Origin: Chloroflexota bacterium
GTDB lineage: Bacteria; Chloroflexota; Dehalococcoidia; Dehalococcoidales; RBG-16-60-22
Length of the DNA: 64,000 nucleotides
Reading direction: 5' to 3'
Assembly (NCBI GenBank): GCA_018829775.1
Contig: JAHJTL010000005.1
Coordinates: 6,506-70,505 of the forward strand
Under the pieces are notes generated by a model. It was not told the DNA's origin. It searched no databases and saw only the letters and a list, made by a program, of their open reading frames with translations. Each line of letters starts with the position of its first letter. Within the stretch, counting starts at the first letter, position 1. The translations under genes and the position numbers were made by a program. Shown here piece by piece: positions 1 through 64,000 of this stretch.

Positions 1-619
1 CCAGTTCAAGAATCTTTCCACCCGCTGCCTCAAATGCTGCCTTGAATGCTTCAGCGAGCCCCTGGCCGTAGGCATTATTGACGTACAGCGCAGAGGCTGT
101 GCCATAGCCCAGCTCTTTGGCGAGGCGTCCCATGATGACACCCTGGATTGCATCGGAAACGGTGGTGCGGAAGAGAAAGTCGCCGTCCGCCAGTACCGTA
201 ATGGCTGGTGAAGTGGATGCGGCCGAAATCTGCAATATTTGACTTGGGCCGGTTACCGATTCCGCAACGGCTATGCTCACTCCGCTGGAAAGGGCGCCGA
301 CAACAGCCGCAACCCTATCTATATCAACCAGCGCTCTCGCCGAATCGACTCCCTGCACCGGATTGGTAGCGGTGTCTCTGGCGACAAGGGTAATAGGAGC
401 ACCCTGTATACCACCTGCCAGGTTAATGTGGTCCGCTGCTAACTGCCCTGCGTTGCGGTGTGCTGCGCCAAAATCGGAGAGGTCACCGGTGAAGCTGTTA
501 AGCTGACCTATTTTCAGCGGTGTAATTTGCGCAGCTTCGGGGGCACATCCGCCCACTATTAGTGCGCTGATGATTGCTATTGATATAACCATTGGCAAAA
601 TCACTTTTAGTCTATGCAT
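1..619 (-). CDS. ABC transporter substrate-binding lipoprotein, branched-chain amino acid (Leu/Ile/Val-binding, PBP type 1) family; N-terminal part only, gene continues past the left edge
   Basis: Not in the ORF track because there is no stop in the window. My reverse-strand translation from ATG 619-617 reads MHRLKVILPMVISIAIISALIVGGCAPEAAQITPLKIGQLNSFTGDLSDFGAAHRNAGQLAADHINLAGGIQGAPITLVARDT... It has a signal peptide plus lipobox (VGGC), then a typical LivJ-like N-lobe. GGAGGTG SD at 625-631. Confidence 0.75.
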   Translation of the reverse strand, partial: MHRLKVILPMVISIAIISALIVGGCAPEAAQITPLKIGQLNSFTGDLSDFGAAHRNAGQLAADHINLAGGIQGAPITLVARDTATNPVQGVDSARALVDIDRVAAVVGALSSGVSIAVAESVTGPSQILQISAASTSPAITVLADGDFLFRTTVSDAIQGVIMGRLAKELGYGTASALYVNNAYGQGLAEAFKAAFEAAGGKILEL

Positions 620-732
620 ATTTTCACCTCCTCTATTTGAGAGTTTTCTGGATTAAACATGGTCGTCTTGAAATATTTTATCTCTAAAGGCGTCACCTCC
701 ATTTTATTAAATGTAATTATGTATAAAGGAAC

Positions 733-761
733 AATATAGCATTATCCCTAAGCTGTGTCAA
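733..761 (-). promoter_or_regulatory. sigma-70-type promoter candidate for the ABC binding-protein gene
   Basis: Minus strand reads TTGACA (761-756), 17-nt spacer, TATATT (738-733). It implies a ~100-nt leader. Confidence 0.45.
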
Positions 762-956
762 GGCTAACGCACAAAAACGGCTCTATTTATCCTGTTTGTG
801 TGCGTAATAAACCATGCTTGAACATTTTCCCGTAGGTAATAGAGGGGAAAATTATAATAAGCCGTTTTTGGGTTTGATATTTGATGTGATAGAATTTAAC
901 CACCAATTTTCGTTTCAAGCCTTTCTAAATGTTGTGAAAGTTACGCGTAACATCAA

Positions 957-1709
957 TTATCGGCGGCGTGTCTTATCCAAAGCCATCTGCGCTCCCAGCA
1001 TAAGAAAGGTATCATCATCATCCACAGATACAAATTTGAAACCTTTATCCAGTGCCCATTCAACGTTGTCTATTGTGGCGAACATACCGGCCGCTTTGCC
1101 GTATCGTTTGGCGGCATCCAGGACCTTATCAAAAGCTGCTGAATACTCCGGCTCATCCCATTTCGGAGGAACACCGAATCCCATTGATACGGAAAGGTCC
1201 CATGGGCCGATATAACAGGCGTCTATGCCGGCTACCGAGAAGATGTCGTCCAGGTTCTTTAATGCGGCAACGGTTTCTATCTGAACCGCAATGAGAAGTT
1301 CATCGTTGGCCGTCTTGAAATAGTCATCGTCGAACATGCCGGCACGCCTTGGCCCCCACCCCCGGATACCTTCCGGCGGGTATTTGCAGAATTTTACGGC
1401 ATTCTCGGCCTCTTCCTTCGAATTGACCCAGGGAATAAGAACCCCATAAGCACCAAGGTCAAGTACACGCTTTATCACCACAGGCTCATTCCATTGGGGT
1501 CGGACAATAGGTACGCAGTCCGTTCCATTCATGCTCTGCATCATTCGTTGCAGAGATTCAAAATCTGCGGGGGAATGTTCAGCGTCAAGTAACAGCCAGT
1601 CAAACCCCAATTTTGCCAGCCATTCCGTAATATCAGGATGACCTATTTGCGCGAAAGTACCTATTACGGCTTCTCCCCGCGTTAATTTCTCTTTTAGTGG
1701 GTTTTTCAT
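957..1709 (-). CDS. HpcH/HpaI-family 2-keto-3-deoxy-acid aldolase
   Basis: 250-aa ORF with family-typical N-terminus (LKEKLTRGEAVIGTF), LLLDAEHSP and PIVRP segments. GGAGGT SD 8 nt upstream (1718-1723). Confidence 0.85.
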   Translation of the reverse strand: MKNPLKEKLTRGEAVIGTFAQIGHPDITEWLAKLGFDWLLLDAEHSPADFESLQRMMQSMNGTDCVPIVRPQWNEPVVIKRVLDLGAYGVLIPWVNSKEEAENAVKFCKYPPEGIRGWGPRRAGMFDDDYFKTANDELLIAVQIETVAALKNLDDIFSVAGIDACYIGPWDLSVSMGFGVPPKWDEPEYSAAFDKVLDAAKRYGKAAGMFATIDNVEWALDKGFKFVSVDDDDTFLMLGAQMALDKTRRR

Positions 1710-1858
1710 TTCTCAGAACCTCCTATCAATAAACAATGTTGAAATGTAGAATCGTGTGACAGAATTATAGAACAATTAGAGTGATTATTAAACTGATAAA
1801 CAGGCGGGCTGGGGCAGGGAGATCAGAGTTGCTCAATAGTTGAACTACCAGAGAATTT

Positions 1859-3538
1859 TTATCTATTTTTGCTCATTCTTTTCTCTGTTCTGCGTATCAT
1901 ATACCAGATAAACAGTATAAGCAGGCCACCAATTACGGCTAATGTATACATCAGCCAGTCGGGCATCTCGGATACGGGAGCTATTTTAATTTCACCAGTC
2001 TCGGTCCATTCTCCAGCATTTGAAGCGCTATCCACCGCGCGTAATCTCCAGTAATATGACCTTCTTGGGTGCAACAACTGGGTTGTACTTGAATCCACCA
2101 GGTATTCGGAATCGGTCAATCCTGTCTTCTCAAGAAAGATGCCCTCTGCTGAGAAACCGACATCGTTGGCTAATTGGAAGGTGTAAGTTACCGGCATGCT
2201 CTCGTCAGTGACATCTTCCCAATCAATAAAGATTTCAGCTCCTTCTTTTACCACCAGCGAGGTACCCAACAATAGATTCGGTTTTTCTGGAGCTTCCGTT
2301 TCAACTGCAAAGGCTAATTCTTTGATATTGAGGCCATCGCTTATGGTTATGATATGTTCGCCGTGCTCGCTGATTGGGATATTGAAAGAGGTCAGGAATA
2401 TTCCTCTCGTATTAATGGCAGTTGACGTTACCGACTTATTGTCATATTTAATGGTTAAAGTTCCACTCTCAACAAACCCTGTACCGCTGACAACCACTTC
2501 TACCCCAACATGACCGCTTAACCGGTTAATCTCGATAATAGCGGGTTGCTTGGGCGGTTCAGGAGACGAGGGCTTGGGAGTAGTAATTATTGTAAATTTG
2601 GCTATTTGTATATTTTCACCGTCATCGATTTCTATTTCATATAATCCCGCGTCCAGATCCGGTATGGAAAATGTAGCTACAAAGTCTCCCACGCTATCGG
2701 TCTGTTTAGTGGCTACCTCGGCTTTATCAAAATATATGGCAACGTTTTTCCTTCTGCCAAAGCCGGTGCCCAGAACTGTAACCGATGTCTCTGCCGCTCC
2801 CGACGTTGGATTGACGGTGACATCGGGTTCCACGGTGAATTCTGCAATTACTGCGTTTTCCGCCTGGATAACGGTAATACTGTGTATTCCAGCGGTGCTT
2901 TTCGGAATAGTAAGATAAGCGGTAAAATTACCCGAGCTATCGGTCTCTGTATCGCCACTGTCAATACCTAAATCGATTCCATCATAGTGGATGGATATAT
3001 CTTCATCGGGAAAAAAGTCAGTTCCTATGATTTCGACAGAAGTACCTACCGTGCCTTCATCCGGCTCAATGGCAATATCGCCGAGGCCGACTTCGAATTC
3101 CGCGACTGCCCTGATTCTCGGTGCCAGGACATTGCCCATATAGTGGCAAACGTATATGTAATAAATGCCGGCATGTATCTTTTCTTCATCGGCGCCGTCA
3201 TTTAATTCCTCGGGCACAACAAATTCTGTGTCAAATTCGCCATCGTAATTTAACCAGACCCCTTCCGCAACAAGCTCGTACCTGGTAACATCGCTGTCTA
3301 TGTCATCATCTGTGGTCGCTTCTTCACTGGAAAAGAAGACAGCCGCAAATTTATCGGAGTCGGCCGTGCTTTTGTTAAAGCCCTCACCGGCGACTCTGAT
3401 TTTATCTCCTATCCCTCCTTCAGAAGGGTATACATATATTGCCCTTTCTTCTTGAGCGAGTGCGGAAAGCTCAGGTTGTGTAAAAAGGCAGAGAAAAGAT
3501 GCCAGCCATGTCAGGAAAATTATTTTGAGGATGTTCAC
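1859..3538 (-). CDS. Secreted, membrane-anchored surface protein with tandem Ig-like (IPT/TIG-like) repeats and an FN3-like module
   Basis: 559 aa with an N-terminal signal peptide and several ~85-aa beta-rich repeats (..V.V.G.GF..). It also has a Pro-rich linker (TPKPSSPEPPKQP) and a C-terminal TM helix plus basic tail (WLMYTLAVIGGLLILFIWYMIRRTEKR). Confidence 0.6.
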   Translation of the reverse strand: MNILKIIFLTWLASFLCLFTQPELSALAQEERAIYVYPSEGGIGDKIRVAGEGFNKSTADSDKFAAVFFSSEEATTDDDIDSDVTRYELVAEGVWLNYDGEFDTEFVVPEELNDGADEEKIHAGIYYIYVCHYMGNVLAPRIRAVAEFEVGLGDIAIEPDEGTVGTSVEIIGTDFFPDEDISIHYDGIDLGIDSGDTETDSSGNFTAYLTIPKSTAGIHSITVIQAENAVIAEFTVEPDVTVNPTSGAAETSVTVLGTGFGRRKNVAIYFDKAEVATKQTDSVGDFVATFSIPDLDAGLYEIEIDDGENIQIAKFTIITTPKPSSPEPPKQPAIIEINRLSGHVGVEVVVSGTGFVESGTLTIKYDNKSVTSTAINTRGIFLTSFNIPISEHGEHIITISDGLNIKELAFAVETEAPEKPNLLLGTSLVVKEGAEIFIDWEDVTDESMPVTYTFQLANDVGFSAEGIFLEKTGLTDSEYLVDSSTTQLLHPRRSYYWRLRAVDSASNAGEWTETGEIKIAPVSEMPDWLMYTLAVIGGLLILFIWYMIRRTEKRMSKNR

Positions 3539-3581
3539 GATTTGGCTCCTTACTGAAAATTAATTTACCCTGTGGACTTAA

Positions 3582-3609
3582 ATTATAGCTTTATCTGGTG
3601 AGATGTCAA
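3582..3609 (-). promoter_or_regulatory. Strong sigma-70-type promoter (copy 1 of the recurrent module) for the surface-protein gene
   Basis: Minus strand reads GGTATTGACATCTCACCAGATAAAGCTATAATT, i.e. TTGACA-N16-TATAAT, about 40 nt upstream of the start at 3538. Confidence 0.7.
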
Positions 3610-3762
3610 TACCTGTAACGAACTGGAATGGAGTAGAGGATAGGTTGAAAATCATGGGTAACCGCCGGAGAAATGTTCACACAAATCTAACTGGAATTCG
3701 ATAAATTGCAGATATTACTAAAGAAGCGGTGGTGACAGTACTAAAAGGTTAGGTTAAGGTGC

Positions 3763-3790
3763 TTGTATATGATTACAGGAGGCTTATAAT
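3763..3790 (+). promoter_or_regulatory. Promoter candidate for the GIY-YIG gene
   Basis: TTGTAT (3763-3768), 16-nt spacer, TATAAT (3785-3790). Confidence 0.45.
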
Positions 3791-3822
3791 AGCAGTACGC
3801 GAATAAACAGGGGGTGTTGGAG

Positions 3823-4125
3823 ATGGTGCTCATGGGGGATGTCTTCAGATTCGCGGAAGATTCCATTGATTCTGCCCCGGAACGAGAGGGCGTTTATGCT
3901 CTATATCGAGGTAATGAGTTGATTTATATCGGAAAGGCAGAGCAGGGAGATACTATCAGAGCGAGATTGCAGAGCCATTTATCAGGTGAAAACCCGTGCA
4001 CTAAAGAAGCTACTGCTTATCGTTATGAAATCTGTGATTATCCAAGACACAGGGAAGAGTTGTATCTAAAGGTGTACAAAGTGTCTTATTTGAAATTGCC
4101 TCGCTGTAACAATCAGGGCAGTTAG
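3823..4125 (+). CDS. Small stand-alone GIY-YIG domain protein
   Basis: Motif EREGVYALYRGNELIYIGKA...IRARLQSHL matches the GIY...YIG...R...H core. I prefer ATG 3823 (GGGGGTG SD 6 nt upstream) over the GTG at 3814 in the ORF track. Confidence 0.55.
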   Translation: MVLMGDVFRFAEDSIDSAPEREGVYALYRGNELIYIGKAEQGDTIRARLQSHLSGENPCTKEATAYRYEICDYPRHREELYLKVYKVSYLKLPRCNNQGS

Positions 4126-4356
4126 CGTTTAAGTAGTTGCAAACGTACATGCAAATGGACGTGCTGGTGGTTTAATAAAATATCGCTTGCTCCGATATCA
4201 GGAGCATACCCCATTTATTTACCGGTTTAAATCAAGGCAACGGATTCCCTTCCCACATTATTATCTGGTATGTGATATAAGTCATATGCTTGGTGAAATA
4301 TCTATTTTATAATTAATTAATTATGTAGCTGGATTACTACGTGGAGGGCGATGTGA

Positions 4357-4722
4357 ATGGATAGAAACTTGAAGAAAGGCTTGATAATCGGGGGGATAAT
4401 ATTGGCCATACTTGTTATTTCTCCGCTTATTGTAGGAACGATTACAGGATGGGAGGTTTGTAGAACAGAAATGTTTGAACATGGAATGATGGGACCTTGG
4501 ATGATGGGTGGATTTGGTATAGGATGGTTGATGCCCATTTTATGGATTGTGATTATTGGGCTTATAATATGGGCAGTGATATACCTGGTCCGGGGTGTGG
4601 GTGGAACAGGAAGCCAGGACACCATAAAGCAGAGTTCTGCGTTAGAAATCCTCAAGGATAGATACGCACGAGGTGAAATAGGCAAAGAGGAATTTGAGGA
4701 AAAGCGGAAAGACTTAATATAG
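4357..4722 (+). CDS. Membrane protein with C-terminal SHOCT domain
   Basis: Three hydrophobic segments, then ALEILKDRYARGEIGKEEFEEKRKDL, the SHOCT signature. GGAGGG SD upstream. The antisense ORF 4317-4685 is rejected. Confidence 0.7.
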   Translation: MDRNLKKGLIIGGIILAILVISPLIVGTITGWEVCRTEMFEHGMMGPWMMGGFGIGWLMPILWIVIIGLIIWAVIYLVRGVGGTGSQDTIKQSSALEILKDRYARGEIGKEEFEEKRKDLI

Positions 4723-4751
4723 ATAGACCAATCATCCGCAAGGAGCGCAGG

Positions 4752-5336
4752 ATGAGTCTCAAAAAGGCTGTGTTCCTGGCAATGATACTGCTGCTCATGG
4801 GTTCACTTCTTATGCTATCGCTTGGCTGCAGCCGGGAGCCTGAGAACAAAACATTTTCAAATCACGGTTTTTCTTTTAAATATCCCGCAAAGTTCTCCGT
4901 TACCGAAAGAGGGCTGTATGACTATGTAGCCAACGATATCTCAGGCGTGGTTGAAGCCTTTCGGGAAGATGACGAAATCGAGATGTTTCAGACGATTTGG
5001 GTTCACACCAGACCGGGTGAGCTTGAATCTACCGATGATTTGCAAATAATGCTGGAAGATGCTTTTGCCGGCATAGAGAGTGTTGAAAACATTGCCGGCT
5101 TTGACACAAGCGAGTTAGTGGAAACAACCAAGTCAGGTCAGGAACTGCTTTATCAATACTATACTTTCAACTTTGTTGGTGGTGACAGGGTGAACGGAAT
5201 TGTCGGCGTCTTTTATTGTGAAGGCGGTCAGAAGCTGTTTCGGTTGTCGACTATGAACTCTACCATCAGTGACAGGCAAGATGTCCTTGAGGACTTTCAG
5301 AGATATCTGGACTCTTTCGTTTGCCATCAGTCATAA
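4752..5336 (+). CDS. Hypothetical lipoprotein
   Basis: Signal peptide with lipobox (LSLGCS). AAGGAG SD upstream. No recognisable domain. Confidence 0.6.
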   Translation: MSLKKAVFLAMILLLMGSLLMLSLGCSREPENKTFSNHGFSFKYPAKFSVTERGLYDYVANDISGVVEAFREDDEIEMFQTIWVHTRPGELESTDDLQIMLEDAFAGIESVENIAGFDTSELVETTKSGQELLYQYYTFNFVGGDRVNGIVGVFYCEGGQKLFRLSTMNSTISDRQDVLEDFQRYLDSFVCHQS

Positions 5337-5574
5337 CCGGTCCGGTGAATTATCATAATAATACTGACTTCGGCTTTGCTTTCCGGTAAAGAACTCCCCC
5401 GGTAAGAGGGCAGATAAGTCCCGGTGGACTGGGCAAACAGCGCACTGTCCTCAAACCTCACCGGCCTATTATACCTTTGCACTGTACCCAGGCTTTCTCA
5501 TCTCTTTAAATCCTGAGAACAAACCCTGTCCCGGTTGAAATATCTGGTGGTATTCCCAGATAATACTCTAGGTT

Positions 5575-6483
5575 ATGACATTTAACTGGGTAAGTGCATC
5601 GCTGGTAAGTGCGGCCATTCTGGCTATAGTCCATGTCGTGGATAGTCATCTCATCTCAAAACGGCTGCCCAGTGTCCAGTCCTATCTGCTCGTTTTAGGT
5701 TTCATTATACTTATCGTCAGTACCGTGATAATAATATTGTTCCCCCTTCCCAGTCATCTTGATAATACGACACTGGTGGTGGCAATACTCTCCGGCGTGC
5801 TTCGTGCGACATCGGTATATCTTATGTTCTATACCCTGAAACGAGAAGAAGTATCGATGGTGATTCCCATAGTTAATTCTTATCCCATATTAGTGGCACT
5901 ATTCGCCATGCCCATTGTGGGCGAATTCCTGGATACATCACAGTGGATAGCGATGATTATTGTGGTACTTGGGGTAATACTGGCTACATTCAGGGGCGCT
6001 TCGGGCGGTAAAATAACCTGGTCCGGTAGAGTCCTGTGTCTGTTACTTGCCGCCAGCGCATTCTGGGCGCTGTCAGAGGTTATGGCGAAATATGCTCTGG
6101 CAGCAATCTCGCCCTGGCAAATGTATGCGCTCTCGCATTTTTCTATGGCCTTTATTTTTCTGGTTATCTCACTACGACCGCGTATTCTCAGCGAATGGGC
6201 ACGTCACAAAAAAAGAAGTTCAGCGATAATCATAATTATATTTAATGAAACAATCGCCGTTATATCGGTAGTATTATTGTACTGGGCCATGGAAAGGGGG
6301 CCGGTATCGCTGGTCTCCGCTGTTTCCAGCACACGTCCCGTTTTTGTGTTTATCTATGCACTGATTATCAGTCGCTTTTCAGAATTGTTGTTAGAGCGCC
6401 GGGCAAACAAAGGCATATTGTTATTGAGGTTTATAGCGGTTACCATGATTGCCGGTGGTGTAGCTTTAATCTATCTGACTTGA
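5575..6483 (+). CDS. EamA/DMT-superfamily transporter
   Basis: 302 aa, about 10 TM helices arranged as two 5-TM halves, typical of EamA repeats. Confidence 0.8.
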   Translation: MTFNWVSASLVSAAILAIVHVVDSHLISKRLPSVQSYLLVLGFIILIVSTVIIILFPLPSHLDNTTLVVAILSGVLRATSVYLMFYTLKREEVSMVIPIVNSYPILVALFAMPIVGEFLDTSQWIAMIIVVLGVILATFRGASGGKITWSGRVLCLLLAASAFWALSEVMAKYALAAISPWQMYALSHFSMAFIFLVISLRPRILSEWARHKKRSSAIIIIIFNETIAVISVVLLYWAMERGPVSLVSAVSSTRPVFVFIYALIISRFSELLLERRANKGILLLRFIAVTMIAGGVALIYLT

Positions 6484-6491
6484 GAACGGAC

Positions 6492-6872
6492 TTAAAATCT
6501 GTGATATATTGTAAATTCATTCCTGGACAGGGAAACCAGGACCGTAGATACGATACCTAACGGTGGTATCGACAGTATCGCAACGACTGAACCGGTAAGG
6601 GCTAAGCTCCACGCCTTTCTCTGTATTGCGTAAACTCCACCTATTAAGGGCAACGAGCTCAGAACTGCCAACAATATAGCCATAATTATCAGGACCCCGT
6701 GCACCATCCCCGACAACCATATGGGCATCATGTCGGCAATACGAATTATAGACAGAATACCACCGCCAAACGCGGTTAGAAGTCCGATTACAACAAACAT
6801 CCCGAACAGGTTGATAATCCCGGTAATAATGTTGAGGATTCCGGCTACAATGGGCTTCCAGGTTGCTTCCAT
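6492..6872 (-). CDS. Small integral membrane protein (4 TM), unknown function
   Basis: 126-aa hydrophobic ORF that fits the gap between neighbouring genes. Confidence 0.5.
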   Translation of the reverse strand: MEATWKPIVAGILNIITGIINLFGMFVVIGLLTAFGGGILSIIRIADMMPIWLSGMVHGVLIIMAILLAVLSSLPLIGGVYAIQRKAWSLALTGSVVAILSIPPLGIVSTVLVSLSRNEFTIYHRF

Positions 6873-6943
6873 TGCTGTTCAGCTTCCGACGATGATAAGA
6901 AGCGGGGTGGGGCGGGGATAGATAAAATCTTTCCTATAGCAGC

Positions 6944-7360
6944 TCACTTATACTTGGTTTCCAGTATTGAATCCTGCAAATTTTTAAATAACTCGCAAAC
7001 CTTGGCTAACATTGGAACTAAACGTGTTCGATTTAAATCAGGATTTATCAATTGTCTCCTGAACTCCTCGAGGTTTCGCATGATTTCCTCAATGAGCGAT
7101 GATACCTTTGTGCCTTTTATATTTTTAGAAATCGGAATTATAGCACGGGCTTTATACGCTATATTTGTCAGGTCAAACTTGACTTCACTGATATGTTCTA
7201 AAATTAAATCCAGGTTATGACTTTCTTCTATATTGTATTTGATTAAAAGATCATGTATGCTCGTTGACCAATCTACGACATCGCGTAGTGCCTGGTTATG
7301 ACGCTTGGCTCTTCCTGTCAAAGAATCGAATATATCCGAAAAGGCCTTTAGTCTTTCCAT
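6944..7360 (-). CDS. Hypothetical all-helical protein in an AT-rich stretch
   Basis: 138-aa ORF with no recognisable motif. Visibly AT-richer than its surroundings. Confidence 0.45.
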   Translation of the reverse strand: MERLKAFSDIFDSLTGRAKRHNQALRDVVDWSTSIHDLLIKYNIEESHNLDLILEHISEVKFDLTNIAYKARAIIPISKNIKGTKVSSLIEEIMRNLEEFRRQLINPDLNRTRLVPMLAKVCELFKNLQDSILETKYK

Positions 7361-7458
7361 GTTGTTATTATAGCAGATTAAAATAGAAAACTTATCTGTG
7401 GAAGCGGATTATGCTAAAGCTTCTGATGTGGCAGCGATTCTGATTGCTCGCCTATTTT

Positions 7459-7490
7459 AGTACTAAGGTAATAGTGGGAATAGTACTATT
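7459..7490. promoter_or_regulatory. Two copies of the 8-bp palindrome TAGTACTA, 24 bp apart (candidate operator)
   Basis: TAGTACTA at 7459-7466 and 7483-7490, in the divergent intergenic region between 6944-7360 (-) and the HTH gene (+). Confidence 0.35.
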
Positions 7491-7582
7491 GTAATAACCA
7501 AAAGTGGCTACTTTCGATTGATTCACCAGAGATTAAAGATTAGAATCAAGTGTATTTAAAAAGTATCAATAGGAGTTGCGCT

Positions 7583-7816
7583 ATGCCAATAGTAATCGAC
7601 GGAAAAACCTATTATAGAACGGCTGAAGTCTGCCGTATAGCAGGCGTAAGCAAAAGCACTTTTTTCCGATGGCTTCGGCAGGGGTCCTTTATAGACGTCG
7701 CCAACTTCGACCGCAGGGGATGGAGACTGTTTACTAAGGAGGATATAAAAAGACTGAAATCTGAAGTTGGTCAGATAAAACCAGTTAAAGAAAAACAGCA
7801 AGAGAAAAATAGATGA
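7583..7816 (+). CDS. Small MerR-superfamily / excisionase-type helix-turn-helix protein
   Basis: YYRTAEVCRIAGVSKSTFFRWLRQG is a classic HTH_17/MerR N-terminal HTH. ATG 7583 has an AGGAG SD 7 nt upstream, so the ORF-track start 7550 is probably too long. Confidence 0.65.
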   Translation: MPIVIDGKTYYRTAEVCRIAGVSKSTFFRWLRQGSFIDVANFDRRGWRLFTKEDIKRLKSEVGQIKPVKEKQQEKNR

Positions 7817-7883
7817 CGATAAAAGCTAAGACTAGAGTATATCGTTTCCTGTATTCATAATGTGTGGCAGGTAGACAGTTAAT

Positions 7884-9743
7884 ATGTTTCGAGCTTTGAG
7901 AAAAAAACATGTCACGGTAGGTTTATTTATTTCGCTCATCATTGGAGTCGCATTTTGCATGGGTTTCTCCTTCAATTTACTTCACACCCTACAGCAGCGA
8001 AGCAGTGACTTCCTCTTTCAGGCGGCAAACCTGCATCAAGGAGCAGAAACGGATGACAAGGTTGTAATTATCAGTGTCGATGATAAAAGCCTGGGACAAT
8101 TGGGACATTTGTTATCTTGGTCACGGGCTTACCATGCTCGCCTGGTAGATACGCTGGTCAAAGCACAAGCCAGAGTAATCGTTTTTGACCTTCTTTTTGC
8201 AGAATCGGCAGTCGGTGATAATGAACTGGCGACTTCTCTCAGAAACGCAACCAATGTTATTCTCCCTGTCATATCCACGCCAACAATGACCATTCCAACC
8301 GCGACGCGCCAGATACAACAGTCGGGCAGTTTTGTCAGACCATTGCCAATCTTTGAACAGGGAGCTATTGCCATCGGACACGCTAATGTGGTGCCTGATG
8401 CTGATGGGGTGGTAAGAAAATTTCCCATTGCGATCCATGACGGTAGTGATTATGAGCCAGCATTGGCACTGGCAGCGGTGGCCAAATATCTGCGGCGTCC
8501 TGAGGTGATGGAATCACCTATTAAGGACAACAGGTTACCTCTGGCTGGTCGGTTTATCCCGGTCACTGATGATGACGAAATGCTTATTAACTACTTGGCC
8601 AGTCCACAGAGTGATGGCGGTATAGTGAACTTTCACAGCGTTTCGTTTGTGGATGTACTGAATGAGGAGATTGACCTCGCCTGTTTTCAGGATAAAATTG
8701 TCATCATTGGCGCCACCGCCAGCGGTCTTGGGGACAATTTCTGGACACCGATGGGGATAGAAATGAATGGCGTTACCATACATGCCCATGCCATTCACAC
8801 CATTCTGGCTGGCAATTTTCTCAGGCCCGTTTCGCCAGCAATTACGGTTACCTTAATAATAATATTAGCGCTTCTTTGTGGACTGGCGGTGTTGCACCTG
8901 CGGGTAATTACAGCGAGCTTATCAATGTTGTTCCTATGCGTAGCCTATTTTCTAATCGCCTTCTTCTTTTTTGACAATGGCATCGTGCTCAACATGCTGT
9001 ATCCACCGCTGGCCATTGCTGGCACATTTGTAGGGCTAAATCTTTATAACATCATCTACGAACGTTCTGAAAAACGGGAATTAACGGAAACTTTCGGTCG
9101 TTACATATCCCCCCAAGTGGTAGATAAGATACTGACCACTATGAGAGAAGGTGAACTGGAGTTAGGTGGCAAGGAATATGAGGTGACCGTCGCTTTTGCC
9201 GATGTTCGTGGTTTCACCAGCATTGCCGAGAATATCCCACCGGAGGAGTTAGTTACGATATTGAATGTGTATCTGTCCGCCGTGATAGAAGCCGTTCTCA
9301 ACTGCGGGGGCATTATCAATAAATTTGGTGGCGATAGCGTCATGGCCATTTGGAACGCACCGGTAGAGTGTGAGGGACACGCGTTGCTCGCCGTCAAGGC
9401 AGCAGTAAACGCCCAATCTGCGATTAGTGGGTTGAAGGAGAAGGAAAAAACTATTGCCAAGATGGAATTTGGCATTGGCATCAATACGGGCACGGCAGTG
9501 GCCGGCATTATGGGGTCTGAGGACCGCTTAGAATACTCGGTTGTTGGCGACACGGTGAACACCGCGGCCAGGCTGGCCAGTAGCGCGCCTGGAGGCAAGG
9601 TATGGATAGGCAACGGTACATTTGCTGAGGTTGAAGGCCAGATATTGGCAAAGCCATTGAAACCGCTTGTCGTGAGAGGAAAACGCGAACCAATTCAGGC
9701 ATATGAGGTGCTAGATATAGATAGCAACAAATCCGAGGAGTGA
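7884..9743 (+). CDS. CHASE2 sensor domain-containing class III adenylate/guanylate cyclase
   Basis: 619 aa: N-terminal TM, periplasmic CHASE2-like region (VVIISVDDKSL...), three TM helices, then a cyclase homology domain (VTVAFADVRGFTSIAE...GDSVMAIWNAP...GINTG.AVAG...YSVVGDTVNTAARL). Confidence 0.85.
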   Translation: MFRALRKKHVTVGLFISLIIGVAFCMGFSFNLLHTLQQRSSDFLFQAANLHQGAETDDKVVIISVDDKSLGQLGHLLSWSRAYHARLVDTLVKAQARVIVFDLLFAESAVGDNELATSLRNATNVILPVISTPTMTIPTATRQIQQSGSFVRPLPIFEQGAIAIGHANVVPDADGVVRKFPIAIHDGSDYEPALALAAVAKYLRRPEVMESPIKDNRLPLAGRFIPVTDDDEMLINYLASPQSDGGIVNFHSVSFVDVLNEEIDLACFQDKIVIIGATASGLGDNFWTPMGIEMNGVTIHAHAIHTILAGNFLRPVSPAITVTLIIILALLCGLAVLHLRVITASLSMLFLCVAYFLIAFFFFDNGIVLNMLYPPLAIAGTFVGLNLYNIIYERSEKRELTETFGRYISPQVVDKILTTMREGELELGGKEYEVTVAFADVRGFTSIAENIPPEELVTILNVYLSAVIEAVLNCGGIINKFGGDSVMAIWNAPVECEGHALLAVKAAVNAQSAISGLKEKEKTIAKMEFGIGINTGTAVAGIMGSEDRLEYSVVGDTVNTAARLASSAPGGKVWIGNGTFAEVEGQILAKPLKPLVVRGKREPIQAYEVLDIDSNKSEE

Positions 9744-9787
9744 GCGAATCGAACCAGGAATAAATCATGGAAAAAGTGTAACAAAGC

Positions 9788-10393
9788 ATGAAGAATAAAC
9801 GTAATAATAGTGTTGGGGAAAAGGCTCACGCAACCGGTAAGCCGCTTCCACCCGAGCAAGACAAAGCTATCAGGTTGGTGAAAAGAGCGATAGGAGGTGA
9901 TTTCGCAGCCTTTGGTGACCTTTACGGCATTTATCTTGACCGGATTTACCGATACGTATTCTATCAGGTCAAAGATAAAATGACCGCTGAGGATATCACG
10001 GAGGAAGTGTTTCTCAAGGCGTGGAAGGCGATAAACTCCTGCAAAGGGAAAGAGCAGACCTTCTCCTCATGGCTGTACCGCATCGCCCACAACCGTGTAA
10101 TCGATATCTTCCGCAGCCAGCGCAAAGCGCAGACAATTGATATGGAAACCGTAGCTGAGTTACATCACCCCACAGCGAAAATAGAAACGGAGTTAGACCA
10201 TCAAGAAATACTGGATGGCGTAGCCGACTTGCCGCCAAACCAAAGGCAGGTTATTATCCTGAAATTTATTGAAGACTTGGATAACCGCGAAATCGAACGG
10301 ATTATTGGAAAAAGCCAGGGAGCGATACGGGTACTGCAGACGCGAGCTTTGGCTAAGCTGCGCGAGAAATTGAGCAACGGGCGCGAAAAATGA
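9788..10393 (+). CDS. ECF (sigma-70 family group 4) RNA polymerase sigma factor
   Basis: Region 2 (FGDLYGIYLDRIYRYVFYQV...AEDITEEVFLKAW) and region 4 (LPPNQRQVIILKFIEDLDNREIERIIGKSQGAIRVLQTRALAKLR). Confidence 0.85.
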   Translation: MKNKRNNSVGEKAHATGKPLPPEQDKAIRLVKRAIGGDFAAFGDLYGIYLDRIYRYVFYQVKDKMTAEDITEEVFLKAWKAINSCKGKEQTFSSWLYRIAHNRVIDIFRSQRKAQTIDMETVAELHHPTAKIETELDHQEILDGVADLPPNQRQVIILKFIEDLDNREIERIIGKSQGAIRVLQTRALAKLREKLSNGREK

Positions 10394-12126
10394 ATGGTAA
10401 GCTGTTCGGAATATTAGACGAATGTATTGAGCAGATACATAGAGGGGAGAACATAGAATCCTGTCTGTCACAATACCCGCAGCTTCGGGAGCAGCTGGAG
10501 CCATTGCTAAAGACAGCGCAGGCAGTCTCGGCTCTTCCCACGGTGTTGCCGTCAGATGAATTCAGGAAAGCAGCAAAGGCGCGTTTGATGGCGAGAATTC
10601 GTCATGAGTCTTTTAAGGGAAAAACAGCAAAGTCACGACCGAGAACAACTTTACCCAGCGAACTGGCTCTTTCTTGGCAGCGAATATGGCAGGCTTTTAT
10701 TGGAGCGAAGAAGGTCGCCATTCCAGTGACACTGACTTTACTCCTCTTACTTACCGCAGGTATTTTCAGTGCGCTGAACGCTTTGTCACCAACACCCGCA
10801 CTTGCTTCCCAGTGTACTCTGAGCATACTATCCGGCAGCGCTGAGGTTCAAGAACCGGGGTCAGGACACAGCCAGTCAGGCGCTGACGGTATGACCCTGG
10901 CGGCAGGTGCGCGGGTAAAGACGGCACCTGACTCCTTTGCTCTGCTCACCTTCTTTGAGGGCAGCACCTTCAAACTCGAACCTAATAGCGATGTGGAAAT
11001 TCAAAAAATTGAAATTACTGAGGGACAGCCCACGGAAATCGTGTTAAAACAGTGGCTGGGTAGAACTTGGAGCCGTGTAGTACAGATGGCTGATCCCGGC
11101 TCGCATTACCGGATTGATACACCATCGGCCACCGCTATAGTACGAGGTACGTTATTCACGACTGAGGTCGATGAATCCGGTTTTACCAGGGTAATAACTA
11201 CAGAAGGGTTGGTGAGTGTGCTTGCTCAAGGGGAAGAGGTGTATCTGCCAGCCAACCAGCAGACCCAGGTGGAAACCGGTTCAATGCCTGCTCAACCGGT
11301 CAGCGTACCCAGCCCCCCAGCCGAGATTGTTATTAGCGTTACTATGCCGGCGGTGGGTTCGGTAATTGACCCAACTGGCTCCAGTACGGGGATTTTACCA
11401 AGTGGTCTGTCATTTAACCAGATTCTAGGTTCTCAATCCTCCTCAATTTCAGAGGACATCCAGCTCATCACCATTACAGAACCGGTGACCGGAGAATATA
11501 CTATTGCCCTGCGATATCTCACCGAGGGACAGGCCCGTTTCAATATTCAGGGTGCATCTGAGGGAAAGACGGTCTTCAATTACATTGGTAATTGGGGGGG
11601 TAAAGAGGAAGGCGGGTGGCTCATACACCTTAATATACAGGTTGAGGATGACCAGATTGTAAGCAGTGAGATAACCTCCGTGGAATCGCTTGGCGAAAAG
11701 GCACCGGAGGAAATAGTAGAAGTACCGTCAGCCATCGGGGAAGGTGAAACTATAACAACACAGGACAGCGATGCCGAAGATACCCCGGATGTTGACGAAG
11801 GCGAACCTGAAGACAAGGGCAAACCTGAGGACGAGGGTGAGCCTGGGGACAAGGGCAAGCCAGATACGCCGGATGAACCTGGGGACAAGGGCACTCCGGA
11901 TAAGCCTGGGGACAAGGGGAAGCCTGAGGATAAGGGCAAACATGAGGACGAGGGTGAGCCTGGGTACGAGGGTGAGCCTAGGTACGAGGGTGAGCCTGGG
12001 TACGAGGGTGAACCTGAAGACAAGGGCAAACCTGAAGACAAGGGCAAACCTGATGACAAGGGCAAACCTGATGACAAGGGCAAGACCAAAGACAAGGGCA
12101 AGGGAAATACGGATTCTGAAGATTAA
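10390..12126 (+). CDS. Membrane anti-sigma factor with FecR domain and a highly charged repetitive C-terminal tail
   Basis: Its ATG overlaps the sigma stop (ATGA). It has one TM (VAIPVTLTLLLLLTAGIF) and a FecR-like beta domain (GARVKTAPDSFALLTFFEGSTFKLEPNSDVEI...ATAIVRGTLFT). The C-terminal ~110 aa are GEPEDKGKP-type repeats. Confidence 0.7.
   Translation: MNGKLFGILDECIEQIHRGENIESCLSQYPQLREQLEPLLKTAQAVSALPTVLPSDEFRKAAKARLMARIRHESFKGKTAKSRPRTTLPSELALSWQRIWQAFIGAKKVAIPVTLTLLLLLTAGIFSALNALSPTPALASQCTLSILSGSAEVQEPGSGHSQSGADGMTLAAGARVKTAPDSFALLTFFEGSTFKLEPNSDVEIQKIEITEGQPTEIVLKQWLGRTWSRVVQMADPGSHYRIDTPSATAIVRGTLFTTEVDESGFTRVITTEGLVSVLAQGEEVYLPANQQTQVETGSMPAQPVSVPSPPAEIVISVTMPAVGSVIDPTGSSTGILPSGLSFNQILGSQSSSISEDIQLITITEPVTGEYTIALRYLTEGQARFNIQGASEGKTVFNYIGNWGGKEEGGWLIHLNIQVEDDQIVSSEITSVESLGEKAPEEIVEVPSAIGEGETITTQDSDAEDTPDVDEGEPEDKGKPEDEGEPGDKGKPDTPDEPGDKGTPDKPGDKGKPEDKGKHEDEGEPGYEGEPRYEGEPGYEGEPEDKGKPEDKGKPDDKGKPDDKGKTKDKGKGNTDSED
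11797..12105 (+). repeat. Imperfect 15/18-nt tandem coding repeats (DKGKPE / YEGEPG units)
   Basis: Examples: gaagacaagggcaaacct x2, gatgacaagggcaaacct x2, tacgagggtgagcct(g/a)gg x3. The absence of stop codons keeps several frames open on both strands. Confidence 0.8.
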
Positions 12127-12178
12127 GAGAGTCGGGCAGAAATGCAGGTGGGACGGAGGAGATAACAAAGGTATTAGT

Positions 12179-13369
12179 ATGGGAAAAGATAAAAACATGG
12201 TGGTCAACACTCAATCTGTTGCCTCATATAATGAAGCTGACCGAAACAACGGTTCCAACAACCATGCAATTCAAGAAGCCAGTACGATGCTGGACCTTCT
12301 CTATGAGGTTGGCAAGAAAGTTGGGTCAGTACCCAAACTGAATCAGCTGATGAAACAAGTTATCCGCATGACTCAACAAACATTGAATGCCGGAGCCTCT
12401 TCCATTTTGCTCTTTGACAATGATGAACGACAACTACGCTTTGAAATTGCGGAGGGCGAATCAGAAAGAATACTGAAACAGCTGAAATTGAATCCCCAAT
12501 CCGGGATTGCTGGCTGGGTTGCCAAGCATAAAAAGCCATTAATTATTAACGACGTTACGACAGACCAGCGCTTTGATAAAAGCGTGGATGAAATGACTGG
12601 CTTCATCACTAAGTCTGTCATTTGTGCCCCTTTACTGGTGCGTCGCAAATTAATCGGTGTGATCGAAGTGCTCAACAAAGCAGACGGGAGCGACTTCAAT
12701 GAGCAGGATTTGGGAACCTTAACTTCAGTGGCATCGACGGCGGCTATGGCGATCGAAAATACTCAATTGCATCAATCGGTACTGGATGCCTATAAGAGTA
12801 CCATCAAAGCACTGGCGGCGGCTATTGATGCCAAAGACCATTATACCAGGGGGCATTCGCAGCGCGTGATGGAATATACGCTCATGGGAGCTGCGTTCCT
12901 CTCGTTTCCCAGAGAGGAGTTGGAAATTCTAGAGTATGCTGGCATTCTCCACGACATTGGTAAAATAGGCATCGATGACAGAATACTAGGTAAACCGGCA
13001 CGGCTGACTGATGAAGAATGGGAAATCATGCACCAACATCCTAAAATAGGGGCTGAAATATTGAACGAAATCTCTTTTCTGAAAAAAGCGAGAGCGCTTA
13101 TCCTCCACCACCACGAACGATTTGATGGCAATGGCTACCCGTATGGTCTAAAGCAGGAAGACATTCCGATGGGTGCTCGATTGTTGGCCATCGCTGATGC
13201 TTTTGATACCATGACCACAGATCGCGCCTATCGTGCTAGATTAGGCGTGGACAGAGCCATGAAAGAGCTGTATGACTGCTCGGGCACTCAGTTCTGTCCG
13301 GTAGCCGTAGACGCCTTTTTCTTCGGGTATCAGGAACATGTTAATAATCAGTGCCCGTCGACGGTGTGA
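12179..13369 (+). CDS. GAF domain + HD-GYP domain phosphodiesterase
   Basis: GAF region (ASSILLFDNDERQLRF...LIGVIEVLNK), then HD-GYP (HSQRV...AGILHDIGKIGI...HHHERFDGNGYPYGL). The ORF-track start 11771 runs through the repeat of the upstream gene in another frame. The first ATG clear of it is 12179. Confidence 0.85.
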   Translation: MGKDKNMVVNTQSVASYNEADRNNGSNNHAIQEASTMLDLLYEVGKKVGSVPKLNQLMKQVIRMTQQTLNAGASSILLFDNDERQLRFEIAEGESERILKQLKLNPQSGIAGWVAKHKKPLIINDVTTDQRFDKSVDEMTGFITKSVICAPLLVRRKLIGVIEVLNKADGSDFNEQDLGTLTSVASTAAMAIENTQLHQSVLDAYKSTIKALAAAIDAKDHYTRGHSQRVMEYTLMGAAFLSFPREELEILEYAGILHDIGKIGIDDRILGKPARLTDEEWEIMHQHPKIGAEILNEISFLKKARALILHHHERFDGNGYPYGLKQEDIPMGARLLAIADAFDTMTTDRAYRARLGVDRAMKELYDCSGTQFCPVAVDAFFFGYQEHVNNQCPSTV

Positions 13370-13408
13370 GCAGATAGCTAAATCGAGATGCAGTGACGCA
13401 GTAGATTT

Positions 13409-14179
13409 ATGAACATTCGAATTTTAGGGGCACATAATGTTGAATCAAGAACGACCAGGTGTATCTCTCTCCTCATTGACAACGCAGTGGCGATAGATGC
13501 TGGTGGACTTACTTCAGGTTTGTCCATTTCGGCCCAGCAAAGACTGAAGGCGCTTCTCCTTACACACCAGCATTATGACCATATCCGTGACATCCCCGAT
13601 TTGGCTTTAAACCACTCTCTCAACGGTAATCGTGTGCAGATATATGCCACACCTGATGTGCGCAGCGCCATTGAAACTCATCTGCTGAACGGAAAACTGT
13701 ATCCGAAATTCCAGGAAACACCAGCAGCCAGACCAGCTATTGATTTCAAATTGATTGAGCCCTATGTACCTCAGGTGATTGAACGATACGAGGTTTTAGC
13801 TATACCGGTAAACCATCCTGATATCACGGTTGGCTATCAAATCAGGGACAATAAAGGAAGTGCAATGTTCTATACCGCAGATACCGGCCCTGGTTTGTCA
13901 CACTGCTGGCAGCAAGTGTCCCCTCATGTATTAATCGTTGATGTGACCGTATCGAACAGATACGATGAATTTGCCAAAAAGACGGGACATCTCACTCCAG
14001 CTCTTCTCTATGAGGAATTAGTTAAGTTTCGAGAGCTCAAGGGATATTTGCCCAGGATAATCGCGGTGCACATGAATCCGTCGCTGGAAAAAGAAATCAA
14101 AGAGGAAGCGGCGGCTGTCGCCGAGGTTCTAAATGCTTCTATCACCCTGGCTAGCGAAGATATGCGGCTTGCCATTTAG
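13409..14179 (+). CDS. MBL-fold metallo-hydrolase, resembling class II 3',5'-cyclic-nucleotide phosphodiesterases
   Basis: LLLTHQHYDHIRDIP is the HxHxDH metal motif. Overall layout (ILGAHN..S...IDAGG ... HLTP ... AVHMNP) recalls CpdP/PDE1-like enzymes. The family assignment is from memory. Confidence 0.65.
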   Translation: MNIRILGAHNVESRTTRCISLLIDNAVAIDAGGLTSGLSISAQQRLKALLLTHQHYDHIRDIPDLALNHSLNGNRVQIYATPDVRSAIETHLLNGKLYPKFQETPAARPAIDFKLIEPYVPQVIERYEVLAIPVNHPDITVGYQIRDNKGSAMFYTADTGPGLSHCWQQVSPHVLIVDVTVSNRYDEFAKKTGHLTPALLYEELVKFRELKGYLPRIIAVHMNPSLEKEIKEEAAAVAEVLNASITLASEDMRLAI

Positions 14180-14280
14180 AGGGAGTCAAAAATCAGGAAA
14201 AAAGCGTGACGTAATATCACTAGTTAGCCTAAAAGTGAGTAATTTAGTTCCCCAGTAATGGAATCCACCCCCGCTGCCCA

Positions 14281-15558
14281 TTATTGAACCTTATCACCCG
14301 GTTCCGTTGGACTCCTCACCGGGGTAATCGTGGAAACTGCGATTATGGCAACAACCGCAAGGCCAGCCAGCAATAACCAGATTGTTTGATAACTGCCCCA
14401 TCTATCATAGGCCAACCCGGCTATGGCTGGCCCAATCATCATTCCTATTGTGCCAATGCCTTCCATTATGCCGTAGATGCTTCCGAAGTTGGTTCTACCA
14501 AAGTACTCTCTCGCCAGTGATGGCAGGAGTGCATTGCTACCTCCGTAACCGATACCCATCAGGATAATGAAAGGAACGAGTAACCAGAGACTATTACTGG
14601 AAGCATATGCGAAACAGAGTACGCCGAGACCTGTCATAATGAAGCTCGCTGTGGCCACCAGTCTCCTACTGAATTTATCCCCAAGCCAGCCAAATCCGAG
14701 GCGACCGGAAACACTCATCAGCGGGATTGCAGTGGCCACCAGGCTGGATTGCGCCCTGCTAACGCCGATGGTGCTGAGGTAGGGCATTACATGCGTGATT
14801 ACCGCAGCCACCACCATCATATGATACATTCGTGAAACGGCTAAACGCCAGAAGGATCCACTCTTAAGTGCCTGCTTTACCCTCACCTCAGTTTCGACAA
14901 CCGGCCGGGGACCTGCTTCGCCGGTGTGTGCTACTTCGCCCTGTTTCTGGCCATCCGGAAAGTAACCGTAATGCTCAGGCCGGTGTCGAAACAGGAGCGA
15001 CAGGGGCAAAATCGTAACCACCATACCCACGGCAAGGATGTTTAACGCGGTGCGCCAATCATACACTGCAATGAGTCTCACTATAACCGGAATCAGCAGA
15101 CCACTGAAGCCAAAACCGCAGATTGCTATACCGGTCGCCAGTCCTATCTTCCTGCGAAACCAGTTGGCGAGCGTCGTCAGCAATACGGTTACCGTGCAGG
15201 CACTCACCCCTATTGCAAGCAGAGCAAAGGCCCCGTAAAACATGATTAGAGACCTTGTATAACTGAGGAGAAGTAAACCGCTTACCGTGAAGAACACACC
15301 GCCGAATATAAGCCTCCTGGGGCCCCAGCGGTCGGCGAGTATACCTACGACTGGTGACAGAAGGCCTATCTCCAAACCACGTAAAGAGGCAGCCAGTGAG
15401 ATTTGCGTGTAACTCCAGCCCATATCGTTTGCTATAGGCTCAAAGAAGGCGGTGAACCCGTAGAATACCGTTCCACCTACGTATAGGGCGATAAAGAAAG
15501 AGGCACCAACAATCCACCAACCGTAGAATATCTTAAATTGATTTCTGTTCCGTATCAT
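14281..15558 (-). CDS. MFS transporter, oxalate/formate antiporter (OFA)-like (paralogue 1 of 3)
   Basis: 425 aa, 12 TM. N-terminus FKIFYGWWIV is shared with the other two MFS genes. Contains the DRWGPRR loop motif. Confidence 0.85.
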   Translation of the reverse strand: MIRNRNQFKIFYGWWIVGASFFIALYVGGTVFYGFTAFFEPIANDMGWSYTQISLAASLRGLEIGLLSPVVGILADRWGPRRLIFGGVFFTVSGLLLLSYTRSLIMFYGAFALLAIGVSACTVTVLLTTLANWFRRKIGLATGIAICGFGFSGLLIPVIVRLIAVYDWRTALNILAVGMVVTILPLSLLFRHRPEHYGYFPDGQKQGEVAHTGEAGPRPVVETEVRVKQALKSGSFWRLAVSRMYHMMVVAAVITHVMPYLSTIGVSRAQSSLVATAIPLMSVSGRLGFGWLGDKFSRRLVATASFIMTGLGVLCFAYASSNSLWLLVPFIILMGIGYGGSNALLPSLAREYFGRTNFGSIYGIMEGIGTIGMMIGPAIAGLAYDRWGSYQTIWLLLAGLAVVAIIAVSTITPVRSPTEPGDKVQ

Positions 15559-15594
15559 CAGTTAATAAATTATCCACACTGTTCAGGAACGAAT

Positions 15595-16665
15595 TCATTT
15601 CAGGAGGTTGTTGCTCCAGGGCACTCCGTATTCCGATGACAGTTTCTGTAAATCGCTTACGGTAGCTGGAGGAAGGGGGATGCCTTCCTTCTCCCTTCGC
15701 TGCTGGTTGTGTATTTCTATCTCTCCGGGGAGAAACACTTCATTCACCCCTTTGGCGGTGGGCAATGCCTTTATTTCGCGAACCATCGTGTCCATTCGAT
15801 TTTTGAATTCATTGACATCGGTAAATCGCCCGATATCAATTGCTCCCATCATTTGCCCCACGTTCTGCGGGCGGTCCATGTTTTTGTACAGGTCCCCCAC
15901 ATAGGGTCCGTAACTGGCACCGGTCAATATGCCCACAAACACATCGATTATCAAAGAAATGCCGGACCCCTTTGGCCCGCCGAAGGGCATAAGCGCACCA
16001 TGTAAAGCCTTGGCAGCGTCGGTGGTCACCTCTCCGTCTGCATCGATAGCCCAGCCCGCCGGAATGGGCTCTCCCTTCTGCGCTGCCAGGATGATTTTAC
16101 CCCAGGCGGCGACGCTGGTGGCCATGTCAAGTATGACCGGCAACTCCTGCCCGGTGGGGACAGCAACGGAAAGAGGGTTGGTTCCAAAATAGGGAGTTCT
16201 GGCACCCCATGGGGCTACAGTCGCATACGAATTGGCCAGAGCAATCCCGATCATATCCTTTTCCAGAGCCATCACCGTGAAAAAGGCCGTGGCGCCGAAA
16301 TGATTGGAATTGCGAATCCCTATCAGGCTGAGGCCACTTTCTCTGGCTTTGCGCATAGCTAATTCCATTGCCATTTTGGCTACTACCTGTCCGCTGCCAT
16401 TATCTCCGTCCACCAGAGCCATAGCCGACGTTTCTTGCAGAACAGTGATTTCAGGTTTTGGGTTAACCAATTTTTTCTGCAGCCTCTGCATATAGACCGC
16501 CATTCTGGCAACGCCGTGCGAATCTACACCGCGTAGATTGGCCGTCACTAATGACTCGGCAATTAAGTCTGCATCCTCAGGTGGGAACTTCATTTTCTGT
16601 AATAAGGCACTGCAGAATTCCTTGAGCCCTTCCGGATTAAAAAATTGAGTGGATTTAACGTTCAT
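15595..16665 (-). CDS. Ldh_2 family (malate/L-lactate/ureidoglycolate dehydrogenase type 2) oxidoreductase
   Basis: 356 aa. RGVDSHGV and NSNHFGA motifs are typical of the Ldh_2 family. Confidence 0.85.
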   Translation of the reverse strand: MNVKSTQFFNPEGLKEFCSALLQKMKFPPEDADLIAESLVTANLRGVDSHGVARMAVYMQRLQKKLVNPKPEITVLQETSAMALVDGDNGSGQVVAKMAMELAMRKARESGLSLIGIRNSNHFGATAFFTVMALEKDMIGIALANSYATVAPWGARTPYFGTNPLSVAVPTGQELPVILDMATSVAAWGKIILAAQKGEPIPAGWAIDADGEVTTDAAKALHGALMPFGGPKGSGISLIIDVFVGILTGASYGPYVGDLYKNMDRPQNVGQMMGAIDIGRFTDVNEFKNRMDTMVREIKALPTAKGVNEVFLPGEIEIHNQQRREKEGIPLPPATVSDLQKLSSEYGVPWSNNLLK

Positions 16666-16844
16666 TGGAATCAGAAACCTCCTTTCTGTGGTAGGCCTGT
16701 CGCCTGCTTTGTTCCATTAAAACTTTTAATTAGAAACAAGGTTCTTAATAGTAGCATCCAATCATCAAGCAATCAAGGGAGCTTTTAGATGTACCATAGT
16801 AGCCATAGGTAGTTGACAAAGCAATTAAGAAAATTTCTCTGAAA

Positions 16845-16890
16845 CAAAAAAGCGCCGGCAACCGTCGTTATTTCGGACAGTCACCGGCGC
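16845..16890 (-). terminator. Rho-independent terminator downstream of the tautomerase gene
   Basis: Inverted repeat GCGCCGG (16852-16858) / CCGGCGC (16884-16890). On the minus strand it is followed by TTTTTT (16851-16846). Confidence 0.6.
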
Positions 16891-17052
16891 CCCTTTTAAT
16901 CGCCACATCCCTAATCTAATTTATTGAGAAGTAGGGTGGGGCGCATGTTGCGATTGTTGCACGCAACACTCGTGCTACTAATAAACTCATTAAATGCTAT
17001 GAATTACCGTATACTAAATGCACTATTTATCTTTATAAAAGGGTCAAAGCTA

Positions 17053-17235
17053 TTAGTCAATAAATAGCTTCCCTCCTTTAGCCGCGTTGTGCTTCGGTAT
17101 GTCGAAGTAGGTTATAGATACGCTATCTGCACCGACCTCGTAGATTTTAACAATCGAGTCCGTAATCTCCTTGGCCAATTTTCGCTTCTGCTCAATTGTT
17201 CGGCCTTCAAATTGATTGATAGTGATAACTGGCAT
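17053..17235 (-). CDS. 4-oxalocrotonate tautomerase family enzyme
   Basis: MPVITINQFEGRTIEQKRKLAKEITDSIVKIYEV... has the catalytic Pro1 after Met. GGAGGTG SD upstream of ATG 17235, so the ORF-track start 17283 is too long. Confidence 0.8.
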   Translation of the reverse strand: MPVITINQFEGRTIEQKRKLAKEITDSIVKIYEVGADSVSITYFDIPKHNAAKGGKLFID

Positions 17236-17301
17236 GTTTCTTTCACCTCCATGTACTTGATTCGTATATTCTAGCACGTTCAAACTAATAAGGTACGGGC
17301 G

Positions 17302-17634
17302 CTAATTTATTATGACGTGCTCCTCCACAACGTATCTTGTTATCCTGTCTCTAACCATGAATTTATCCTCGTCATCTAAAAGCGGCTTCGCTTCATCAGA
17401 CTGACGCCAGGCGCGTGAGCTCTTATACGCATCAAGGTCGTCAAACCATAATTCTACGAGACCATCTGCTTCGTATTTAAGACCGGGGATTTTGACCGGA
17501 TGATTTTGTACATATCTCCTCAACCCGGGGATGATTTTAGCAGCCAGAGGCCCATGTTTTTCCTTCCAATACTTGTAAAACTCTTCATCACTGAGACCGG
17601 GTTTTTTATATATCAGCGCAATCAGCTTTATCAT
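17302..17634 (-). CDS. EthD domain protein
   Basis: 110 aa. MIKLIALIYKKPGLSDEEFYKYWKEKHGPLA is a typical EthD/TIGR02118-like N-terminus. Confidence 0.7.
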   Translation of the reverse strand: MIKLIALIYKKPGLSDEEFYKYWKEKHGPLAAKIIPGLRRYVQNHPVKIPGLKYEADGLVELWFDDLDAYKSSRAWRQSDEAKPLLDDEDKFMVRDRITRYVVEEHVIIN

Positions 17635-17773
17635 ATTATCTCCTTCTTGAATTTAGAATAACTCCAGCTATGCTCTTAACATCTGCCAGCACTCAGGTCA
17701 TAAGGGATGAATCCCCGGGCGAGCGAAATATGGTTAAAGGAATTGAGGTTTAGCTAATCTATATTGTTCAATA

Positions 17774-18247
17774 TCAGGCCCCCGCTCTCACCATCAAAAC
17801 GGGTACCTTGCCCCCTCGCAGCACCTTATCGGTGACACTGCCGAAAGCCCAGCGACTAATGCCAGCCCGTCCGTGTGTTGACATGGCTACCAAGTCAGCA
17901 TTGACTTCTTCCTCAATTTTAATAATCTCGTCAGCCGGGTTTTGACCTATGGCCACTTTAGATAACACGGTAGCCCCTTTGTTTCTGAGGTTTTCTCCAA
18001 CCTCATTGAGATATTTCATGGCATCGGCTTTCATTTGCTCCAGTTCGCTTTCGCTGTACGGCACTGTAATAGTACCCGCCGCACCTCCACTGATTTGAAC
18101 ATCGTGTTTTAGTGCGGTAACCACATGGAAAAGAGTAACTTCAACCTTTTGCCCCGGTGAAATTCTGGAGACCAAATCTTCAACATAGTGCAGGGCAGCT
18201 TCACCCAATTTAGAACCATCCAACGGAATAAGTATTCTCTCAGACAT
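17774..18247 (-). CDS. Universal stress protein (UspA family)
   Basis: ILIPLDGS...DLVAMSTHGRAGISRWAFGSVTDKVLRGGKVPVLMV. Confidence 0.85.
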   Translation of the reverse strand: MSERILIPLDGSKLGEAALHYVEDLVSRISPGQKVEVTLFHVVTALKHDVQISGGAAGTITVPYSESELEQMKADAMKYLNEVGENLRNKGATVLSKVAIGQNPADEIIKIEEEVNADLVAMSTHGRAGISRWAFGSVTDKVLRGGKVPVLMVRAGA

Positions 18248-18289
18248 TTTTTATACCTCCTATTCATGTTTTTGAATCGAATGAATTGA

Positions 18290-18317
18290 ATTATAGTCCT
18301 ATTTGGTGGGATGTCAA
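18290..18317 (-). promoter_or_regulatory. Strong sigma-70-type promoter (copy 2 of the recurrent module) for uspA-like gene
   Basis: Minus strand reads AGTATTGACATCCCACCAAATAGGACTATAATTC, i.e. TTGACA-N16-TATAAT. Confidence 0.7.
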
Positions 18318-18489
18318 TACTAGAAAGGGGATTTGAGCTTATAAGCGTGCGGGATTCGAACGTGGAGAACGATTAATATTGCCTTGAGGCTTTCGGCGGG
18401 CAGGTAGCCTTGCTAGCAGAGTTCGAGATTTCCCTGCCCCTTTAACTTGCCTGATACATGCTTCCTTTTGTTGCTTATTTATTCAGGAA

Positions 18490-19383
18490 TCAAGCTGAAG
18501 GCAGGTCCTCGGTCTCGCTGACAATCGCCTTATATAGGTGGGGGCGCCTGTCTCTTAAGAAAGGCGTTGTCTGTCTGGCACTTATCAGTAACTGTCGATC
18601 CAGCTCGGCGGTGATTACCTTTTCCTCTTCTCCTGCATCGACAATGATTTCTCCTTTGGGACTGACTATCCTGCTGCCTCCATAGAAGATGGCGTCGCCT
18701 TCTTGTCCCGTGTGATTGCATGGTGCCAGGAAAACGATGTTCTCTATAGCGCGACAGGTCATCCGGGCATCCCATCTGCGCAACCACCCCGCTTTGTCTA
18801 TCGAGTCTGGCCCGGCACTGCTGGGTAGACTGCTTGACTCTGGGGAGAGATAGCCGACCGGGGAAGCAAAAGGCACTATTACCAGTTCTGCTCCATTCAG
18901 CGTAACGCAGCGCGCCGACTCCGGGAAATGAAGGTCGTAACAAATGACAATACCAACCTTCCAGTCATGGATTTCAAATACCGGATACTTGGACCCGTAC
19001 CGGTAATAAATTAACTCCAAAGCCCGGAAGCCGGCAGGATGTGTTTTCCGGTATTTACCGATTATCTGGCCTTGCTGGTCAATCACCATTGCCGTATCAA
19101 AATATATACCGGGCTGTTCTTGTTCATAGATTGTGGCGATGATATAAACGCCGTGTTGCTTTGCCTTTTCCTTTATGCGTGTGATAGTGAAGCCATCATC
19201 CTTCTCAGCCCATTGCACGTACTTGTAGTCACGGTATTGTGCGAAGTACAGGTTGTTGAAGAATTCGGGCAGTACTATTAAATCCGGTTTCTCCCTCGCT
19301 GCCTGGTCGATGAAATCACATGCTCGAGCAACATTGGAATCTCTATCCTTACCGCAATTCATTTGAATCAGACTCAGCTTCAT
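18490..19383 (-). CDS. Carbon-nitrogen hydrolase (nitrilase superfamily) amidase
   Basis: MKLSLIQMN...PEFFN (Glu), YRKTHP (Lys), VGIVICYD (Cys) form the catalytic triad pattern. AGGAGG SD precedes ATG 19383, and the GTG at 19401 lies inside that SD. Confidence 0.85.
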   Translation of the reverse strand: MKLSLIQMNCGKDRDSNVARACDFIDQAAREKPDLIVLPEFFNNLYFAQYRDYKYVQWAEKDDGFTITRIKEKAKQHGVYIIATIYEQEQPGIYFDTAMVIDQQGQIIGKYRKTHPAGFRALELIYYRYGSKYPVFEIHDWKVGIVICYDLHFPESARCVTLNGAELVIVPFASPVGYLSPESSSLPSSAGPDSIDKAGWLRRWDARMTCRAIENIVFLAPCNHTGQEGDAIFYGGSRIVSPKGEIIVDAGEEEKVITAELDRQLLISARQTTPFLRDRRPHLYKAIVSETEDLPSA

Positions 19384-19538
19384 TTTTATGCCTCCTTTCA
19401 CTTAGAGACGGTAACGGAGAATTAAACAGTAATAGTGAGTATATTTTAAATACCTGACGGGGAAAATGCAATGAATTGAGAGGGCAGGCTAACCCGATTG
19501 GCATTTACCTGTTTCGAAGAGCTATACTGGTTGCTAGC

Positions 19539-20756
19539 ATGAAGAGGCCGAAGTACTTCTACGGATATAATATCGTCGCCTCCGGCTTCGGCATACAGGC
19601 AGTAGGTATCGGCATCTTTGTCGCTTTCGGCGTCTTTTTCAAGCCACTGCTTGCCGACTTTGGCTGGTCAAGGGCCACCTTGTCAGGCGCTCAGTCCCTG
19701 GCACTGCTCATTGCGGGATTCCTCGGTATTCTGGTTGGCAGGTTGAATGACAGGTTTGGCCCGCGGATTGTGATGACGGTGGCCGGCTTCTTCTTCGGGC
19801 TGGGGCTCCTGCTCATGTCAGGCCTCAATAACGTCTGGCAACTGTACCTATTCTATGGCGTCGTGGTCGGCATCGGGTTGAGTTCGATTGATATTATCCC
19901 CCTCAGCACGATAGCACGGTGGTTTGTTCGGCGGAGGGGGATGATGACCGGCGTGGCGAAGGTGGGCACTGGTACCGGGCAATTCGTTATACCCCTGGTG
20001 GCCAGCATACTCATCGCAGCTTATGGCTGGCGGAATTCTTACGTTATTATCGGCGCGGTAGCGATGGTCCTGCTCATTTCCATCGGGCAGCTGTTGCGGC
20101 GTGACCCTGCTGGCAAGGGTCTCTTGCCAGATGGAGATAGGGAAAGCCAGACAGAGAGTTCGAAACCTGCCGAAACCGGGTTTTATCTACATGAGGCGCT
20201 CCGCACCCGGCAGTTCTGGACGATTTGCCTTGCCTATCTCGCCACCATGTTCTGCCTTCTCATTATCATGGTGCATATCGTCCCGCACGCCACGGACATC
20301 GGTATATCCTCGACGACCGCGGCCGGCATCCTGTCGGCTATCGGTGGCATAAGTATGGCGGGGCGGTTTGTCACCGGCATTGCTATCGACCGTATCGGCA
20401 ACAGGCGCTCTATGATTATCTGTTTTGTCCTGCTAATCTTGGCTCTCCTGTGGTTGCAGCTGGCAAAAGAGCTCTGGATGCTCTCCCTGTTTGCCGTAGT
20501 CTATGGTTTTGCCCACGGTGGATTATTCACTGTGATTTCACCTATCGTTGCCGAGTACTTCGGGCTGCGTATGCACGGCGCTCTCTTTGGTATCGTTTTC
20601 TTCAGTAGCATGGTTGGGGGTGCTGCCGGACCGGTTATCGCCGGGCACATCTTTGACACCACCCAAAGTTACAGCCTAGCATTCTGGATCTGTACCGCAG
20701 TCGCGGCTATCGCACTGGGACTCATATTATTTCTGAGACAGATAAAGAATACCTGA
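19539..20756 (+). CDS. MFS transporter, OFA-like (paralogue 2 of 3)
   Basis: 12 TM. MKRPKYFYGYNIV N-terminus parallels the other two paralogues. DRFGPR loop motif. Confidence 0.85.
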   Translation: MKRPKYFYGYNIVASGFGIQAVGIGIFVAFGVFFKPLLADFGWSRATLSGAQSLALLIAGFLGILVGRLNDRFGPRIVMTVAGFFFGLGLLLMSGLNNVWQLYLFYGVVVGIGLSSIDIIPLSTIARWFVRRRGMMTGVAKVGTGTGQFVIPLVASILIAAYGWRNSYVIIGAVAMVLLISIGQLLRRDPAGKGLLPDGDRESQTESSKPAETGFYLHEALRTRQFWTICLAYLATMFCLLIIMVHIVPHATDIGISSTTAAGILSAIGGISMAGRFVTGIAIDRIGNRRSMIICFVLLILALLWLQLAKELWMLSLFAVVYGFAHGGLFTVISPIVAEYFGLRMHGALFGIVFFSSMVGGAAGPVIAGHIFDTTQSYSLAFWICTAVAAIALGLILFLRQIKNT

Positions 20757-20919
20757 TTCTAACTCAGATTTATTTATAATAAGACCTCATCTTGACCTTT
20801 CGTTGTACACTTTGTCGAATTATTAGATAACAAAATACTACACTATTGGGTAGGCAGCAGAATCGATAAATATCCAGTCGATGCTACTACAAATGAAGCT
20901 AAGTAGATATCAGTGGAGT

Positions 20920-20966
20920 AGCGGTTTCCTGAACCGCGTGTCGCGCGTTCGAGTCGCCCCAGGAGT
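20920..20966 (+). other. tRNA-Arg(CCT)-like 3' fragment (anticodon arm to acceptor 3' strand), not foldable as a full tRNA
   Basis: GCGGT-TTCCTGA-ACCGC is a perfect anticodon stem-loop. It is followed by GTGTC and then GCGCG-TTCGAGT-CGCCC, a T arm with one mismatch. No D arm or matching 5' acceptor strand lies upstream. Confidence 0.35.
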
Positions 20967-21051
20967 ACGATTTCTAAAGCTAAAATCAGCTAAATGCCCC
21001 AGTGCCTTTCGATCTCTTGTGCGATATTGCAAACCAACCGTGTATGAATCA

Positions 21052-21080
21052 TTGACACCTAAGCCACCAGTAGATACAAT
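21052..21080 (+). promoter_or_regulatory. Promoter for the second nitrilase-family gene
   Basis: TTGACA (21052-21057), 17-nt spacer, TACAAT (21075-21080), 48 nt upstream of ATG 21128. Confidence 0.6.
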
Positions 21081-21127
21081 CTAGGCACATACTCCAGACG
21101 TAAATACACTTATGTGGAGGTCTATAG

Positions 21128-22060
21128 ATGAGCGGTGAAAGAAGAGCGCGCCCGGTTAAAATTTCTCTCATACAACGTGGACCTGCAGAAGAGGATAAAG
21201 AGCTTACGTTACGTAATTTACTTGCCCAGTTCGACTACGTACTTGAAAAAGAGAGGCCTGATTTCATCATGCCCATTGAATTATGTACCACGCCTTATTT
21301 CCCGGCTGTTAGTGACGAACGTTACTTTGATTGGGCTGAACCCATACCCGGTCCGACCACAGATTTATTTGCCGAGAAAGCACGTAAGTATGAAGCGTGC
21401 ATTATTTTACCGATTTTTGAAAAGGGCCCTTTAGAAGGAATTTACTACAATAGTGCGGTGGTCCTGGGTCCAGACGGGAACATAATACAAGGTAACATGT
21501 TTGATGGTACTCGAGCGTATCGTTATGTGAAGACTCATATTCCAAAATTGATGGGCTCGAAAGGATATATTGTTGATGAGACTTTCTACTTTACACCCGG
21601 TACCGGTTTCCCTGTTTTCGATACCCCAAAGGCAAGAATCGGTATCTTAATCTGCCATGATAGGCGTTTTCCCGAGGCCTGGAGAGAGGTTGTACTCCAG
21701 GGTGCTGAAATAGTGTTTGTCCCCGTGGACTCTCCTGTCTTAGGGGTAAAAAAGGGGGCAACTTTTGCGGATATGTTTGTAGCAGAGCTGCGCACTCGTG
21801 CTTTGGAAAATTGTGTCTGGGTTTGCGCTACGAATCAAGGTGGTATAGAAAAAGTTCAGGATAAGAAAAATGAATTCTTCGGCAGAAGCTGCATTATAAA
21901 TCCAACAGGAAAAGTCGTAAAATTAGCGCCAGCTTCACAACCGGCGGTGATTAGTGCATCTATCAACTTAGAAGAAGTGGACATTGCACGGAGATTTCTC
22001 AATACATTCAACCGTCGCAGACCTGAACTATACAAGCTGATAAACAGGGCTCAGATATAA
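21128..22060 (+). CDS. Carbon-nitrogen hydrolase (nitrilase superfamily; N-carbamoyl-amine/beta-ureidopropionase-like)
   Basis: 310 aa. KISLIQ..., YVKTHIP (Lys), IGILICHD (Cys). GGAGG SD 7 nt upstream. Confidence 0.85.
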   Translation: MSGERRARPVKISLIQRGPAEEDKELTLRNLLAQFDYVLEKERPDFIMPIELCTTPYFPAVSDERYFDWAEPIPGPTTDLFAEKARKYEACIILPIFEKGPLEGIYYNSAVVLGPDGNIIQGNMFDGTRAYRYVKTHIPKLMGSKGYIVDETFYFTPGTGFPVFDTPKARIGILICHDRRFPEAWREVVLQGAEIVFVPVDSPVLGVKKGATFADMFVAELRTRALENCVWVCATNQGGIEKVQDKKNEFFGRSCIINPTGKVVKLAPASQPAVISASINLEEVDIARRFLNTFNRRRPELYKLINRAQI

Positions 22061-22145
22061 AATGGCATCTTCGCATAAAACTGAGCCGTTATGACCTCAG
22101 CAGCATAAAGAATCAATCATTTTCAGCTAGGTTTATATACAGCTA

Positions 22146-23978
22146 TTACCGCCCAAGCAATTTGCTCAGGCCAAGTTCTTCAAGCTTCTTGGCACTTGGC
22201 TTAGCAGTGTTCAAATCCCAATCCATTGCTTTTAGATAGTCCTTAATCATTAAGTCATCGTCTAATGTCACCTTGGCAACTGGGCCTTTCGTTAGAGGGG
22301 GCTTTCCAAGCGCTCTCGGGTTGTAGAAGTACTTTAGTGGATTCAATTCTTCCCGAAGGTTAAAAAGATGGCGTATGTTGGCGACTCGTTCTCCGACTTT
22401 CAGACAGCTTTCCATAGTATATTCGGTTCCGGTTATTGCCGTGAGAAAATCGGGGATGAACTGGACAGGGTAGGACAGATAGGCAAAAATGCAAATACCG
22501 GAAGAATTCACGATATGCGCCATATTCATGGCCATCTTTTGAAGCTCTCCCGTATTCGTGTAATCATATTTATCTTCACGTTCATCCGTTATCCAGTCGG
22601 TTCCCATAATCCACGCGCGGCCACCCTGAGTATGGCGTGCTGGGGTGGCATCCATCCGGTATGTGACTCCCAGGGCGGGGGTAAACCTGGGGTCGTGGGC
22701 AGGGATTTCTTGCCCCTGAACGTGCACGGCAAATTGTTCCGCACCTTTGCCGAGCTTGGCTGCCGCACGCATTACGCCGTCGGCAAGCAGTGCGCCTATT
22801 CCTTCACGCCCGGCAATTTTCTTGGCGAGCTCCACAATGGCACTGCCATCTCCCCAGCGTAATTCGATACCGACGTCATCTTTCGAGAGGATACCATTCT
22901 GATAGCATTCAATAGCGAAAGCAATGGCTGAACCGACGGATATAGTGTCCAAACCATAGGCATTGCAGATGTCGTTAAAGTGGATGATTGATTCGAGGTC
23001 ATCATTCAGACACAGAGTACCTGTCATGCACAGTGTCTCATACTCTGGCTTGTGGCAGACACTCGCCCGGCCTGGTTTTGCCTTCATGTGTCCCCCGCAG
23101 CGAATGGGACACTGCCAGCAGCCATATGTGCGCTCCTGCTCGGCAATTACCGCGTCATCGCTGATTTTACTTGCGGTGGGGAAATCATCCGGCCCAGAAC
23201 CGGCCCAATTTTTTACCGGGGAATCTCCGCTCATGGCACTGGGCTCAGTTATACCTGCGGTACCGTAATCTTTAAAGGTTGGCCCCATATTCTTAAGCTG
23301 CCTGATATAATTACGCCGAAGTTCTTTCGCATGCATTTCATCTGCCATGGGCACCTTCATATTGCCTTTGACAACCACAGCTTTTAATTTTTTTGAACCC
23401 ATAACGGCGCCCAGCCCCGAACGACCCGCAGCGCGCCCCTGGTCGTGCATTATGGCCGCGAGGAGGGACATATTTTCACCGGCAGGGCCGATACAGGCAA
23501 CGCTTGCCTTCTGGCCGTGGGCTTCTTTGAGTATGTCCTCGGTTTCCAGGCTATCTTTGCCCCATAAATTCCCCGCATCTTTCAGCTCGACCTTGCCATT
23601 ATCGATACTCAGGTAAACCGGTTTGGAAGCAACGCCGCTGAAGAAAATACCATCATAGCCAGCGAACTTGAGATTCGGGCCGAAGTCGCCGCCGCAGTTG
23701 GCATCGCCCCATGTCCCGGTTAGGGGTGACTTTGCTACGGCTACAAATCGACCACTGCACATAGTAGGTGTAGCCGTTAGTGGGCCGGTAAGTAAACCAA
23801 ATATGTTATCCGGGCCAAGCGGGTCAACCTTGGGTTTCATTCGCTCATAGAGAATCCTGGCACCAAGGCCGTAGCCTCCCATGAAGTCCTGGCGTAGTTC
23901 CTCGCTTAATACTTCTTCTTTACATACTCCTTTTGCTAAGTCTACAAAGAGCAATTTACCCATATAACCTTTGGCCAT
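22146..23978 (-). CDS. aor: Aldehyde:ferredoxin oxidoreductase (tungstopterin AOR family)
   Basis: 610 aa. N-terminus YMGKLLFVDLAKG...GGYGLGARILYE...GPLTATP...SGRF.VAAKSPLTG, and CxxC...C cluster ligands (GCWQCPIRCG). Confidence 0.9.
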   Translation of the reverse strand: MAKGYMGKLLFVDLAKGVCKEEVLSEELRQDFMGGYGLGARILYERMKPKVDPLGPDNIFGLLTGPLTATPTMCSGRFVAVAKSPLTGTWGDANCGGDFGPNLKFAGYDGIFFSGVASKPVYLSIDNGKVELKDAGNLWGKDSLETEDILKEAHGQKASVACIGPAGENMSLLAAIMHDQGRAAGRSGLGAVMGSKKLKAVVVKGNMKVPMADEMHAKELRRNYIRQLKNMGPTFKDYGTAGITEPSAMSGDSPVKNWAGSGPDDFPTASKISDDAVIAEQERTYGCWQCPIRCGGHMKAKPGRASVCHKPEYETLCMTGTLCLNDDLESIIHFNDICNAYGLDTISVGSAIAFAIECYQNGILSKDDVGIELRWGDGSAIVELAKKIAGREGIGALLADGVMRAAAKLGKGAEQFAVHVQGQEIPAHDPRFTPALGVTYRMDATPARHTQGGRAWIMGTDWITDEREDKYDYTNTGELQKMAMNMAHIVNSSGICIFAYLSYPVQFIPDFLTAITGTEYTMESCLKVGERVANIRHLFNLREELNPLKYFYNPRALGKPPLTKGPVAKVTLDDDLMIKDYLKAMDWDLNTAKPSAKKLEELGLSKLLGR

Positions 23979-24216
23979 GATAATTCTCCTTTATTATTGG
24001 TATCGTATTTTAACTATAAACTACTGTGTAATGCAATGATTAACTAATTAAATAAACCAAAATATGTCTATTTTCAATATCAAATTTAAAATCGTTCGAA
24101 GAGGTATGAAAATTTATCCTTAATTTAAATTAATTAAACAATCGTCATTTTGTCGACTCAGCTAAATAATCTCCATTCAGGTGGCCTGGCAAACCGTTAA
24201 ACTATGAATTAGTATA

Positions 24217-24244
24217 TTGACAAATAATAGCCTCCGAATATAAT
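24217..24244 (+). promoter_or_regulatory. Promoter of the DUF4392-iorAB operon
   Basis: TTGACA (24217-24222), 16-nt spacer, TATAAT (24239-24244), inside a 360-bp AT-rich divergent region. Confidence 0.65.
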
Positions 24245-24336
24245 GGGAGAAACCTATTATGAGAAATAGCCGGGAAGAGTTCTTCTAGAAAGACTTCATA
24301 ATCTTAGAATTTATAGAAAGGAGATGTAACAACGAG

Positions 24337-25356
24337 ATGGAAAATACAGCCAGGAATATTGATAGATTAGTAACGACCGGGGCAGGGTGGGGTGGCCGCC
24401 TCGACCGCTGGATTGTTCCTGCTTTGTATGAAAGTGCTTCACAGAAAGTGAACGGAAAGCCAGTGAGCCTGGTTGCTGCTCAAGGCATTATAGAACGCGT
24501 GAAAGAAAGGGATAAGATACTGATCATCGACCAATTTGGTTACGCTCCTAATATGCCATATGGGGAGACCGATGGACCCCTTGGCGTGGCTAGTCTGGCG
24601 AGAGCAGTTAGCTTTGGAATAGGTGCCTTACCGGTACTTGTGACCGGACCGAGAGATATAGATGTTGTCCGGTATACCACCAAAGCTGCCGGGCTAAATG
24701 TTTTGCCATTCAAAGAGGCGAGCCATTATAAAAAAGCCATTGCCGGAGAGATACTGTTCCCTTGTGCCGATAAAGATGAGAGTAAGAAGACAGCGAGCAG
24801 GATAATCGACGAATCCAAACCCAAGGTGATAATAAGCGTAGAGACGGTTGGGCCGAATAGGAAAGGAGTAAAGCACTCCGGGTCTGGTTATGACGTCGAA
24901 GCAGAAGATAAGCTGTCGAGACTAGAATATCTATTCTACGAAGCATCAGAGAGAGGTATATTCACAATAGGTATTATTGATCGCGGTAATGAAATCGGAA
25001 GCGGGACGATAGAAGAGACCGTTAGAAACGTCACACCATACGCAAATGTTTGCCAGTGTCCGTGCGGTGATGGAGGGGCCTGCGCAGTAAAGACAGACAT
25101 TGTCTTCCCAGCCTCAATCTCAAATTGGGGCGCATATGCTGTTAGTGCTATGCTTGGATACCTGCTCAAGAAACCAGATATTCTTCAGGATGATGATACC
25201 GAGCGCCGGATGCTCGAAGCTTCCATAATGGCTGGAGCCGTCGACGGTATCGCAGGGTTGCCTATTATGGGGGTAGATGGTATTGGTTTAAAAGGCCAGC
25301 AAGGTATTGTAAATCTGCTACATGCAATTATTGAGAATGGACTTAGGGGTACATAG
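24337..25356 (+). CDS. DUF4392 / D-glutamate cyclase-like domain protein (tentative)
   Basis: 339 aa. GETDGPLG and the overall size recall the DUF4392 family, recognised from memory only. AAAGGAG SD upstream. Confidence 0.45.
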   Translation: MENTARNIDRLVTTGAGWGGRLDRWIVPALYESASQKVNGKPVSLVAAQGIIERVKERDKILIIDQFGYAPNMPYGETDGPLGVASLARAVSFGIGALPVLVTGPRDIDVVRYTTKAAGLNVLPFKEASHYKKAIAGEILFPCADKDESKKTASRIIDESKPKVIISVETVGPNRKGVKHSGSGYDVEAEDKLSRLEYLFYEASERGIFTIGIIDRGNEIGSGTIEETVRNVTPYANVCQCPCGDGGACAVKTDIVFPASISNWGAYAVSAMLGYLLKKPDILQDDDTERRMLEASIMAGAVDGIAGLPIMGVDGIGLKGQQGIVNLLHAIIENGLRGT

Positions 25357-25435
25357 GTCCGCCTATCCTTTTAAGCCTATAAGTATTGATAAAATTTAAA
25401 TCAAGAGAGCTAAAGCAAAGGAGACCTGAACAGCG

Positions 25436-27331
25436 ATGGAAGAAATATTAACTGGAAAAGAAGGGGAAAGGCATTTTCTTCTGGGAAATGAGGCCATTGT
25501 CAGAGGCGCACTCGAAGCCGGGGTGGATATTGCAGCATTATATCCCGGGACTCCAATGTCGGAAATCGGCGATGTTTTTCATGCTTTGGCCAGAAGCCTG
25601 AGAGATAAAGGCGAAGAACCGAGTTTCTACTTTGAGTGGTCTGCGAATGAGAAAGTGTCTCTCGATGAGTGTATTGCCGCTTCTCTCTCCGGTTTAAGGG
25701 CTTTATGTCCCATGAAAGCTCAGGGATTTAATGTCGCTTCCGATTCTTTCTTGGATTATTTAACCGCATGTAATCTGGTGGAAACCGACATCAAAGGAGG
25801 CCTGGTCTTCATCTGTGCCGATGACCCCGGGGGAACATCTTCGGTTAATGAGCAGGATGACCGGTATATATCCATAATAGCGGATGTCCCGATGCTGGAG
25901 CCATCGAATTGCCAGGAAATGAAGGATATGACTGCAAAGGCCTTCGATATCGCTGAAGAGATTCATTTGCCAATATTTTTAAGAACGGTCAATACGGTGA
26001 ATCTTTCCCGGGGTGACCTCGTATTCGGCAAACTTGGTGTACCCCGTCGCAAGGGCGAGATAAAAGGGGTGCCTCTCTCTTTTGATAGGACAAGATGCCA
26101 CGCCAATATCCTGAAGAAAATGGAGAAAGCAAAGGAGCTTTCCGAGAAATCGGAATATAACAGAGTTATTAAATTTGATGGTGCAAAAACGGGAAAGAAA
26201 ATCGGTGTCGTTGCCTCCAGCATTTCCATAAGCTATGCGGAAGAAATCATTCGTGAGCTTGGAGTGGAGACCGAACTACTGGCCCTCGGTTTTACCAATC
26301 CGCTTCCCGAAAAGCTGTGCAAAGATTTCATTGGTAGATTTGATGAGCTGGTCATCGTTGAGGAGCTTTCACCTTTCCTGGAAACGCAGTTCCTCAAGAT
26401 GGCCCATGAAATATCCGCCAGGGCCAGGATATGGGGAAAAGAGACCGGACACTTCCCAAGGGCCGGACAATACAGGCTGGAGACGGTGGCTGAACCACTG
26501 GCCAGGGTGTTCGGGGTGGATAACCCGATACCGAGACTGGAAGGCCCTGAAATAGCGGTTGCCGCCCGTTCTCTGACAAATTGCCCGGGGTGCCCGCACC
26601 GGAACACTTACTATGCGATTAAGCAGATAGTCCCAGAAGACGCCATATTTGCCAATGACCAGGGCTGTTACTTATTGGGAGGGCTGGAACCTTACAAAAT
26701 GAGCCATGCTCAGTACTCCATGGGGGCAAGCATCGGTCTGGCTTGCGGGTTCCACCAGGCAACTGACAAACCGGCAATCGCATATATCGGGGATTCCACT
26801 TTTTTCCATAACGGAATGTCACCGCTGGCCAATGCCGTCCACCACAACTATGATATCACGGTGGTCGTCATGGACAACGGGGCGACAGCGATGTCGGGTT
26901 TTCAAATGCATCCGGGAACCGACCGTGACGCTATGTGCAGAGAAGCGATACCGATTAAGATTGAGGATGTGGCGAGAGGGCTGGGAGCCACGTTCGTTGA
27001 AGTTGTCAATCCCAACAACATAGAAGAGGCAAAGGATGTTTTCAAACGGGCGATAGCGCACAGCGGAGTGTCAGTTGTGGTCAGCAAGGCTTTGTGCAGG
27101 TTAATGGATACCAGGGAGAAGAGACGCCAGGGCCTGGAGATACCTGCCTACAAGGTAGACCAGGAAAAATGTGACCAATGCAAGATATGTATTGATGTAT
27201 ATGCCTGCCCGGCCTTCTATGAGGCAGCCGGTAAGATTTACATAGATGATATCCAATGTACCGGATGCGGTGTTTGTCAGGGAATATGCCCTGTCGGAGC
27301 AATAATAGAGTTAGGAGCGGAGAATGGATAG
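25436..27331 (+). CDS. iorA: Indolepyruvate:ferredoxin oxidoreductase, alpha subunit
   Basis: 631 aa. GNEAIVRGALEAGVDIAALYPGTPMSEI, the TPP motif GDSTFFHNG...NGATAMSG, and C-terminal 2x[4Fe-4S] (CDQCKICIDVYACP, CTGCGVCQGICP). Confidence 0.9.
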   Translation: MEEILTGKEGERHFLLGNEAIVRGALEAGVDIAALYPGTPMSEIGDVFHALARSLRDKGEEPSFYFEWSANEKVSLDECIAASLSGLRALCPMKAQGFNVASDSFLDYLTACNLVETDIKGGLVFICADDPGGTSSVNEQDDRYISIIADVPMLEPSNCQEMKDMTAKAFDIAEEIHLPIFLRTVNTVNLSRGDLVFGKLGVPRRKGEIKGVPLSFDRTRCHANILKKMEKAKELSEKSEYNRVIKFDGAKTGKKIGVVASSISISYAEEIIRELGVETELLALGFTNPLPEKLCKDFIGRFDELVIVEELSPFLETQFLKMAHEISARARIWGKETGHFPRAGQYRLETVAEPLARVFGVDNPIPRLEGPEIAVAARSLTNCPGCPHRNTYYAIKQIVPEDAIFANDQGCYLLGGLEPYKMSHAQYSMGASIGLACGFHQATDKPAIAYIGDSTFFHNGMSPLANAVHHNYDITVVVMDNGATAMSGFQMHPGTDRDAMCREAIPIKIEDVARGLGATFVEVVNPNNIEEAKDVFKRAIAHSGVSVVVSKALCRLMDTREKRRQGLEIPAYKVDQEKCDQCKICIDVYACPAFYEAAGKIYIDDIQCTGCGVCQGICPVGAIIELGAENG

Positions 27332-27923
27332 AGGAGGAACAAATATTCTGCTGGCGGGCGTTGGTGGGTTGGGTGTGATAACTGCTTCAAATATCATCGG
27401 CATAGCAGCGGTCGGAGTCGGCAAAAAGGTATCCAGCGCTGAGGTTCACGGGATAGCACAGAGAGGCGGCTCGGTTACGGGCACGGTCCGGATTGGAGAT
27501 AATAGCGTTAGCCCGTTGCTGGGGGATGGTCGAGCCGATATTATTCTGGGATTTGAGCCTCTTGAAGTGCTGAGAAATATATCAAAGGCAAGTAAAAGCA
27601 CCATCGTCATTACTGATATTACCCCGGTAAGGGTCATTACCCCCACCCAATTTGTCTATCCAAAGCTTGAAGACATTTTTGCTGAGATTAGAGGAAGATG
27701 CGCCAGACTTTATGAAATCGATTGCCTCGCCCTGGCTAAAAAAGCTGGCACAGCTGTCGTACGCCCTTCAGTTTTACTGGGTGCTCTATCTGAGATTGAA
27801 GAATTCCCGATCAGTTCCGAAGTCCTTTTGAAGTCCGTCGAGGAAAATGTGCCGGCAAGGTATAAGGAACAAAATATTGCCGCTTTTAAAGAAGGTGCTA
27901 ACTTCATTAGAGCAAAGCTTTAA
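27324..27923 (+). CDS. iorB: Indolepyruvate:ferredoxin oxidoreductase, beta subunit
   Basis: 199 aa. Overlaps the iorA stop by 8 nt. ILLAGVGGLGVITAS...HGIAQRGGSV is typical of the POR-gamma/IorB fold. Confidence 0.85.
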   Translation: MDRGGTNILLAGVGGLGVITASNIIGIAAVGVGKKVSSAEVHGIAQRGGSVTGTVRIGDNSVSPLLGDGRADIILGFEPLEVLRNISKASKSTIVITDITPVRVITPTQFVYPKLEDIFAEIRGRCARLYEIDCLALAKKAGTAVVRPSVLLGALSEIEEFPISSEVLLKSVEENVPARYKEQNIAAFKEGANFIRAKL

Positions 27924-27940
27924 TAGCTAAATGCAAGTGA

Positions 27941-29110
27941 TTAAGTCGACAGTTCTTTTACAGTCTTCTCTATCCTCTCCAGAGCGATATTTATTTTATC
28001 CAAAGATGTGGCATAGGAAAATCTGAGATAACCGTCACCGTACCGACCAAAGTGGGTGCCAGGCAGACAGGCTACGCCGGCCTGATTAAGAAGAATGTCA
28101 GCCAGCTCATTGCAGTCAATTCCCACTTCTTTAACGTTTGGGAAAACATAGAAAGCTCCTTTAGGTAGGACACAGCTTATACCGGATATCCTATTGAGTC
28201 CGTTTACAATGAGGTCTCTCCGCTTCCTGAACTCGCTTACCATCTTCGGTACACTGTCCTGTGGCCCGGTGAGCGCTTCTATGCCAGCATGTTGGATAAA
28301 AGGCGCGGTGCAGGAGACGCTATTGACAATCAGGCGCACAACAGGCTCAACTAGTTTCGGAGGTAAGGCAGCATATCCCAGGCGCCAGCCAGTCATGGCA
28401 TAGGTTTTGGAAAAGCCGCTCAGGAGAATGGTTCGCTCAAGCATACCCGGCAGGCTGGCGATGCTGAAAGGTTCATGTTCATAGACAATATGCTCATAGA
28501 CCTCATCTGAGAGCACCGTAATATCGCGTTCCTTGATGATCTCGGCGATAGCGTATACATCATCTTTCTCAAGAACACCACCCGTGGGATTATGAGGTGA
28601 ATTAAGGACGATGAGCTTTGTGCGTGGTGTTATCTTGGAGCGTAACTCCTCAATATCAAAACGGAAACCGAGCTCCTCTTTAAGTTGAATGGGTACTGTC
28701 TTGGCGCCGGTGAAGTTAATGACTGATTCATAAATAGGATAACTTGGGTCGGGGCATATAGCTTCGTCACCTTCCTCGAGCAGTGCCAGTATGGAGAAAA
28801 ATGCTATTGGCTTCGCGCCCGGGGTCACCACTATGCGCTCAGGCTCTATAGCAACACCGCGGGTTCTCTCCAATTCCTTGGCGATTTGGTCGCGCAGCGG
28901 TACGATTCCCTGAGAATTACAGTAGTGGGTCTGGCCTCTATCGAGCGCATCTTTAGCTGCAGCACGAATATTATCGGGTGTGTCGAAATCCGGCTCCCCG
29001 ATTTCAAGATGGACGACATCCATTCCCTTAGCTTCAAGAGCTTGGGCTTTTGCCAGTACACCGAATGCGGTCTCTGTTCCCAGACGTGACATTCTCTCAG
29101 CCATTTTCAT
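27941..29110 (-). CDS. Class I/II pyridoxal-phosphate-dependent aminotransferase (aspartate/aromatic type)
   Basis: 389 aa. NSPHNPTG and the SGFSKTYAMTGWRLGY PLP-lysine motif. Confidence 0.9.
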   Translation of the reverse strand: MKMAERMSRLGTETAFGVLAKAQALEAKGMDVVHLEIGEPDFDTPDNIRAAAKDALDRGQTHYCNSQGIVPLRDQIAKELERTRGVAIEPERIVVTPGAKPIAFFSILALLEEGDEAICPDPSYPIYESVINFTGAKTVPIQLKEELGFRFDIEELRSKITPRTKLIVLNSPHNPTGGVLEKDDVYAIAEIIKERDITVLSDEVYEHIVYEHEPFSIASLPGMLERTILLSGFSKTYAMTGWRLGYAALPPKLVEPVVRLIVNSVSCTAPFIQHAGIEALTGPQDSVPKMVSEFRKRRDLIVNGLNRISGISCVLPKGAFYVFPNVKEVGIDCNELADILLNQAGVACLPGTHFGRYGDGYLRFSYATSLDKINIALERIEKTVKELST

Positions 29111-29165
29111 TGCCTTAACCTCCTGATTATAAACGTAGAATGCTCATTATACTAAACACAATCGA

Positions 29166-30293
29166 TTAGCCATATTTAACAAATCGAGCTGGATCGAAAG
29201 AATTAATAGAATAAGAAGTCTTACCCTTCAGTATTAGTTCGGTTATAATGAGGGCGGTTATTGGGCTCAGTAAAATACCTTTTGACCAATGGCCTGTAGC
29301 CAGGTAGGCATTACTCTGAAAAGGAAACTCTCCAATAATAGGCAAGCCATCTGCTGTAAGAGGTCTAAGACAAGCAGTCTGCGTTACTACTTGAGCTTCG
29401 ATTGACGATGGTAAGATATTAAGGAGCCCGGTGATAATGGTATCTCGGCCTTCAATGGTTGTACTATCATCGAACCCTACCTGTTCATGTGTAGTCCCGG
29501 TGTAAATAAGTCCCTCATGCGCTTTATAAGTTACATAGTGATTGCCACTGAATATAGTTGAAGTGAGAGATGGGCTTGATGCTTGTATTTTCACAATTTG
29601 TCCTCTCTCAGGTCCTACAGGAATCGGGAAATCCAGCCAGGAAGAAGCCATGCTCGTCCATGGCCCCATAGCTAATACCGTGCTTTGGGAGATGATTTCA
29701 CGCGATGACATCTTAACACCGGTTACCTTATTCCTGGTTTTCCTGAGTCCGACCACGTTTCCGTAGTGAATCTCGGCGCCCATTTTTTCCGCAGCTTGGG
29801 CTAGAGCTAGAACATATCTGTAGCTTTCAATATTTGCTCCGTCTTCGCAATATATGGCACCTTTTAATTTGTGGGAAATCCTGTCCTCTATATTGAGAAC
29901 GGACTGTTTATCCAGCCAGGATACTTTAATCCCTATTTCCTGGTTTAATTTAACAAGAGACCTTAATTCATCTGCCTCACGCTCGGAAAAAGCAAGTATC
30001 AACTGAGTTGATTTGCGGAAATGACAATCAATACCGGTTGTTTCTTTTAACTCCTTAGACAGCGCTTCATGCATTTGAAAGCTTTTCCAGGTTAGGGGTA
30101 GCAGGGACTCTGTCTTTGTCTCGTCCAATACCATCGGGTTGAGAATTCCTGTTGCAGTTCCAGACGCACGTTCACCGATGCTATCTTTCTCAACAACGGC
30201 AACCTTAACCCCTTTTCGACTGAGGAAATATGCAGTGGCACAACCGATAGCACCCGCCCCAACAATAACAACATCGGCTGAAGTAGTTTTCAT
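29166..30293 (-). CDS. FAD-dependent oxidoreductase, DAO (D-amino acid / glycine / sarcosine oxidase) family
   Basis: 375 aa. N-terminal dinucleotide fold DVVIVGAGAIGCATAYFLSRKGVKVAVVEK and C-terminal GHWSKGILLSP. Confidence 0.85.
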   Translation of the reverse strand: MKTTSADVVIVGAGAIGCATAYFLSRKGVKVAVVEKDSIGERASGTATGILNPMVLDETKTESLLPLTWKSFQMHEALSKELKETTGIDCHFRKSTQLILAFSEREADELRSLVKLNQEIGIKVSWLDKQSVLNIEDRISHKLKGAIYCEDGANIESYRYVLALAQAAEKMGAEIHYGNVVGLRKTRNKVTGVKMSSREIISQSTVLAMGPWTSMASSWLDFPIPVGPERGQIVKIQASSPSLTSTIFSGNHYVTYKAHEGLIYTGTTHEQVGFDDSTTIEGRDTIITGLLNILPSSIEAQVVTQTACLRPLTADGLPIIGEFPFQSNAYLATGHWSKGILLSPITALIITELILKGKTSYSINSFDPARFVKYG

Positions 30294-30561
30294 ACTATTC
30301 TTATTTCTAATATTCGAAGTAACAAGAAGTCTTTCGTTAAAGCTGGCTATAAGTTACAAAGGGCAAGCACCATTTGTCAAGATTAATCAAGTAATAATAA
30401 ACCAAATATTTATTTATATCATGGACCTGTGGCCATGCGGAATGTGGGACTGGCTATGAGAAGGTGAGACGAGTTATAAAGCAAGTATTAAGTTAGGTTT
30501 AACTAAATATCTTCCTCATAATAATTTATAGTCTTTACCGGTATTTCACTTTTTTGTGTTG

Positions 30562-31143
30562 TTAAGTCTTCAGAACACCAGCCGTTTCCAGTATTCTCCA
30601 AAATGCGTAATCTGCATTATGGACAATCATTCCTACAAGGCTTCTCCTGACATTTTCACCTTCCATTGAGTGAGCACCAGCTATATGCGCAATCTTTTCT
30701 GGTAAACCTACAGATAGCGCGATATGAACTCCGTATACAGGATGCCGAATTGAAGGCCAACCGGTAACACGAGGGTCAGATTTCCATCTCTCTTGATTGG
30801 CTGCGTCAAACTCAAAAGGTTTACCGAGATCGTGGCAAAGTCCACCCGCGATCACTTCATCCATATCTACGTTAAATTGCGGGAAAGTGTCTGTTAATTC
30901 CTTCGCAATAGCTGCAGATAAACGAGCTACAGACCTGAGATGATCTGCCTGGGTACCGGTTCTCATCGCAGGGGTACCGGGATTTCCCGACGCAGGGATA
31001 TCTTCAATTTTCTTATATTCACTTGTGGCTAATGACACCGCCCAGGCATCGTAAACCTTTTCCCTAATTTCCTGGTTCTTAATCTGCTTTGCTTCAGGAA
31101 GAGCTTTGATTACTCCATCTCGTATCTTTTTATCGATCTCCAT
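30562..31143 (-). CDS. HD-domain metal-dependent phosphohydrolase
   Basis: 193 aa. H..(ADHLRSV)...LCHDLGKP...H pattern. Confidence 0.7.
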   Translation of the reverse strand: MEIDKKIRDGVIKALPEAKQIKNQEIREKVYDAWAVSLATSEYKKIEDIPASGNPGTPAMRTGTQADHLRSVARLSAAIAKELTDTFPQFNVDMDEVIAGGLCHDLGKPFEFDAANQERWKSDPRVTGWPSIRHPVYGVHIALSVGLPEKIAHIAGAHSMEGENVRRSLVGMIVHNADYAFWRILETAGVLKT

Positions 31144-31199
31144 TTCTATTACCTCCTACACTAGTTATTCTATAGGCAATTTTACATTGAGTAAATTGA

Positions 31200-31227
31200 A
31201 TTATAATCCTATATAATGAGATGTCAA
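31200..31227 (-). promoter_or_regulatory. Strong sigma-70-type promoter (copy 3 of the recurrent module) for the HD-domain gene
   Basis: Minus strand reads AGTATTGACATCTCATTATATAGGATTATAATTC, i.e. TTGACA-N16-TATAAT. Confidence 0.7.
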
Positions 31228-31337
31228 TACTAAGACAGCGAAATCGGCTGGAGCACGTAAAAGAATAAAATATTATAAGAGAATATATTAAAATGGCGAT
31301 ATAATGAAACTAAATACTTTAGAAAGAGGAGAACAAA

Positions 31338-31958
31338 ATGACAAACGAACAAATGAGGGAAGTAATTAACCTGGATGTATACTTTGACTATATTTGACCC
31401 TACGTCTACAATGCAGCAGTTTGGTTGCAAAGAGTGCAAGAGGATATCAAAGATAAGTTAATCGTCAACTGGAAGTATTCCAGCCTTGAGCAGATTAACA
31501 GCCAGCAGGGACCCCAATGGAAAATCTGGGAACAGCCTGAAGACTACCAATCTCGCGGTTTGCGCGCTTTCCAGGCTGCGGAAGCTGCCCGGCAGCAGGG
31601 TGAAAGTGTCTTTCATTCATTTCATATTGCCTTACTTAAAGCCAAGCACGAACAAAAGCGTGATATTGCCGACGTAAACACCCTCATTGAAGTGGCCAAT
31701 AATAATGGCCTGGAGATGAAACGATTTAAAAATGACCTGAGCAACCGTCAGCTACTGACAAAGCTTGCTAACGAGCATACTTTCGCCGTGGAAGAGCTGG
31801 GTGTTTTCGGTACTCCTACTTTAGTCTTCCCGGAAAACCAGGCAATTTTCCTGAAAATGTCACCTCCTCCACCACAGGAGGAATGCCTCCCGCTCTTTAA
31901 TGAACTATTTAATCTGGCATACCGCAGGCGAATTATCCATGAAATAAAAAGACCGTAA
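31338..31958 (+). CDS. DsbA / HCCA-isomerase / GST-kappa-like thioredoxin-fold protein with in-frame TGA (31395-31397) at the catalytic position; candidate selenoprotein (or pseudogene)
   Basis: ATG 31338 has a GAGGAG SD 6 nt upstream. It reads MTNEQMREVINLDVYFDYI-TGA-PYVYNAAVWLQRVQED..., in frame with the ORF-track ORF 31425-31958 (called from TTG). The TGA aligns with C of CPWC (DsbA/FrnE) or S of SPYSW (GST kappa/HCCA isomerase). Confidence 0.55.
31412..31429 (+). promoter_or_regulatory. SECIS-like hairpin downstream of the in-frame UGA
   Basis: UGCAGC-AGUUUG-GUUGCA forms a 6-bp stem (one G-U pair) with a GU-containing apical loop. The stem begins 14 nt, and the apical loop about 20 nt, downstream of UGA. 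Confidence 0.35.
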
Positions 31959-32028
31959 CATCTAAGCGTGTGGGATGTGGTTGCGGTAGCTTATAAGCAT
32001 TCAGCTATTATCAGTTGAAGATTCCACG

Positions 32029-32604
32029 CTATCCGCGGCCAAAATATGGATTCTTACCAGTTACCGACAGCGGGATGCCAATAATAATATCTGACTTTAA
32101 CAATCCCAGTGACTTGGCGGCGGCTCCAACAGTGTACATCATCCGGTTATCAATGCCGAGTTCAGCAGCCAGCTTGGCCGATGAACACAAGGCAATGCCC
32201 AGGTCCATTGCTTGAAATATGCAAACCGGGCCGACAAAATCCCTTGCCTTTGCCTTCTTTCTCGCTTTGGACAGGTGTTCACAGCTGGCAAAGCCACATG
32301 CACCGCAGTCCAATGGCTGCTCTATCTTTTTTGGTTCACCGGTAACGCCGAGCAACAGGACACAGCCTGAATTTCTAACATTATTCGCGTCCCTTCTATA
32401 AACGGAGGAAAGGTAGTCCGGCTTCTCTGCCGCCTTCCGTTCCATAGCTAATGCCAGCTTTTCCAAATCATCGTCCACCAGAACGAGGCTTGCTGTGGAG
32501 TCAACCGCCCTCCCCTTGGGCGCTGTTCTGGCACTTGCTGCCATCAATGCCGCCGCCATAGTTACCGCGCTTTTCTCGACCTCTATGCTTTTCAATTGAG
32601 CCAT
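32029..32604 (-). CDS. DUF2148 (ferredoxin-domain-like) protein
   Basis: 191 aa. AAALMAASARTAPKGRAVD... and the Cys cluster CGACGFASC resemble DUF2148 proteins, recognised from memory. Confidence 0.65.
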   Translation of the reverse strand: MAQLKSIEVEKSAVTMAAALMAASARTAPKGRAVDSTASLVLVDDDLEKLALAMERKAAEKPDYLSSVYRRDANNVRNSGCVLLLGVTGEPKKIEQPLDCGACGFASCEHLSKARKKAKARDFVGPVCIFQAMDLGIALCSSAKLAAELGIDNRMMYTVGAAAKSLGLLKSDIIIGIPLSVTGKNPYFGRG

Positions 32605-32724
32605 TTATTCTTCCTTCCCTTCAGACTGTTGAACACATAATCACCATTGCACGAACATTGGGATGTCTGCCTTTTCATGCGTACTGCCCAGGAATTGAAT
32701 CGAAGCCATTTTCGTGTTAAAAGG

Positions 32725-33639
32725 TTAGTGAGTCGCTGCGCTGGGCGAATCCAGGTCATGATCCGTCCATCCACAAGCTTCGCACAAACTCACATAAGTG
32801 TCCAACTCAGCTCGGAAGTCGGCGACTACTCTATAAGAAGAGCATTTCGGGCATCTATCGGGGGTCCCTTTTTCATGTCGAACCAGGGCAATACCAAATG
32901 TTGACAATAGCGTTTGGACAGCGTCAACGGCCATCCATCCGTCGAACCGAACAGCGTTCGAGGAGTGTGTGAGCCAGTTGACAAGTTGCCACGTTGATTT
33001 AGACATTGCCTTAAGGTAACCGCGGACCTCTTCCGCACTGTTTCCTCGCGCTATTGTGTCCGCGATTAATCCTGACCATTGCACAAAGTCACCCGCCTTA
33101 GGTGCCTTTTGTCCCTCGGGGACCATATCAGTCGAAGAGACCGACCGTACGAATGCGATTAGGCACTCTCTACACATCATACCCACCGCCTGAAATCCTT
33201 CAGCTTCGTCGGCCTCCTCGAGTGCTTCCGCAGCTTGTTCCCAACGTCTCCACACGGATTGGCTTAGACGGTGTTCATGCTCAGGGGCTTTGCGAGCTTG
33301 CCTTGCCATCACCCTCATGGTCACGCCGATGTGGAATGAAACGGTATAGTCCAGGCTTGGAAAAAGCTTTTGAGAATACAAGTTGGTCGGGTTAGTGATG
33401 ACCCAATATCTGTCTTTGTTAGTCCTGACATCCCATGCGTCGAGCCTTCTATCGAAGAGGTTTTCAATAGCCAACTTCTCGAGGTGCGTTACCTTTTCTC
33501 CTCCGGCTTCCAACTCAACATATTCTCGGATGTAACGCTCCTCATGTTCAGGCTGTTTCAGTACAGTCTTCTTCAGCGCAGAGTCGGACACAGGACCGGG
33601 AATCGCGTGGGAGGATTTGCCAGTCTTCCGTGGAGACAT
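32725..33639 (-). CDS. Hypothetical protein with C-terminal zinc ribbon
   Basis: ATG 33639 has an AGGAG SD 6 nt upstream (ORF-track start is 33687). C-terminal CPKCSSYRVV...CEACGW is a CxxC...CxxC ribbon. No family recognised. Confidence 0.55.
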   Translation of the reverse strand: MSPRKTGKSSHAIPGPVSDSALKKTVLKQPEHEERYIREYVELEAGGEKVTHLEKLAIENLFDRRLDAWDVRTNKDRYWVITNPTNLYSQKLFPSLDYTVSFHIGVTMRVMARQARKAPEHEHRLSQSVWRRWEQAAEALEEADEAEGFQAVGMMCRECLIAFVRSVSSTDMVPEGQKAPKAGDFVQWSGLIADTIARGNSAEEVRGYLKAMSKSTWQLVNWLTHSSNAVRFDGWMAVDAVQTLLSTFGIALVRHEKGTPDRCPKCSSYRVVADFRAELDTYVSLCEACGWTDHDLDSPSAATH

Positions 33640-33695
33640 AACATGCTCCTGCGTTAGTACTTTATGAGTATTATAACATAAAGACAATTTACTGC

Positions 33696-34739
33696 TTAAG
33701 GTTTCAATAAGACCGCCAGGTTTTGTCCACTCCGTATCGAGTCGAATCCTCTTTTGGCTTCTTCAAGCGGCATTATCTCGGAAATCAGCGGTTTGATATT
33801 GACGAGCTTGTTGGCCATCAGATTAAGGGCAGCCAATATTGACCCACCGATGTGTCCTCGAATAGTCAACTTATTGGCTACCCAGTGGGCAGGGTCTACC
33901 TCCATAGGCCTGATGAATCCTGTCAAGGCTATTGTACCACCGTGTCTGACCATGCGAACTGCCTGATTTAACACCTTCCCTTCACGCACACAAACTAAGA
34001 CCGCATCAGGGCCCGCATCAGTTAACTCTGTAACTGCATCCACAATGTCCACTTCTCTGGCATTGAGCGCTGCATCGGCTCCCATTTCCAGCGCCTTATC
34101 CAAGCGCGATTTCACTATGTCGGCAACAATGACAGGGGCTACACCCATAGCTCTTGCGCATAGCATCGCACACAGGCCGATTCTGCCGGCGCCAATGATT
34201 ACGGCGGACTGCCCTATTTTCAAATCTGCGGCGTTGATTGAGCCTATTCCTGTAGCCAGAGGTTCTGTTAGGCAAGCTTCTTCTGACGGTACATTTTCAG
34301 GCACCAATTGAAGTGAATGTTGAGGCTTCAAGAAATATTCGGCCATGGCACCGCCCCTTTTCCAGAATGCCTGACTTCCTACATAGGAACCTCTTGATGG
34401 TCCACCAAGACACAGGTGATACATCAGGTGCTTACAGAAGTAGCACTCCCCGCAGGGCTGTTTTATCTGAGAGCTCGTCACCCTGTCGCCGACTGACCAT
34501 CCCTGAACATCTTTACCGATTTCGACAACTTCAGCTACCCATTCATGCCCCAGTATGGTCCCAGCATGCAACTCAAAACCGGGGATATCTTGAAGTGCAC
34601 CATCAAGATATTCAATGTCAGTGCCGCAAATCGAACAGTATATGGTTCTGAGGAGGACGGTCCCGGGTTCCGCCCGTGGCGTTGGAATTTCCTGTACCTT
34701 GATGCTTTTCAGATCTTCCTGGATTACTACTGCTCTCAT
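33696..34739 (-). CDS. Zn-dependent MDR alcohol/polyol dehydrogenase (paralogue A)
   Basis: CGTD, GHE, the structural Zn motif CGECYFCKHLMYHLC, and GAGRIG. ATG 34739 is preceded by GAGGTG; the GTG at 34748 lies inside that SD. Confidence 0.85.
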   Translation of the reverse strand: MRAVVIQEDLKSIKVQEIPTPRAEPGTVLLRTIYCSICGTDIEYLDGALQDIPGFELHAGTILGHEWVAEVVEIGKDVQGWSVGDRVTSSQIKQPCGECYFCKHLMYHLCLGGPSRGSYVGSQAFWKRGGAMAEYFLKPQHSLQLVPENVPSEEACLTEPLATGIGSINAADLKIGQSAVIIGAGRIGLCAMLCARAMGVAPVIVADIVKSRLDKALEMGADAALNAREVDIVDAVTELTDAGPDAVLVCVREGKVLNQAVRMVRHGGTIALTGFIRPMEVDPAHWVANKLTIRGHIGGSILAALNLMANKLVNIKPLISEIMPLEEAKRGFDSIRSGQNLAVLLKP

Positions 34740-34848
34740 ACCAAACACCTCATCATGATACTGATATGAATTATTATCTCATATCGGCCTTAAGTACTCC
34801 TATTTAACTTACAATGTGCATCGTCAGCATTTATGGCACAGCCGCTTT

Positions 34849-36048
34849 TTACAGGATAGGGCCTGTGGTGTACATAACTAAGAGCTCCCGGTAGTCGGAG
34901 CGCATCTCTTGATTGGTCAGCTTACCAGAGGCTACCGCGATGACCTCCTGAAATAGTCGTTCTGCCACCTGTTCAACGGTTTCCTTACCCTCAATAATGG
35001 TATCAGCGTAGATATCATAGCACTCTTTTTCCTGGCTATCCCGCGGCTTGCTTGGATTACTGACTACAACTATCTCAGGGAGTGTCGGAAGTCCGCCTGC
35101 CCAACCGGGTAAGCAGCGGAAGCTGGAAGTAAGTCCGCCGCCCAGGTTGTAAATGTGAATCTGAACTCCCGCCGCTGCCTCCCCGGCAATCAGTTCGCCG
35201 GTCATTGCTGTGCCGTCCATGAAGAACAACCCTTTTCCTTGGGGCTTTTCCGCATATTCAAGAACGCCTTGTAAGGGGGCAGTACCTGTTTTCTGGAAGG
35301 CACCTAGAGATTTCTCCTCAATAGTCGTCAAACCACCTTCGATATTACCACGAGTTGGCTGTGAACCCCTCATGTCCTCTCCGGTAGCCTTAATCCTGGC
35401 TTCCATTCGGTCTACCGCTGCCTCAAGCCGCCTCGCTACTTCCTTACTGACCGCCCTCTTGGCCAGCAGGTGAGTAGCGCCGATGACCTCCGTGGTCTCC
35501 GAAAATATGGCGCCGCCCCCTTCCGCAATTAATCGGTCAAAGACCCGTCCGGTAACGGGATTACCAAGAATACCCGAAGTGGCATTGGAAGCGCCGCACT
35601 TCACTCCCAGTGTGAGGTGGCTCAGGGCAAAGGGCTTTCTCTCCATCCGGGAGGCCTGAGACGCCATACGCCGGGCTACCGACAACCCTCTGTCCAGCAC
35701 GTCCTGAAATCCACTGCTCCCCTTAACGGTCAGGACCTCAACCGGCTTTTTGGATTTGGCTATACCCTCGCCAATCTCCAGCGGAGGCGGGTTCTCGCAG
35801 CCGACACCGACCACAATGGCGGCAGCAACATTGGGATTACTGCCCAGTCCGATCAGGGTTCGTAACGCCCGTTCGTTGTCTTCTCTGAGACGGACACAGG
35901 GATAGGTATGAAGTATAGGCACCGCGCCCTTGACCGCATCGGCAATGGTAGCGGCCATTTCATTGGCGCACCTCCCCCCAGAAATTACTGCCACATGGTT
36001 ACGCACTCCTACAGAGCCGTCGGGCCTCCCGTATCCCAGAAATTCCAT
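34849..36048 (-). CDS. UxaA-family (altronate/galactarate dehydratase large domain) hydro-lyase, no SAF domain
   Basis: 399 aa. MEFLGYGRPDGSVGVRNHVAVIS is the typical start of the catalytic domain. Confidence 0.8.
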   Translation of the reverse strand: MEFLGYGRPDGSVGVRNHVAVISGGRCANEMAATIADAVKGAVPILHTYPCVRLREDNERALRTLIGLGSNPNVAAAIVVGVGCENPPPLEIGEGIAKSKKPVEVLTVKGSSGFQDVLDRGLSVARRMASQASRMERKPFALSHLTLGVKCGASNATSGILGNPVTGRVFDRLIAEGGGAIFSETTEVIGATHLLAKRAVSKEVARRLEAAVDRMEARIKATGEDMRGSQPTRGNIEGGLTTIEEKSLGAFQKTGTAPLQGVLEYAEKPQGKGLFFMDGTAMTGELIAGEAAAGVQIHIYNLGGGLTSSFRCLPGWAGGLPTLPEIVVVSNPSKPRDSQEKECYDIYADTIIEGKETVEQVAERLFQEVIAVASGKLTNQEMRSDYRELLVMYTTGPIL

Positions 36049-36219
36049 TATTTTCCTCCTTCGTGGGCTGAATAGGGATTTTATACTTAAAAAGGAATCT
36101 TTTACTAACGTTTATGCGAAATATTTTTATCAGTTGTGGAAAACTATGTGGCATTATGGGTGTATTTTATTCTATCATAAATAAACGTAATGTGAGCATT
36201 AAATACAAAGGAGGGGCTA

Positions 36220-36975
36220 ATGAGACTATCTGGTAAAGTTGCCATAATTACCGGGGGAAACCGCGGCATAGGAAAAGCGATTTCTCTGGCTTTTGCCAGA
36301 GAGGGTGCTAAAGTCGTTGTGGTCGGTCGGAATAAATCTCGTTGCAATGAAGTGGTTGACCAGGTTATCAAAGAAGGTGGGGAAGCAATCAGCATCCAGG
36401 TTGATGTCGCCAGCGAAGCCGACGTTGCCAGAATGGCGAAGCAGACCAAAGACAAGTACCAGCGGATTGACATTTTGGTGAACAATGCGGCGGTGAACTT
36501 GCCCTACAGAACGGTCAGTGAATTGACATTGGAGGAATGGAACTGGATACTCAATGTTAACCTGACCGGTCCGTTTCTCTGTATCCGGTCAGTCCTTCCC
36601 GAAATGATTACACAGCGCTCGGGGAAAATAATTAACCTTTCTTCAATCGGTGGCCGGCATGGAGCAGCCGGTAGAACTCCCTACCGGGCGACCAAAGCAG
36701 CTATTATCAATTTAACAGAGTGTATCGCGGCTGAAGTCAAAGAATTCGGCATTGATGTCAATGCTATTTGCCCTGGAGCGGTGGACACGGATATGCTTCG
36801 CGAAATCACCGGTGGGGAAATTCCAACGCACACTATGCCTCCGGAAGATATCGCGGCCGTGGCAGTATTCCTTGCATCTGATGAGAGTAAAGCTGTTACC
36901 GGAACGGCGATTGATGCCTTTGGAAAAACTAATCCGATATTCGGTGTGCCACCGTCGGTTCGCCCAATCAAATGA
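36220..36975 (+). CDS. SDR-family oxidoreductase (FabG-like)
   Basis: TGGNRGIGKAI, NNAA and YRATKAA (YxxxK). Confidence 0.9.
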   Translation: MRLSGKVAIITGGNRGIGKAISLAFAREGAKVVVVGRNKSRCNEVVDQVIKEGGEAISIQVDVASEADVARMAKQTKDKYQRIDILVNNAAVNLPYRTVSELTLEEWNWILNVNLTGPFLCIRSVLPEMITQRSGKIINLSSIGGRHGAAGRTPYRATKAAIINLTECIAAEVKEFGIDVNAICPGAVDTDMLREITGGEIPTHTMPPEDIAAVAVFLASDESKAVTGTAIDAFGKTNPIFGVPPSVRPIK

Positions 36976-37197
36976 GGTCCGGTTTTTTATTAGGATTTGA
37001 GTTTAGTTTTCTTTTTAGAAATTGTCAATACAGGATTTGCTATGTGGCGGCATAAACGGAGTTAGCGTGGCCCGAGTGCTGCGGAAACTGATAAGGGTCA
37101 TAAAGAACAAGAACCAGATGACGGGTAATACTGGAAGCATCGAACGTAGATATGGCTGTTGTTTGGCCTGCGTTTCCCCTGTGACACTGAAACCAAT

Positions 37198-38553
37198 CTA
37201 AACGCTCGGATTAACAACGCGTCCAATAAACAGTATCGTGCCGGTCTCAATGTCTCTAATCAGAAAGATGAAGGGTCGATCAACCGTAACCTCGACCGGA
37301 GGAGCGGGCACCGCTGTGAGCGTCATTATCACCGCTGTGGCTGCTGCTGCTTCGGTGCCGGCCTCATCGACGGAGACAAAAGCCTTGTGCAGGACGTCAT
37401 CTATGGCGAGGTCCCGGTTGCCCGTCATGCCAGAAAAATCCGCGTCCGCAGAGAAAGCCACCGGCATGCCCATCGTTGTCAGGGCCTTCTTCAGGCTGAA
37501 TTCGGATTCGAACTCAAATTTTGGTATCGTCAGGTTAACCTGCTGGCCTGCAAGGCTTGAAATAATCCCGGTAACCCGCTGGTAACCCATTGAGCTTTCG
37601 AAAGTCTCAAACCGGCCTTCCCTGGGGAGTAAAATAACCATCGAGAGTTCATGGCCATCGTAGGGAAGTTCCACTGCCTGGTAATCGTCTCCCTCGGCAT
37701 AGCCGAACGATTCCGTTTGTGTCATCATCGGCACGATGACCTCTCCGCCATCCAGCAGGTAGAAGGGACCATCGGTAGTCGCGTCCTCGTTGAACGGAAA
37801 TTGCCATGCCGCGTTAAAGTAAATGGCATTGGTTAAGACAAGACGTGTTAGTGCATCAATCGCACCCTCTGGAATCAGGTCTTCAATCCTGCCCTCGGTC
37901 TGTTCACTTATCCAGTCATTGATGGTGATTCGAGATGCCTCGGGGGCATTGACGAAATCAAGGGCCCTTAACCCGGCACCGTAGTTTTCAGCCAGGACAT
38001 CAAGGAATTCGGAGAGGAATCTGTAGTCTTCCTGACCCCATATGGCGTTCACGATATTCAGGCGAAAGCCCTCTTCATCCTTCCCCTGGGCACCCTCACC
38101 GCGTTTGCTGAGCTCGATATCAAGGCCGTTAAATGCCGGATGCAGGCGATCCTGGGATAGGACAAAGCGCAGGGTGTCGGACATCTGCTTCTCGGTCTCG
38201 CCGCGGGCACTGGAGTAGGTCATCGCCAGTGCCTGGGAGATACTGTATGGAGAAAAGAAGACATTGTTATTCTCCTGTCTAAGTAACTGATAAAGGTCGA
38301 AAGCGAAAGCGCTGTTCTCTTCGACCAGCATGGTGAAATCGGATTCATTTACTTCAGGCGAAGTTATTCGCGGCTTCTCTGACTGGAGTATATTGACTGA
38401 TATGGGTGCAGGAGTTGGAGATGGTGGAGGCGATGGAGCAGGAGCCGGGGCCGGGGCTGGAGAAGGAATCGGCTGAGGTGTGGCACATCCTGACATGATA
38501 AGAGTAACCAGACTTAAAAGAACGATTCCGGCAGATAATCTCGTTTTACTCAT
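37198..38553 (-). CDS. Serpin-family protease inhibitor, lipoprotein with Pro/Ala-rich linker
   Basis: Lipobox LIMSGC, then PSPAPAPAPAPSPPPSPTPAP. Serpin core (FSPYSISQALAMTY..., NAIYFNAAW) and hinge/RCL (DEAGTEAAAATAVIMT). ATG 38553 has a GAAAGAGG SD. Confidence 0.85.
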   Translation of the reverse strand: MSKTRLSAGIVLLSLVTLIMSGCATPQPIPSPAPAPAPAPSPPPSPTPAPISVNILQSEKPRITSPEVNESDFTMLVEENSAFAFDLYQLLRQENNNVFFSPYSISQALAMTYSSARGETEKQMSDTLRFVLSQDRLHPAFNGLDIELSKRGEGAQGKDEEGFRLNIVNAIWGQEDYRFLSEFLDVLAENYGAGLRALDFVNAPEASRITINDWISEQTEGRIEDLIPEGAIDALTRLVLTNAIYFNAAWQFPFNEDATTDGPFYLLDGGEVIVPMMTQTESFGYAEGDDYQAVELPYDGHELSMVILLPREGRFETFESSMGYQRVTGIISSLAGQQVNLTIPKFEFESEFSLKKALTTMGMPVAFSADADFSGMTGNRDLAIDDVLHKAFVSVDEAGTEAAAATAVIMTLTAVPAPPVEVTVDRPFIFLIRDIETGTILFIGRVVNPSV

Positions 38554-38631
38554 GTTGACCTCTTTCTCAGCTGCTTTCTGCATTATATAACGAAAAAGGT
38601 AACGGAAGGTTAGTAAAATCGTGGATACTTA

Positions 38632-38660
38632 TTGACATTACGGGAGAGATAATCTATTAT
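38632..38660 (+). promoter_or_regulatory. Promoter of the small zinc-ribbon gene
   Basis: TTGACA (38632-38637), 17-nt spacer, TATTAT (38655-38660). Confidence 0.6.
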
Positions 38661-38697
38661 CCAAGCAATTGACTTAACATTAAGGAGGATATTAAAT

Positions 38698-38841
38698 ATG
38701 GTACAGGCATACTGTATGAAATGCCGCTCCAAGAAGGAGATGAAGGATCCCAAATCGATCACCATGAAGAATGGTAAGCCGGCGACTCAAGGAACATGCC
38801 CGAGCTGCGGGACCAAGATGTTCCGGATAGGGAAGGCTTAA
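38698..38841 (+). CDS. 47-aa zinc-ribbon protein (DUF5679-like), absent from the ORF track
   Basis: MVQAYCMKCRSKKEMKDPKSITMKNGKPATQGTCPSCGTKMFRIGKA has a CxxC...CxxC pattern. AAGGAGGA SD 7 nt upstream and its own promoter. Confidence 0.6.
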   Translation: MVQAYCMKCRSKKEMKDPKSITMKNGKPATQGTCPSCGTKMFRIGKA

Positions 38842-38866
38842 GCGCGTAGTTTAATACTTCATAATT

Positions 38867-39439
38867 TTATTCGCTGATGAGGATGTCCTCTGAACTGCGT
38901 TTTGGTACATGATGCGTACTATCCTTCTCGCGCCAGTACTTAGTATCATCACCCGGCTTCATTGTATCAATTACTACCCTTTCTTTTGGTTTCCCTAAAG
39001 CTATTGTCAGTAATATCTCGTATCGGGATGGTACGTTCAATAGCTTTTGTGCCTCATCTTTTCTGATTGAACCTAACATGCATCCGCCAAAACCCACCTC
39101 GGTTGCTCCGAGCAATATGGTTTGTGCGGCGATGCCGTGGTCTATGCCGAACGATTTACTTACTTCAGTGTCTCCCAAGATGATTATATAGGCTGATGGC
39201 CGTTCTCCTTCACTTGGCCCAGGCCAATCAGGTAGGGCTCCAGCCCAAGTCAGGAGAGGAAATATCTTGCTATTTCTATCTGGATCACAACTGAGATAGA
39301 ACTTAAGTGGCTGTTTGTTCCCCCCCGTTGCGGATAATCGTGCTAGATCGACCAGTTCCTTCAATGTATCAATGCTTATCTCGACATCTTCATAGAAACG
39401 CCGGTAGCATCTATTTCTTCGAACAAGGTCGTTAAACAT
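38867..39439 (-). CDS. Nitroreductase-family protein
   Basis: 190 aa. RRNRCYRRF N-terminus and a typical nitroreductase fold pattern. Confidence 0.8.
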   Translation of the reverse strand: MFNDLVRRNRCYRRFYEDVEISIDTLKELVDLARLSATGGNKQPLKFYLSCDPDRNSKIFPLLTWAGALPDWPGPSEGERPSAYIIILGDTEVSKSFGIDHGIAAQTILLGATEVGFGGCMLGSIRKDEAQKLLNVPSRYEILLTIALGKPKERVVIDTMKPGDDTKYWREKDSTHHVPKRSSEDILISE

Positions 39440-39519
39440 GTATTACCTCCTGTCCGTTATCATTGAATCGCTCTATATCTAACGAGAATGATAATACGCT
39501 GTTGGTAAAATGGGTACCG

Positions 39520-40683
39520 CTAGGCAACACTTAGGGCGGATTGAATCTCCGTCCTGGCAAATTCGTCGGTCTCGCCTGACAAGTTTGACTCTAAAATTTG
39601 GCGAGCACGGCTACCCCCTATCCTCCCGAGACCCCAGGCCGCATAGCCCCGAACCATTCCCTCTGTATCCTGCATTGCCTGGGCCAGGTCGGGGATGAAC
39701 GAGGGGTCACCCGTATTCCCAAGGGCTATGGCTGCATTTCTCTGGAAATACTTCTTCTTATAAATGTAGTTATACATTAGCGGTTGTACTCTTTTAGTGA
39801 AAAACTCATCGGACAGATTTAACAGCTTCGTCAGCTCAAAGTCTTCGGCTACCCTGGCCAGGAACTCGTTTTGTGGTAGCTGCGCCTTTAGTCTTTTCCG
39901 GTTTCTGGGGCATACTTCCTGGCAGATGTCACAGCCGTGAATCCAGGCCCCCATCTTCTCCCTGATTTCAGGCGGGATGTAGCTTCCCACTTCTCCTACT
40001 TTGCCGTCCCCCTTTTCCTGAGTAACCACGTGATTGAACATGATGCAGCGGCGCGGGTCCATCTTCATCGGCTCGTAGAGTGAACCTGTGGGACAGGCGT
40101 CAATACAGAGGGTGCATTTAGGAGGGCATTTTACTTCGTACGTCGGTGCGTCGTACTCAAGCTCCTTATCAATGACGAAACCGCTGACAGTAATGAACGA
40201 CCCGATTCCATCAGCGAAGGCGAAGCCGTTCTTTCCGTAGGTGACTGTACCTGCCCGGCACGCCGCCAGGCGCTCCGGGACTCTTATTTCATGGTCTACC
40301 TGGCATCCGCTGCTCTCCAGAAAGTCCCGCATAAGTCGGTATCGGGCCCCGTTAATGCGATGGGAAGGGGTCAGGTAACACCTGGCCTGGTAGATACGGC
40401 CTATCTTGCCCACCAGTTTCTCTGGGAAGGACTCCTTAAATGCGTCGTAAACTACCATAACGATTGATTTGGCTGACGGCATCACGCTTCTGGGCTCCGC
40501 GCCTTTGAGTGGCTGGGTGGGGCGGTCAATGTAAAAGGAATACATCTCGTGCCTGGCCTTGAGGTTGGCTATATATTCGGGAAAAGGCTCGGCGGTGGTG
40601 ATACCCACCCGGCTGTAGCCCAGGTCAAGGGCAAAATCTTTGATATCTTCAGTAAGCGACATAAATTCAGTCTGTCCTCCCAC
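39520..40683 (-). CDS. Epoxyqueuosine reductase (QueG)-like 4Fe-4S protein with C-terminal HEAT repeats
   Basis: N-terminal DUF1730-like region (IKDFALDLGYSRVGIT). Two Fe-S motifs (CPPKCTLCIDACP, CDICQEVCP). HEAT-like tail (AIALGNTGDPSFIPDL...VRGYAAWGLGRIGG). The start is ambiguous: GTG 40683 or ATG 40662. Confidence 0.7.
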   Translation of the reverse strand: MGGQTEFMSLTEDIKDFALDLGYSRVGITTAEPFPEYIANLKARHEMYSFYIDRPTQPLKGAEPRSVMPSAKSIVMVVYDAFKESFPEKLVGKIGRIYQARCYLTPSHRINGARYRLMRDFLESSGCQVDHEIRVPERLAACRAGTVTYGKNGFAFADGIGSFITVSGFVIDKELEYDAPTYEVKCPPKCTLCIDACPTGSLYEPMKMDPRRCIMFNHVVTQEKGDGKVGEVGSYIPPEIREKMGAWIHGCDICQEVCPRNRKRLKAQLPQNEFLARVAEDFELTKLLNLSDEFFTKRVQPLMYNYIYKKKYFQRNAAIALGNTGDPSFIPDLAQAMQDTEGMVRGYAAWGLGRIGGSRARQILESNLSGETDEFARTEIQSALSVA

Positions 40684-40850
40684 CTTTTCTGCTTGAATGG
40701 CTCTTACCAGAAGGCCATGTAGTTACAGTGTAGCATATATAGACTGATTATGGGTCGTCAGTTCTGTCCAAGGTATTCTTTATATCCGTCCCTACCAACT
40801 AAGAGAAGTTTATTGCTATTCAGGTGGTCGGATACAATAGAACAGGAGTA

Positions 40851-40896
40851 GGGGACTCATAAACCCCTGGTCGGCTTTCGAATCCGCCTGCTGCCA
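40851..40896 (+). other. Degenerate tRNA-Met/Ile2(CAT)-like 3' half, copy A
   Basis: The sequence is GGGGACTCATAAACCCCTGGTCGGCTTTCGAATCCGCCTGCTGCCA. It has an anticodon loop CTCATAA, a T loop TTCGAAT and an acceptor-like 3' end. The 5' strand of the T stem is corrupted and there is no 5' half. Confidence 0.4.
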
Positions 40897-40987
40897 GTGT
40901 CAGTTTCTATCAATAGATTAGCTAATTGCTATCTTTGTTCTCTTTTTATTTTCTCCACCTCTTTTTCTATAGCTGCTCTATCCGATT

Positions 40988-41215
40988 TTATTCCAAAGAC
41001 GAAAACCCCAAGAAGTGTAAAAGTAGGCCGATCCCCCAGCCGCCTAAGACCCACAGGAACCAAGGATACCCTCCACCGGCAGCAAACGCCCATACCAATA
41101 CTAGCATGGGGTTCACCACTACATAAGCAGTTAGGTTCCAATAGAAACCTCTCTTTTCCTCTACTCTTTTCTTTGCCTGTTCATAGATTTGCTCTTCTGA
41201 CATCTGCTTGGACAT
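40988..41215 (-). CDS. 2TM domain-containing small membrane protein
   Basis: 75 aa. KKRVEEKRGFYWNLTAYVVVN... plus two TM helices, typical of the 2TM domain. Confidence 0.65.
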   Translation of the reverse strand: MSKQMSEEQIYEQAKKRVEEKRGFYWNLTAYVVVNPMLVLVWAFAAGGGYPWFLWVLGGWGIGLLLHFLGFSSLE

Positions 41216-41244
41216 TCTCTTACCTCTTTATTCTTGGTGATGAT

Positions 41245-42042
41245 TTATTTCTGACTTATCGTTGAACCTTCATTCGCGCTGATGCTACCCAGTGTAGGGT
41301 TGCCCATATAGATAAGTCTGGAGCCGCCACTCAGGTTACCATCCAGTCTGCCGCTGGCATTAATGGTAACATCACTGGCACCACTGAGATTTATATCTGC
41401 ATCCACAACAGGGAAATCGGACAATTCCACATGACTGGCTCCCGATGCCTCAATATCAACATCATTAGCCGAGCCTTCCAGGTCAAGAGAGCTAGCTCCT
41501 GATAGGTCGAATCTACCGTCAGCCATTTCAATACTGCCGGAAGCTTTACTCGCACCGGAAAGTTTAAAATTCGTGTTACCAGCCTTCATATTCTTGATAT
41601 CGACCTGACTTGCACCCGACAGGTCAAAATCCACGGCGTGTGAGGAACTGAACCCGTCGACTTTCGCCTTCGAGGCTCCAGATAACCCTACTCTTTCCAA
41701 ATCCGGCATATTAATAATAGCTTTTTGCGTTATATTCATATGGATATAGCCAGGTTTAAGCCCTATATAAAGGGTATCACCGCTTTTGCTGATATCAAGA
41801 TACTCATACAGATTATCGTCGATGGTAATGCGGACCAGGTAAGAATCTGCTTTGGCAATCTCAACATCAAACGCATATCCAGCTTCAACCTTGGTGAAGT
41901 CACGGTAATCGAAATCCCAGGCCGCCAGTTTGCCTGAGCCGGTTACAGTTGGGCCAACACCGGGAATACATCCGGTGACGCCTGTGAGAACACCCATGAT
42001 TAGTGTGAGTGCAACATAAAGCATGACCTTTCGCATCGTCAT
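41245..42042 (-). CDS. DUF2807 (head GIN / adhesin-head-like) lipoprotein
   Basis: Lipobox (VTGC). Repeated LSGAS/ASGAS beta-helix-like units. Confidence 0.7.
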   Translation of the reverse strand: MTMRKVMLYVALTLIMGVLTGVTGCIPGVGPTVTGSGKLAAWDFDYRDFTKVEAGYAFDVEIAKADSYLVRITIDDNLYEYLDISKSGDTLYIGLKPGYIHMNITQKAIINMPDLERVGLSGASKAKVDGFSSSHAVDFDLSGASQVDIKNMKAGNTNFKLSGASKASGSIEMADGRFDLSGASSLDLEGSANDVDIEASGASHVELSDFPVVDADINLSGASDVTINASGRLDGNLSGGSRLIYMGNPTLGSISANEGSTISQK

Positions 42043-42092
42043 TTTGACACCTCCTTATTTTTGATTTTTGATAGTCTAACTTGAAATCAAGT

Positions 42093-43151
42093 TTAGGGCT
42101 GCAGTAGAGGAGCTAAGTTTTCTCCACTGTACATAGAATCAAAAGCTCTCTGTACCTCCTTCAGAGGGATAATCTCAGAAATAAGTGGCCTGATATTGAT
42201 TTGCCTATTAGCTATCATACGCATAGATGTATATATTAACCCACTGGGCCCACCGAAGCCGCCAGCGACAGTGGTAAATCTTACTTGCTTCTTCCACCAA
42301 ACCATAGGGTCAATCTCCGTTGGTAACCCGTATCCAGCCAAGCCTATTATACCAGCGCGTCTGACCATGTCGACAGCTTGATTTAAGACGTCGCCACTTC
42401 GGACACAAATGATGACCGCATCCGGGCCCGCCCCCGTGAGCTTTACCACCTCGGAGACAACATCAACTTCATTGGGATTTAGAACCGCGTCGGCACCCAT
42501 TTCCAGGGCCTTATCCAGACGGGACCTAATCGGGTCGATGACAATAACAGGGGATGCTCCAGCCGCTTTAGCACATAGCATTGTTCCCATGCCTATTTTC
42601 CCGACTCCAATGACGACTGCTGACTCCCCGGACTTAAGCCCGGTAGTTTTGACTGCGCTTACTCCGGTGCGGAGCGGTTCCACCAGTGCTGCTTCCTCAT
42701 CGGATACATTGTCGGGTATTTTCTGGGCTGCGTGTGATGGCCTGACGAAATACTCGGCCATTGCCCCCAATCTGTGTGCGTAATCTCTTACTATTATAGG
42801 TAATGCTCGCGGGGATACATCCTTGCCCTGGCAGAGGTGATGTAACTGACGCCGGCAGAAATAGCATTGACCACAGGGCAACAGGTAGTCACCCGTGGTA
42901 ACTCGGTCACCGACTGACCACCCATCGACTCCTTCACCTACGGCTGCTACCTCTGCCGCGAACTCATGACCAAGTATAGCCCCTGCCTTGATAGGGTTAC
43001 CATGCATTTGGTTGTCAACATATTCAAGGTCAGTACCACAAATAGAGCAGTATATGGTCTTCAGTAACAGTGTTCCCGGTTGTACCGATGGAGTTGGCAC
43101 TTCCTCATATGCTATAAGTCTTTTGCCTTTGACAACGGCTGCTTTCATCAA
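42093..43151 (-). CDS. Zn-dependent MDR alcohol/polyol dehydrogenase (paralogue B)
   Basis: Aligns along its full length with 33696-34739, more than half identical by eye: TIYCSICGTD, ILGHE, CGQCYFCRRQLHHLC, RLDKALEMGADA, AGPDAV..CVR, VLNQAV.MVR, PLISEI.PL. Confidence 0.85.
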   Translation of the reverse strand: MMKAAVVKGKRLIAYEEVPTPSVQPGTLLLKTIYCSICGTDLEYVDNQMHGNPIKAGAILGHEFAAEVAAVGEGVDGWSVGDRVTTGDYLLPCGQCYFCRRQLHHLCQGKDVSPRALPIIVRDYAHRLGAMAEYFVRPSHAAQKIPDNVSDEEAALVEPLRTGVSAVKTTGLKSGESAVVIGVGKIGMGTMLCAKAAGASPVIVIDPIRSRLDKALEMGADAVLNPNEVDVVSEVVKLTGAGPDAVIICVRSGDVLNQAVDMVRRAGIIGLAGYGLPTEIDPMVWWKKQVRFTTVAGGFGGPSGLIYTSMRMIANRQINIRPLISEIIPLKEVQRAFDSMYSGENLAPLLQP

Positions 43152-43450
43152 TGCTACTCCTTCCTAAATCTCTGGGTGTCATTCTCGGCGCTGCAAGCTA
43201 CGTTATCATATTTATCACAATGCAGCAGTAGGATTCACTAGGCATTGTAATTACGGAGTTATGGACATGTCAAATACGCGTAGCTAGATATCTGCCCTGG
43301 GACCAGAGCAAGTCATATGCAGGCCGCTGCCGGTTGTTTGTAGCTTCAATTATTTACGGACTAATTTTCAATCCTTTATAATACTCTCTAGAAAACTTTC
43401 CTTTATTGAACGATCTTAAGGCCTGTTAAGTATTTCAAAAAGGAGTGAAG

Positions 43451-43642
43451 ATGATGGATACGGTTTTGGATGCAGGACATATTTTCCACCACTACTTAGA
43501 AATCTCGATACCAGAAGAAGAGTGGCAACGCATGTCGGTTGAGGAAGCACTGGGAATTGCCAGAGATGTTGCGGCTCTATTCGACGGTAAAATGTCAGCG
43601 AGTGAATTTGGTGAAAAATACAGATTACCCAGAATTCATTAG
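43451..43642 (+). CDS. Hypothetical 63-aa acidic protein
   Basis: AAAGGAG SD 6 nt upstream of ATG 43451. No recognisable domain. Confidence 0.45.
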   Translation: MMDTVLDAGHIFHHYLEISIPEEEWQRMSVEEALGIARDVAALFDGKMSASEFGEKYRLPRIH

Positions 43643-43798
43643 ATCCACCCGCTGCCATGTTTTATTTGGCTACCGAAGTGAAGATAACCTAACTCTTTAA
43701 CTTTCAACCCCACACCTCATTGAGTTTTCCCCCGGTAGTTTTTAAAAATATGCTCACATTTATCCATTAATAAATCAGCGAAACTAAATGGATAAAAC

Positions 43799-43844
43799 TG
43801 GTTGCGGGTGCATTCGAACCGCCGACCAAGGGTTTATGAGTCTT
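43799..43844 (-). other. Degenerate tRNA-Met/Ile2(CAT)-like 3' half, copy B (inverted relative to copy A)
   Basis: The reverse complement reads AAGACTCATAAACCCTTGGTCGGCGGTTCGAATGCACCCGCAACCA. It aligns with copy A over about 46 nt. Here the 3' strand of the T stem is the corrupted one. Confidence 0.4.
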
Positions 43845-44012
43845 TGCCATAAACCAGAGTGAATCGATGGAGCGCACTGGATAAATTATGTCTACAAAAA
43901 AGGTTGCTTTTTATAATTCACAGATTTAACAAAAGAAGCCTGGGCGGGTGGCATGTATGACATTGAAGAAGGATTCATGGGGCATATATATTGTGTTATT
44001 TACATAGGAAAG

Positions 44013-45329
44013 CTATCTTTTCAGTTCAAAGTATTTCCGTGTTTTTACTCTCCCAGCTACGATTCTTACTTGACGTGGGGCTGCTAACCATACTGCGATG
44101 CAACCTGCGATAAACATAATGGCTGCAATGGTGAAAGCTACTATATAGCTACCATTGATCTCGAAAATTACACCCCCGAGCCATGGTCCTATTCCACCGC
44201 CTATTGCAAAGGCAAACCAAACAAATCCAATGGCGGCCCCCGCGTTTTTCCCTTGGAATAAGTCTGTGACTGTGGCAGCTAAGACGGGGATACTCATGCC
44301 GATGCCCAACCCAAAAAATACTGAATAGGCGTAAAGTATCCAGGGCTGAGAGGTGTCCGTCATTTGCATAATAATAACTATCCCAGAGACACCCAGCACG
44401 GTACTTATACTAAAGGCAACCTCTCTACCAAGACGGTCCGAGATGGTGCCTCCTATTGCACCTATGGCCATCATTACACCAAAGAGTGTCAACACTGAGG
44501 AGGCATAAAGTTTACTATAACCGACATCCTCAGCAAAAGCAATATGATGAGCCAAAAGTAAGTGTTCAGTAATCCCCCATACGGAAAATGCAGAGAAACA
44601 GAGAAGCCAGAATCGGTAGGTTTTCATAGCTTTAGTTAGTGTCCAGTCAGTAGCGGCCCAGGCTTTATCCAAAACATCACTTTCAAGTTGCTGGCTTGTT
44701 TGGGATGGAGTATCATTTTTGGCATTGCCATCTGGGGAGAGACCCATTTCCAGTGGATGATAGCGTACGAAGAGAATGATGCAAGGAAGAAGAAAACCTG
44801 CAACTATAACCGATTCCGCAAGGAAAGTCCCACGCAACCCCAACTTTTCTATCAGTACTGCAACTAATGGGTAAATGAGATGCTGGCCACCCACACCAAA
44901 GAAGAAAAGACTAAGGGCTAGGCCACGCTTATTCACGAACCAGTTAGTTATTACTCTAATAAAAGGTACTGTACCTATCAAACCTAGGCCAATACCACCT
45001 AAAAGCCCAAAGGAAACATAATAGTGCCAGAGAGCATTTCCTAAACTCGAAGCGGCCACTCCTGATGCAAGTAGAATGGCACCGATACTCATTGTTTTTC
45101 TTGGCCCTATTCTATCGACTAGAATGCCTGCAATCGGAGCCGAGACACCATAGGCTAGTATGTGAAAAGATAATATAGCTGCCGTGGCATCTCTTGACCA
45201 ATGGAATTGCTCCAGGAGAGTGGAGAATATAACAGAAAAGGAATAGCGAACGCCATAAGCCAAGGACATAGTTAATATGCCAACAATTACAATAACCCAG
45301 CCGTAATAGAATCGTGACTGTTTGGACAT
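44013..45329 (-). CDS. MFS transporter, OFA-like (paralogue 3 of 3)
   Basis: 12 TM. MSKQSRFYYGWVIV parallels the N-termini of the other two paralogues, so ATG 45329 is preferred over 45410. Confidence 0.85.
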   Translation of the reverse strand: MSKQSRFYYGWVIVIVGILTMSLAYGVRYSFSVIFSTLLEQFHWSRDATAAILSFHILAYGVSAPIAGILVDRIGPRKTMSIGAILLASGVAASSLGNALWHYYVSFGLLGGIGLGLIGTVPFIRVITNWFVNKRGLALSLFFFGVGGQHLIYPLVAVLIEKLGLRGTFLAESVIVAGFLLPCIILFVRYHPLEMGLSPDGNAKNDTPSQTSQQLESDVLDKAWAATDWTLTKAMKTYRFWLLCFSAFSVWGITEHLLLAHHIAFAEDVGYSKLYASSVLTLFGVMMAIGAIGGTISDRLGREVAFSISTVLGVSGIVIIMQMTDTSQPWILYAYSVFFGLGIGMSIPVLAATVTDLFQGKNAGAAIGFVWFAFAIGGGIGPWLGGVIFEINGSYIVAFTIAAIMFIAGCIAVWLAAPRQVRIVAGRVKTRKYFELKR

Positions 45330-45512
45330 TCGCGAAACCTTCAAAGGAATTAAGCAAGTCAGCAATCGACGCGCTAGCCCGAGTCTACTGTAACCTACTA
45401 TATGAGTCAACCTTGATATGGCAAAGTACCAAGAGTTAGTATAAGTTCAGACGCCGATTATCAATTAGGATTTCGTTTTACTTCGACAGATTAGTTATCG
45501 ATACTTTGGGTA

Positions 45513-45540
45513 TTGACATGTACACAGATAGGACTATAAT
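45513..45540 (+). promoter_or_regulatory. Strong sigma-70-type promoter (copy 4 of the recurrent module) for glutamate dehydrogenase
   Basis: GGTATTGACATGTACACAGATAGGACTATAATTAG, i.e. TTGACA-N16-TATAAT. It implies a ~160-nt leader. Confidence 0.7.
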
Positions 45541-45705
45541 TAGCTCGCCTGATATAAAATACTTTTAAAACAGCATACAGGATTAGGAAATGCGATGTTG
45601 AAACGGAGCGCTTAGTATCATTTCTTGTTTCATTATTTAAACGATGGACGATTTGCAGCAACGTCCGTTTGGGTAGATATAAAGGAAAAGTCTGGTGATG
45701 TTACG

Positions 45706-46986
45706 ATGTTAAAAAAACAACCGGTCGAAGTCTCTAGAGGTGATATATCCAATCCTTTTATGGAAGTACAAGAGCAAATTGACGCAATTTGCGAAAAGGC
45801 AAACGTCAGTGATACATGCCGTCTAAGGCTTAGGGAATGTGAGCGAGAACTCATTGTCCACTTTCCTGTGAAGATGGACAATGGGAAGATATACGTGTTC
45901 ACAGGCTACCGGATTCAGCATAACGACACCCGAGGGCCATCCAAAGGAGGTATTCGCTATCATCCGGACATCACTTTGGATGAAACGAGAGCTTTAGCCG
46001 TTTTAATGACGTTGAAGGCAGCCGTTGTCAATATACCATACGGTGGAGCCAAGGGTGCTGTCGCATGCAACCCAAAGCTCATGTCCCAGGATGAGCTGGA
46101 AAGATTAACCCGGCGCTATACCAGCGAGATATCAATGTTAATCGGTCCGGAAAGGGATATCCCTGCCCCGGACCTGGGCACCAATCCCCAAGTAATGGCC
46201 TGGATTATGGATACCTACAGTATGAATAAGGGCTATTCCGTGTTGGGTGTGGTTACCGGCAAACCCATCGAGTTAGGTGGTAGTCTGGGCAGGTTCGAAG
46301 CAACAGGTCGAGGTTGCATGATTAGCACTCAACTGGCGAGCAAACATCTGGGCATCCCTCTAAATGCTGCCAGTGTGGCAGTTCAAGGTTTCGGGAATGT
46401 TGGGGCGACAGCAGCTAAACTGCTATCCAAAGACGGTAGTCGAATCACAGGAATAAGCGATTCAAAGGGTGGTATCTACAACCCAAACGGCCTCGATGTG
46501 CAAAAAGTCGCTCGGCACAAAAAAGAGACAGGTTCAGTAATCAATTTCAAAGATGCCGAAAACATAACCAATACCGAGCTCTTAGAACTCGAATGCGACA
46601 TACTGATACCTGCGGCTATTGAAAATCAAATTCATAAAATGAACGCGAGTTCTGTTAAAGCAAAGATGATTGTAGAAGGCGCTAATGGACCGACTACCTA
46701 TGAAGCCGCGAAGGTTCTTCGCGATAAGGGGATATTTGTTGTCCCCGACATATTAGCAAACGCCGGGGGACTGGTGGTATCTTACTTTGAATGGGTACAG
46801 GACTTGCAATCTTTCTTCTGGAGTGAAGAGGAAGTAAATAATCAACTGCGAAGAGTGATGGATAACGCCTTTCACGAAGTTCTGGAAATTAGCCAGCGTC
46901 ATAAAGTAGATATGAGAGATGCTGCCTATATTCTTGCCATAAAACGAATAGCAGATACAATGCGCGTCAGGGGAATATTCCCGTAG
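45706..46986 (+). CDS. gdhA: Glu/Leu/Phe/Val dehydrogenase family; glutamate dehydrogenase
   Basis: GPSKGGIRYHP, PYGGAKGAV and the GFGNVG dinucleotide fold. ATG 45706 is preferred over the TTG at 45625. Confidence 0.9.
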   Translation: MLKKQPVEVSRGDISNPFMEVQEQIDAICEKANVSDTCRLRLRECERELIVHFPVKMDNGKIYVFTGYRIQHNDTRGPSKGGIRYHPDITLDETRALAVLMTLKAAVVNIPYGGAKGAVACNPKLMSQDELERLTRRYTSEISMLIGPERDIPAPDLGTNPQVMAWIMDTYSMNKGYSVLGVVTGKPIELGGSLGRFEATGRGCMISTQLASKHLGIPLNAASVAVQGFGNVGATAAKLLSKDGSRITGISDSKGGIYNPNGLDVQKVARHKKETGSVINFKDAENITNTELLELECDILIPAAIENQIHKMNASSVKAKMIVEGANGPTTYEAAKVLRDKGIFVVPDILANAGGLVVSYFEWVQDLQSFFWSEEEVNNQLRRVMDNAFHEVLEISQRHKVDMRDAAYILAIKRIADTMRVRGIFP

Positions 46987-47166
46987 TCAATTGAAGGTCG
47001 TTTTTAGAATTCCATTGTTATTCTTAGACAGGTAACAATAGTTTGTTCAATTGAGGACACTATCGCTTGTTTTATTACCGAAAGAAGAAACGTTCCTTTT
47101 TATATATTTACCAATCCCGTGAATAGAGCTATAATTGTCTCATCTGAGCGGTCAGAGGGTGTGGTC

Positions 47167-47592
47167 ATGTTATTTAATAAGAAGTGCCCGAATTGTGGAG
47201 CCAGGAACCCTAAAGATGCCATAAGCTGTGCTACCTGCGGTGTACCATTTGAACTGAAGCAGACAGAGACTCGAAAAGCCATTAAGAATTACGAGAAAAC
47301 TATCCAGGAGAAAGCTGCCCGCCCCAACCTCATGGATGCCGATGCCTACAACACGCAGGGCAACCGCCACCTGGAGCAGCGTCAACTCAAGAGAGCCATC
47401 GCGGACTTTAACGAAGCCGTCCGCCTCGACCCCAAGTATACCGTCGCCTACGGCAACCGGGCTATAGCTTACAAACTACAGGGCAATAAAACCAAGGCTA
47501 TTTCTGATTTTGAAAGGTTCATCGCCCTTGCTTCCGACCCCAGGATGATACAGGTTGCCAAGCAGCAGATTAAAGAACTCTCCATGCAATGA
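47167..47592 (+). CDS. Zinc-ribbon + TPR-repeat protein
   Basis: KCPNCGARNPKDAISCATCG, then TPR units (AYNTQGNRHLEQRQLKRAIADFNEAVRLDPKYTVAYGNRAIAY...). GAGGGTG SD before ATG 47167. Confidence 0.7.
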   Translation: MLFNKKCPNCGARNPKDAISCATCGVPFELKQTETRKAIKNYEKTIQEKAARPNLMDADAYNTQGNRHLEQRQLKRAIADFNEAVRLDPKYTVAYGNRAIAYKLQGNKTKAISDFERFIALASDPRMIQVAKQQIKELSMQ

Positions 47593-47681
47593 TACGATAT
47601 AGACTCCACCGGGGCCTTACCACTATGTTGTTAAGGGTATTGACTATTAAGACGATATATGATAAAAAAGAGCTGGAAGAA

Positions 47682-47735
47682 ATGAGCCATGCCCATGTGG
47701 TAGTAGCAAAAATACAAAAATGTGGAGGGAGATAA
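47682..47735 (+). CDS. Tiny 17-aa ORF (MSHAHVVVAKIQKCGGR), possible leader of the next ORF
   Basis: Its 3' end supplies the GGAGGGAGA SD for the next ORF, and its stop is 1 nt before the next ATG. A TTGACT (47640-47645) plus extended -10 (TGATAAAAA) lies upstream. Speculative. Confidence 0.25.
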   Translation: MSHAHVVVAKIQKCGGR

Positions 47736-47736
47736 A

Positions 47737-47829
47737 ATGGCATTAGATATATTTTTGGGAATTGTAATGGTTACTGTGCCAGCCTTTGCGTTTGTAGCAT
47801 TTGTTGCCCACGTTGTTAGCAGATTATAA
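47737..47829 (+). CDS. 30-aa hydrophobic single-TM peptide
   Basis: MALDIFLGIVMVTVPAFAFVAFVAHVVSRL. Strong SD GGAGGGAGA 5 nt upstream. Below the ORF-track size cut-off. Confidence 0.35.
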   Translation: MALDIFLGIVMVTVPAFAFVAFVAHVVSRL

Positions 47830-47952
47830 AAGAAGATAATGGCGTAGCCCAGGGGTTCCGGGTCGTTTCTAACGGTATCGGAAACTGCTGATTAATAGCC
47901 GTGGCCAGCTGAACAATGACCTGTTCTGCTAGTCAAAGCGTGAAATAGCGTT

Positions 47953-47987
47953 AAAAAGAAAAGGGGAGCTGACGCAATATCAGCTCC
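47953..47987 (-). terminator. Rho-independent terminator of the carbamate kinase operon
   Basis: GGAGCTGA (47965-47972) / TCAGCTCC (47980-47987) form an 8-bp stem with a 7-nt loop. On the minus strand it is followed by CCTTTTCTTTTT. Confidence 0.65.
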
Positions 47988-48034
47988 GCGAAAACCCTCT
48001 GCCTTGATTTCAATTTGTGTCTGATTCCTGCATT

Positions 48035-49018
48035 TTACCGGGTAATCCGGGTGCCGGTCTTTCCCTCCAGCGCTTTTAGCGCAGTCTCAGGAAAGGTTAT
48101 AATCACCTCTCGCTCCCGCGACGGGTCTGTCTCTTCCAGGAATATTATGGCCGCCCGGATCTTGGGTTCCATGCTTCCCCTGCCGAAGTGTCCGTCCTCC
48201 AGAAGCTTCCTGGCTTCTGCCAGGCTCAGGTTCTCCAATGCCTTCTGGTGAGGCGAGGCAAAGTCTCGATATACGTGCTCCACAGCCGTAAGAATAAAGA
48301 GGACGTCAGCATCGATCTCTATAGCCAGGCGGGCTGAGGCGTAGTCCTTGTCGATTACCGCTTCAACGCCGCGCAAATTGCGATTGTCCTCCCTCACCAT
48401 CGGGATTCCGCCCCCGCCGACAGCGATTACTATCTCACCGGCATCCAGCATGCTCTTGATAATCCTGGCTTGCTGGATGTTGATCGGTATCGGCGAAGGA
48501 ACGACGCGACGGTAGCCACGGGCGCTGTCTTCGATGATATCCCAGCCCTTCTCCTGCCGCAGCTGTTCCGCCGTGTTTACGTCGTAGAAGGGACCGATGG
48601 GTTTGGAGGGGTCTTTGAAGGCGGGGTCATTCTTGTCCACTATCACCTGAGTCACCACGGTGGTGATATTATGCGGTGCCCCCGCCTGTCTCAGATGGTT
48701 GGCCAGAGTATTCTGAATCATGTAGCCCATGTACCCTTCTGTCTGTGCTCCCAAGACATCTAGGGGCATGGGGGGCACCACGTTTTTTGCCGCCTCATCG
48801 GCGAGGAGTAAGTTGCCAACCTGCGGCCCGTTCCCATGAGTGATTACGACACGGTTCCCACTGCTGAGCAAATCCAGCAGCTGTTCAGCCGTGCGGTCCA
48901 AATTCTCATATTGTTCGTCGGCGGTTCCCTTCTCCTTTGCCCTGAGGATAGAGTTGCCACCAAGAGCAATCACGAATGTCTTGGTTTTGTTTTTATTCGA
49001 AACCATTTCTCTACTCAC
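48035..49018 (-). CDS. arcC: Carbamate kinase
   Basis: 327 aa. FVIALGGNSIL...VVITHGNGPQVGNLLL...GGGGIP. Confidence 0.9.
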   Translation of the reverse strand: MSREMVSNKNKTKTFVIALGGNSILRAKEKGTADEQYENLDRTAEQLLDLLSSGNRVVITHGNGPQVGNLLLADEAAKNVVPPMPLDVLGAQTEGYMGYMIQNTLANHLRQAGAPHNITTVVTQVIVDKNDPAFKDPSKPIGPFYDVNTAEQLRQEKGWDIIEDSARGYRRVVPSPIPINIQQARIIKSMLDAGEIVIAVGGGGIPMVREDNRNLRGVEAVIDKDYASARLAIEIDADVLFILTAVEHVYRDFASPHQKALENLSLAEARKLLEDGHFGRGSMEPKIRAAIIFLEETDPSREREVIITFPETALKALEGKTGTRITR

Positions 49019-49110
49019 CTATTGCACTGCGATGAGGGTGCTCTCTTCCTGTTTCACAGGAAGAGAGCACCCTGCTTCAGCAGATGACTCGTAGAATAAG
49101 GCCTAACTTT

Positions 49111-50670
49111 TTAGTAACGTATGGCTCGGGCCACCTCTTCCTCAGAGGGGGCTTCGAAAATCGCCTCATGCTTTGGCGGGTCTTGCTTCTGGGTTAGCAG
49201 GCACACTGGTACCATCACAAGGAGCGAGACAACCGGCGGAATCAATGTTTCCAAACCGGCCAAATGCTCCGGAATATAAAAGATGCCAAATGCTGGATTG
49301 CCTACTGAAAAGAACAAGATCAATCGAAGGATGGAACCAACAACAACGGCTGACAAAGCCCCGTACGCATTTGCCTTTTTCCAGTATATGCCCAGCGTCA
49401 GAGGAACCAGGCATCCGGCAAAAACCACGTCGAAAGCGAGAACCAGCATCATCCCCGGCTCAGGTTTTACGTAGGCCAGCCAGACCGAAAATGCCATTAC
49501 CGGTATAAGCCAGAGCCGAGCCCACCATAGAAGCCTGTTGTCCAGAACGTGCCAGTCAACAGCTAGCTCTTCAACGCTCACTCCTAATTTTTTGGCTTTT
49601 CTTCTATGTAACGGCAGTAATATGTTTCTGTGCAGTATATTCCGGCCAAATACGGCGGATACGGCCAGTGCCCCCCCGTTGGCAGTGGACAGGCCAGCAC
49701 CGATAACGCCAGCCATAACGAATAGTCCGATGCCCAGAGGCATGGCAGTTGCCGCCAGCACTATAACTGACCTGGGGTCATCGATTTCTGGAAGGAACTG
49801 GAAGGCCATCAAACCAATGAATGAAGCGGCCAGTCCCAGTATGAGCGTGAACCCGGCGCCCCACAAACAGCCCCTTCGAGCTGTTTCCGGGTTCTTAGAG
49901 GCAAAGACTCTTTCCATGAAATCAAGGGCAACCACGTCACCAATGCCGAGCGCCAGGATACCCGCCCAATTCAAAAGCGCCCCATTTTCTATTGAGTATA
50001 AACCACTTAGGTCGGCGTAGCCAGGTGGAATTGCCGCGGCAAAGAAGCCCCAATCACCGCCACCGATGCTGAAAAATATCCAGAGAGCTCCACCAACGAA
50101 TGCCAGCAAAGCGGGATATAGCTGCACTATGTCTGTGGCCGCACATGAGAAAAGCCCGCCGCTAAATGTATAGGCAAGGAGAAGGACACTCATTATGAGC
50201 AGTGCCGGGAAATACTCTACGCCAAAAATCATGTGGATTATCCAGGCGGCACCGGCCAGGTTGCCCGCAACCAGGATGCAAAAACTGAAAGACATGAGCA
50301 GTCCAACGGGGACTTCTACTAGGCGGCTAAACCTCCTGAAGTAGAAATCGGCCAGTGTTATCAGGTTCATCCGGTTCAGGGGCTTGGCGTACCATATCGC
50401 GACGACAACAAGGCACAAAGCCAGCCCCAGCGGGAACATGAATCCAGCCCAGAACCCGAAGGTATACACGCCGCCTGCATTACCCAGCGTGGCGTTGGCA
50501 TCCAGTGCCTGGGCGAACAACATGGTGCCTATCAGGAAAAGGGGCAGTCGCTTTCCAGCAATGATGAAGCGCCTTCCACTCCCCCGTACCAAGAAATACA
50601 TGGATATACCAACGAGGACGTAAAACGCCACAAGGATAATCAAACCAATCTGATAACCGTCCATGCGCAC
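49111..50670 (-). CDS. Sodium:solute symporter (SSS) family transporter
   Basis: 519 aa, about 13 TM. N-terminal YFLVRGSGRRFIIAGKRLP is typical of the SSS family. Confidence 0.8.
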   Translation of the reverse strand: MRMDGYQIGLIILVAFYVLVGISMYFLVRGSGRRFIIAGKRLPLFLIGTMLFAQALDANATLGNAGGVYTFGFWAGFMFPLGLALCLVVVAIWYAKPLNRMNLITLADFYFRRFSRLVEVPVGLLMSFSFCILVAGNLAGAAWIIHMIFGVEYFPALLIMSVLLLAYTFSGGLFSCAATDIVQLYPALLAFVGGALWIFFSIGGGDWGFFAAAIPPGYADLSGLYSIENGALLNWAGILALGIGDVVALDFMERVFASKNPETARRGCLWGAGFTLILGLAASFIGLMAFQFLPEIDDPRSVIVLAATAMPLGIGLFVMAGVIGAGLSTANGGALAVSAVFGRNILHRNILLPLHRRKAKKLGVSVEELAVDWHVLDNRLLWWARLWLIPVMAFSVWLAYVKPEPGMMLVLAFDVVFAGCLVPLTLGIYWKKANAYGALSAVVVGSILRLILFFSVGNPAFGIFYIPEHLAGLETLIPPVVSLLVMVPVCLLTQKQDPPKHEAIFEAPSEEEVARAIRY

Positions 50671-50774
50671 TCTCCTTTACTTTTTTTAGTTTAAGGAAGA
50701 TTCATCCATTATAATAATTTTCAAGAAGCACCCCGGCACGGGGCGCCGCATTTTACCTGGTCTCAGAGCACTCA

Positions 50775-51962
50775 TCAATAACCCTCAATCTGTTTGGGGA
50801 AGTAATCCTCGCATTTGCCCTCGCGATAGACGTCCAGCGTGGTGCAATGCAGAGCTCCACCAAACGGGATCACCTTTTCATACGGGATGGGGACCACCTC
50901 AAAACCGAGCTTATCCAGCTGCTCACAGTACGCTGTCTCGTGCGCCTCCACACAGACCGTCTTCGGGTCGATGGAGAAGGTGTTCATTGATATCCACGAC
51001 TTACCCTCATACAGCCCGGTCAGGTATACCTTGTTCTTATGCACGTGGACCGGCCTCGCTGCGGGAATCAGTTCCCAGTCGTTTATCTTGAATAATTCCC
51101 ACATCTCCGGAGTACGCGGCGCCCAGTCTGGATTGTATACTGCCAGCCCCGGCCGCAGCGGTACCAGGTTCACATCGATGTGCCACGGGTGATAGTTGTC
51201 CGGTCTGTCAGGCGAGGGGGGCCAGGGAGTGTCGAACAGGACATGGTGCACCCTGATGCCGAGCGACGCGAACATACGCTTCAGCCAGTCCATGCCACCC
51301 TTGTTCGTCACGCACGAGCCCTGGTGGAAGATGTCCTTACCAAACCGCATGGCATCGGCGGCGTCCCACAGTGGTTCCTTCTCGGACAGCTGGAACTCCC
51401 AGTTGTGCAGCCTCTGCTTCTTCTGCTCATCCGTCCACGTATGCTCGAAGTCATAGTAGTAGTTCCTGACGTAGGACTCATCCGTGAGCATCGGTATGGG
51501 CGCTGCAAAATGAACTACCCCGGGGTCTTCCTTGAAGTACCGTTCAAAGATCGGCCGGAGATTCATACGTTCCCAGTAGCGTGTTCGACGGCAGGTCGTG
51601 GCCTCAACGATGTAGTTGCCATGAATCATGGTGATGTCGCGGGTGTTGTTGACGCCATGGCAGTTAAGCTGCGTCCAATACGGGTTCGAAACCGGCACAT
51701 TCAGCATGAAGGGCTGAATGTCTACTCGCTCGACGGTGACGCCCCGCTTCTCAAGCACTGACACTAAATAGTTCATCTGCTCGTTGGCCGCATCCACCAT
51801 CTCCTGCGGGAACGGTCCCCACTGCCCCAGCGGAAACCCGCCCAGCGGGAGGTCATACCACCAGGCCGGTTCCGGAGCCGGAACGTTAGTGCCCTCTGGC
51901 CTTCCTATGATCACACGCTTCAACGGGTCCCATTCATTCCAAGAGTTTACGATCTTTGCCAT
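50775..51962 (-). CDS. Amidinotransferase, L-arginine:glycine amidinotransferase (AGAT/StrB1)-like
   Basis: Collinear with my recollection of AGAT: NSWNEWDPLKRVIIG, FDAADAMRFGKDIF, WHIDV, and GGALHCTTLDV with the catalytic Cys. AAAGGAG SD. Confidence 0.8.
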   Translation of the reverse strand: MAKIVNSWNEWDPLKRVIIGRPEGTNVPAPEPAWWYDLPLGGFPLGQWGPFPQEMVDAANEQMNYLVSVLEKRGVTVERVDIQPFMLNVPVSNPYWTQLNCHGVNNTRDITMIHGNYIVEATTCRRTRYWERMNLRPIFERYFKEDPGVVHFAAPIPMLTDESYVRNYYYDFEHTWTDEQKKQRLHNWEFQLSEKEPLWDAADAMRFGKDIFHQGSCVTNKGGMDWLKRMFASLGIRVHHVLFDTPWPPSPDRPDNYHPWHIDVNLVPLRPGLAVYNPDWAPRTPEMWELFKINDWELIPAARPVHVHKNKVYLTGLYEGKSWISMNTFSIDPKTVCVEAHETAYCEQLDKLGFEVVPIPYEKVIPFGGALHCTTLDVYREGKCEDYFPKQIEGY

Positions 51963-51999
51963 TGCAATACACTCCTTTTAATGTACTCTTTGCTCTGAC

Positions 52000-52044
52000 T
52001 CAGGCTGTGCCGTAATCTCTCCTGGCACTATTCATTTCTACCAA
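52000..52044 (-). CDS. 14-codon upstream ORF (MVEMNSARRDYGTA) in the amidinotransferase leader
   Basis: TTG start 6 nt after the strongest SD I noted in the window (AAGGAGGTGA, 52060-51). It contains tandem Arg codons AGG AGA and stops 37 nt before the amidinotransferase ATG. Confidence 0.3.
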   Translation of the reverse strand: MVEMNSARRDYGTA

Positions 52045-52120
52045 ATTGAATCACCTCCTTCTCTGGATTGTACATTAACTTTTGTCATTCTCTATTTTCA
52101 AACAATCGCAATTGCAACAG

Positions 52121-52189
52121 AGGGTGTATCGAACACCCAAATCGTACTCGGTACCGAATTACCGATACGAGGGGAAAACGATACACCCT
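52121..52189 (-). promoter_or_regulatory. 69-nt extended imperfect hairpin/palindrome between the COG2403 gene and the amidinotransferase gene
   Basis: The outer stem is a perfect 11 bp, AGGGTGTATCG/CGATACACCCT. The inner stems are CGTA-TCGGTA / TACCGA-G-TACG plus CCC/GGG. No U-tract follows. Confidence 0.5.
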
Positions 52190-52234
52190 TCTCCCGCACC
52201 ATAATTTTCACACCTCTCCGGAAAAGTTTGTTTT

Positions 52235-53584
52235 CTATTTCATGGGAAGATTATGCGCCTTTCCAAACTCGGATAATATTTCGCCCAAGTTCGGCGTTCC
52301 GATTTCCTGAAGGTCATAATAGACCCTCGTGTTCGGTTTCTTGATGTCGATGAGCCTGCTTAAGTCGATAGGGGTGGCCACCACCACCGCATCACAATCG
52401 GTCTTGTTGATGGTCGCCTCCAGGTCTTTAAGCTGCTGTTGGCCGTATCCCGTTGCCGGCAGGAGTGTTCCGATATTCGGCCAGAGTTTGAAGGTCTCGG
52501 TGATGCTTCCGACGGTGTAGGGCCTGGGGTCTACCAGTTCTGCTGCGCCGTACCGTTGAGCAGCAACCGTACCCGCGCCTATTTTCATCTCTCCATGCGT
52601 TAGCGTAGGGCCGTCTTCGATAACAAGCACTCTCTTTCCCTTGATTACATCCGGATTATCAACCCGAATCGGAGAGGCGGCATCAACTACGATTGCATCC
52701 GGATTTACCCTGGCAATACTATTTCGTACCTTCAGGATATTCTCGGGAGCGGCGCTGTCGATTTTATTGATAACCACCACATCGGCGATTCTCAAGTTGA
52801 TTTCCCCGGGATAATAGGAAACCTCATGGCCCGGACGGTGAGGGTCGGCAACAGTTATCATCAGGTCGGGCTTGAAGAACGGGAAGTCATTGTTCCCCCC
52901 GTCCCAGACGACAACATCGCAGCCTTTAGGGTCTTCTTCGGCAGCCCTTAAAATGGCCTGGTAGTCCACCCCTGCGTATATAACGTTTCCGCGTGTGACG
53001 TGCGGCTCGTACTCTTCCATTTCTTCGACGGTACATTTGTGCTTCTCCAGGTCCCCCAGCTCGGCAAAGCGCTGTACCTTCTGGGCAACCAGGTCACCGT
53101 ACGGCATGGGGTGGCGTACGGCGATGACTTTCAAGCCCTTTTCCATGAGAAGCTCTATGACCCTTCTCGAAGTCTGGCTCTTGCCGGAGCCCGTTCTCAC
53201 CGCACAAACTGCGATAACAGGTTTCTTGCTTGTGAGCATCGTATCCCTGGGTCCGAGCATCATATAGTTTGCCCCGGCGGCATTTACGATGGCCCCGACA
53301 CCCATCACGTGCTGGTAGGATACATCGCTGTAGGAAAAGACACAGGTATCAACATTCAACTCTTTTATAAGCTGCGGCAATTGCTCCTCCGCGTAGATTG
53401 GGATTCCCTCCGGATAGAGATTGCCTGCCAGCTCGGCCGGATATGGTCTCCCGGAGATGCCGGGTACCTGGTGTGAACCGGTGAAGCCTACCACGTTGTA
53501 CTCTTCGTTGTCCCTGAAATACATGTTGAAGTTGTGAAAGTCTCTTCCCGCAGAGCCGATAATAAGTATATTTTTCTTCCTCAT
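52235..53584 (-). CDS. COG2403-family P-loop protein (usually annotated cyclic 2,3-diphosphoglycerate synthetase / predicted GTPase); possible arginine synthetase-like enzyme
   Basis: MRKKNILIIGSAGRDFHNFN N-terminus and Walker A-like AVRTGSGKSQT. ATG 53584 is preferred over the TTG at 53659. The family was recognised from memory. Confidence 0.65.
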   Translation of the reverse strand: MRKKNILIIGSAGRDFHNFNMYFRDNEEYNVVGFTGSHQVPGISGRPYPAELAGNLYPEGIPIYAEEQLPQLIKELNVDTCVFSYSDVSYQHVMGVGAIVNAAGANYMMLGPRDTMLTSKKPVIAVCAVRTGSGKSQTSRRVIELLMEKGLKVIAVRHPMPYGDLVAQKVQRFAELGDLEKHKCTVEEMEEYEPHVTRGNVIYAGVDYQAILRAAEEDPKGCDVVVWDGGNNDFPFFKPDLMITVADPHRPGHEVSYYPGEINLRIADVVVINKIDSAAPENILKVRNSIARVNPDAIVVDAASPIRVDNPDVIKGKRVLVIEDGPTLTHGEMKIGAGTVAAQRYGAAELVDPRPYTVGSITETFKLWPNIGTLLPATGYGQQQLKDLEATINKTDCDAVVVATPIDLSRLIDIKKPNTRVYYDLQEIGTPNLGEILSEFGKAHNLPMK

Positions 53585-53679
53585 AATTACTTCTTGCTCT
53601 CTGATTTTGTTTTCCTCTTTCTTGACCTGGGTTCCTGCATAAAAGGGGACATCCTTCAAAAAAAGACGGAGTTGTCGTC

Positions 53680-53708
53680 ATTATAGAGATTTACTTACCA
53701 CTTTGCAA
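53680..53708 (-). promoter_or_regulatory. Promoter of the COG2403-amidinotransferase-SSS-arcC cluster
   Basis: Minus strand reads TTGCAA (53708-53703), 17-nt spacer, TATAAT (53685-53680). Confidence 0.55.
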
Positions 53709-53811
53709 GATGTTTCGGGACAATTGATTATTAAAATTAATAAAAAGCAAAGTGTAAGAAAACGCCGGAGAGAAAGCCGGCAGAGTTACTTGAGAGCTAG
53801 CACTTGGCTTC

Positions 53812-54585
53812 TCAAGGGAAGAGTTTTTCGACGTCGCGGACTGAGTCGAAGATATAGTCCGGGACAACAACTGGAGATTCCAAATCGCTTTCCCGGAACT
53901 CCCCCGTTTTTACCAGCGCTGTCTTAAGACCTGCATTTTTGGCACCCAGAATGTCAGCCCTGACCCTGTCTCCCACCATAAGGATTTTGCTCCTGTCGAC
54001 ATTTCCCATGGTATCGAGGGTGATATCGAAAATGTAACGATTCGGCTTTCCGATATAAGTGGCCTTGATGCCGGCAGCGTCTTCGAGCATTTTCCCGTAA
54101 GCTCCCACCGTTAGCTCCATCTCTCCCAGACTACTGTCCACGGTTTCTGTAATCATAACTATCAATTTTGCGCCTTTGCAGAGGAGCCGGACTGCCTTGT
54201 TCAGGTTCTGAAAATTGAAATCCTCGCGGAAATCTCCAAGAACAAGATACTCGGGATTATCCGGGTCGTGCCGGAAATTGCGAAACTCCTCCAGTCCTTC
54301 CCCCTTTAACCATACCCAGCAAGACCTCGGACTCAGGGTTTCCAGATATCGAGCGGTGGCAAAAGAAGCGGTAACGACCTCGTGCTCGTAAATGCTGAAA
54401 CCCTTCTTGTTTAGTTTTTCCGTGCATGACCTCCTGCTTTTTAAGGTACTGTTGGAGAGGACTCGAATGGGAACCCGCCTTCTGCGAAGCGAAACGAGTA
54501 GCTCGACGGCTCCAGAATAGGCTTTTCCCTGGAACTCGAGTACCCCGTCGAGATCGAATATGACACCTTCTATCTTGTCTTTCAC
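53812..54585 (-). CDS. HAD-superfamily subfamily IIA hydrolase (NagD-like phosphatase)
   Basis: VIFDLDGVL (motif I), SNS (motif II) and MVGDRVRADILGA (motif IV). Confidence 0.8.
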   Translation of the reverse strand: MKDKIEGVIFDLDGVLEFQGKAYSGAVELLVSLRRRRVPIRVLSNSTLKSRRSCTEKLNKKGFSIYEHEVVTASFATARYLETLSPRSCWVWLKGEGLEEFRNFRHDPDNPEYLVLGDFREDFNFQNLNKAVRLLCKGAKLIVMITETVDSSLGEMELTVGAYGKMLEDAAGIKATYIGKPNRYIFDITLDTMGNVDRSKILMVGDRVRADILGAKNAGLKTALVKTGEFRESDLESPVVVPDYIFDSVRDVEKLFP

Positions 54586-54846
54586 GGTCGTACCCTGGTT
54601 TCCTCTGGTACGCCAGAATGGCTAAGTGCTTTTCATGCCCATCCTGACACCGAGCTCGACTAAGGGCCTGTCGCGGGGTATGTAACCTTTGCGAGTCTTG
54701 TGGTCATCGATAGCATTGAGCAGTTTCTGGCCCGCTATATCCTCCGTGTACGGCGGCAGGGACTTGGGTACCCTTACCTCTCCTGGGGGCCCAGAACCGT
54801 TGACATAATCTCTAGAAACAGGAAAATCGAGCTCAAACCACTGATG

Positions 54847-54923
54847 TGGTGGGCAGTAGAGGACTTGAACCTCTGACCTCTGCGATGTCAACGCAGCGCT
54901 CTAACCAACTGAGCTAACCGCCC
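54847..54923 (-). tRNA. tRNA-Val (anticodon GAC), CCA encoded
   Basis: The reverse complement folds as a canonical cloverleaf: GGGCGGT TA GCTC AGTTGGTTA GAGC G CTGCG TTGACAT CGCAG AGGTC AGAGG TTCAAGT CCTCT ACTGCCC A CCA. Confidence 0.92.
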
Positions 54924-55080
54924 ATTGCACCATAATTCTACAAAACGCTCTGTCTTTCGTCAACTGTAATTGTCAGGCTGCATTGCGGTTGTTGATTTGC
55001 TGTTTTCGGGAGGAAGGTGGTGTAATTCGATCTCCGGTGTGATAAAATACTAGCTACATTCGATAACGTGGAGGCTTGAT

Positions 55081-55989
55081 ATGAATTTTCTGAGAGGTCT
55101 GCTGGCAACGCTGCTGATGTTTCTCCTCTTTCTGTCACTGGCCGCTTTTGGCACGCTGTTTGCGCTGCGCAGTACATTGCTCGACCCGGACTTCGTCGTG
55201 GCGCAGGTGGAAAAACTGGATGTGGCGGCGCTGACAGAGGAAATGACCGATTTTCAGTTAAGCGGGGAGATACCGCCGGAAGCTGCCTTTCTTGAGGAGG
55301 CACTCCGCAACGCCATTGTCGAAAATGAGCCACAGCTGAAGGAGCAGGTGAACGCCGCCATCTACTCCGGCTACGATTATCTGCTCGGCAAGAGTGACCA
55401 GCTGAATATGGTTATTTCCTTTGAACCGATAAAGGCCGACCTGAAAGACAGGCTGTGGCTGCTTTTCCAGCAGAACACAGAAAGCCTGCCGCCGGAGGTT
55501 GCCGCCCTGCCACCGGAAATGCTGGAGCAGTATTTTGAGCAATTTTACCAGCAGTTTGAGGCCGAGATACCATCTGAATTTGTTATTGATGAAAGCTCCG
55601 TCCCGCCGGAAATAATGCCTCTGGTTGATACGGCACGGGAGTATACCAGATATACCGAGACGGCTTACTACGGACTGATAGCCCTCATGATGGTGCTGGT
55701 GCTGGGCATAATTCTGCTGCACCGTAGCGTCAAGGGCGTGACAAGAGAGCTGGGCGTAACCTTCTTGATATATGGAGCCATTGAGTATGCCGGTGTCTGG
55801 GCGACCCAGCGCTATTCTTCCAGTATCCCGCTGCCGGATATACCGCCATCAATACAGGCCTGGCTCAACGGGTTTATCGCCGACCTGATTGCCCCAATGC
55901 AGGTCCTGGGGATAGGGCTGATGGCCGCTGGGGCGGCGCTGATTATCATTTCTTTCGTTTACCCGCGGCTGCGGCCGGCGGAGGAATAA
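55081..55989 (+). CDS. Hypothetical membrane protein (N-terminal TM, acidic extracytoplasmic domain, C-terminal TM bundle)
   Basis: 302-aa ORF with no recognisable domain. Confidence 0.55.
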   Translation: MNFLRGLLATLLMFLLFLSLAAFGTLFALRSTLLDPDFVVAQVEKLDVAALTEEMTDFQLSGEIPPEAAFLEEALRNAIVENEPQLKEQVNAAIYSGYDYLLGKSDQLNMVISFEPIKADLKDRLWLLFQQNTESLPPEVAALPPEMLEQYFEQFYQQFEAEIPSEFVIDESSVPPEIMPLVDTAREYTRYTETAYYGLIALMMVLVLGIILLHRSVKGVTRELGVTFLIYGAIEYAGVWATQRYSSSIPLPDIPPSIQAWLNGFIADLIAPMQVLGIGLMAAGAALIIISFVYPRLRPAEE

Positions 55990-56642
55990 GTAATACCTCC
56001 CACCCCACCCATCACCACCGCTCCCACTGTTGTGGCGATGGCAATGAAAACGGTGGCGTCGTACCAGAAGCCGCGCGGAAATAGCATTATCAGGTAGTCC
56101 TTGCTCGGGTCAAGCTGCCAGAGCTCGTTGGTGAAGCTGAGCAGGTGAAACTGGAGAAATAGCTGGTCGAAATTGAGCATAGCGCCGATTCCGAGGAGCA
56201 GCATCAGGCCTAAAGTCAAGCCACTGCCCCAGACCAATCCATGCGCCAGTCGTCGCCACTCTTTTCGCCAGATAGAGAAGCTAGCGTAAACAAGCGCATA
56301 AACCAAAGTCCCCAGGAATATCCAGTAGTCCAGCCAGAACAGGGTTTTGACGTCTTTCAGGTGGGCAACCTCCTTATCGTTGAAAAGGGTGAATGACTGG
56401 CCATCTTTCATCACGGTCAGGCTGATGGTTTCTTCGCCGGAATTAAAGTAGCCTATAAGCCCTCCGGCGGCTTTATCCAGCTCAGCATCAGATAGGCCCG
56501 TCGTCTGGCCCACCTCATATTTATCGAAGCCGTGGCGATAAAGGGCAGCGCAATTGGCCGCCCCGCCAATGCTTGCCGAAAACAGCAGCATAGGCAGGCA
56601 GAGAATGAAAAGCCACTTCGTTATCCCATAAAAAATTTTCAT
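55959..56642 (-). CDS. TIGR01906/DUF1461-family integral membrane protein
   Basis: 227 aa. N-terminal TM, then YRHGFDKYEV...LIGYFNS region and 3-4 C-terminal TM helices, as in DUF1461 proteins. Its 3' end overlaps the convergent gene by 31 nt. Confidence 0.6.
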   Translation of the reverse strand: MKIFYGITKWLFILCLPMLLFSASIGGAANCAALYRHGFDKYEVGQTTGLSDAELDKAAGGLIGYFNSGEETISLTVMKDGQSFTLFNDKEVAHLKDVKTLFWLDYWIFLGTLVYALVYASFSIWRKEWRRLAHGLVWGSGLTLGLMLLLGIGAMLNFDQLFLQFHLLSFTNELWQLDPSKDYLIMLFPRGFWYDATVFIAIATTVGAVVMGGVGGITYSSAGRSRG

Positions 56643-56738
56643 TCTGATATTCAGATTTTACAATTTTTAAGCTGGACAATGATACAGCGACATCGAAGCC
56701 CTGTGCTATAATTATGTAGATTTTTCACTGAAGAAGCT

Positions 56739-59700
56739 ATGTTTACTCATCTTCACGTCCATACCGAATACAGTCTGCTCGATGGTATGTGCCGCATTCC
56801 GCAGCTCGTATCAAGGGCCAAAGAGCTGGGTATGGACAGCCTGGCGATAACCGACCACGGCGCCATGTATGGCGTCATTGAGTTCTACCGTACCGCCAGG
56901 GAGGCGGGGATAAAGCCCATCATCGGCTGCGAGGTATACGTCGCCCCGGGAAGTCGCGTCGGACGTGATGTAGCTGACAGGAACCACTATCATCTCATTC
57001 TCCTGGCCAAGAATTATGCCGGCTACCAGAACCTTATCCAGCTCGTAACCAAGGCGCACCTCGAGGGCTTCTACTACCGGCCGCGGGTGGACAGAGAACT
57101 TCTGGAGCAACACCACGATGGTTTAATTGCACTTACCAGCTGTCTGGCGGGAGAGATACCACGGTTGATTCTGGAGGGACGACTTCAGGATGCCAAACAG
57201 GCGGCACAGTGGTATCGGCAGGTATTTGGCGATTTCTACCTTGAGATACAGCGACAGCCCATCGCCGAGCTCGAGCAGGTGAACCAGGCCCTCATCCCCA
57301 TGAGCGATGAGCTCGGTATCCCGCTGGTGGCCACCAATGATATCCACTACATCAGGCGTGAGGATGCTCAGGCCCATGACCTGCTCCTGTGTATCGGCAC
57401 CAACTCCTCCATTCATGACGAGAAGCGGATGAAAATGGCCTCGGATACCCTTTATCTGAGGAGCCCGGAGGAGATGGCCGAGCTCTTTCGGGATATCCCG
57501 CAGGCCCTTGATAACACAGAACGGATTGCCGAGATGTGCGACCTCACTCTGGAGTTCGGGCGACTTCATCTGCCTGAGATTGAACTGCCGCCGGGAAAAA
57601 CGGCCGACGAGTTTCTCGCTGCCCTGTGCTATGAAAACCTGTCCCACTACTATCCCCAGCCCACTGAAGAAATAAAAGGGCGGCTCGGTTATGAGCTCGA
57701 GGTCATTAAAAAGACCCAGTTTGCCAACTATTTCCTGGTGGTCTGGGACATCATTTCCTTCACCAAGGAACGCGACATTCTCTTCGGGGTGCGGGGCAGT
57801 GCTGCCGCCAGCATAGTCCTGCACTGCCTCGGTATAACTGCGGTGGACCCGATTGAGCACCAGCTGGTCTTCGAGCGATTCCTCAACCTGGAGCGCAAGG
57901 AGATGCCGGATATCGACCTTGATTTTCAGGATGACCGCCGGGATGAGGTTATCGCCTACGTTTCGCAGAAGTACGGTCAGGACCACGTGGCCCAGATTAT
58001 CACCTTCGGTACCCTCGGCGCCAAAGCCGCCATCCGGGACGTGGGACGGGCGCTGGGCATGGCCTACAGCGATGTTGACCGCGTGGCCCGCCTGGTGCCG
58101 TACTCGCCGACCATGACGCTGGCCAGGGCCCTGAATGAGAACAACGAGCTCAGGAGCATACATCAGGATGACCAGATAATCCGCAATCTGGTCGATTCCG
58201 CACGGAAGGTGGAAGGAATTGCCCGCCACGCCAGCACCCACGCCGCCGGCGTGGTCATTTCCAAAGAGCCGCTCACTAAATACGTCCCGTTACAGTGGGG
58301 CAGCAAGGTCAATGGTCAGGAATCGGTGATGACCCAGTTCTCCATGGGCGATGTTGCCGAGATAGGTCTGCTCAAAATGGACTTCCTCGGCTTGGCCAAC
58401 CTCACCATTTTGGAGAAGGCGAAGGAAATCATTGCCGAGAGCCACGGCGTTGAAATCGACCTGCAGAATATTCCGATGGATGACGCCAGGACATTTAATC
58501 TGCTCTCTTCCGGAGAAACGACCGGGGTCTTTCAGCTGGAAGGGGCCGGTATGCGCCGTTATATCAAAGAGCTGAAACCGACCGCCTTCAGCGATATCGC
58601 CGCTATGGTGGCGCTCTACCGTCCCGGCCCGATGGAGCACATCCCCACCTTTATCAGGGCGAAGCACGGCCAGGAGCCCATCCGCTATCCCCACCCCGCT
58701 CTGGAAAATATCCTGCAGGAAACGTACGGGGTGATTGTCTATCAGGACCAGGTGCTGTTCATCGTGAGGGAGTTTGCTGGCTACAGCCTGGGACAGGCGG
58801 ACATATTCCGCAAGGCTATGGGCAAGAAAATCGCTGAGGTGATGAAGAAAGAGAGGCGCCGCTTTATTGAAGGCGCCAAGAAAAAGGGCTTCTCGGCGGA
58901 CCTCGCCGCCCAGGTCTTCAACCTGATAGAGCCATTTGCCGGCTATGCTTTCAACAAAGCCCACAGCGTGAGCTATGCCCTCATCGCTTACCAGACCGCG
59001 TACCTCAAAGCGAACTACCCGGCGGAGTATATAACTGCGTTTCTTACCATCCACGCCGACCAGCCCGAGAAGGTGGCCAGTGCAGTTGCCGAGTGCCGTC
59101 GTCTGGGCATAAAGGTGCTGTCGCCGAATATCAATCATAGTCAGGTCAATTTCTCCATTGAGAAAGATGGTGCGGCACCCGCCATTCGCTTTGGACTATC
59201 GGCCATAAAAAATGTGGGGCCGGGTGCCGTTGAGCCAATGGTGACGGAAAGAGATAAAAACGGGGAGTTCCGGTCCATTGAAGACCTCTGCCGGCGTTGC
59301 GACCTGCGCGGCATCAATCGGCGGGCCATTGAGAGCCTGATTAAAGCCGGTGCCTTCGACCCGCTGGGCAGTCGGGCAGAACTGCTGAGCAATGTGAACC
59401 GCATCATTGCGCTGGCGCAGCGGGAACAGCGACTGCGCGAGTCAGGACAGTCAACCATGTTCGACCTGTGGGGAGAAAAAACACAGGTGCCGATGCCCAG
59501 CCTTGACCTTAGTACGGCGGACGACGTCCCCATGAGGGAGAGGCTTGCCTGGGAGAAGGAATTGACCGGGGTGTACCTTTCCGAGCACCCCTTCAGCGCC
59601 GTGGCCGGTGAACTGAGCGCCGAAACAACACTGGTCGGGCAGATTGACTTCGGGCTGGTCGGGCAGATGGTGGACATTGTCGGTATGGTGGGGTCGGTCC

Positions 59701-60287
59701 GTCAGCTCTTCACCAGAGAGGGGAACCAGTTTGCCAGCGCCATACTCGAAGACCTCGGTGGGCAGGTTGAAATTATGGTCTGGCCAAAGGTTTATGCGGA
59801 CACGAGTGAGCTATGGCAGGAGGGAAATATCCTTGAAGTGAAGGGCAAGGTGAGGGTGAGGGAGGACCGGGTGCAGTTGAGCTGTGAGGAGGCACGTCTT
59901 TACCAGCCTGCGGAAGAGAAAGCAGAGGTAGGGGCAGAAGTAGAGGCAGAGGCAGGGGCAGGGGAAGAGGAAATTGCCCAACCGCCCGCTGAAGTAGAGC
60001 AAGCTGTCGAGGAGACGAAGACGAAGGAGATACTGATGGAAAATCGCCGACTGGTCATCAGCCTCAGTCAGACCAGCGACGCTGAGAGAGACAAGGCCAA
60101 CCTGTATACAATCATTGACATTCTACGGGGTTACCCCGGGCACGATGAAGTGAAATTAAGAGTAGCCAACGGAAACAAAATAACTCACCTCCGTCTTTTT
60201 GATATTTTTGCCGATTATTCTCCCGAACTTCACGCCCGTCTGGTGGGGGTGGTGGGGGAGGAAGGCTTAAAACTGGAAAAGAAGTGA
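56739..60287 (+). CDS. dnaE: DNA polymerase III alpha subunit
   Basis: 1182 aa. PHP domain (FTHLHVHTEYSLLDG), polymerase core (PDIDLDF, GLLKMDFLGL), OB fold, and an acidic Glu/Ala-rich insert near the C-terminus. Confidence 0.95.
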   Translation: MFTHLHVHTEYSLLDGMCRIPQLVSRAKELGMDSLAITDHGAMYGVIEFYRTAREAGIKPIIGCEVYVAPGSRVGRDVADRNHYHLILLAKNYAGYQNLIQLVTKAHLEGFYYRPRVDRELLEQHHDGLIALTSCLAGEIPRLILEGRLQDAKQAAQWYRQVFGDFYLEIQRQPIAELEQVNQALIPMSDELGIPLVATNDIHYIRREDAQAHDLLLCIGTNSSIHDEKRMKMASDTLYLRSPEEMAELFRDIPQALDNTERIAEMCDLTLEFGRLHLPEIELPPGKTADEFLAALCYENLSHYYPQPTEEIKGRLGYELEVIKKTQFANYFLVVWDIISFTKERDILFGVRGSAAASIVLHCLGITAVDPIEHQLVFERFLNLERKEMPDIDLDFQDDRRDEVIAYVSQKYGQDHVAQIITFGTLGAKAAIRDVGRALGMAYSDVDRVARLVPYSPTMTLARALNENNELRSIHQDDQIIRNLVDSARKVEGIARHASTHAAGVVISKEPLTKYVPLQWGSKVNGQESVMTQFSMGDVAEIGLLKMDFLGLANLTILEKAKEIIAESHGVEIDLQNIPMDDARTFNLLSSGETTGVFQLEGAGMRRYIKELKPTAFSDIAAMVALYRPGPMEHIPTFIRAKHGQEPIRYPHPALENILQETYGVIVYQDQVLFIVREFAGYSLGQADIFRKAMGKKIAEVMKKERRRFIEGAKKKGFSADLAAQVFNLIEPFAGYAFNKAHSVSYALIAYQTAYLKANYPAEYITAFLTIHADQPEKVASAVAECRRLGIKVLSPNINHSQVNFSIEKDGAAPAIRFGLSAIKNVGPGAVEPMVTERDKNGEFRSIEDLCRRCDLRGINRRAIESLIKAGAFDPLGSRAELLSNVNRIIALAQREQRLRESGQSTMFDLWGEKTQVPMPSLDLSTADDVPMRERLAWEKELTGVYLSEHPFSAVAGELSAETTLVGQIDFGLVGQMVDIVGMVGSVRQLFTREGNQFASAILEDLGGQVEIMVWPKVYADTSELWQEGNILEVKGKVRVREDRVQLSCEEARLYQPAEEKAEVGAEVEAEAGAGEEEIAQPPAEVEQAVEETKTKEILMENRRLVISLSQTSDAERDKANLYTIIDILRGYPGHDEVKLRVANGNKITHLRLFDIFADYSPELHARLVGVVGEEGLKLEKK

Positions 60288-61078
60288 GGGCAGTGGATAT
60301 ACCTTCCGACGAGATGCATAAAGGTCACCGAAAGAGGCTCAGGGAAAAGTTCCTGAAGTCCGGGCTGTCCGGTTTCCACGACTATGAAATCGTGGAGCTG
60401 CTTTTGACACTGGGTTCGCCGCGCAGGGACTGCAAGCCGCAGGCGAAAGAAGCTTTGAAACGGTTCAAGACGCTGAGGGGTGTGCTTTCGGCCTCCGCAG
60501 AGGAATTGCAGCAAATTGAGGGCATTGGTTCGCACAGCGCTTTCGGCGTCAGGCTGGTTCAGGAGATAGCCAGGGAGTTTCTCAAGGGGAAAATTGTGGA
60601 CCAGCCCTTTTTGAAGTCCTCGCGTGAGATATTCGACTATCTCTATCATGCCATGCGCGACCTGAAAAAAGAACTGTTCAAAGTAATTTACCTGAGCAGC
60701 CAGAACCAGATTATCGAAATGGTTGACCTCTTTGAAGGTACGGTGGACAGCAGTTCCATTTCGCCGCGGGAAATCATCGAGGGGGCGCTTAAAGACAGCG
60801 CGGCGGCCCTGATATTCGTCCACAATCACCCCTCCGGCAACCCCGCACCGAGCACCAGCGATAAACAACTGACCAGAGAGCTGGTTTACGTCGGCAAAAT
60901 CATGCGGATGAAGGTGGTCGACCACATCATCATCGGCAACGACCGCTATTACAGCTTTGCCGATGAGGGGCTGGTTGAGGAATATGAAATGGACTTCCTG
61001 AACCTGAAACTGCGGGGGACTTCGGAGGCAAAGCGGAGGATTTACCGGGCCGGGAAATCCACCTCCCAACTTTATTAG
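60284..61078 (+). CDS. radC: RadC-family JAB/MPN-domain protein
   Basis: GHRKRLREKF, an HhH region (LLTLGSPRRDCKPQAKEALKRFKTLRGVLSAS) and the JAB motif HNHPSGNPAPS. The GTG at 60284 overlaps the dnaE stop (GTGA). ATG 60314 (MHKGHRKRL) is an alternative start. Confidence 0.85.
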   Translation: MRAVDIPSDEMHKGHRKRLREKFLKSGLSGFHDYEIVELLLTLGSPRRDCKPQAKEALKRFKTLRGVLSASAEELQQIEGIGSHSAFGVRLVQEIAREFLKGKIVDQPFLKSSREIFDYLYHAMRDLKKELFKVIYLSSQNQIIEMVDLFEGTVDSSSISPREIIEGALKDSAAALIFVHNHPSGNPAPSTSDKQLTRELVYVGKIMRMKVVDHIIIGNDRYYSFADEGLVEEYEMDFLNLKLRGTSEAKRRIYRAGKSTSQLY

Positions 61079-61214
61079 ACCCTGTTATTCACCTGAATCC
61101 TATTATTTTATAATTCCTCTATATGACCTAAATCATACCAATCATTCGTGAATTTGCTTTAAAATTAAAGCTCTAGTACTAAATACCTATAACCAGGTAG
61201 GACTAAAGTAATAT

Positions 61215-61300
61215 GACAATTGTCTGGATATTAATTGACAATTGGCGAAATAAAATAGGATGATATTTCATAAATGACGGCTGATATCTGGACAATTGGC
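61215..61300. promoter_or_regulatory. Three GACAATTG(T/G)C boxes upstream of the MEDS-RadC gene (candidate operators)
   Basis: GACAATTGTC (61215-61224) is a perfect palindrome. GACAATTGGC occurs at 61237-61246 and 61291-61300. Copies 1 and 3 are flanked by a CTGGA motif (after copy 1, overlapping the 5' end of copy 3). Confidence 0.4.
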
Positions 61301-61323
61301 AAAAATCTTTCGGGGTAACGGAA

Positions 61324-62688
61324 ATGGCTCTACAAGATATAACGACAATACCGCCGGAAAAAAGAAATAGAGAATCGGGAATCCGTAATACAGGTGCTGT
61401 CCCTTGGGGCACGCACCTTTGTTATTTTTATGACACTAAACAAGACTTAATTGATATTCTGGTGCCTTATTTCAAGGCAGGTTTGGAAAATAATGAGTTT
61501 TGTATCTGGGTTACTTCCGAGTACCTCGATGAAAAAGAAGCTGAAGAAGCAATAAGGAAGGCTGTACCTGATTTCGCTCAGTACCTGGAAAGAGGACAAA
61601 TAGAGATTATTCCGCATACCGAATGGTATCTCAAAGACGGTGTTTTCAATGGACAAAGAGTCATCAATGCCTGGATTGGTAAACTTGAACGAGCCCTGGC
61701 AAATGATTATGGTGGTATGAGAGTAACTGGTGATACGGATTGGGTCGGGAAAAGATATTGGAGAGAGTTCACTGATTATGAAAAACAGGTGCATAACATA
61801 ATCGGCGAGAATCGCATGATTGCTCTCTGCACTTATTCCCTTGATAAATGTGGAGCAAGCGGGGTCATAGATATACTGGGCAAAAACCAATTCACTCTCA
61901 CTACGCAGACAGGCGATTGGTCTCTTACCAAAAACCCCAAGTGTAAGCGGGCAGGGAAGAGACGGGGGATGAATTCACAAGTTAAATCAAGAGGAAACAT
62001 GACACCGCTGCAAAAGAGGTTCGTCAAGTCGGGGCTTGAGGACCTCGATGACCGGGAGGCCATCAAATTGCTGATGAGCATCTGCAACTGCGGGCGGCAG
62101 AAAGCGGTGACCAAGCAGTGCTTCAAGGCTTTCGCCAATATCAGAGAAGTCCTGTCCGCATCCCAGGAAGAGCTGGAGCAAGCCGGTTTTGCTCCCCAGT
62201 GCATCTTTTACCTCAAGCTCCTGCGTGAAATACCGAGGGAGGTGCTTCGTGAGAGAATCAGGGAGCGGGCGGTTTACGAGTCTTCCAAGGAGGTCTTTGA
62301 CTACCTCTACTACTCAATGCGTGACCTCAAGGAAGAGGTGTTCAAGGTCATTTACCTGGACAGCCGGGAAGGGGTAATCGATATCGTCGACCTTTTTGAA
62401 GGGGAAGCGGGAAGTATCTATATTCAACCCCGTGAGATTGTGGAAACGGCCATCAGACGTAAAGCGGCGTCGCTGCTTTTTGTCCACAACCACCCCTCCG
62501 GCGACCCCAAATCTAGCAAACTTGATAAAAGGTTTACCAGAGACCTGGTCTTTGTCGGCAATATCCTTCAGATACGGGTGCTGGACCACATCATAATCGG
62601 TGAGGACAGGTACTTCAGCTTCGCTGATGAGGGGCTGATTAGGCAATACGAGGATGATTTCCTCAACGTGAGGGTCAGGCGCATCTGA
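61324..62688 (+). CDS. MEDS sensor domain fused to a complete RadC (HhH + JAB/MPN) module
   Basis: Residues ~25-200 are MEDS-like: HLCYFYDTKQDLIDILVPYFKAGLENNEFCIWV...MIALCTYSLDKC. Residues ~220-454 are a full RadC: LQKRFVKSGL..., HNHPSGDPKSS. The RadC part is ~60% identical by eye to the upstream radC product, and there is no stop between the halves. Confidence 0.75.
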   Translation: MALQDITTIPPEKRNRESGIRNTGAVPWGTHLCYFYDTKQDLIDILVPYFKAGLENNEFCIWVTSEYLDEKEAEEAIRKAVPDFAQYLERGQIEIIPHTEWYLKDGVFNGQRVINAWIGKLERALANDYGGMRVTGDTDWVGKRYWREFTDYEKQVHNIIGENRMIALCTYSLDKCGASGVIDILGKNQFTLTTQTGDWSLTKNPKCKRAGKRRGMNSQVKSRGNMTPLQKRFVKSGLEDLDDREAIKLLMSICNCGRQKAVTKQCFKAFANIREVLSASQEELEQAGFAPQCIFYLKLLREIPREVLRERIRERAVYESSKEVFDYLYYSMRDLKEEVFKVIYLDSREGVIDIVDLFEGEAGSIYIQPREIVETAIRRKAASLLFVHNHPSGDPKSSKLDKRFTRDLVFVGNILQIRVLDHIIIGEDRYFSFADEGLIRQYEDDFLNVRVRRI

Positions 62689-62946
62689 TTACGTCTTATC
62701 AGCCTGGCGGCGGCGCTGTATGGTGGCCCCGAAGACAATCAGCACTGCCCCGAGCACGATGCTGGCCACCACCTTTATCAGCAGCGGGAAGTTCATGCTG
62801 AGGAAGAAGGCGTAGGTGTACAGGCCGGCGAGGTAGGCAATCGCCCGGACAACGTGATGGGCCTGGATCGGTCTCTGCTTTACCCCTCGGAAAATAAGCC
62901 AGCCGATAAGCGCCAGAGAAGCCAGCACGGCAACAGCAGTCAGCAT
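62689..62946 (-). CDS. Small membrane protein (3 TM), unknown function
   Basis: 85-aa hydrophobic ORF, co-directional with two further small membrane ORFs. Confidence 0.45.
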   Translation of the reverse strand: MLTAVAVLASLALIGWLIFRGVKQRPIQAHHVVRAIAYLAGLYTYAFFLSMNFPLLIKVVASIVLGAVLIVFGATIQRRRQADKT

Positions 62947-62951
62947 TCAGT

Positions 62952-63134
62952 TCACCACCCTATGTCTTCAAAGTATTTGCTCAGAAACGCGAACATGGCC
63001 ACGGTGAGCAGGAGAGATACCAGTTTCCCCGCCTCGGAAAGGTTCTTCACATACTCGGCGGCCAGGTAACCAACTCCGGCCAGGCAGAAGAGGATACCGA
63101 AGCCAAACAAAACATATTCCAGCCTTATATTCAC
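62952..63134 (-). CDS. Small membrane protein (2 TM), unknown function
   Basis: 60-aa hydrophobic ORF, 5 nt from the next gene. Confidence 0.4.
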   Translation of the reverse strand: MNIRLEYVLFGFGILFCLAGVGYLAAEYVKNLSEAGKLVSLLLTVAMFAFLSKYFEDIGW

Positions 63135-63149
63135 TTCATTTAACTCCTG

Positions 63150-63659
63150 TCATCGAGGTGCCGGCACCGGCTTTACCGGGTAGGGAGACGGGTTGATGTA
63201 GATGATTACATTTCTCTCTGTTTCCCCACGTTTGATGGTCAGCGTATAGTCGAATCCCTGCTCGGGTGGGGCATCAGGCGGCAGAAGCTCGGCGGTGTCA
63301 ATCGACCATTCCACATATTCTTTATCAAAAGACCCGACGGCAATACGCTGGGCGAGCACATCGCTGACCTTTTGCTGCATCCGCCAGACCGATACCTCAA
63401 TATCAGCCTCATACCGGGAAAACCGCCGGTTGTCCACTTCGTACCGGATAAAGGCTTTCTCACCCCGCGTTACCCCGGTGGACCAGAACGGGTCGCCCCG
63501 CTGCCAGACATCCGATTCTATCTTCTGTTCTCGCTCGCCGGCGGTAATATAGACGGTATCATAAACGCCTATGTACCCATCTATGATAAAGATGGCGATG
63601 ATACCGAAAAAACAGACCAGGGTGAGATACAGGTAGAGACTTCTTTTTTTAGCTGCCAT
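63150..63659 (-). CDS. Membrane-anchored hypothetical protein
   Basis: 169 aa. N-terminal TM (LYLYLTLVCFFGIIAIFII) plus a soluble beta-rich domain. Confidence 0.5.
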   Translation of the reverse strand: MAAKKRSLYLYLTLVCFFGIIAIFIIDGYIGVYDTVYITAGEREQKIESDVWQRGDPFWSTGVTRGEKAFIRYEVDNRRFSRYEADIEVSVWRMQQKVSDVLAQRIAVGSFDKEYVEWSIDTAELLPPDAPPEQGFDYTLTIKRGETERNVIIYINPSPYPVKPVPAPR

Positions 63660-63701
63660 ATGTCATCTCATTATCGCATAACTGTGGCCAGTTATAAAAC
63701 C

Positions 63702-64000
63702 TCACCCCAGCTCCGGCTCAATCAAGCCGTAGTTGCCGTCCTGGCGCCGGTACAGCACGTTGAATTCATCCGTGTCCGTATTGAGGAAAAAGAAAAAGCT
63801 GTGCCCCAGTATTTCCATCTGCTCGGCGGCCTCAGGAACGGACATCGGCTTCATGGCAAACTGCTTCACTTTGACCACTTCCGGGCGGAAGGGCTGAACC
63901 GGCTCGATTTTGAGTTCACCTCGCGCCAGCGAGTTGCCCTTGCCTTTTTTATAAAGTTTTCCTTTCTGGCGCTCCAGCTGGCGGTCCAGTACCGAGGTAA
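63702..64000 (-). CDS. hpf: Ribosome hibernation-promoting factor (long HPF), C-terminal part; gene continues past the right edge
   Basis: Not in the ORF track. My translation reads ...RGELKIEPVQPFRPEVVKVKQFAMKPMSVPEAAEQMEILGHSFFFFLNTDTDEFNVLYRRQDGNYGLIEPELG*, the conserved long-HPF dimerisation domain. Confidence 0.85.
   Translation of the reverse strand, partial: TSVLDRQLERQKGKLYKKGKGNSLARGELKIEPVQPFRPEVVKVKQFAMKPMSVPEAAEQMEILGHSFFFFLNTDTDEFNVLYRRQDGNYGLIEPELG

What the first reader, a model, noticed from the sequence alone, without database searches (positions are those of the whole stretch)
31338..31958. In-frame UGA at the catalytic residue of a DsbA/GST-kappa-like protein: candidate selenoprotein missed by ORF calling
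The ORF track starts this gene at a TTG (31425), which removes the active-site strand-helix of the thioredoxin fold. An ATG at 31338 with a GAGGAG SD 6 nt upstream opens the same frame. It reads MTNEQMREVINLDVYFDYI-[TGA 31395-31397]-PYVYNAAVWLQRVQ... In the DSBA-like family this segment is (D/E)hYFDahCPWCY in DsbA/FrnE-type proteins, and ..SPYSW/SPFSY in HCCA isomerase and GST kappa. The TGA therefore sits exactly where the nucleophilic Cys or Ser belongs. From 14 nt downstream the mRNA can form UGCAGC-AGUUUG-GUUGCA (31412-31429), a 6-bp stem with a GU-containing apical loop about 20 nt after the UGA. That spacing and loop match the general bacterial SECIS model as I remember it. The full-length product would be 206 aa, normal for the family. 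The alternative is a TGC/TGT-to-TGA pseudogene.
Basis: partly seen in the sequence, partly recalled or inferred. Interest (0 to 1): 0.7.

Follow-up and report, generated by a model that had tools for sequence, protein, structure and literature searches.

The report
Selenocysteine-containing DsbA-like protein gene
The in-frame TGA is a genuine selenocysteine codon at the catalytic position of a cytoplasmic DsbA-like redox protein from a Dehalococcoidia bacterium, but this is a new member of an already catalogued selenoprotein family, so the finding is correct and not very surprising.

Summary
GAGGAG lies at 31326-31331, the ATG at 31338, the in-frame TGA at 31395-31397 and the TTG ORF start at 31425. 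The hairpin is at 31412-29 and the product is 206 aa.

The selenoprotein reading is strongly supported.
- At this codon, 78 related loci carry 61 TGA, 17 TGC/TGT and 0 TGG.
- The N-terminal segment upstream of the TGA evolves as coding sequence.
- TGA is a normal stop elsewhere in the window.
- The hairpin (5-6 bp stem, AGUUUG loop 20 nt after the UGA) meets all four criteria of the published bacterial SECIS model.
- The 5-bp core is intact in 58/58 TGA forms but in only 6/14 Cys forms. It has decayed in 8 of about 9 independent Cys lineages.
- One TGA-form relative (L022) has selA-selB directly upstream of the gene.

Sec machinery could not be checked in the window's own genome.

The protein is closest to Deinococcus DR2335 (PDB 7DK9, TM 0.84), a single-Cys DsbA-like protein of unknown function. 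The motif is U-P-Y-V, with no resolving Cys.

DsbA-like selenoproteins have been known since 2005, and Dehalococcoidia are known to be selenoprotein-rich. The matching NCBI record already calls a 206-aa product. This is a new member of a known kind, of modest interest.

The parts
31300..31305 (+). Candidate -10 box (TATAAT) of the gene's promoter; weak evidence
   Evidence: Read directly from the sequence. A TATAAT at the same relative position is present upstream of the orthologue in L001. The consensus scan found no full -35/-10 pair on the + strand upstream of the ATG.
31326..31331 (+). Shine-Dalgarno sequence GAGGAG, 6 nt before the ATG
   Evidence: The upstream frame translates as KE.. 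in nearly all TGA-form loci, which reflects an AAGGAG-type sequence before the ATG.
31338..31958 (+). Full coding sequence of the DsbA-like selenoprotein: 206 codons including Sec20, stop TAA at 31956-31958
   Evidence: Pfam DSBA PF01323 E = 8e-14 from residue 12. The NCBI record GCA_043824655.1 calls the same 621-nt CDS as 206 residues.
31395..31397 (+). UGA codon 20, decoded as selenocysteine; the catalytic nucleophile at the N-terminus of helix alpha1
   Evidence: 61 TGA, 17 TGC/TGT and 0 TGG at this codon in 78 loci. It aligns with Cys24 of DR2335, 7DK9. In the AF2 model of the Cys homologue P0016, C20-P21 follow strand 10-16 and precede helix 23-40.
31412..31429 (+). Bacterial SECIS hairpin: stem 31412/31413-31417 pairs with 31424-31428/31429; apical loop AGUUUG at 31418-31423, with G31419-U31420 as the conserved G[U]
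   Evidence: Folds. The model criteria come from PMC13188914 and are all met. The 5-bp core is intact in 58/58 TGA forms and in 6/14 Cys forms. L022 shows a wobble intermediate and L023 a compensated pair. Synonymous sites in the stem are nearly frozen, with entropy 0.29 and 0.13 against 0.8-1.6 at flanking third positions.
31425..31427 (+). TTG taken as the start codon by ORF callers; it is really Leu30 and lies inside the 3' arm of the SECIS stem
   Evidence: The 177-aa truncated product is in nr as MBU2534609.1, 'DsbA family protein'. ENA and Logan calls also give 177 aa.
31809..31817 (+). Codons for G158-T159-P160, the cis-Pro loop that faces the active site in thioredoxin-fold proteins
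   Evidence: G158, T159 and P160 are at least 90% conserved and T161 is invariant in A1 and A2. In the AF2 model they lie just before strand 161-164. The cis-Pro role is inferred from general knowledge of the DsbA/thioredoxin fold.

Best explanation
The gene at 31338-31958 encodes a 206-aa cytoplasmic DsbA-like thioredoxin-fold protein whose only catalytic nucleophile is selenocysteine.

Recoding step (inferred from the established bacterial mechanism). When the ribosome reaches UGA codon 20, a SelB-GTP-Sec-tRNA(Sec) complex binds the hairpin in the mRNA just downstream. The hairpin stem starts 14-15 nt after the UGA, and the loop AGUUUG starts 20 nt after it. Sec is inserted and translation does not terminate.

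Shown here:
- The TGA/Cys alternation at this codon across the family.
- Coding-type selection on the segment upstream of the TGA.
- The hairpin fits the published bacterial SECIS model.
- The hairpin is retained only where the codon is TGA.
- selA and selB are present next to a TGA-form homologue.

Inferred, not shown:
- Sec is actually inserted in this organism.
- The enzyme chemistry. The motif is U-P-Y-V with no resolving Cys, opposite a GTP cis-Pro loop. The selenolate most likely attacks a disulfide, an S-thiolated protein or an electrophilic substrate and forms a selenenyl-sulfide or Se-adduct intermediate. An external thiol or a partner protein would then resolve it. This would be a monothiol-type mechanism like that of 1-Cys glutaredoxins, not the dithiol mechanism of DsbA, FrnE or Rv2466c.
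For: - Codon census: 61 TGA, 10 TGC, 7 TGT and 0 TGG in 78 loci that are 54-89% identical to the window protein. All three GTDB genome loci from Dehalococcoidia MAGs have TGA.
- Protein database: 56 Cys, 13 'W' and 51 N-truncated clusters among the best 120.
- Codon-position entropy upstream of the TGA is 0.70/0.35/1.17.
- TGA terminates 15 of 46 large ORFs in the window, so the genetic code is standard.
- SECIS criteria tested: loop 6 nt; stem 5-6 bp; G at the second loop position followed by U or G in 58/58 TGA forms; spacing 20 nt; MFE -7.7 kcal/mol in the window; 57/58 TGA forms at or below -7.5 (mean -11.4).
- Stem intact in 58/58 TGA forms against 6/14 Cys forms, Fisher p = 2.5e-7.
- On an NJ tree there are at least 9 Sec/Cys switches, with hairpin or loop-G decay in 8 of 9 Cys lineages and in no TGA form.
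- L022 has selB (TIGR00475, 349 bits, cutoff 242) and the 3' part of selA (TIGR00474) on the same strand, about 500 nt upstream of its TGA-form gene.
- Dehalococcoidia MAGs with 46-49 selenoproteins are on record (PMC13326102).
- Fold and active-site position.
- Single nucleophile: the +3 residue is V (65) or A (4) and never C, and there is no other conserved Cys.
Against: - No tRNA-Sec, selA, selB or selD was found in the 64-kb window or in 10 kb of adjacent contig. Sec decoding in this particular genome is therefore not shown.
- The window's own hairpin is weak. It has a G-U pair in a 5-6 bp stem, only just passes the -7.5 kcal/mol threshold, and is no more stable than shuffled sequence.
- No lower stem is supported by covariation.
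- The stem overlaps the conserved peptide NAAVWLQ, so part of its conservation comes from the protein.
- No Rfam SECIS family matches, and no NCBIfam selenoprotein model covers the protein.
- The window protein has Ser48 where Phe is nearly invariant.
- The enzymatic function is unknown even for the solved homologue DR2335.
Confidence: 0.92

Rival explanations
1. Pseudogene: a TGC/TGT-to-TGA nonsense mutation inactivated a Cys-type DsbA-like gene.
For: Cys-form homologues exist with TGC or TGT at the codon, one mutation away from TGA. The window protein also carries an unusual F48S change.
Against: TGA occurs at the same codon in 61 loci that are 54-89% identical. In these the upstream reading frame, ATG and SD are intact, the upstream segment shows coding-type selection, and no second lesion is present. 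The same sequence is found in four independent assemblies.
Confidence: 0.01
2. UGA terminates translation. A 19-codon leader peptide is made, and a truncated 177-aa protein starts at TTG 31425 (or GTG 31434) without the active-site strand.
For: ORF callers choose this model. Many database entries are 170-184 aa.
Against: The putative leader is homologous, residue for residue, to strand beta1 and the active-site loop of Cys-form homologues and of DR2335. A truncated protein would lack the nucleophile and a core beta-strand. The internal starts chosen by callers differ between homologues. The SD sequence sits before ATG 31338.
Confidence: 0.02
3. Sec-independent read-through: UGA is decoded by a near-cognate tRNA (Trp or Cys), with the hairpin acting as a read-through stimulator.
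For: No Sec machinery has been demonstrated for this genome. The hairpin is short.
Against: The column alternates only with Cys and never with TGG, which is the classic Sec/Cys signature at a redox nucleophile. The hairpin matches the bacterial SECIS loop rule (G then U, 20-nt spacing). selAB is adjacent to a TGA-form homologue. The lineage is known to be selenoprotein-rich.
Confidence: 0.04
4. The organism uses a genetic code in which TGA is a sense codon, as the 'W' in database entries might suggest.
For: 13 of the 120 closest database proteins show W at this position.
Against: 15 of 46 large ORFs in the window end at TGA, and standard-code ORFs tile the window. The W entries sit on short metagenome contigs, where the callers tried a TGA=Trp code. 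The DNA never has TGG.
Confidence: 0.005

Closest known systems
DsbA-like selenoprotein family (Zhang, Fomenko & Gladyshev 2005, PMC1088965; Zhang et al. 2006, PMC1794560; Peng et al. 2016, PMC5029168; 'form 1' in the 2026 review PMC13188914)
   Same: It has a PF01323 DSBA-like thioredoxin domain. Sec replaces the N-terminal active-site Cys. Cys homologues are widespread. A bacterial SECIS hairpin lies just downstream of the UGA.
   Different: The catalogued form 1 has a UxxC redox motif and was assigned to COG2761 (FrnE-like). Here the motif is U-P-Y-V/A, with no Cys at +3 in 69 of 69 family members. The closest structural relative is DR2335, not FrnE.
DR2335 of Deinococcus radiodurans (PDB 7DK9; C24S mutant 7DKA), a single-Cys cytoplasmic DsbA-like protein
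   Same: The profile match is full-length (E = 1.7e-22) and the TM-score is 0.84. The motif FD(F/Y)L-C-P-Y-A/V has a single nucleophile at the same column. The WxYFSLxQ and FGTPT motifs are also shared.
   Different: DR2335 has Cys, not Sec, and is only about 27-29% identical. No functional or expression data have been reported for it (PMC8945050), so it gives no biochemical assignment.
'DsbA-like protein form 2', motif DxxUP (PMC13188914 Table 1, from Peng et al. 2016)
   Same: It has the PF01323 domain. The literal motif D-x-x-U-P is present here as D17-Y-I-U20-P21.
   Different: [quoted passage not shown] The window protein is a stand-alone 206-aa DsbA domain. The sequence of the representative could not be retrieved, so identity of the two families is untested.
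Rv2466c (mycoredoxin-2-type, mycothiol-dependent reductase) of Mycobacterium tuberculosis, PF22234
   Same: It is a cytoplasmic DsbA-like fold. The Pfam match is borderline (28.0 bits, cutoff 27) and the TM-score is about 0.70.
   Different: Rv2466c uses a CPWC dithiol motif. The sequence match to its PDB chains is weak (E about 5e-3).
E. coli fdhF-type bacterial SECIS and the bSECISearch consensus model
   Same: The stem-loop lies within the coding region just after the UGA. The apical loop is small, with G followed by U near its 5' side. The spacing falls within 16-37 nt.
   Different: Only a 5-6 bp helix is supported here. No bulged U and no extended lower stem are supported by covariation. 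SelB binding has not been tested.

Membership tests
Bacterial selenoprotein gene (Sec-UGA plus bSECIS) | In-frame UGA aligned with Cys in homologues (Sec/Cys pair) | tested here: met
   17 TGC/TGT against 61 TGA at the same codon. 56 Cys-form protein clusters.
Bacterial selenoprotein gene (Sec-UGA plus bSECIS) | TGA-containing orthologues in other organisms, with conserved sequence on both sides of the TGA | tested here: met
   61 loci, including 3 Dehalococcoidia MAGs. Coding-type entropy pattern upstream of the TGA.
Bacterial selenoprotein gene (Sec-UGA plus bSECIS) | bSECIS model: 3-9 nt loop, 4-16 bp upper stem, G in the first two loop positions, 16-37 nt spacing, MFE at or below -7.5 kcal/mol (PMC13188914) | tested here: met
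   Loop 6 nt (AGUUUG), stem 5-6 bp, spacing 20 nt, MFE -7.7 in the window. 57/58 TGA forms pass the MFE criterion and 58/58 keep the loop G.
Bacterial selenoprotein gene (Sec-UGA plus bSECIS) | selA, selB, selD and tRNA-Sec present in the same genome | not testable with these tools
   Absent from the window and from 10 kb of flank. In the related contig L022, selB (TIGR00475, 349 bits) and selA lie next to the TGA-form gene.
Bacterial selenoprotein gene (Sec-UGA plus bSECIS) | Selenium actually incorporated (75Se labelling or mass spectrometry) | not testable with these tools
   Requires an experiment.
DSBA-like thioredoxin domain (Pfam PF01323) | Profile match above the gathering score, and the thioredoxin fold with a helical insertion | tested here: met
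   52.3 bits against a cutoff of 25.6. AF2 model of Cys homologue P0016 with pLDDT 84.5 and DsbA topology. The top PDB matches are all DsbA-like proteins.
Canonical DsbA/FrnE and 'DsbA-like selenoprotein form 1' | CxxC or UxxC dithiol motif | tested here: not met
   The motif is U-P-Y-V. The +3 residue is V in 65 and A in 4 family members, and never C. No other Cys is conserved.
DR2335-like single-Cys DsbA-like proteins | Full-length similarity to DR2335, with a single nucleophile at the Cys24 column | tested here: met
   hmmsearch E = 1.7e-22 over profile positions 8-207, with Cys aligned to Cys. Foldseek TM 0.84, E = 3.8e-12.
Rv2466c-like (PF22234) | Profile match and the CPWC motif | tested here: inconclusive
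   28.0 bits against a cutoff of 27, which is borderline. The CPWC motif is absent. The PDB sequence match is weak, E = 6.5e-3.
GST kappa / HCCA isomerase | Ser nucleophile in an S-P-(Y/F)-S context and a GSH-binding DsbA-like fold | tested here: not met
   Only a distant fold match (TM about 0.60, 14-17% identity, ranks 26-50). No sequence-level match. The nucleophile here is Sec/Cys.
DsbA-like selenoprotein form 2 (DxxUP) | DxxUP motif in a PF01323 domain, and homology to the representative MDP6049977.1 | tested here: inconclusive
   The motif is literally present as D17-x-x-U20-P21. The representative sequence could not be obtained, and its 'crotonase' name suggests another architecture.

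The most novel reading that the evidence does not exclude
This may be an undescribed third form of DsbA-like selenoprotein. It would be a DR2335-type, single-nucleophile U-P-Y-V enzyme with no resolving cysteine, not covered by any NCBIfam selenoprotein model. In sediment Dehalococcoidia, Sec would be the predominant and possibly ancestral state, replaced by Cys at least nine times, with the SECIS hairpin decaying after each replacement. That would make it a clean natural system for studying Sec-to-Cys exchange and SECIS erosion. It would also be a lead to the unknown function of the DR2335 family.
Probability: 0.4. Interest if true: 0.4.

Novelty: new member of a known kind. Interest (0 to 1): 0.3.

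Why it matters
In practical terms, the 177-aa product called by ORF finders and present in nr (MBU2534609.1) lacks the active site. Many database entries for this family are either N-truncated or carry a spurious Trp at the catalytic position, which misleads alignments and functional inference.

Biologically, the finding adds a single-nucleophile, DR2335-like subfamily to the DsbA-like selenoproteins. It shows that most of its members in sediment Dehalococcoidia use Sec. It also gives a well-sampled example in which a SECIS hairpin embedded in coding sequence is held by selection only while the codon is UGA.

It does not reveal a new mechanism. Sec recoding, DsbA-like selenoproteins and large Dehalococcoidia selenoproteomes are all established.

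Tried and rejected
- Single-sequence folding of 31395-31460. The hairpin is predicted but z = 0.24 against shuffles, so this says nothing by itself.
- Rfam at gathering threshold on the whole window, and a permissive search on 31330-31500. No SECIS or tRNA-Sec match.
- A second selenoprotein gene in the window. All other TGA-interrupted frames overlap real genes on the other strand or in another frame.
- selA, selB and selD in the window, judged by reading the ORF translations and by tblastn with the E. coli proteins. None found.
- tRNA-Sec in the 83 related loci held at that point, using aragorn. None found.
- The 10 kb beyond the window's left edge on the public contig. It holds an ABC transporter, an M20 peptidase, an SDR and a B12-binding protein, with no Sec genes.
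- A lower SECIS stem. A possible 11-13/45-47 stack is at least 91% pairable but shows no informative covariation, so it was not claimed.
- Conserved operon context. Synteny exists only with the closest relatives L001, L005 and L012, so it gives no functional clue.
- NCBIfam. No specific model; the best hit is 24.5 bits against a cutoff of 190.
- Literature on 7DK9 and DR2335. No functional study is in the library.
A natural Cys homologue, P0016, was modelled instead.
- Exact look-ups of the 206-aa product. The U version and the DNA-reference read-through were rejected by the tools, and the X and W versions are not in the collection. That the NCBI product contains U is therefore an inference.
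The window's own genome could therefore not be scanned for sel genes.

Full report
**1. Observation**

- GAGGAG lies at 31326-31331, followed by a 6-nt spacer and the ATG at 31338.
- An in-frame TGA at 31395-31397 is codon 20.
- The ORF finder's TTG start is at 31425, in the same frame, and the stop is TAA at 31956-31958.
- Read through the TGA, the product is 206 aa: MTNEQMREVINLDVYFDYI-U-PYVYNAAVWLQRVQ...
- The hairpin UGCAGC-AGUUUG-GUUGCA occupies 31412-31429 and appears in both the MFE and centroid folds.
- That 66-nt fold is no more stable than dinucleotide shuffles (z = 0.24). The single sequence therefore cannot show that the hairpin matters.

**2. Protein family and position of the TGA**

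With Cys in place of the stop, the protein matches Pfam DSBA (PF01323, 52.3 bits, cutoff 25.6) from residue 12, which includes the part upstream of the TGA. It also gives a borderline match to Rv2466c-like PF22234.

A profile of the family finds PDB 7DK9/7DKA over its full length (E = 1.7e-22). The family's Cys column aligns with the Cys in DLYFDFLCPYAW, and 7DKA carries Ser at that position.

An AlphaFold model of the natural Cys homologue P0016 (69% identical; pLDDT 84.5, pTM 0.83) shows the classical arrangement. The order is strand 10-16, then C20-P21, then helix 23-40, a helical insertion, the GTP cis-Pro loop at 158-160, and two more strands and a helix.

Foldseek identifies 7DK9 as DsbA-like protein DR2335 of Deinococcus radiodurans (TM 0.84) and 7DKA as its C24S mutant. 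Rv2466c (about 0.70), FrnE and GST kappa (about 0.60) follow.

The TGA therefore sits at the canonical nucleophile position. There is no room for a signal peptide before strand beta1, so the protein is most likely cytoplasmic (inference).

**3. Pseudogene or recoding**

The protein database gives two length classes. Among the best 120 clusters:
- 56 read FD(Y/F)x-C-PYVY.
- 13 read FDYx-W-PYVY.
- 51 start 25-35 residues later.

The DNA settles what these are.
- All three GTDB genome loci are Dehalococcoidia MAGs, 67-84% identical to the window protein. Each has TGA at the column, with an intact upstream frame, an ATG and a GGAGG.
- In 78 loci where the motif could be located (54-89% identical), the codon is TGA 61 times, TGC 10 times, TGT 7 times and never TGG.
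- The 'W' entries are therefore TGA translated with a TGA=Trp code on short contigs.
- In the TGA forms, the ten codons before the TGA have codon-position entropies of 0.70/0.35/1.17. Downstream the values are 0.51/0.40/1.06. The N-terminal segment is thus under protein-coding selection.
- TGA ends 15 of the 46 ORFs of at least 150 aa in the window, so the code is standard.

These results exclude a pseudogene, a sequencing error and a reassigned code. They also make a 19-codon leader plus a truncated protein very unlikely.

**4. The RNA element**

Positions here are numbered from the U of UGA as 1. The stem pairs 19-23 with 30-34 (GCAGC/GCUGC; the window has GUUGC, giving one G-U pair). A sixth pair, 18-35, is present in 42 of 58 TGA forms. 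The loop at 24-29 is AGUUUG.

The published bacterial SECIS model (PMC13188914) sets four criteria, tested.

| Criterion | Window | TGA forms |
|---|---|---|
| Apical loop 3-9 nt | 6 nt | 6 nt |
| Upper stem 4-16 bp | 5-6 bp | 5-bp core in 58/58 |
| G in the first two loop positions (typically N1-G-[G/U]-N-N2) | A-G-U-U-U | G second, then U or G, in 58/58 |
| 16-37 nt between UGA and loop | 20 nt | 20 nt |
| MFE at or below -7.5 kcal/mol | -7.7 | 57/58 pass, mean -11.4 |

The comparison with Cys forms is the decisive part.
- The 5-bp core is intact in 58 of 58 distinct TGA forms and in only 6 of 14 Cys forms (Fisher p = 2.5e-7, not corrected for phylogeny).
- Three Cys forms have also lost the loop G.
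- Synonymous sites inside the stem are nearly frozen in TGA forms: entropy 0.29 at position 21 and 0.13 at position 33. Flanking third positions run at 0.8-1.6.
- The pair 20-33 shows a wobble intermediate in L022 and a fully compensated U-A in L023.
- On a neighbour-joining tree of 76 distinct proteins, with the Sec/Cys column masked, parsimony needs at least nine Sec/Cys switches. The hairpin or loop G has decayed in at least one member of 8 of the 9 Cys lineages and in no TGA form.

Two caveats apply. The sample was collected by similarity to a TGA form, so the inferred Sec root is tentative. Part of the stem's conservation also comes from the conserved peptide NAAVWLQ. No lower stem is supported, and no Rfam family matches.

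**5. Sec machinery**

- The window has one tRNA (Val) and no selA, selB or selD.
- The 10 kb beyond its left edge on the public contig has none either.
- E. coli SelA, SelB and SelD were searched against the window plus 89 fetched loci (443 kb). The only hits were in L022 (contig SDBU01002056.1), a TGA-form locus 67% identical to the window protein.
- L022 has a full-length SelB (E = 7e-74; NCBIfam TIGR00475, 349 bits against a cutoff of 242). It also has the 3' part of SelA (TIGR00474). Both are on the same strand, about 500 nt upstream of the DsbA-like gene.
- The literature records Dehalococcoidia MAGs with 46-49 predicted selenoproteins (PMC13326102).

Sec decoding is thus shown for a genome that carries a TGA-form orthologue and is known in the class. 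For the window's own genome it remains untested.

**6. Public annotation**

The window matches NCBI assembly GCA_043824655.1 (contig JBDRSR010000011.1, 87 kb) and ENA ERZ27247117 (contig k141_368678, 83.6 kb).
- The ENA and Logan gene calls give 177 aa. That truncated protein is in nr as MBU2534609.1, 'DsbA family protein [Chloroflexota bacterium]'.
- The NCBI-derived call on the 87-kb contig is 206 residues across an identical TGA.
- Versions with W or X at residue 20 are not in the collection. The simplest reading is that the product is written with U. This is an inference, because the tools reject U.

**7. Mechanism**

Recoding works through SelB-dependent insertion of Sec at UGA20, directed by the hairpin at 31412-29. 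The steps shown and inferred are listed under the best explanation.

The enzyme has a single nucleophile. The residue at +3 is Val (65) or Ala (4) and never Cys. The only other frequent Cys, in the EEC motif, is present in 15 of 34 aligned sequences. I therefore propose a monothiol-type cycle. The selenolate attacks a disulfide, an S-thiolated protein or an electrophile, and the Se-S or Se-adduct intermediate is resolved by an external thiol or a partner protein. This is inference only. DR2335 itself has no reported function (PMC8945050), and there is no conserved gene neighbourhood.

**8. Comparison with what is known**

DsbA-like selenoproteins were described in 2005 (UxxC, COG2761; PMC1088965). 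They were found in several genomes in 2006 and counted in 41 organisms in 2016. The 2026 review lists form 1 (UxxC) and form 2 (DxxUP, named as a crotonase-family protein).

The window protein belongs to the same superfamily and works the same way at the recoding level. It fails the UxxC criterion of form 1. It satisfies DxxUP in the literal sense, but I could not compare it with the form 2 representative. No NCBIfam model covers it.

**9. Verdict**

It is a new member, and possibly a distinct single-nucleophile subfamily, of a known selenoprotein kind in a lineage known to be selenoprotein-rich. Interest is 0.3.

Noticed in passing
L022:18-2502 (selA fragment 18-515, selB 649-2502) and L022:3001-3639: In one related metagenome contig (SDBU01002056.1), selA-selB lie directly upstream of the TGA-form DsbA-like gene on the same strand. 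A small minus-strand ORF (2509-2769) lies between them. None of the other fetched loci gave a selA or selB hit, so the adjacency is probably incidental.
   Followed up: yes
window 32725-33687 (- strand): An ORF of 304-320 aa with no Pfam hit on record and C-terminal CxxC...CxxC pairs sits between the DUF2148 gene (32029-32604) and the Zn-ADH gene (33696-34748). In the closest syntenic relatives (L001, L005, L012) those two genes are adjacent, only about 50 nt apart in L005. So this looks like a roughly 1.1-kb insertion specific to the window's lineage.
   Followed up: partly
window 31479-31481 (codon 48 of the DsbA-like gene): The window protein has Ser48 (KYSSLEQ). Phe is at least 90% conserved at this column in both family alignments (KYFSLEQ), and every other sequence in alignment A1 has Phe. 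It is a single T-to-C change. The gene is called with the same length in four independent assemblies (NCBI, ENA, two Logan). The effect on function is unknown.
   Followed up: partly
protein database hits P0001-P0005, P0007, P0008, P0010, P0028, P0043, P0061, P0064, P0070, P0132, P0136: Public metagenome gene calls translate the Sec-UGA as Trp, through TGA=Trp code models applied to short contigs. This puts a spurious W at the catalytic position. Together with the 51 N-truncated clusters, more than half of the family's best database entries are wrong at the active site.
   Followed up: yes
window 31200-31227 (- strand): A perfect sigma-70 consensus promoter (TTGACA, 16 nt, TATAAT; 12 of 12) points towards the divergent HD-domain gene (30562-31143, - strand). 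The 194-nt intergenic region is AT-rich.
   Followed up: no
window 33696-34748 and 42093-43151 (both - strand): Two paralogous Zn-dependent alcohol dehydrogenase genes (350 and 352 aa, clearly similar by eye) lie in a region rich in oxidoreductases. These include an aldehyde:ferredoxin oxidoreductase (22146-23978), indolepyruvate:ferredoxin oxidoreductase IorAB (25436-27923), a nitroreductase (38867-39439) and a Fer4_16/HEAT QueG-like protein (39520-40683).
   Followed up: no
window 37198-38583 (- strand): A serpin-family gene (461 aa by ORF; called as 451 or 377 aa in public records) with a Pro/Ala-rich N-terminal region and a lipoprotein-like Cys. Serpins are uncommon in bacteria.
   Followed up: no
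positions 24 and 27 of the SECIS loop (window 31418 and 31421), across homologues: Loop variants co-occur. A24 with U27 (AGUUUG) is seen in 46 sequences and G24 with C27 (GGUCUG) in 8, with few mixed forms. This may reflect lineage alone or a constraint on loop geometry; it was not resolved.
   Followed up: no

What the first reader, a model, noticed from the sequence alone, without database searches (positions are those of the whole stretch)
48035..53708. COG2403 P-loop enzyme + amidinotransferase + Na+/solute symporter + carbamate kinase: possible undescribed ATP-yielding guanidino-compound pathway
Four co-directional minus-strand genes are bounded by a TTGCAA-N17-TATAAT promoter (53680-53708) and a strong intrinsic terminator (47953-47987). 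(1) A COG2403 protein (52235-53584) has the GSAGRDFHNFN N-terminus and Walker A AVRTGSGKSQT. (2) A clear L-arginine:glycine amidinotransferase homologue (50775-51962) has NSWNEWDPLK, FDAADAMRFGKDIF, HID and the catalytic Cys in GGALHCTT. (3) An SSS-family transporter lies at 49111-50670. (4) Carbamate kinase lies at 48035-49018. The classical partners of carbamate kinase, arginine deiminase and ornithine carbamoyltransferase, are not in the window. To my recollection, a member of the COG2403 / cyclic-2,3-diphosphoglycerate-synthetase-like family from Thermococcus kodakarensis was recently shown to be an ADP-forming arginine synthetase. Its reaction is arginine + ADP + Pi <-> citrulline + NH3 + ATP, and it clusters with OTC and carbamate kinase. 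Inserting an amidinotransferase and a transporter suggests the following scheme. An imported guanidino compound (guanidinoacetate, guanidinobutyrate and similar) plus ornithine gives arginine by the amidinotransferase running in reverse. Arginine gives citrulline plus ATP. Citrulline gives ornithine (recycled) plus carbamoyl-P through an OTC encoded elsewhere. Carbamoyl-P gives ATP. This would harvest up to two ATP per guanidino group, with ornithine as a catalytic carrier. This is inference from gene content only.
Basis: partly seen in the sequence, partly recalled or inferred. Interest (0 to 1): 0.72.

Follow-up and report, generated by a model that had tools for sequence, protein, structure and literature searches.

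The report
Amidinotransferase feeding the arginine synthetase pathway
A gene cluster conserved across several phyla of anaerobic bacteria joins an amidinotransferase and a sodium-coupled importer to the recently discovered ATP-yielding arginine synthetase pathway, which suggests an undescribed way to gain energy from guanidino compounds.

Summary
The four minus-strand genes are real and correctly identified. They encode a COG2403 P-loop protein of the arginine synthetase (ArcE) type, an AGAT-type amidinotransferase with an intact catalytic site, a sodium/solute symporter and a carbamate kinase.

The window holds no ornithine carbamoyltransferase (OTC). In relatives from at least five phyla, a bona fide OTC sits inside the same cluster (OTC-CK-ArcE-amidinotransferase-symporter).

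The ArcE next to the amidinotransferase is the generic bacterial ArcE, not a specialised paralogue. The symporter travels with the amidinotransferase, not with ArcE. The amidinotransferase family has expanded into tandem paralogues, often beside importers, omega-aminotransferases and aldehyde-oxidising enzymes.

An imported guanidino compound donates its amidino group to ornithine. The resulting arginine is converted by ArcE, OTC and carbamate kinase to 2 NH3 + CO2 + 2 ATP, and ornithine is regenerated.

Substrate, direction and activities are inferred from gene content only, and no enzyme was assayed. I found no description of this combination in the searchable literature.

Verdict: observation confirmed; interpretation partly supported; a new variant of the arginine synthetase pathway; interest about 0.7.

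The parts
53680..53708 (-). Sigma-70-like promoter candidate upstream of the ArcE-like gene (TTGCAA-N17-TATAAT)
   Evidence: 10 of 12 consensus matches. Such sites are only slightly more frequent than in shuffles (14 against 8.2 +/- 2.6), so it is a candidate only.
52235..53584 (-). ArcE-type (COG2403) P-loop enzyme, putative ADP-forming arginine synthetase
   Evidence: 449 aa, an exact match to the NCBI gene call. Walker A motif GSGKSQT; 50-56% full-length identity to crenarchaeal homologues; only distant from cyclic-DPG synthetase (16% identity). AF2 model with pLDDT 92; it belongs to a very conserved bacterial clade (69-87% identity) that often lies next to OTC and CK, with no residue that sets apart the copies next to amidinotransferases.
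51963..52234 (-). 272-bp spacer between the ArcE-like gene and the amidinotransferase. It holds a strong hairpin (about 52113-52198), a promoter-like site (52094-52067), and a conserved Shine-Dalgarno-like GAAGGAGGTGA (52061-52051) with a mini-ORF.
   Evidence: The fold has z = -3.7. The Shine-Dalgarno-like element plus start codon is conserved in the Dehalococcoidia relatives L008, L031 and L020. There is no covariation support for a structured RNA and no Rfam match.
50775..51962 (-). AGAT-family amidinotransferase (guanidino-group modifying enzyme superfamily), proposed guanidino-compound:ornithine amidinotransferase
   Evidence: full-length homology to SxtG, HsvA, AGAT and StrB1. D109, D200, H261, D263 and C373 (human AGAT D170, D254, H303, D305, C407) are invariant in 87 homologues; the seven best Foldseek matches are all amidinotransferases (E 1e-32 to 1e-28, TM 0.82-0.89); hydrolases such as DDAH, ADI and ArgZ follow only at E 1e-12 or worse; it lies next to ArcE, OTC or CK in many genomes.
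49111..50670 (-). Sodium/solute symporter (SSS family) of uncharacterised specificity, proposed importer of the guanidino substrate
   Evidence: PF00474; all NCBIfam equivalogs score far below their cut-offs; the closest solved relatives are high-affinity choline transporters (CHT1/SLC5A7, E 2e-12); it sits downstream of the amidinotransferase in 13 of 30 orthologous loci, and in none of 73 ArcE loci that lack an amidinotransferase.
48035..49018 (-). Carbamate kinase (ArcC)
   Evidence: TIGR00746 equivalog, 403 bits against a cut-off of 358. PF00696.
47955..47987 (-). Intrinsic-terminator-like hairpin and T-run after the carbamate kinase gene
   Evidence: 9-bp stem with 5 G-C pairs, 5-nt loop, tail CCTTTTCTTT. 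It is the strongest such site in 46-56 kb.
53812..54585 (-). HAD-IIA phosphatase (LHPP-like) directly upstream, probably an accessory of the ArcE/OTC/CK module; function unknown
   Evidence: TIGR01458-like, 154 bits, below the cut-off of 176; the best solved relative is human LHPP (E 2e-31); 61-87% identical copies lie near the cluster in 8 of 30 loci, and also near ArcE-OTC-CK without an amidinotransferase (L090, L130); a terminator-like hairpin at 53782-53763 separates it from the four genes.

Best explanation
The cluster encodes a catabolic 'amidino shuttle' built on the arginine synthetase pathway.

1. The SSS symporter imports a guanidino compound R-NH-C(=NH)NH2 (identity unknown).
2. The AGAT-type enzyme takes the amidino group onto its active-site cysteine, releases the amine R-NH2, and passes the amidino group to L-ornithine, making L-arginine.
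3. ArcE converts arginine + ADP + Pi to citrulline + NH3 + ATP.
4. OTC phosphorolyses citrulline to carbamoyl phosphate and ornithine, which is reused. OTC is encoded elsewhere in this genome and inside the cluster in relatives.
5. Carbamate kinase makes a second ATP.

Net: one guanidino group gives 2 NH3 + CO2 + 2 ATP by substrate-level phosphorylation, with ornithine as a catalytic carrier.

Shown here: gene identities, intact catalytic residues and co-conservation. Shown elsewhere: the ArcE reaction, for the archaeal enzyme only. Inferred: the ornithine acceptor, the direction, the substrate and the symporter's role.
For: 1. Identities.

2. The cluster is conserved with a bona fide OTC in Dehalococcoidia, Desulfobacterota, Bacillota, Acidobacteriota (Aminicenantes, Holophagae), Actinomycetota, Anaerolineales and Sysuimicrobiota. 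Gene order varies, which argues for selection on proximity. Of 30 non-redundant loci with an orthologue at 64% identity or more, 15 have ArcE, 11 OTC, 13 CK and 13 the symporter within the fetched flank. More distant paralogues (45-50%) also sit beside OTC, ArcE or CK (L043, L049, L056, L059, L064, L068, L076).

3. OTC specificity for ornithine/citrulline places arginine and citrulline at the centre of the module.

4. ArcE next to the amidinotransferase is the generic enzyme. Only 7 of 80 close ArcE loci have an amidinotransferase. The two kinds interleave in a tree. No alignment column discriminates them. Mean identity between the sets is 71.6%, against 72-75% within them. The amidinotransferase therefore looks like a feeder plugged into a fixed arginine-to-citrulline step.

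5. The symporter co-varies with the amidinotransferase (0 of 73 ArcE-only loci), so its substrate belongs to the amidino-transfer step rather than being arginine. It is a symporter, not an arginine/ornithine antiporter, which fits retention of ornithine.

6. The family shows tandem paralogue expansions (L027, L030, L036). Its neighbours are typical of amine catabolism: class-III aminotransferases in 16 loci, PotA-type ABC importers in 13, aldehyde dehydrogenase or aldehyde:ferredoxin oxidoreductase, TRAP transporters, and Lrp/GntR/sigma-54 regulators.

7. Energetics: the ArcE direction toward citrulline + ATP is exergonic, and the pathway yields 2 ATP per arginine (PMC11032458).
Against: - No enzyme of this cluster, and no bacterial ArcE, has been assayed.
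- TK2200 could not be compared directly.
- The window lacks OTC, and the rest of the genome could not be searched.
- In this clade the positions that bind the amino-acid end of arginine/ornithine in human AGAT are changed (N300 to H, M302 to W, R322 to W with an Arg three residues later, S355 to K). There is also an 11-residue insertion before the catalytic His. Use of ornithine/arginine is therefore not supported by residue conservation.
- Half of the orthologous loci show no ArcE, OTC or CK in the flank, although many contigs are short.
- In L024 and L025 the neighbour is an ornithine aminotransferase. That would drain rather than recycle ornithine and fits plain arginine catabolism.
- All reactions are reversible, so gene content does not fix the direction.
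- No riboswitch or regulator names the substrate.
Confidence: 0.5

Rival explanations
1. This is an ordinary arginine (or citrulline) catabolic cluster of the arginine synthetase pathway. The symporter imports arginine or citrulline. ArcE, OTC and CK yield ATP. The amidinotransferase has a side role, for example salvaging amidino groups into arginine for biosynthesis, or balancing ornithine and arginine pools.
For: - ArcE with OTC and CK alone is common (16 and 14 of 80 loci).
- An ornithine aminotransferase lies next to the amidinotransferase-ArcE-OTC genes in L024 and L025, as in arginine degradation to glutamate.
- The window cluster encodes no enzyme for a carbon skeleton released from a guanidino donor.
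Against: - The symporter never accompanies ArcE without the amidinotransferase (0 of 73). It does accompany the amidinotransferase without ArcE (L004, L011, L014).
- Tight, cross-phylum adjacency of ArcE and the amidinotransferase, and paralogue expansions beside different importers and aminotransferases, are hard to explain by a side role.
Confidence: 0.2
2. The module runs in the synthetic direction. Carbamate kinase and OTC make citrulline. ArcE makes arginine from citrulline, NH3 and ATP. The amidinotransferase passes the amidino group to an imported amine. The result is a guanidino compound (osmolyte, nitrogen store or phosphagen-like molecule) at a cost of 2 ATP, with ornithine as carrier.
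For: - Every characterised member of the AGAT family is biosynthetic and uses arginine as donor (SxtG, AGAT, HsvA, StrB1).
- ArcE can support arginine synthesis in vivo (PMC11032458).
- All steps are reversible.
Against: - Carbamate kinase normally works catabolically. In T. kodakarensis, disrupting arcC had little effect on carbamoyl-phosphate supply (PMC13260591).
- The neighbours are importers, aminotransferases, aldehyde-oxidising enzymes and catabolic-type regulators, with no further tailoring or export genes.
- The hosts are energy-limited anaerobes.
Confidence: 0.12
3. The bacterial ArcE-like protein does not act on arginine. It works on another guanidino or ureido compound made or used by the amidinotransferase, for example ATP-coupled deimination of the imported compound itself.
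For: - Only the archaeal TK2200 has been characterised.
- Identity of the window protein to TK2200 is unknown.
- No curated model covers the family.
Against: - The accompanying carbamoyltransferase is a clear ornithine carbamoyltransferase, so citrulline is the ureido intermediate.
- ArcE copies with and without an amidinotransferase neighbour are indistinguishable.
- It is 50-56% identical over its full length to homologues in the archaeal lineages named as ArcE holders.
Confidence: 0.1
4. The amidinotransferase homologue is really a hydrolase (a deiminase or amidinohydrolase) that makes a ureido compound or urea from the imported substrate.
For: - The Cys-His-Asp machinery is shared by transferases and hydrolases of the superfamily.
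- The substrate-binding loop is remodelled.
Against: - Sequence and predicted fold place it with the transferases, with a gap of about 16 orders of magnitude in E-value to DDAH, ADI and ArgZ.
- A deiminase would make ArcE redundant, and it would not explain an ornithine-specific OTC.
Confidence: 0.05

Closest known systems
Arginine synthetase pathway of Thermococcus kodakarensis (ArcE TK2200, ArcB, ArcC; Michimori et al. 2024, PMC11032458)
   Same: It has a COG2403 P-loop enzyme of the same family, carbamate kinase and (in relatives) OTC as neighbours. The expected yield is 2 ATP per arginine.
   Different: An AGAT-type amidinotransferase and a sodium/solute symporter are inserted, so the expected input is not arginine itself. 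The hosts are mesophilic or subsurface bacteria. No bacterial member has been assayed.
Arginine deiminase (ADI) pathway, arcABC(D)
   Same: OTC and carbamate kinase harvest ATP from the ureido group of citrulline.
   Different: There is no ArcA. The deimination step is presumably ATP-forming (ArcE). There is no arginine/ornithine antiporter. A symporter and an amidinotransferase are present instead.
Agmatine deiminase pathway (AguA, putrescine carbamoyltransferase, carbamate kinase, antiporter)
   Same: It is an example of a guanidino compound other than arginine being fermented through a carbamoyl-phosphate step.
   Different: There the guanidino compound is deiminated directly and a dedicated carbamoyltransferase is used. 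Here the carbamoyltransferase is ornithine-specific (putrescine model 285 bits against a cut-off of 500), and the amidino group would first be moved to ornithine.
Biosynthetic amidinotransferases: AGAT/GATM, StrB1, SxtG, CyrA, HsvA, AmtA
   Same: The fold is the same, with 27-35% identity and identical catalytic Cys-His-Asp and guanidinium-binding Asp residues.
   Different: Those enzymes use arginine as donor to build creatine, antibiotics or toxins. Here the proposed role is catabolic and reversed (ornithine as acceptor). The clade has an 11-residue insertion before the catalytic His and changed substrate-end residues. The genomic partners are ArcE/OTC/CK rather than biosynthetic genes.
Ureohydrolase routes for guanidino acids (guanidinobutyrase, guanidinopropionase, agmatinase, creatinase)
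   Same: They remove the amidino group from guanidino compounds and release the amine for further catabolism.
   Different: They release urea and conserve no energy. A 2025 review states that such metabolites are usually degraded by a pathway that produces urea (PMC12623156). The route proposed here would conserve 2 ATP.
Cyclic 2,3-diphosphoglycerate synthetase
   Same: It is the nearest solved fold, and it is the name NCBI gives some homologues.
   Different: It is only 16% identical, with TM 0.44 and a local match of 100 residues. The protein is not a member of that family.

Membership tests
Arginine synthetase ArcE (TK2200 family, COG2403) | Full-length sequence homology to the characterised enzyme TK2200 | not testable with these tools
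   The TK2200 sequence could not be retrieved.
Arginine synthetase ArcE (TK2200 family, COG2403) | Full-length homology to homologues in lineages that the describing paper lists as ArcE carriers (Desulfurococcales, Thermoproteales) | tested here: met
   It is 50% identical to Ignisphaera aggregans P0411, 56% to Desulfurococcales P0401, 55% to Thermofilum P0425 and 45% to Thermoproteota P0262, collinear over about 435 residues. The list of lineages is in PMC11032458.
Arginine synthetase ArcE (TK2200 family, COG2403) | P-loop nucleotide-binding site | tested here: met
   The Walker A motif TGSGKSQT and WDGGNND are invariant in the family alignment.
Arginine synthetase ArcE (TK2200 family, COG2403) | Genomic association with arcB (OTC) and arcC (CK) | tested here: met
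   CK is in the window. OTC is in 16 and CK in 14 of 80 close ArcE loci. OTC-CK-ArcE are contiguous in L006, L009, L010, L016, L068, L124, L130 and L146.
Arginine synthetase ArcE (TK2200 family, COG2403) | Catalyses Arg + ADP + Pi <-> Cit + NH3 + ATP | not testable with these tools
   This needs an enzyme assay.
Cyclic 2,3-diphosphoglycerate synthetase | Close full-length similarity to solved cDPG synthetases | tested here: not met
   phmmer gives 33 bits over residues 222-326 only. Foldseek gives 16% identity and TM 0.44.
AGAT-type amidinotransferases (guanidino-group modifying enzyme superfamily) | Full-length homology and fold shared with AGAT, StrB1, SxtG and HsvA | tested here: met
   phmmer E 1e-52 to 2e-33 over residues 5-388. 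Foldseek ranks 1-7 are all amidinotransferases, with target TM 0.82-0.89 (model pLDDT 76).
AGAT-type amidinotransferases (guanidino-group modifying enzyme superfamily) | Catalytic Cys-His-Asp triad and the two guanidinium-binding Asp residues | tested here: met
   C373, H261 and D200, plus D109 and D263, are invariant in 87 homologues.
AGAT-type amidinotransferases (guanidino-group modifying enzyme superfamily) | Residues that hold the alpha-amino and alpha-carboxylate end of arginine/ornithine in human AGAT (N300, M302, R322, S355; assignment from my own knowledge of the AGAT structure papers) | tested here: inconclusive
   The window clade has H258, W260, W280 (with R283 three residues on) and K321, and an 11-residue insertion. 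More distant paralogues mostly keep R and S. The alignment around R322 differs between HMMER and MAFFT.
AGAT-type amidinotransferases (guanidino-group modifying enzyme superfamily) | Match to a curated family profile | tested here: not met
   No Pfam-A or NCBIfam family reached E <= 0.001. NCBI names some members 'serine/threonine protein kinase' and JGI names them 'glycine amidinotransferase'.
AGAT-type amidinotransferases (guanidino-group modifying enzyme superfamily) | Amidino transfer between a guanidino donor and an amine acceptor | not testable with these tools
   This needs an enzyme assay.
Carbamate kinase (ArcC) | Score above the curated equivalog cut-off | tested here: met
   TIGR00746 scores 403.3 bits against a cut-off of 358.25.
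Sodium/solute symporter family (SSS) | Pfam SSF domain; membership of a characterised subfamily | tested here: inconclusive
   PF00474 scores 84 bits (cut-off 22.8), so superfamily membership is met. All equivalogs (PutP, PanF, ActP) score far below their cut-offs. The nearest solved relatives are choline transporters.
Arginine deiminase (ADI) pathway | Presence of arcA next to arcB and arcC | tested here: not met
   No ADI-type protein was found among the scanned ORFs of the window. The only enzyme of that superfamily is of the transferase type.

The most novel reading that the evidence does not exclude
A diversified family of catabolic amidinotransferases acts as interchangeable front ends. 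They move amidino groups from many environmental guanidino compounds onto ornithine. Candidate donors are guanidinoacetate, guanidinopropionate, guanidinobutyrate, taurocyamine, agmatine, homoarginine and possibly free guanidine. A single ArcE-OTC-carbamate kinase core then turns every guanidino group into 2 ATP by substrate-level phosphorylation. This would be an unrecognised fermentative energy and nitrogen source for subsurface and sediment anaerobes (Dehalococcoidia, Desulfobacterota, Aminicenantes and others). It would also be the first catabolic role for an AGAT-type enzyme.
Probability: 0.45. Interest if true: 0.85.

Novelty: new variant of a known kind. Interest (0 to 1): 0.7.

Why it matters
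If the scheme is right, it adds a new energy-conserving pathway to anaerobic metabolism. Guanidino compounds, which known routes split to urea with no energy gain, would yield two ATP each, with ornithine as a recycled carrier.

It would extend the arginine synthetase reaction, known from one archaeon since 2024, to many bacterial phyla. It would give that reaction an ecological role in energy-starved sediments and aquifers.

It would assign a function to a large, highly conserved and currently mis-annotated amidinotransferase family, which is named 'serine/threonine protein kinase' or 'glycine amidinotransferase'. It would also do so for the equally mis-named ArcE family ('GTPase', 'cyclic 2,3-diphosphoglycerate synthase').

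The hypothesis is directly testable with four recombinant enzymes.

Tried and rejected
1. Direct comparison with TK2200. The paper's supplements are not held. The exhaustive representative search, a cluster look-up and a profile search seeded with archaeal-like homologues gave named Thermoproteota, Desulfurococcales and Ignisphaera relatives but no Thermococcus entry. The comparison is therefore by proxy.

2. Known riboswitches as a clue to the substrate, especially the guanidine classes. None was found in the window or in 22 cluster loci.

3. A structured RNA in the ArcE-amidinotransferase spacer. It folds strongly (z = -3.7), but there is no conserved or covarying structure in four relatives. 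I dropped it as a finding.

4. ArcE as a neofunctionalised paralogue specific to the amidinotransferase clusters. Rejected: the two kinds interleave in the tree and no column discriminates them.

5. The cluster carbamoyltransferase as a putrescine or other non-ornithine type. Rejected.

6. The amidinotransferase as an ADI-, DDAH- or ArgZ-type hydrolase. Rejected on sequence and fold ranking.

7. cDPG synthetase identity. Rejected.

8. Horizontal-transfer signal from base composition. Nothing distinctive was seen.

9. OTC or ADI elsewhere in the window. None was found. The rest of the assembly could not be reached.

10. Literature. No paper in the searchable library combines arginine synthetase with an amidinotransferase. 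One broad search was wasted on unrelated 'Arce...' words.

Full report
**Observation.**
- The window is part of NCBI assembly GCA_043824655.1, contig JBDRSR010000011.1, an 87-kb MAG contig. The closest relatives of its proteins are from Dehalococcoidia.
- The 449-aa COG2403 protein equals the database gene call.
- The quoted motifs are present. One has a single misread letter: the sequence reads WDAADAMRFGKDIF.
- Carbamate kinase passes its curated equivalog cut-off (TIGR00746, 403 bits against 358).
- The transporter is a sodium/solute symporter (PF00474).
- The promoter-like site and the terminator-like hairpin exist. Consensus sites of this quality occur at about the frequency seen in shuffled sequence, so they are candidates only.
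- The 272-bp gap between the first two genes contains another promoter-like site. A single transcript is therefore unproven.
- No OTC or arginine deiminase is encoded in the window.

**The COG2403 protein.**
Michimori, Yokooji and Atomi (2024, PMC11032458) showed that TK2200 (ArcE) of Thermococcus kodakarensis catalyses Arg + ADP + Pi <-> Cit + NH3 + ATP, with delta-G0' of -6.8 kJ/mol toward citrulline. With OTC and carbamate kinase this gives 2 ATP per arginine.
- The same paper reports that homologues, often annotated 'GTPase', are widespread in bacteria and only weakly similar to cyclic-DPG synthetase.
- The window protein has no Pfam or NCBIfam family.
- Against solved structures it matches cDPG synthetases only weakly, at 33 bits over 100 residues.
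- A confident AF2 model (pLDDT 92) finds cDPG synthetase as the nearest fold, at 16% identity and TM 0.44, followed by LpxK-type P-loop kinases.
- By contrast it is 50-56% identical, collinear over about 435 residues, to homologues from Ignisphaera aggregans, Desulfurococcales and Thermofilum, and 45% identical to a Thermoproteota protein. The paper names these lineages as ArcE carriers.
- I could not obtain TK2200 itself, so membership is supported by proxy only.

**The amidinotransferase.**
- It is homologous over its whole length to SxtG, HsvA, human AGAT and StrB1 (E 1e-52 to 2e-33).
- The catalytic Cys, His and Asp and both guanidinium-binding Asp residues are invariant in 87 homologues.
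- The seven best matches of its predicted structure are all amidinotransferases (E 1e-32 to 1e-28, target TM 0.82-0.89). Hydrolases of the superfamily (DDAH, ADI, ArgZ/AgrE) follow only at E 1e-12 or worse.
- It is therefore a transferase-type enzyme.
- Its clade differs from AGAT at the positions that hold the amino-acid end of arginine/ornithine, and it carries an 11-residue insertion before the catalytic His. Residue conservation cannot confirm ornithine as a substrate.

**Co-conservation, seen from the amidinotransferase side.**
- A scan of one genome per species returned 79 loci, which I screened with the window proteins.
- The arrangement ArcE-amidinotransferase-symporter-CK recurs in Dehalococcoidia. 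Examples are L008, L019, L020 and L031; L031 and L019 also carry OTC.
- The arrangement OTC-CK-ArcE-amidinotransferase-symporter occurs in Desulfobacterota (L006, L009, L010, L016, L018) and in a Sysuimicrobiota MAG (L013).
- The order amidinotransferase-ArcE-OTC occurs in Aminicenantes (L024) and Eubacteriales (L025).
- Related paralogues lie beside OTC, ArcE or CK in Acidimicrobiia, Holophagae, Anaerolineales and Desulfosarcina (L043, L049, L056, L059, L064, L068, L076).
- Among 30 non-redundant loci with an orthologue at 64% identity or more, 15 show ArcE, 11 OTC, 13 CK, 13 the symporter and 8 the HAD phosphatase. Many of these contigs are short.
- The carbamoyltransferase is an unambiguous ornithine carbamoyltransferase (TIGR00658, 430 bits against a cut-off of 281). 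The putrescine carbamoyltransferase model stays far below its cut-off.

**Co-conservation, seen from the ArcE side.**
- A metagenome scan with the window ArcE gave 80 loci at 69-87% identity.
- Of these, 16 carry OTC, 14 CK and only 7 an amidinotransferase.
- ArcE copies with and without an amidinotransferase neighbour interleave in a neighbour-joining tree.
- No alignment column discriminates the two sets. Mean identity between them (71.6%) is about the same as within them (72-75%).
- ArcE thus looks like a fixed, very slowly evolving core enzyme, and the amidinotransferase like an optional feeder.
- The symporter behaves in the opposite way. It is absent from all 73 ArcE loci without an amidinotransferase, but it accompanies the amidinotransferase even where ArcE is not in the flank (L004, L011, L014).
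- Its nearest solved relatives are high-affinity choline transporters, which carry small organic cations.

**The wider amidinotransferase family.**
- It is expanded in some genomes. There are three tandem copies in each of two loci of one Anaerolineaceae MAG (L030, L036) and two in L027.
- Recurrent neighbours are class-III aminotransferases (16 loci), PotA-type ABC importers (13), arginase-family proteins (7; the L010 copy scores as agmatinase), aldehyde dehydrogenase or aldehyde:ferredoxin oxidoreductase, TRAP binding proteins, and Lrp/AsnC, GntR or sigma-54 regulators.
- The aminotransferases differ between loci: GABA-type in L064, omega-type in L043, and ornithine aminotransferase in L024 and L025.
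- This pattern fits catabolism of various guanidino-amines and guanidino-acids whose amine products are then transaminated and oxidised.

1. A guanidino compound is imported.
2. Its amidino group is transferred to ornithine to give arginine.
3. ArcE yields citrulline, NH3 and ATP.
4. OTC regenerates ornithine and gives carbamoyl phosphate.
5. Carbamate kinase gives the second ATP.

The gene identities, the intact active sites and the co-conservation are shown here. The ArcE chemistry is shown only for the archaeal enzyme. The acceptor, the direction, the substrate and the role of the symporter are inferred. I put this at about 0.5.

**Rival readings.**
- Plain arginine catabolism with an accessory amidinotransferase (0.2). 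The ornithine aminotransferase in L024 and L025 favours it. The symporter's co-variation disfavours it.
- The same module running biosynthetically to make a guanidino compound (0.12).
- A non-arginine substrate for the bacterial ArcE (0.1). The ornithine-specific OTC and the lack of any specialisation in ArcE disfavour it.
- A hydrolytic role for the amidinotransferase homologue (0.05).

**Comparison with what is known.**
- The module works like the arginine synthetase pathway with a new front end. It is conceptually parallel to the agmatine deiminase pathway, except that the amidino group would be moved to ornithine instead of being deiminated in place.
- All characterised AGAT-family enzymes are biosynthetic.
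- Known catabolism of guanidino acids goes through ureohydrolases to urea without energy conservation. A 2025 review says such metabolites are usually degraded by a pathway that produces urea (PMC12623156).
- Searches of the held literature found no paper that connects arginine synthetase with an amidinotransferase. The library is incomplete, so prior description cannot be excluded.

**Verdict.** It is best classed as a new variant of a known kind of system. Interest is 0.7: a specialist in anaerobic energy metabolism would find an ATP-yielding route for guanidino compounds surprising, and it can be tested with four recombinant proteins. All functional claims still rest on gene content.

Noticed in passing
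window 53812-54585 (-); also L006 3348-4109, L013 5602-6345, L031 5971-6738, L090 8034-8801, L130 148-909: An HAD-IIA phosphatase lies next to ArcE/OTC/CK modules in many loci, including loci without an amidinotransferase. Its best solved relative is human LHPP, a phosphatase of P-N bonds (E 2e-31). It may belong to the arginine synthetase module. Possible roles are removing an N-phospho side product or acting on phosphagens. Its function is unknown.
   Followed up: partly
window 51963-52234 (-): The 272-bp spacer between the ArcE-like gene and the amidinotransferase has three features. One is a very stable hairpin (about 52113-52198, z = -3.7). One is a promoter-like site (52094-52067). One is a Shine-Dalgarno-like GAAGGAGGTGA followed by a start codon and a mini-ORF of 1-14 codons, conserved in Dehalococcoidia relatives (L008, L031, L020). 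No covariation and no Rfam match were found, so it is unexplained.
   Followed up: partly
L030 10001-18534, L036 10001-13615, L027 1731-4215, L034, L062: There are tandem arrays of two or three diverged amidinotransferase paralogues (43-69% identity to the window protein). One Anaerolineaceae MAG has six copies in two loci. This suggests diversification of substrates.
   Followed up: partly
L073, L082, L084, L085 (Pelagibacteraceae) and L075-L083 (Alphaproteobacteria): SAR11 and other marine Alphaproteobacteria carry 43-44% identical homologues without ArcE, OTC or CK in a 10-kb flank. They are often beside PotA-type polyamine ABC transporter genes. They may do a different job from the window clade.
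   Followed up: partly
(database names): Public annotation of both families is misleading. The amidinotransferase clade is named 'serine/threonine protein kinase' by NCBI and 'glycine amidinotransferase' by JGI. ArcE-type proteins are named 'GTPase' or 'cyclic 2,3-diphosphoglycerate synthase'. Neither family has a Pfam or NCBIfam model.
   Followed up: no
L087-L166: Bacterial ArcE-type proteins are unusually conserved, at 69-87% identity across very different metagenomes. Most stand without OTC, CK or an amidinotransferase within 6 kb, so their role in most bacteria is open.
   Followed up: partly
L024 922-2142 (-), L025 2706-3914 (-): In Aminicenantes and Eubacteriales MAGs an ornithine-oxo-acid transaminase (TIGR01885, 527-533 bits against a cut-off of 378) is divergently adjacent to amidinotransferase-ArcE-OTC. 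This points to net ornithine degradation there rather than pure recycling.
   Followed up: partly
window 50775-51962 compared with L001 11623-12810: The window's amidinotransferase and HAD proteins are 99%, not 100%, identical to those of the NCBI record that otherwise matches the window. The exact amidinotransferase sequence is not on record.
   Followed up: no
window 37201-38628 (-): A full-length serpin (PF00079, 399 bits) is encoded in this probable Dehalococcoidia genome.
   Followed up: no
window 54847-54923 (-): A tRNA-Val (GAC) gene lies just upstream of the HAD phosphatase gene.
   Followed up: no
L051 8629-10699: In an Actinomycetes MAG the ArcE and amidinotransferase matches are split or truncated (ArcE in two pieces, amidinotransferase partial). 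This is either a decaying copy of the cluster or assembly errors.
   Followed up: no
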